Shown: piece by piece, positions 1 through 5,343 of the stretch | Layout of the letters: the number at the start of each line of letters is the position of its first letter | Numbering within the stretch: position 1 is the stretch's first letter | Source: a virus | Lineage: Duplodnaviria; Heunggongvirae; Uroviricota; Caudoviricetes | DNA length: 5,343 nt | Virus record (IMG/VR): IMGVR_UViG_3300023543_000090 | Reading direction: 5' to 3' (one strand) | The notes under the pieces: generated by a model | The model's input: only the letters and a program-made list of their open reading frames with translations | What the model was told of the DNA's origin: nothing | The model's database searches: none | Made by a program: the position numbers and the translations under genes

Positions 1-480
1 AGTACGCGCCCCACGCTGACGGTTTCTAACCTGTACGGTATGGTCACCGGGATGGTGGAAGATCTGCAGAGTCTGGTCGGCGGAACGGTGGTCAGGCGTA
101 AGGTTTACGCCCGTTTTCTGGATGCGGTGAATTTCGTCAACGGAAACAGTGATGCCGATCCGGAGCAGGAGGTGATCAGCCGCTGGCGCGTCGAGCAGTG
201 CAGCGAACTGAGCGCGGTCAGTGCCTCCTTTGTGTTGTCCACGCCGACGGAAACGGATGGTGCTGTTTTTCCGGGGCGCATCATGCTGGCCAACACCTGC
301 ACCTGGACCTATCGCGGTGATGAGTGCGGTTATAGCGGTCCGGCGGTCGCGGATGAATATGACCAGCCGACGTCCGATATCACGAAGGATAAATGCAGCA
401 AATGCCTGAGTGGCTGTAAGTTCCGCAATAACGTCGGCAACTTTGGCGGCTTCCTTTCCATTAACAAACTTTCGCAGTAA
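1..480 (+). CDS. L: Tail tip assembly protein L (gpL family), 5'-truncated by the window edge; C-terminal ~160 aa present
   Basis: Frame 1 is open from position 1 (STRPTLTVSNLYGMVTGM...) to TAA at 478..480. The translation ends ...NVGNFGGFLSINKLSQ, which I recognise as the C-terminus of lambda gpL. Six Cys residues lie in the C-terminal part (codons at 199..201, 298..300, 325..327, 394..396, 403..405, 415..417). It sits directly upstream of K with a 4-nt gap. Confidence 0.9.
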   Translation, partial: STRPTLTVSNLYGMVTGMVEDLQSLVGGTVVRRKVYARFLDAVNFVNGNSDADPEQEVISRWRVEQCSELSAVSASFVLSTPTETDGAVFPGRIMLANTCTWTYRGDECGYSGPAVADEYDQPTSDITKDKCSKCLSGCKFRNNVGNFGGFLSINKLSQ

Positions 481-484
481 TCCC

Positions 485-1228
485 ATGACAGAGACAGAAT
501 CAGCGATTCTGGCGCACGCCCGGCGATGTGCGCCAGCGGAGTCGTGCGGCTTCGTGGTGAGAACACCGGAGGGGGAAAGATATTTTCCCTGCGTGAATAT
601 CTCCGGTGAGCCGGAGGCGTATTTCCGGATGGCTCCGGAGGACTGGCTGCGGGCAGAAATGCAGGGTGAGATTGTGGCGCTGGTCCACAGTCATCCCGGT
701 GGTCTGCCCTGGCTGAGTGAGGCCGACCGGCGGCTGCAGGTGCAGAGTGATTTGCCGTGGTGGCTGGTCTGCCGGGGGGCGATTCATAAGTTCCGCTGTG
801 TGCCGCATCTCACCGGGCGGCGCTTTGAGCACGGGGTGACGGACTGTTACACGCTGTTCCGGGACGCTTACCATCTGGCGGGGATTGAGATGCCGGACTT
901 TTATCGTGAGGATGACTGGTGGCGTAACGGCCAGAATCTCTATCTTGATAATCTGGAGGCCACAGGGCTGTATCAGGTGCCGTTGTCAGCGGCGCAGCCG
1001 GGCGATGTGCTGCTGTGCTGCTTTGGTTCATCGGTGCCGAATCATGCCGCCATTTACTGTGGTGACGGCGAGCTGCTGCACCATATTCCTGAACAACTGA
1101 GCAAACGAGAGAGGTACACCGACAAATGGCAGCGACGCACACACTCCCTCTGGCGTCACCGGGCATGGCACGCATCTGCCTTTACGGGGATTTACAACGA
1201 TTTGGCCGCCGCATCGACCTTCGTGTGA
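485..1228 (+). CDS. K: Tail tip assembly protein K: N-terminal JAB/MPN (JAMM-type) domain plus C-terminal NlpC/P60-type cysteine peptidase domain. The start is ambiguous: 485 (MTETES..., 247 aa) or 629 (MAPEDW..., 199 aa, the classical lambda annotation)
   Basis: ORF in frame 2 ends at TGA 1226..1228. A JAMM-like motif HSHPGGLPWLSEAD (H-x-H-x7-S-x2-D) is encoded at 686..727. NlpC/P60-like residues are present: Cys in GVTDCYTLF (codon 845..847), His in PNHAAIY (1043..1045), and HH at 1079..1084. ATG 485 lies 4 nt after the L stop with no clear SD, suggesting translational coupling. ATG 629 has GGAGG at 613..617. Confidence 0.85.
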   Translation: MTETESAILAHARRCAPAESCGFVVRTPEGERYFPCVNISGEPEAYFRMAPEDWLRAEMQGEIVALVHSHPGGLPWLSEADRRLQVQSDLPWWLVCRGAIHKFRCVPHLTGRRFEHGVTDCYTLFRDAYHLAGIEMPDFYREDDWWRNGQNLYLDNLEATGLYQVPLSAAQPGDVLLCCFGSSVPNHAAIYCGDGELLHHIPEQLSKRERYTDKWQRRTHSLWRHRAWHASAFTGIYNDLAAASTFV

Positions 1229-1797
1229 AAACGGGGGCTGAAGCCATCCGCGCACTGGCCACACAGCTCCCGGCGTTTCGTCAGAAACTGAGCGACGGCT
1301 GGTATCAGGTACGGATTGCCGGGCGGGATGTCAGCACGTCCGGATTAACGGCGCAGTTACATGAGGCTCTGCCTGATGGCGCTGTGATTCATATTGTTCC
1401 CAGAGTCGCCGGGGCCAAGCCCGGAGGTGTATTCCAGATTGTCCTGGGAGCAGCCGCCATTGCCGGATCATTCTTTACCGCCGGAGCCACCCTTGCAGCA
1501 TGGGGAGCAGCCATTGGGGCCGGTGGTATGACCGGCATCCTGTTTTCTCTCGGTGCCAGTATGGTGCTCGGTGGTGTGGCGCAGATGCTGGCACCGAAAG
1601 CCCGGACGCCCACAGCGACCAGCACGGATAACGGTAAGCAGAACACCTATTTCTCCTCACTGGATAACATGGTTGCCCAGGGCAATGTTCTGCCCGTTCT
1701 GTACGGTGAAATGCGCGTGGGGTCACGTGTGGCATCTCAGGAAATCAGTACAGCTGATGAAGGTGATGGTGGTGAAATCGTGGTGATTGGTCGCTGA
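1126..1797 (+). CDS. I: Tail tip assembly protein I (gpI family; ubiquitin-like N-terminal region, Gly/Ala-rich hydrophobic C-terminal segment)
   Basis: 223-aa ORF in frame 1, ATG 1126 to TGA 1795..1797, beginning MAATHTLPLASPGMARICLYGDLQRFGRR..., which matches lambda gpI from memory. GAGG at 1111..1114 is a possible SD. It overlaps the 3' end of K by 103 nt in a different frame, as in lambda. Confidence 0.85.
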   Translation: MAATHTLPLASPGMARICLYGDLQRFGRRIDLRVKTGAEAIRALATQLPAFRQKLSDGWYQVRIAGRDVSTSGLTAQLHEALPDGAVIHIVPRVAGAKPGGVFQIVLGAAAIAGSFFTAGATLAAWGAAIGAGGMTGILFSLGASMVLGGVAQMLAPKARTPTATSTDNGKQNTYFSSLDNMVAQGNVLPVLYGEMRVGSRVASQEISTADEGDGGEIVVIGR

Positions 1798-1815
1798 TGG
1801 AACATGTTTTATGTG

Positions 1816-1843
1816 AAACCGCCTGCGGGCGGTTTTGTCGTTT
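1816..1843 (+). other. Stem-loop with a trailing T-rich tract in the I-J intergenic region (terminator-like or mRNA structural element)
   Basis: AAACCGCC (1816..1823) pairs with GGCGGTTT (1828..1835) around a TGCG loop (5 G:C plus 3 A:T pairs), followed by TTTTGTCGTTT. It lies inside the 60-nt gap between the I stop and the J start, ending just upstream of the J SD. Confidence 0.3.
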
Positions 1844-1845
1844 AT

Positions 1846-1849
1846 GGAG
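1846..1849 (+). promoter_or_regulatory. Shine-Dalgarno for J
   Basis: GGAG with an 8-nt spacer to ATG 1858. Confidence 0.5.
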
Positions 1850-1854
1850 CATGA

Positions 1855-5256
<3,402 letters not shown>

Positions 5257-5274
5257 ATTTTATAACCCAGAACG

Positions 5275-5298
5275 GGCGTCAGAAATGACGCCTTTTTT
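5275..5298 (+). terminator. Rho-independent terminator downstream of J (tJ-like)
   Basis: Perfect 7-bp stem GGCGTCA (5275..5281) / TGACGCC (5286..5292) with a GAAA tetraloop (5282..5285), followed directly by T6 (5293..5298). It starts 19 nt after the J stop. Confidence 0.7.
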
Positions 5299-5322
5299 AT
5301 TGCAGAAAAGCGAGAGGTAATT

Positions 5323-5343
5323 ATGCGTAAACTTTATGCCGCC
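5323..5343 (+). CDS. lom: Probable 5' end of a lom-like outer-membrane protein gene (Ail/Lom family); only 7 codons fall in the window
   Basis: ATG at 5323 followed by codons for MRKLYAA, which matches the start of the lambda Lom signal peptide as I remember it. GAGG at 5314..5317 is 5 nt upstream. It lies immediately downstream of the J terminator, as in lambda. The stretch is far too short to confirm by itself. Confidence 0.4.

What the first reader, a model, noticed from the sequence alone, without database searches (positions are those of the whole stretch)
485..727. K probably starts at 485, not at the classical internal ATG 629: the N-terminal part of the JAB/MPN domain lies upstream of 629
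The JAMM metal-binding motif HSHPGGLPWLSEAD is encoded at 686..727, only about 20 codons after ATG 629. JAMM/MPN folds normally need roughly 40-60 residues upstream of the H-x-H, including a conserved Glu. The in-frame extension from 485 supplies candidate Glu residues (ESCGF, TPEGER, GEPEA) and begins 4 nt after the L stop, consistent with translational coupling. ATG 629 does have a good SD (GGAGG at 613..617), so both products could be made.
Basis: partly seen in the sequence, partly recalled or inferred. Interest (0 to 1): 0.45.

Follow-up and report, generated by a model that had tools for sequence, protein, structure and literature searches.

The report
Tail gene K starts at 485
The phage tail-assembly gene K in this window begins at ATG 485 and encodes a 247-residue two-peptidase protein; the textbook 199-residue version traces to one missing G in the 1982 lambda reference sequence, a correction that newer database records already carry.

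Summary
ATG 485 lies 4 nt after the L stop.

Only the 247-aa product holds a complete JAB/JAMM domain. Its Pfam Prok-JAB score is 53 bits against 23 bits, below threshold, for the 199-aa form. Residues 1-48 supply helix 1, strands 1-2 and the catalytic Glu19 in the motif P-x-E-x-C-G.

I retrieved 47 homologous loci using the 199-aa part alone. All keep the frame open 42-52 codons upstream to an ATG. Glu19, Cys21, Gly22 and Phe47 are invariant. The codon at the position of Met49 is Ile or Val in 44 of 48 sequences, so those homologues have no start codon there.

The close relatives show purifying selection on 485-628 in the K frame. All indels at the junction lie in the 4-10 nt spacer.

The twist concerns the lambda reference. 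J02459/NC_001416 lacks one G at 14266/14267, which is window position 619. That puts ATG 14132 out of frame with K. Every independently resequenced lambda I examined has the G.

This is an annotation correction, not new biology. A functional second product from ATG 629 is neither supported nor excluded.

The parts
478..480 (+). Stop codon (TAA) of tail gene L
   Evidence: Annotated as the end of minor tail protein L in related records.
481..484 (+). L-K intergenic spacer (TCCC), with no Shine-Dalgarno sequence
   Evidence: In 71 haplotypes all indels near the junction (1, 5 and 6 nt) fall in this spacer, so it is non-coding. The anti-SD duplex upstream of 485 is +0.6 kcal/mol.
485..1228 (+). 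Full K coding sequence, 247 aa plus TGA: JAB/JAMM domain followed by NlpC/P60 domain
   Evidence: Homologues are 237-250 aa. PGAP and recent GenBank records annotate 744 nt.
485..487 (+). Proposed K start codon ATG
   Evidence: ATG in 71 of 71 close haplotypes. Homologue N-termini lie 0-7 residues from this column in most of 102 proteins. All 47 independently retrieved loci have an ATG 42-52 codons upstream of the Met49 position.
485..628 (+). N-terminal 48 codons missing from the classical 199-aa K: helix 1 and strands 1-2 of the MPN fold
   Evidence: Alone it matches Prok-JAB profile positions 3-41, E = 3.5e-5. The AF2 model places helix 3-15 and strands 21-27 and 30-36 here, with pLDDT 97-99. 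Variable sites by codon position are 13/7/31 and pN/pS is 0.25.
539..541 (+). Codon for Glu19, the JAMM catalytic glutamate, in the motif P-x-E-x-C-G
   Evidence: Glu in 101 of 102 and 48 of 48 sequences. It aligns with the E-x-C-G of 2KKS.
613..617 (+). GGAGG, a Shine-Dalgarno-like sequence inside the Pro43-Glu44 codons
   Evidence: -9.5 kcal/mol, 11 nt before ATG 629. It is present in most close haplotypes but is made of coding bases.
619..619 (+). The G that is absent from the lambda reference J02459/NC_001416 (between 14266 and 14267)
   Evidence: Allen et al. 2011 Table S5.
629..631 (+). Met49 codon, the 'classical' K start
   Evidence: ATG in 68 of 71 close haplotypes; the others are ATA, ATC and CTG. 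Ile 39, Val 5, Met 4 among 48 sequences. Ile 63, Met 18, Leu 12 among 102 proteins.
686..727 (+). JAMM metal-binding motif H68-S-H70-x7-S78-x2-D81
   Evidence: His68, His70 and Asp81 are invariant; Ser78 is at 95% or more.
815..1156 (+). NlpC/P60 (C40) peptidase domain, residues 111-224, with Cys121, His187 and His199
   Evidence: Pfam PF00877, 48.3 bits, profile 1-105 of 105. The triad is invariant. Foldseek matches to MepS/Spr.
1126..1797 (+). Gene I (ubiquitin-like tail assembly protein), overlapping the K 3' end in another frame
   Evidence: Pfam PF06805. An overlap of 58-106 nt is conserved in the 25 distant loci examined.

Best explanation
K is translated from ATG 485 as a 247-residue, roughly 28.3-kDa protein. 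It has two peptidase domains. Residues about 1-105 form a complete JAB/JAMM zinc metallopeptidase with Glu19, His68, His70, Ser78 and Asp81. Residues about 111-224 form an NlpC/P60 cysteine peptidase with Cys121, His187 and His199. The start codon has no Shine-Dalgarno sequence and sits 4 nt after the L stop, so initiation most likely depends on ribosomes that have just terminated on L (translational coupling; inferred). ATG 629 encodes an internal methionine, Met49, which replaces the Ile or Val found at that position in most of the family. The upstream GGAGG is made of the Pro43-Glu44 codons. The 199-residue 'classical' K arose because the 1982 lambda reference sequence lacks one G 10 nt before its ATG 14276, which breaks the upstream frame. 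As a working hypothesis for function, following Iyer et al. 2006 (PMC1779556), the JAB domain processes the ubiquitin-like domain of the neighbouring protein I during tail-tip assembly. That step is inferred, not shown.
For: Domain completeness:
- Prok-JAB scores 53.1 bits over profile positions 4-103 of 114 for the 247-aa form. The 199-aa form scores 23.2 bits over positions 63-103, below the gathering score of 25.
- phrog_2635 is covered over 2-133 of 135 by the long form and only 50-133 by the short form.
- The NCBIfam desampylase model is matched weakly, at 29.3 bits against a cut-off of 130, over 6-126 of 133, and only by the long form.
- 2KKS aligns from residue 7.

Structure:
- AF2 gives pLDDT 97.1 and pTM 0.91. 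Residues 1-48 form helix 1 and strands 1-2.
- Foldseek matches JAMM1 (5LD9/5LDA; TM-score 0.66-0.69 normalised to the target, rmsd 2.5-2.7), CSN5, Rpn11 and AMSH, and MepS/Spr for the C-terminal half.

Retrieval blind to the extension:
- 47 genome loci were found with an alignment of the 199-aa part only.
- All are open for at least 42 codons upstream and have an ATG at 42-52 codons. The ORFs are 237-250 aa.
- Glu19, Cys21, Gly22 and Phe47 are invariant in 48 of 48 sequences.
- The codon at position 49 is ATT, ATA, ATC, GTT or GTC in 44 of 48. In several loci the far-upstream ATG is the only start codon available.
- The whole-library HMMER search shows that 35-50%-identical homologues of 230-260 aa align from query residues about 3-10.

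Selection:
- In 71 close haplotypes, variable sites in 485-628 number 13, 7 and 31 by codon position.
- pN/pS is 0.25 in the K frame against 2.28 and 2.35 in the other two frames.
- ATG 485 is invariant. The junction indels lie in the spacer upstream of ATG 485; inside K the only indels are single-base deletions in two sequences, the lambda reference (window 619) and L013 (571), and each breaks the frame.
- dN/dS of the extension against more distant relatives is 0.08-0.41.

Origin of the short annotation:
- NC_001416 has a 1-nt gap at window position 619.
- Sixteen contigs with no other difference from lambda across the part of 13900-15500 they cover carry the extra G, as does every other locus spanning the site. 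Twelve of the sixteen span all 1,601 nt.
- In the phage collection only J02459, NC_001416, OR474059 and OR974322 lack the G.
- The resequenced lambda PV340536 differs from NC_001416 at exactly 9 sites, including +G at 14267, and annotates K as 744 nt.
- Allen et al. 2011 found the G in 232 of 235 reads.
- Feiss et al. 2022 report 9 differences from the Sanger sequence in laboratory lambdas.
- PGAP nt in E. coli Nissle.
Against: - I could obtain no direct evidence on translation initiation (ribosome profiling, N-terminal sequence, gel size).
- ATG 485 has no Shine-Dalgarno sequence, whereas ATG 629 has a strong one.
- Some automatic gene callers pick 629. Clusters of 199-aa predictions have thousands of members (P0057, P0062, P0063, P0074).
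- AF2 also models the 199-aa form confidently (pLDDT 94.2), so structure prediction does not show that the truncated form would fail to fold.
- pN/pS of the extension (0.25) is higher than that of the rest of the gene (0.11).
- The catalytic roles and the substrate of K are untested.
Confidence: 0.9

Rival explanations
1. Two products are made. The 247-aa protein is made from ATG 485. A biologically meaningful 199-aa isoform is also made from ATG 629 by internal initiation at the GGAGG. That isoform has an intact NlpC/P60 domain and a disabled JAB remnant. The arrangement would resemble lambda's in-frame nested pairs C/Nu3 and S107/S105.
For: The SD-like GGAGG at 613-617 has a predicted duplex of -9.5 kcal/mol and lies 11 nt before the ATG. 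Both ATG 629 and the GGAGG are kept in most of the 71 close haplotypes. Gene callers often choose this start. Lambda is known to use nested in-frame starts (NC_001416 annotates C/nu3 and S/S').
Against: The start codon does not exist at this position in 44 of the 48 sequences of the locus set (window plus 47 loci), and in 3 of 71 close haplotypes it is ATA, ATC or CTG. Met is a conservative replacement for Ile, Leu or Val at a hydrophobic position. The GGAGG consists of the Pro43-Glu44 codons, and Pro43 is conserved for protein reasons in 71 of 102 proteins. The 11-nt spacing is longer than optimal. No sign of selection specific to an internal start was found.
Confidence: 0.12
2. The classical annotation is right for this window: only ATG 629 is used, and 485-628 is an untranslated or vestigial leader.
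For: This is the historical lambda annotation. ATG 629 has a strong SD and ATG 485 has none.
Against: The 199-aa product lacks the invariant catalytic Glu and three secondary-structure elements of the JAB fold. The segment 485-628 is under purifying selection in the K frame. Homologues lack any start at this position. The historical annotation rests on a reference sequence with one base missing.
Confidence: 0.02
3. K starts even further upstream, at GTG 410 or TTG 443. Both are in frame in this window and overlap the end of L.
For: The mechanical ORF runs 410..1228 (272 aa).
Against: In lambda and most relatives the L-K spacer is 1, 5 or 6 nt longer than here. That puts these codons in a different frame from K, so they cannot be conserved starts. 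Neither has an SD; the duplex upstream of 410 is +0.7 kcal/mol. Homologue N-termini line up with Met1 at 485.
Confidence: 0.02

Closest known systems
Bacteriophage lambda tail tip assembly protein K as annotated in J02459/NC_001416 (NP_040598, 199 aa)
   Same: It is the same gene in the same L-K-I-J context. The window DNA is about 95-96% identical to lambda-group phages, and residues 49-247 correspond to the annotated protein.
   Different: The reference protein lacks residues 1-48, because the reference DNA lacks one G at 14266/14267 and its upstream ATG 14132 is therefore out of frame. The window and all independently resequenced lambdas have the continuous 247-codon frame.
[quoted passage not shown]
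   Same: It has the same two-domain architecture. It has the same neighbourhood, with the ubiquitin-like protein I and host-specificity protein J.
   Different: Nothing differs in kind. The passages of that paper that I read describe the architecture and do not comment on the lambda start codon.
Archaeal JAMM1 / desampylase (P. furiosus JAMM1, PDB 5LD9/5LDA; NCBIfam NF041370)
   Same: It shares the MPN fold and the E...HxH...S..D motif. The TM-score is 0.66-0.69 normalised to the target over about 107 columns. There is weak sequence similarity over the whole domain. JAMM1 acts on a ubiquitin-like protein, which parallels the K-I pairing.
   Different: JAMM1 is a stand-alone domain with no NlpC/P60 fusion. 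The NCBIfam score is far below the family cut-off (29 against 130 bits), so K is not a member of that equivalog. The substrate of K is unknown.
MepS/Spr-type NlpC/P60 (C40) endopeptidases (PDB 2K1G, 8XUP)
   Same: The fold and the Cys-His-His triad of the C-terminal half are shared.
   Different: MepS is a periplasmic lipoprotein that acts on peptidoglycan. K has no signal peptide evident in the sequence read here, is fused to a JAB domain and is not found in virions (PMC10721106).

Membership tests
JAB/JAMM metallopeptidase (Pfam PF14464 Prok-JAB) | Profile match above the curated gathering score, covering the whole domain | tested here: met
   The 247-aa form scores 53.1 bits against a cut-off of 25, over profile positions 4-103 of 114. 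The 199-aa form fails, at 23.2 bits over positions 63-103.
JAB/JAMM metallopeptidase (Pfam PF14464 Prok-JAB) | JAMM motif E-x(n)-H-S/T-H-x7-S-x2-D | tested here: met
   The residues are Glu19, His68-Ser69-His70, Ser78 and Asp81. Glu19 is present in 101 of 102 and 48 of 48 sequences. His68, His70 and Asp81 are invariant.
JAB/JAMM metallopeptidase (Pfam PF14464 Prok-JAB) | MPN fold | tested here: met
   The AF2 model has pLDDT 97.1. Foldseek matches 5LD9/5LDA, CSN5, Rpn11, AMSH and 2KKS at probability 1.00. This rests on a predicted structure, not a solved one.
JAB/JAMM metallopeptidase (Pfam PF14464 Prok-JAB) | Zinc-dependent (iso)peptidase activity | not testable with these tools
   This needs biochemistry.
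NlpC/P60 (C40) peptidase (Pfam PF00877) | Profile match above the gathering score, and a conserved Cys-His-His/polar triad | tested here: met
   The score is 48.3 bits against a cut-off of 23, over profile positions 1-105 of 105. Cys121, His187 and His199 are invariant in 48 of 48 sequences.
Lambdoid TAPK tail-assembly module (Iyer et al. 2006) | Gene order L - K - I (ubiquitin-like) - J | tested here: met
   The L stop is at 480. The I gene matches PF06805. The J ORF runs 1858-5256. Related records carry matching annotations.
In-frame nested gene pair (as lambda C/Nu3 or S107/S105) | Internal start codon and ribosome-binding site conserved among relatives | tested here: not met
   Position 49 is Ile or Val in 44 of the 48 sequences of the locus set (window plus 47 loci), and non-ATG in 3 of 71 close haplotypes.
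In-frame nested gene pair (as lambda C/Nu3 or S107/S105) | Two polypeptides detected | not testable with these tools
   I could reach no proteomic or ribosome-profiling data. The Liu et al. 2013 lambda ribosome-profiling paper is not held.

The most novel reading that the evidence does not exclude
In the lambda-proximal clade, the Ile49-to-Met change together with the GGAGG created a working internal start. Infected cells would then make both full-length K and a shorter K that keeps only the NlpC/P60 activity, and the ratio of the two would matter for tail-tip assembly. A related possibility is that the stock sequenced in 1982 really carried the 1-nt deletion and was viable. That would mean the JAB N-terminus is dispensable and a 199-aa K suffices.
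Probability: 0.1. Interest if true: 0.5.

Novelty: already known. Interest (0 to 1): 0.25.

Why it matters
gpK is one of the last lambda morphogenetic proteins with no known mechanism. It is absent from virions and from all cryo-EM maps (PMC10721106, PMC12617516), and its F-pyocin counterpart is likewise unexplained. Anyone who clones, expresses, models or mutates K from the reference records works with a protein that lacks the catalytic glutamate and a third of the JAB domain. Those records are NC_001416 and, as I recall without checking here, the UniProt entry P03729. The JAB-plus-ubiquitin-like-I hypothesis cannot be tested with that construct. The correct 247-aa frame is already used by PGAP for prophages and in at least one resequenced lambda record. 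Some recent lambda-derived records still copy the 600-nt annotation even though their own sequence has the long frame open. The practical value is a corrected reference, not a new biological principle.

Tried and rejected
- AlphaFold2 of the 199-aa form, as a test of whether the truncated JAB remnant is unfoldable, did not discriminate. It gives a confident model (pLDDT 94.2) of the remaining elements, as expected from a method driven by co-evolution.
- A 30-sequence alignment of the 199-aa part was too diverse for the locus search. A 10-sequence version worked.
- The first viral-contig scan with the single 199-aa protein returned only relatives at least 96% identical. They were useful for polymorphism counts but not for deep conservation.
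- Literature searches found nothing on the start codon or on the consequence of the extra G, within the held library. The terms covered gpK with JAB, 'misannotated', '14266' and 'sequencing error'.
- The lambda ribosome-profiling paper (Liu et al. 2013) and the Casjens and Hendrix 2015 review are not held. I therefore cannot say whether they already state the correction.
- The MutaMouse lambda-gt10 paper did not cover this region.
- Upstream starts GTG 410 and TTG 443 were considered and rejected because spacer indels change their frame in relatives.

Full report
**What is in the window**

The window is the tail-tip region (end of L, then K, I, J) of a lambda-like phage. It is about 96% identical in DNA to phages of the lambda group and is not the lambda reference itself.

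- L ends with TAA at 478-480.
- An ATG at 485 follows after the 4-nt spacer TCCC.
- The frame stays open to TGA at 1226-1228, giving 247 codons.
- ATG 629 is codon 49 of that frame.
- GGAGG lies at 613-617.
- Positions 686-727 encode HSHPGGLPWLSEAD.

**Domain evidence**

Against Pfam, the 247-aa product matches Prok-JAB (PF14464) over profile positions 4-103 of 114. The score is 53.1 bits against a gathering score of 25. The 199-aa product matches only positions 63-103 at 23.2 bits, which is below the family threshold. The 48-residue extension alone matches positions 3-41 with E = 3.5e-5. The NlpC/P60 domain (PF00877) is complete in both forms.

Other libraries agree:
- PHROG profiles show the same pattern. 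phrog_2635 is covered over 2-133 of 135 by the long form and only 50-133 by the short form.
- The NCBIfam desampylase model is matched weakly, over its whole length, by the long form only.
- Among solved structures, the JAB domain 2KKS aligns from residue 7, with PAESCGF opposite PNEACGLL.

**Comparative evidence**

A HMMER search of 1.8 billion representative proteins found 2,749 relatives. The full-length ones at 35-50% identity are 230-260 aa and align from query residues about 3-10 to their own residues about 3-15.

In an alignment of 102 such proteins:
- Glu19 is present in 101.
- Gly22 and Asn38 are present in all.
- Cys21 is present in 96, Pro17 in 95 and Phe47 in 98.
- Residue 49, the classical Met, is Ile in 63, Met in 18 and Leu in 12.

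Those proteins were found with the long query, so I repeated the test blind to the extension. An alignment of only the 199-residue part retrieved 80 genome loci. Of these, 47 are diverged, with 51-88% protein identity. In all 47:
- The frame is open at least 42 codons upstream of the Met49 position.
- An ATG lies 42-52 codons upstream, and the ORFs are 237-250 aa.
- Together with the window (48 sequences), Glu19, Cys21, Gly22, Phe47, His68, His70, Ser78, Asp81, Cys121, His187 and His199 are invariant.
- The codon at position 49 is ATT, ATA, ATC, GTT or GTC in 44 of the 48 sequences.

Several loci have no other start codon anywhere between the far-upstream ATG and the HxH motif. In these relatives the long protein is the only possible product.

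**Selection in close relatives**

There are 71 distinct haplotypes of this region, taken from phage records and IMG/VR contigs:
- ATG 485 is invariant.
- Variable sites in 485-628 fall 13, 7 and 31 on codon positions 1, 2 and 3.
- pN/pS is 0.25 in the K frame, against 2.28 and 2.35 in the other two frames.
- All indels at the L-K junction (1, 5 and 6 nt) lie in the spacer between the L stop and ATG 485.

The spacer indels also rule out the in-frame GTG 410 and TTG 443 as starts, because their frame relative to K changes from phage to phage. Against more distant relatives, dN/dS of the extension is 0.08-0.41.

**Structure**

AlphaFold2 with the 102-sequence alignment gives pLDDT 97.1 and pTM 0.91. 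Residues 1-48 form helix 3-15 and strands 21-27 and 30-36.

Foldseek against the PDB matches the N-terminal half to P. furiosus JAMM1 (5LD9/5LDA). The TM-score is 0.66-0.69 normalised to the target, with rmsd 2.5-2.7 over about 107 columns. CSN5, Rpn11, AMSH and 2KKS also match. The C-terminal half matches MepS/Spr-type NlpC/P60 enzymes.

The 199-aa form would lack one helix, two strands and the catalytic Glu. A model of the 199-aa form is also confident (pLDDT 94.2), so structure prediction by itself does not discriminate between the two forms.

**Why the classical start exists**

The unexpected result is that in the lambda reference (NC_001416/J02459) the two ATGs are not in the same frame. 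Relative to the window and to 69 of the 70 other haplotypes, the reference has a 1-nt gap at window position 619. The reference reads GGAGGC-TATT where the others read GGAGGCGTATT. This lies 10 nt before its K start at 14276, so the ORF from ATG 14132 runs into a stop.

Independent sequences of lambda all carry the G:
- Sixteen contigs with no other difference from lambda across the part of 13900-15500 they cover carry it, as does every other locus spanning the site. Twelve of the sixteen span all 1,601 nt. Many are lambda DNA contaminants of about 48.4-48.5 kb in assemblies of unrelated bacteria, which makes them independent modern resequencings.
- In the phage collection only J02459, NC_001416, OR474059 and OR974322 lack the G. 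KT232076, LC730321, PV340536, lambda imm21, imm434 and h434 imm21, DE3, HK629 and HK630 all have it.
- PV340536, a lambda from an MG1655 lysogen, differs from NC_001416 at exactly nine sites, one of them +G at 14267.

Two publications bear on this. Feiss et al. 2022 (PMC9119081) state that laboratory lambdas share nine differences from the Sanger sequence. Allen et al. 2011 (PMC3059205, Table S5) list a G insertion at 14267 in 232 of 235 reads of ATCC lambda, without assigning it to a gene. From memory only, breseq's lambda test data report the same '+G at 14,266'.

The most economical reading is a base missed in 1982 at a GGCG run. A private mutation of the sequenced stock cannot be excluded by computation.

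Annotation practice is mixed:
- PV340536, NC_049948 and PGAP on E. coli Nissle nt.
- OM418625 and EU078592 keep the inherited 600-nt K even though their own sequence has the long frame open.

The K-type gene is very common. It occurs in 4,375 of 5,426 complete E. coli genomes, with a median of three copies.

**The internal start**

ATG 629 has a good SD-like sequence, with a duplex of -9.5 kcal/mol and 11 nt of spacing. ATG 485 has none. This explains why gene callers sometimes choose 629; clusters of 199-aa predictions have thousands of members.

Several points weigh against a functional internal start:
- The GGAGG is made of the Pro43-Glu44 codons.
- Met49 is a conservative, clade-specific replacement of Ile or Val.
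- Three close haplotypes have ATA, ATC or CTG at this codon.

I found no sign of selection for an internal start. Some initiation there cannot be excluded without experiments.

**How it most likely works**

- Shown by sequence and comparison: K is a 247-aa fusion of a complete JAMM domain and an NlpC/P60 domain.
- Inferred: initiation at 485 depends on coupling to termination of L. In 38 of the 47 diverged loci an upstream ORF of at least 100 codons could be placed near the K start, and it ends 1-12 nt before that start in 34 of them.
- Hypothesis from the literature (Iyer et al. 2006): the JAB domain cleaves the ubiquitin-like domain of the neighbouring protein I. This is compatible with two facts. 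Only residues 135-223 of gpI are resolved in the tail tip, and gpK is absent from virions (PMC10721106). It remains untested.

**Verdict**

The matter is an annotation correction that newer database records already embody, so novelty and interest are low. The useful addition is the explanation of where the 199-aa K came from, together with the warning that the reference records still encode a catalytically incomplete protein.

Noticed in passing
window 1126-1228 (K/I overlap); candidate starts of gene I at 1126, 1165 and 1225: Gene I has the mirror-image problem. Recent pipeline annotations (NC_049948, PV340536, RefSeq Nissle) start I at GTG 1225, with a 4-nt overlap with the K stop. That removes positions 2-25 of the ubiquitin-like domain profile PF06805. 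The profile begins at ATG 1165, and the classical ATG 1126 has an SD (-9.4 kcal/mol). In 25 distant loci the I frame overlaps the K 3' end by 58-106 nt, and the conserved N-terminus MAT(V/I)R(F/L)YGDL(Q/K)RFG starts 58-67 nt inside K. Most of those loci have no start codon at a 4-nt overlap.
   Followed up: partly
L084-L096, L098, L100, L108, L113, L116, L117, L135, L141 (genome-contig loci): Contigs identical or near-identical to lambda occur in assemblies labelled Pseudomonas, Shewanella, Neobacillus, Bradyrhizobium, Leeuwenhoekiella, Kitasatospora, Veillonella and others. Several are about 48.4-48.5 kb with roughly 1x coverage. They look like lambda control DNA contaminating genome assemblies.
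   Followed up: no
L170 (NC_001416) compared with L169 (PV340536) and L168 (LC730321): Besides +G at 14267, the resequenced lambda differs from the reference at 138 (delG), 20661, 22444, 25662, 31016, 31966, 34934 and 45618. That makes nine sites, the same set seen in Allen 2011 Table S5. LC730321 has further changes, including +C at 20833 in the stf region.
   Followed up: partly
L013 (IMG/VR contig), position equivalent to window 571: One close haplotype has a 1-nt deletion inside the K extension that frameshifts the gene after residue 28. It is either a decaying prophage or an assembly error.
   Followed up: no
window 481-484 and the equivalent spacer in L001-L083: The L-K spacer is length-polymorphic: TCCC here, ATCCC in lambda and most relatives, and a 10-nt form (ATCCCGGTTT or ATCCCATTTT) in a few. 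A few haplotypes have TGA instead of TAA as the L stop.
   Followed up: partly
P0253 (202 aa, 41% identity) and L128 (89% identity; upstream frame open for only 27 codons): Two relatives appear to lack the N-terminal part of the JAB domain. They may be truncated gene calls, frameshifts, or the degenerate NlpC/P60-only versions mentioned by Iyer et al. 2006.
   Followed up: no
L165 (OM418625, lambda imm21) and L166 (EU078592, DE3): These records contain the extra G, so the 247-codon frame is open in them. They still annotate K as 600 nt, with an RBS feature, apparently by transfer from the reference.
   Followed up: yes

What the first reader, a model, noticed from the sequence alone, without database searches (positions are those of the whole stretch)
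845..1084. K carries an intact NlpC/P60-type catalytic Cys-His-His arrangement next to an apparently intact JAMM motif
A Cys in GVTDCYTLF (845..847), a His in NHAAIY (1043..1045) and a downstream HH (1079..1084) follow the order and spacing typical of NlpC/P60 papain-like peptidases. Together with the intact HxH-x7-S-x2-D motif, this suggests both predicted hydrolase modules of a tail assembly protein are potentially active. Why a tail-tip assembly factor needs two hydrolase domains (possibly processing the ubiquitin-like gpI, or cutting peptidoglycan) is still an interesting question.
Basis: partly seen in the sequence, partly recalled or inferred. Interest (0 to 1): 0.4.

Follow-up and report, generated by a model that had tools for sequence, protein, structure and literature searches.

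The report
Lambda tail protein K, two proteases
The gene is an ordinary copy of phage lambda's tail-assembly gene K, and its two intact protease centres (a zinc de-ubiquitinase-type one and a cysteine cell-wall-peptidase-type one) are real but have been in the literature and the databases for about twenty years.

Summary
Window 485..1228 encodes a 247-aa protein 97% identical to full-length lambda gpK, in the usual L-K-I-J tail-tip order. Pfam finds Prok-JAB (aa 4-98) and NlpC/P60 (aa 111-224), both above their curated cut-offs. C121 (845..847), H187 (1043..1045) and H199 (1079..1081) align with the Cys-His-His triad of E. coli Spr/MepS. E19, H68, H70, S78 and D81 align with the JAMM motif of Pyrococcus JAMM1. 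In 95 homologues at 30-58% identity only 11 columns are invariant, and 7 of them are these residues.

One correction: only the first His of the "HH" pair (H199) is the triad residue. H200 varies.

None of this is new. The JAB + NlpC/P60 architecture of K, and the idea that it processes the ubiquitin-like gpI, were published in 2003-2006. A 2025 conference report says the Davidson lab has shown that gpK cuts the ubiquitin-like domain off gpI during tip assembly. The substrate of the NlpC/P60 half is still unknown. It could be cell wall, as for the syntenic RcGTA peptidase g14, or a phage protein such as gpI or gpH.

Verdict: a true, already known feature of low interest.

The parts
1..480 (+). 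3' part of gene L (tail tip hub protein, Fe-S cluster Cys motif). The ORF runs off the 5' end of the window.
   Evidence: Pfam Phage_tail_L 1.3e-67. Synteny with lambda L.
485..1228 (+). Gene K, 247 aa, full-length tail tip assembly protein K (JAB + NlpC/P60). The ATG lies 4 nt after the L stop codon.
   Evidence: It is 97% identical to the intact 247-aa K ORF of lambda h434 imm21.
494..778 (+). Prok-JAB (JAMM/MPN+) metalloprotease domain, aa 4-98.
   Evidence: Pfam PF14464, 3.5e-14. Profile hits to 2KKS, 2KCQ, PfJAMM1 5LD9/5LDA and AfJAMM 1R5X. Foldseek top hit 5LD9.
539..541 (+). E19, the JAMM general-base glutamate (ESCGF).
   Evidence: Invariant in A1 and A2. Aligned to the Glu of PfJAMM1.
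686..727 (+). JAMM motif H68-S-H70-x7-S78-x2-D81 (HSHPGGLPWLSEAD): the Zn ligands plus the Ser.
   Evidence: H68, H70 and D81 are invariant and S78 is S/T in more than 90% of sequences.
815..1156 (+). NlpC/P60 (MEROPS C40) papain-like cysteine peptidase domain, aa 111-224.
   Evidence: Pfam PF00877, 1.1e-12. Profile hits to Spr/MepS, LytE and CwlO. Foldseek hits to Acd33800, MepS and LytE.
845..847 (+). C121, the nucleophile Cys (D120-C121), at the N-terminus of predicted helix 121-131.
   Evidence: Invariant in A2. Aligned to the Spr catalytic Cys. DSSP of the model.
1043..1045 (+). H187, the catalytic His (N-H-A-A-I-Y).
   Evidence: Invariant in A2. Aligned to chain residue H84 of Spr (H119).
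1079..1081 (+). H199, the third triad residue, 12 residues after H187. The neighbouring H200 (1082..1084) is not invariant and is not the triad residue.
   Evidence: Aligned to chain residue H96 of Spr (H131).
1126..1797 (+). Gene I (223 aa from ATG 1126; an alternative start is ATG 1165). It overlaps the 3' end of K by 103 nt (or 64 nt) in the -1 frame. It is the presumed substrate of the K JAB domain.
   Evidence: Pfam Lambda_tail_I 2.6e-28. Alignment with 8 divergent I proteins.
1165..1428 (+). Ubiquitin-like beta-grasp domain of gpI (aa 14-97) ending in K-P-G-G (aa 98-101, nt 1417..1428). This is the predicted JAB cleavage junction.
   Evidence: The PF06805 match covers aa 14-97. P-x3-G-[AS]-K-x-G-G followed by a hydrophobic residue is conserved in lambda, T1, HK544, Burkholderia, Rhizobium and Moraxella phages and two IMG/VR phages.
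1429..1581 (+). Gly/Ala-rich hydrophobic segment of gpI (aa 102-152) that the Ubl domain precedes.
   Evidence: Kyte-Doolittle peaks at about aa 108-116 and 139-147. In lambda virions only aa 134/135-223 are resolved (PMC10721106; PMC12617516).
1858..5256 (+). Gene J (central tail fibre, 1132 aa), the scaffold on which I, L and K act.
   Evidence: Pfam J domains. 89% identical to lambda J.

Best explanation
This is an orthologue of phage lambda tail tip assembly protein gpK, from a lambda-like coliphage or prophage. It is a cytoplasmic two-domain enzyme. A JAMM/JAB zinc metalloprotease domain (aa 4-98) is joined by a flexible linker to an NlpC/P60 cysteine peptidase domain (aa 111-224). Both have complete, strongly conserved catalytic centres.

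Inferred, and reported by others: the JAB domain acts like a de-ubiquitinase on the product of the next gene, I. It cuts after the Gly-Gly that ends gpI's N-terminal ubiquitin-like domain. This releases the hydrophobic C-terminal part, which becomes the plug of the tail-tip lumen. The cut happens once gpI has docked on the J/L tip complex, so it serves as an assembly checkpoint.

Inferred from conservation only: the NlpC/P60 domain is also an active hydrolase, and its substrate is not established. I lean slightly towards a gamma-D-Glu-mDAP-type cell-wall peptidase inherited from the syntenic tail-lumen peptidase of GTA-like tails. A second processing role on gpI or gpH comes close behind.
For: Identity: 97% to intact lambda K, L-K-I-J synteny, and 93-95% nucleotide identity to lambda-like phages.

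Domains: Pfam Prok-JAB and NLPC_P60 both score above their gathering thresholds.

Catalytic positions: these align to PfJAMM1 and to Spr/MepS. The AF2 model's (mean pLDDT 75) best PDB matches include PfJAMM1, Rpn11, MepS, LytE and Acd33800.

Purifying selection: 7 of the 11 invariant columns among 95 homologues at 30-58% identity are the catalytic residues (P = 2.5e-10). Of 108 representative-cluster sequences of roughly full length, 97 keep both sites, and most exceptions are chimeric fragments.

Substrate link: gpI has the Ubl family domain. A conserved ...G-[AS]-K-x-G-G | hydrophobic junction is present in 9 I proteins from very different phages.

Literature: Iyer et al. 2006 predicted JAB cleavage at this Gly (PMC1779556). 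Virion structures resolve only gpI 134/135-223. A conference report states that the Davidson lab showed gpK cleaves the Ubl domain of gpI after gpI engages the tip complex (PMC12908700).

For the NlpC/P60 half, its nearest sequence and structure relatives are peptidoglycan DL-endopeptidases. The best NCBIfam match for that domain is the phage cell-wall peptidase family TIGR02219, well below its cut-off. The syntenic RcGTA g14 degrades peptidoglycan and is required for tail formation (PMC7296036).
Against: The gpK-gpI cleavage evidence is a second-hand talk summary, not a paper.

The exact scissile bond in gpI is not known; the G-A at aa 96-97 is an alternative to the G-G at 100-101.

gpK was not found in lambda virions by mass spectrometry or cryo-EM. 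This argues against a role in cell-wall cutting at entry. The negative is weak, because trimeric gpI itself gave only one peptide.

The AF2 model is of moderate confidence, and I could not inspect coordinates to measure active-site geometry.
Confidence: 0.85

Rival explanations
1. The NlpC/P60 domain is a second processing protease that acts on phage proteins in the assembling tip. One candidate substrate is gpI, at a second site or together with JAB. Another is the tape measure protein gpH, whose cleavage to gpH* plus gpHC in a Gly-rich region has no known protease.
For: The domain is fused to a protease with a phage-protein substrate and acts in the cytoplasm at the initiator stage. gpK is absent from virion MS and maps. 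Iyer et al. suggested that NlpC/P60 may also process the Ubl protein. PMC12617516 states that how gpH is cleaved is unknown. The catalytic triad is invariant.
Against: All of its closest characterised relatives cut peptidoglycan stem peptides. NlpC/P60-only K homologues exist in GTA-type tails that have no Ubl-gpI, so the domain's ancestral role does not depend on the Ubl. gpH cleavage is reported to occur late, after tube assembly, when K is not known to be present.
Confidence: 0.35
2. One or both hydrolase domains are a counter-defence. They would strip host ubiquitin-like tags, such as those added by the Bil system, from the central tail fibre J.
For: Hör et al. speculate exactly this for DUB domains in siphophage tail assembly proteins, because Bil conjugates its Ubl to the central tail fibre (bioRxiv 10.1101/2023.09.04.556158). 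K acts on the J-containing tip complex.
Against: K is essential for lambda tail assembly in hosts without Bil (stated in PMC12617516). A cognate phage-encoded Ubl with a conserved GG junction lies immediately downstream in every divergent locus where an I gene was identified next to K, which suffices to explain the JAB domain. No test exists.
Confidence: 0.08
3. The catalytic-looking residues are relics, and K works only as a non-enzymatic chaperone or scaffold.
For: gpK is classed as an assembly factor not seen in the virion. A few homologues have lost catalytic residues, for example P0133 with E19K and C121G.
Against: The catalytic residues are the most conserved positions of the family across 30-58% identity (P = 2.5e-10). 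Cleavage of gpI by gpK is reported.
Confidence: 0.03

Closest known systems
Bacteriophage lambda gpK (tail tip assembly protein K; TAPK of Iyer, Burroughs & Aravind 2006)
   Same: 97% amino-acid identity over all 247 residues. It has the same L-K-I-J gene order, the same K/I overlap, and the same JAB + NlpC/P60 architecture with the same catalytic residues.
   Different: Eight substitutions, none at catalytic positions. The RefSeq lambda record annotates only 199 aa because it lacks one G upstream. The window has the intact 247-aa ORF.
JAMM/MPN+ Ubl-processing metalloproteases (Pyrococcus JAMM1 5LD9/5LDA, AfJAMM 1R5X, Rpn11, CSN5, haloarchaeal desampylase)
   Same: The E-x(n)-H-S-H-x7-S-x2-D motif is in register, the MPN fold is predicted, and a Ubl with a C-terminal Gly-Gly is encoded next door.
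   Different: About 23% identity. The domain is fused to a second peptidase. The presumed substrate is a linear Ubl-protein fusion (gpI), not an isopeptide conjugate. Activity was not measured here.
NlpC/P60 DL-endopeptidases (E. coli Spr/MepS 2K1G, B. subtilis LytE/CwlO, C. difficile Acd33800)
   Same: D-C ... G-D ... H-x11-H in register, and a papain-like fold with the Cys at a helix N-terminus.
   Different: 16-21% identity. There is no signal peptide or cell-wall-binding domain. C-Y-T replaces the usual C-S-G. There is a roughly 15-residue longer insert between the Cys and the His. The protein is cytoplasmic and its substrate is unknown.
RcGTA g14 (Rcc01697) and roseophage R4C tail peptidase (NCBIfam TIGR02219)
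   Same: An NlpC/P60 gene sits between the hub (L-like) and central fibre (J-like) genes and is required for tail formation. The K NlpC domain gives its best NCBIfam hit to this family.
   Different: Those proteins are about 150 aa and have NlpC/P60 only, with no JAB and no separate Ubl-gpI. They are thought to sit in the tail lumen and degrade peptidoglycan. The K match to TIGR02219 is far below that family's cut-off (26.7 against 81.9 bits).

Membership tests
JAMM/MPN+ metalloprotease (Pfam PF14464 Prok-JAB) | Profile score above the curated Pfam threshold | tested here: met
   53.1 bits against a cut-off of 25, E = 3.5e-14, aa 4-98 covering profile positions 4-103 of 114.
JAMM/MPN+ metalloprotease (Pfam PF14464 Prok-JAB) | Complete E-x(n)-H-[ST]-H-x7-S-x2-D motif | tested here: met
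   E19, H68, S69, H70, S78 and D81 are present. They are in register with PfJAMM1 and 2KKS. E19, H68, H70 and D81 are invariant in 95 homologues.
JAMM/MPN+ metalloprotease (Pfam PF14464 Prok-JAB) | MPN fold | tested here: met
   The N-terminal half of the AF2 model has pLDDT about 88-93. The Foldseek top hits are 5LD9/5LDA (E = 2.6e-5, TM 0.64 on the target), followed by Rpn11 and CSN5. This rests on a predicted structure, not a solved one.
JAMM/MPN+ metalloprotease (Pfam PF14464 Prok-JAB) | Zn2+ binding and cleavage after the C-terminal Gly of a Ubl | not testable with these tools
   Only indirect support: a conserved Ubl-GG junction in the adjacent gpI and a talk summary reporting cleavage (PMC12908700).
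NlpC/P60 (Pfam PF00877, MEROPS C40) | Profile score above the curated Pfam threshold | tested here: met
   48.3 bits against a cut-off of 23, E = 1.1e-12, aa 111-224 covering profile positions 1-105 of 105.
NlpC/P60 (Pfam PF00877, MEROPS C40) | Cys-His-polar(His) triad at the family's catalytic columns | tested here: met
   C121, H187 and H199 align to chain residues C33, H84 and H96 of Spr 2K1G, which correspond to C68, H119 and H131. All three are invariant in A2. The H-to-H spacing is 12, as in Spr.
NlpC/P60 (Pfam PF00877, MEROPS C40) | Papain-like alpha+beta fold with the nucleophile at a helix N-terminus | tested here: met
   DSSP of the model gives helix 121-131 and strands 187-193 and 196-201. 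Foldseek hits Acd33800, MepS, LytE and the T. thermophilus NlpC/P60. This rests on a predicted structure.
NlpC/P60 (Pfam PF00877, MEROPS C40) | Hydrolytic activity (gamma-D-Glu-mDAP endopeptidase or another amidase) | not testable with these tools
   No assay was possible. The substrate is unknown.
Lambda gpK orthologue group (tail tip assembly protein K) | High identity to lambda K and position between L and I/J | tested here: met
   97% identity over 247 aa. Pfam finds L, I and J flanking it. Annotated the same way in PhiR30_1 and lambda.
NCBIfam TIGR02219 phage cell-wall peptidase (RcGTA g14 type) | Score above the family cut-off | tested here: not met
   26.7 bits against a cut-off of 81.9. 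K is related to this family but is not a member of it.

The most novel reading that the evidence does not exclude
The NlpC/P60 half of gpK is not a cell-wall enzyme but a second, papain-like processing protease of the tail tip. It could be the long-unidentified enzyme that cleaves the tape measure protein gpH into gpH* and gpHC. It could instead be a DUB-like enzyme that removes host Bil-type Ubl tags from J. Either way, K would be a dual-protease maturation and counter-defence factor.
Probability: 0.12. Interest if true: 0.55.

Novelty: already known. Interest (0 to 1): 0.15.

Why it matters
It matters little as a discovery. The two-peptidase architecture of lambda K, its intact JAMM motif and its predicted action on the ubiquitin-like gpI were published in 2003-2006. 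Pfam and NCBI annotation ('C40 family peptidase') encode them, and experimental confirmation of the JAB-gpI step has been reported at a 2025 meeting.

What stays open is the substrate of the NlpC/P60 centre. That question touches two real gaps in lambda biology. Nobody knows how the tail channel crosses the peptidoglycan, since no muralytic activity is known in the virion. Nobody knows what cleaves gpH.

The window adds nothing specific to those questions beyond confirming that the residues are conserved.

Tried and rejected
1. A single-sequence search of PDB sequences gave only marginal NlpC/P60 hits (E 0.13-0.3), and a profile of close relatives did no better. A profile of 95 diverse homologues was needed.

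2. The search for related loci with the diverse alignment failed because no conserved 7-10-column stretch was found. With the close alignment it returned only relatives at 97% identity or more. Divergent loci were obtained instead with single divergent queries and tblastn against the phage collection.

3. I considered programmed -1 frameshifting in the 103-nt K/I overlap, prompted by K-I fusion proteins in the database and by phrog_28576. I rejected it. The fusions P0014, P0035, P0071, P0092 and P0118 are clusters of only one or two sequences, each with a different junction, and some carry further frame errors. I saw no X XXY YYZ slippery heptamer in the overlap when reading the sequence.

4. 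The reading that K is a catalytically dead scaffold was rejected on conservation.

5. Literature searches combining gpK with NlpC, or 'assembly protein K' with NlpC, found nothing. Anantharaman & Aravind 2003 and Casjens & Hendrix 2015 are not held in the library. What I say about them is therefore from memory or from citation in PMC1779556.

6. Other long ORFs, such as the 562-aa antisense ORF at 2647..4335 inside J, are mechanical by-products and were ignored.

Full report
What the window is. The 5343-base window is the tail-tip module of a lambda-like coliphage or prophage. It holds the 3' part of L (1..480), K (485..1228), I (1126..1797) and J (1858..5256). At the nucleotide level it is about 95% identical over its whole length to Escherichia phages Turner, PhiR30_1 and 2H10, and about 93% to Lambda_4C10-type lambda phages. 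The K product (247 aa) is 97% identical to the intact K ORF of lambda h434 imm21.

Checking the observation. The coordinates are exact.
- C121 is TGT at 845..847 in GVTDCYTLF.
- H187 is CAT at 1043..1045 in NHAAIY.
- H199 and H200 are CAC CAT at 1079..1084.
- The HxH-x7-S-x2-D motif is HSHPGGLPWLSEAD, aa 68-81, nt 686..727.
- The JAMM family also requires an upstream glutamate. It is present as E19 (539..541, in PAESCGF).

Pfam assigns Prok-JAB to aa 4-98 (3.5e-14, 53.1 bits, cut-off 25) and NLPC_P60 to aa 111-224 (1.1e-12, 48.3 bits, cut-off 23).

Are the residues at the catalytic positions? I collected close relatives and, from the 50%-clustered library, distant ones: 2,749 hits at E <= 0.001.

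In 20 relatives at 68-97% identity, E19, H68, S69, H70, S78, D81, C121, H187 and H199 are invariant, while H200 is Q in two of them. In 95 homologues at 30-58% identity only 11 columns are invariant: E19, G22, N38, H68, H70, D81, D120, C121, D174, H187 and H199. S78 and H200 exceed 90%. Seven of the 11 invariant columns fall on eight pre-specified catalytic positions, which has a hypergeometric probability of 2.5e-10. Among 108 representative-cluster sequences of roughly full length, 97 keep both sites. Most of the rest are chimeric or frameshifted fragments.

A profile built from the 95 sequences hits two groups of solved structures.
- JAB domain: 2KKS (3e-14), 2KCQ, Pyrococcus JAMM1 5LDA/5LD9 (about 2e-11) and AfJAMM.
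- NlpC/P60 domain: Spr/MepS 2K1G/8XUD (2.3e-7), LytE and CwlO.

In the printed alignments the K family's 'rEaCG', 'HSH' and 'S..D' lie on the same motif of PfJAMM1. 'lDCytlv' lies on Spr 'IDCSGFV', and 'nHaaiylgdgkilHh' lies on Spr 'RHVGIYIGNNQFVHA'. In chain numbering these Spr residues are C33, H84 and H96. With a constant offset of 35 they are the published C68/H119/H131 triad (numbering from my memory of Aramini et al. 2008).

An AlphaFold2 model (mean pLDDT 75, linker 104-111 disordered) puts C121 at the N-terminus of helix 121-131, and H187 and H199 in adjacent strands. Its best PDB matches are PfJAMM1, Acd33800, Rpn11, MepS, CSN5 and LytE.

The one correction is that H199 alone, not the HH pair, is the third triad residue.

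What is already known. The JAMM paper of 2003 lists lambda tail assembly protein K as a JAMM protein of unknown function (PMC300881). Iyer, Burroughs and Aravind 2006 describe 'TAPK' as JAB + NlpC/P60, citing Anantharaman & Aravind 2003. They describe 'TAPI' as an N-terminal ThiS/MoaD-like ubiquitin fold with a conserved C-terminal glycine. They propose that JAB releases the Ubl domain by cutting at that glycine and that the NlpC/P60 domain might also take part (PMC1779556).

RefSeq already names lambda K a 'C40 family peptidase'. Cryo-EM and mass-spectrometry studies of lambda find gpI, but only residues 134/135-223, as a trimeric plug in the tip lumen. They do not find gpK (PMC10721106; PMC12617516).

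[quoted passage not shown] It adds that this occurs only after gpI has engaged other tip proteins, which enforces stepwise assembly (PMC12908700). Hör et al. separately speculate that such DUB domains counter the Bil defence system, which tags the central tail fibre with a Ubl.

Independent support from sequence for the JAB-gpI link. tblastn finds a K homologue in 1,760 phage records, and in 1,722 of them the match covers at least 80% of K, meaning both domains. I took loci from the following phages and aligned their K and I products:
- T1
- HK544
- a Burkholderia phage
- a Rhizobium phage
- a Moraxella phage
- a Vibrio phage
- two uncultured IMG/VR phages

All K proteins keep E...H[ST]H...S..D and DC...H...H. 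The one exception is the second of two tandem K copies in one IMG/VR phage, which has GC in place of DC and HQ in place of HH.

All nine I proteins have the Ubl domain followed by P-x3-G-[AS]-(K)-x-[GAM]-G, then immediately a hydrophobic, Gly/Ala-rich stretch. In the window this reads ...VPRVAGAKPGG|VFQIVLGAAA..., with GG at aa 100-101 (KPGG is nt 1417..1428). Hydrophobicity peaks fall at about aa 108-116 and 139-147. This anatomy is that of a Ubl-GG-cargo precursor made for a JAMM protease. It is also consistent with the virion containing only the C-terminal part of gpI.

How it most likely works.
- Shown here: both catalytic centres are complete and are the most conserved features of the family.
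- Reported by others, and supported here by the conserved junction: the JAB domain removes the Ubl domain of gpI. The Ubl probably keeps the hydrophobic segment soluble until gpI is docked in the J/L complex.
- Inferred only: the NlpC/P60 domain is catalytically active.

The substrate of the NlpC/P60 domain is open. In favour of peptidoglycan, its nearest relatives are DL-endopeptidases. The syntenic NlpC/P60-only protein g14 of the Rhodobacter gene transfer agent degrades peptidoglycan, is needed for tail formation, and may sit in the tail lumen (PMC7296036). No muralytic activity is known in the lambda virion (PMC12617516). Against peptidoglycan, gpK has not been seen in virions. That negative is weak, because trimeric gpI gave a single peptide in the same experiment.

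The alternative is a second processing cut in gpI, or the unexplained cleavage of gpH to gpH*. I put roughly 45% on a cell-wall substrate, 35% on a phage-protein substrate, and the rest on other possibilities.

Verdict. It restates an architecture and a hypothesis published about twenty years ago, and the experimental answer for one of the two domains is already being reported. Novelty: already known. Interest: low (0.15). The residual open point, what the NlpC/P60 centre cuts, cannot be advanced from this sequence alone.

Noticed in passing
window 485..631; L001 (NC_001416) 733..890; L094 (OM418627) 301..450: The RefSeq lambda record annotates K as 199 aa starting at the Met that corresponds to M49 here. 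Compared with the window and with a resequenced lambda derivative, it lacks one G about 10 nt upstream of that ATG (GGAGGC-TATTTCC). This throws the first 48 codons, including the JAMM glutamate E19, out of frame. With the G the ORF is 247 aa and begins 4-5 nt after the L stop codon. The '199-aa gpK' quoted in several papers therefore truncates the JAB domain. OM418627 has the intact ORF but still carries the short annotation. From memory, a '+G at 14266' correction to the lambda sequence is known.
   Followed up: yes
window 1126..1228: K and I overlap by 103 nt, with I in the -1 frame relative to K. In T1, the Burkholderia and Rhizobium phages and two IMG/VR phages the overlap is only 4-8 nt. 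Lambda-type K has an extra C-terminal tail (aa 228-247) and lambda-type I has 13 extra N-terminal residues. Other I proteins start at the position of M14 (ATG 1165). One GenBank record (PhiR30_1) starts I at GTG 1225, which would delete the first strand of the Ubl domain.
   Followed up: partly
database proteins P0014, P0035, P0071, P0092, P0118; phrog_28576: K-I fusion ORFs occur in public data and even form a PHROG family. The five I inspected each have a different junction within or near the overlap, are clusters of only one or two sequences, and some contain further frame errors. They look like indel artefacts or pseudogenes rather than programmed frameshifting.
   Followed up: yes
L085 (IMGVR_UViG_3300005605_000059) 2902..3705 and 3702..4553: An uncultured phage carries two tandem K paralogues, both JAB + NlpC/P60, upstream of a single I gene. 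The second copy has G-C instead of D-C before the nucleophile and H-Q instead of H-H. It also has a large insert in the NlpC/P60 domain.
   Followed up: no
window 4810..5256 (J aa ~985-1132): J is 89% identical to lambda J overall. Nearly all the divergence is in the last ~150 residues, the C-terminal receptor-binding domain, which is well under half identical by eye and contains indels. This suggests a receptor specificity different from lambda's LamB.
   Followed up: partly
representative protein P0133 (245 aa, 51% identical to K): This is a full-length K homologue with both centres hit: E19K in the JAMM motif and C121G in the NlpC/P60 triad. The other catalytic residues are intact. It may come from a decaying prophage. 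I did not examine its genomic context.
   Followed up: no
window 298..460 (L C-terminal region): A cysteine cluster in gpL (CTWTYRGDECGY ... DKCSKCLSGCKF) corresponds to the 4Fe-4S site described for lambda gpL. The literature says its function is still unknown (PMC10721106).
   Followed up: no
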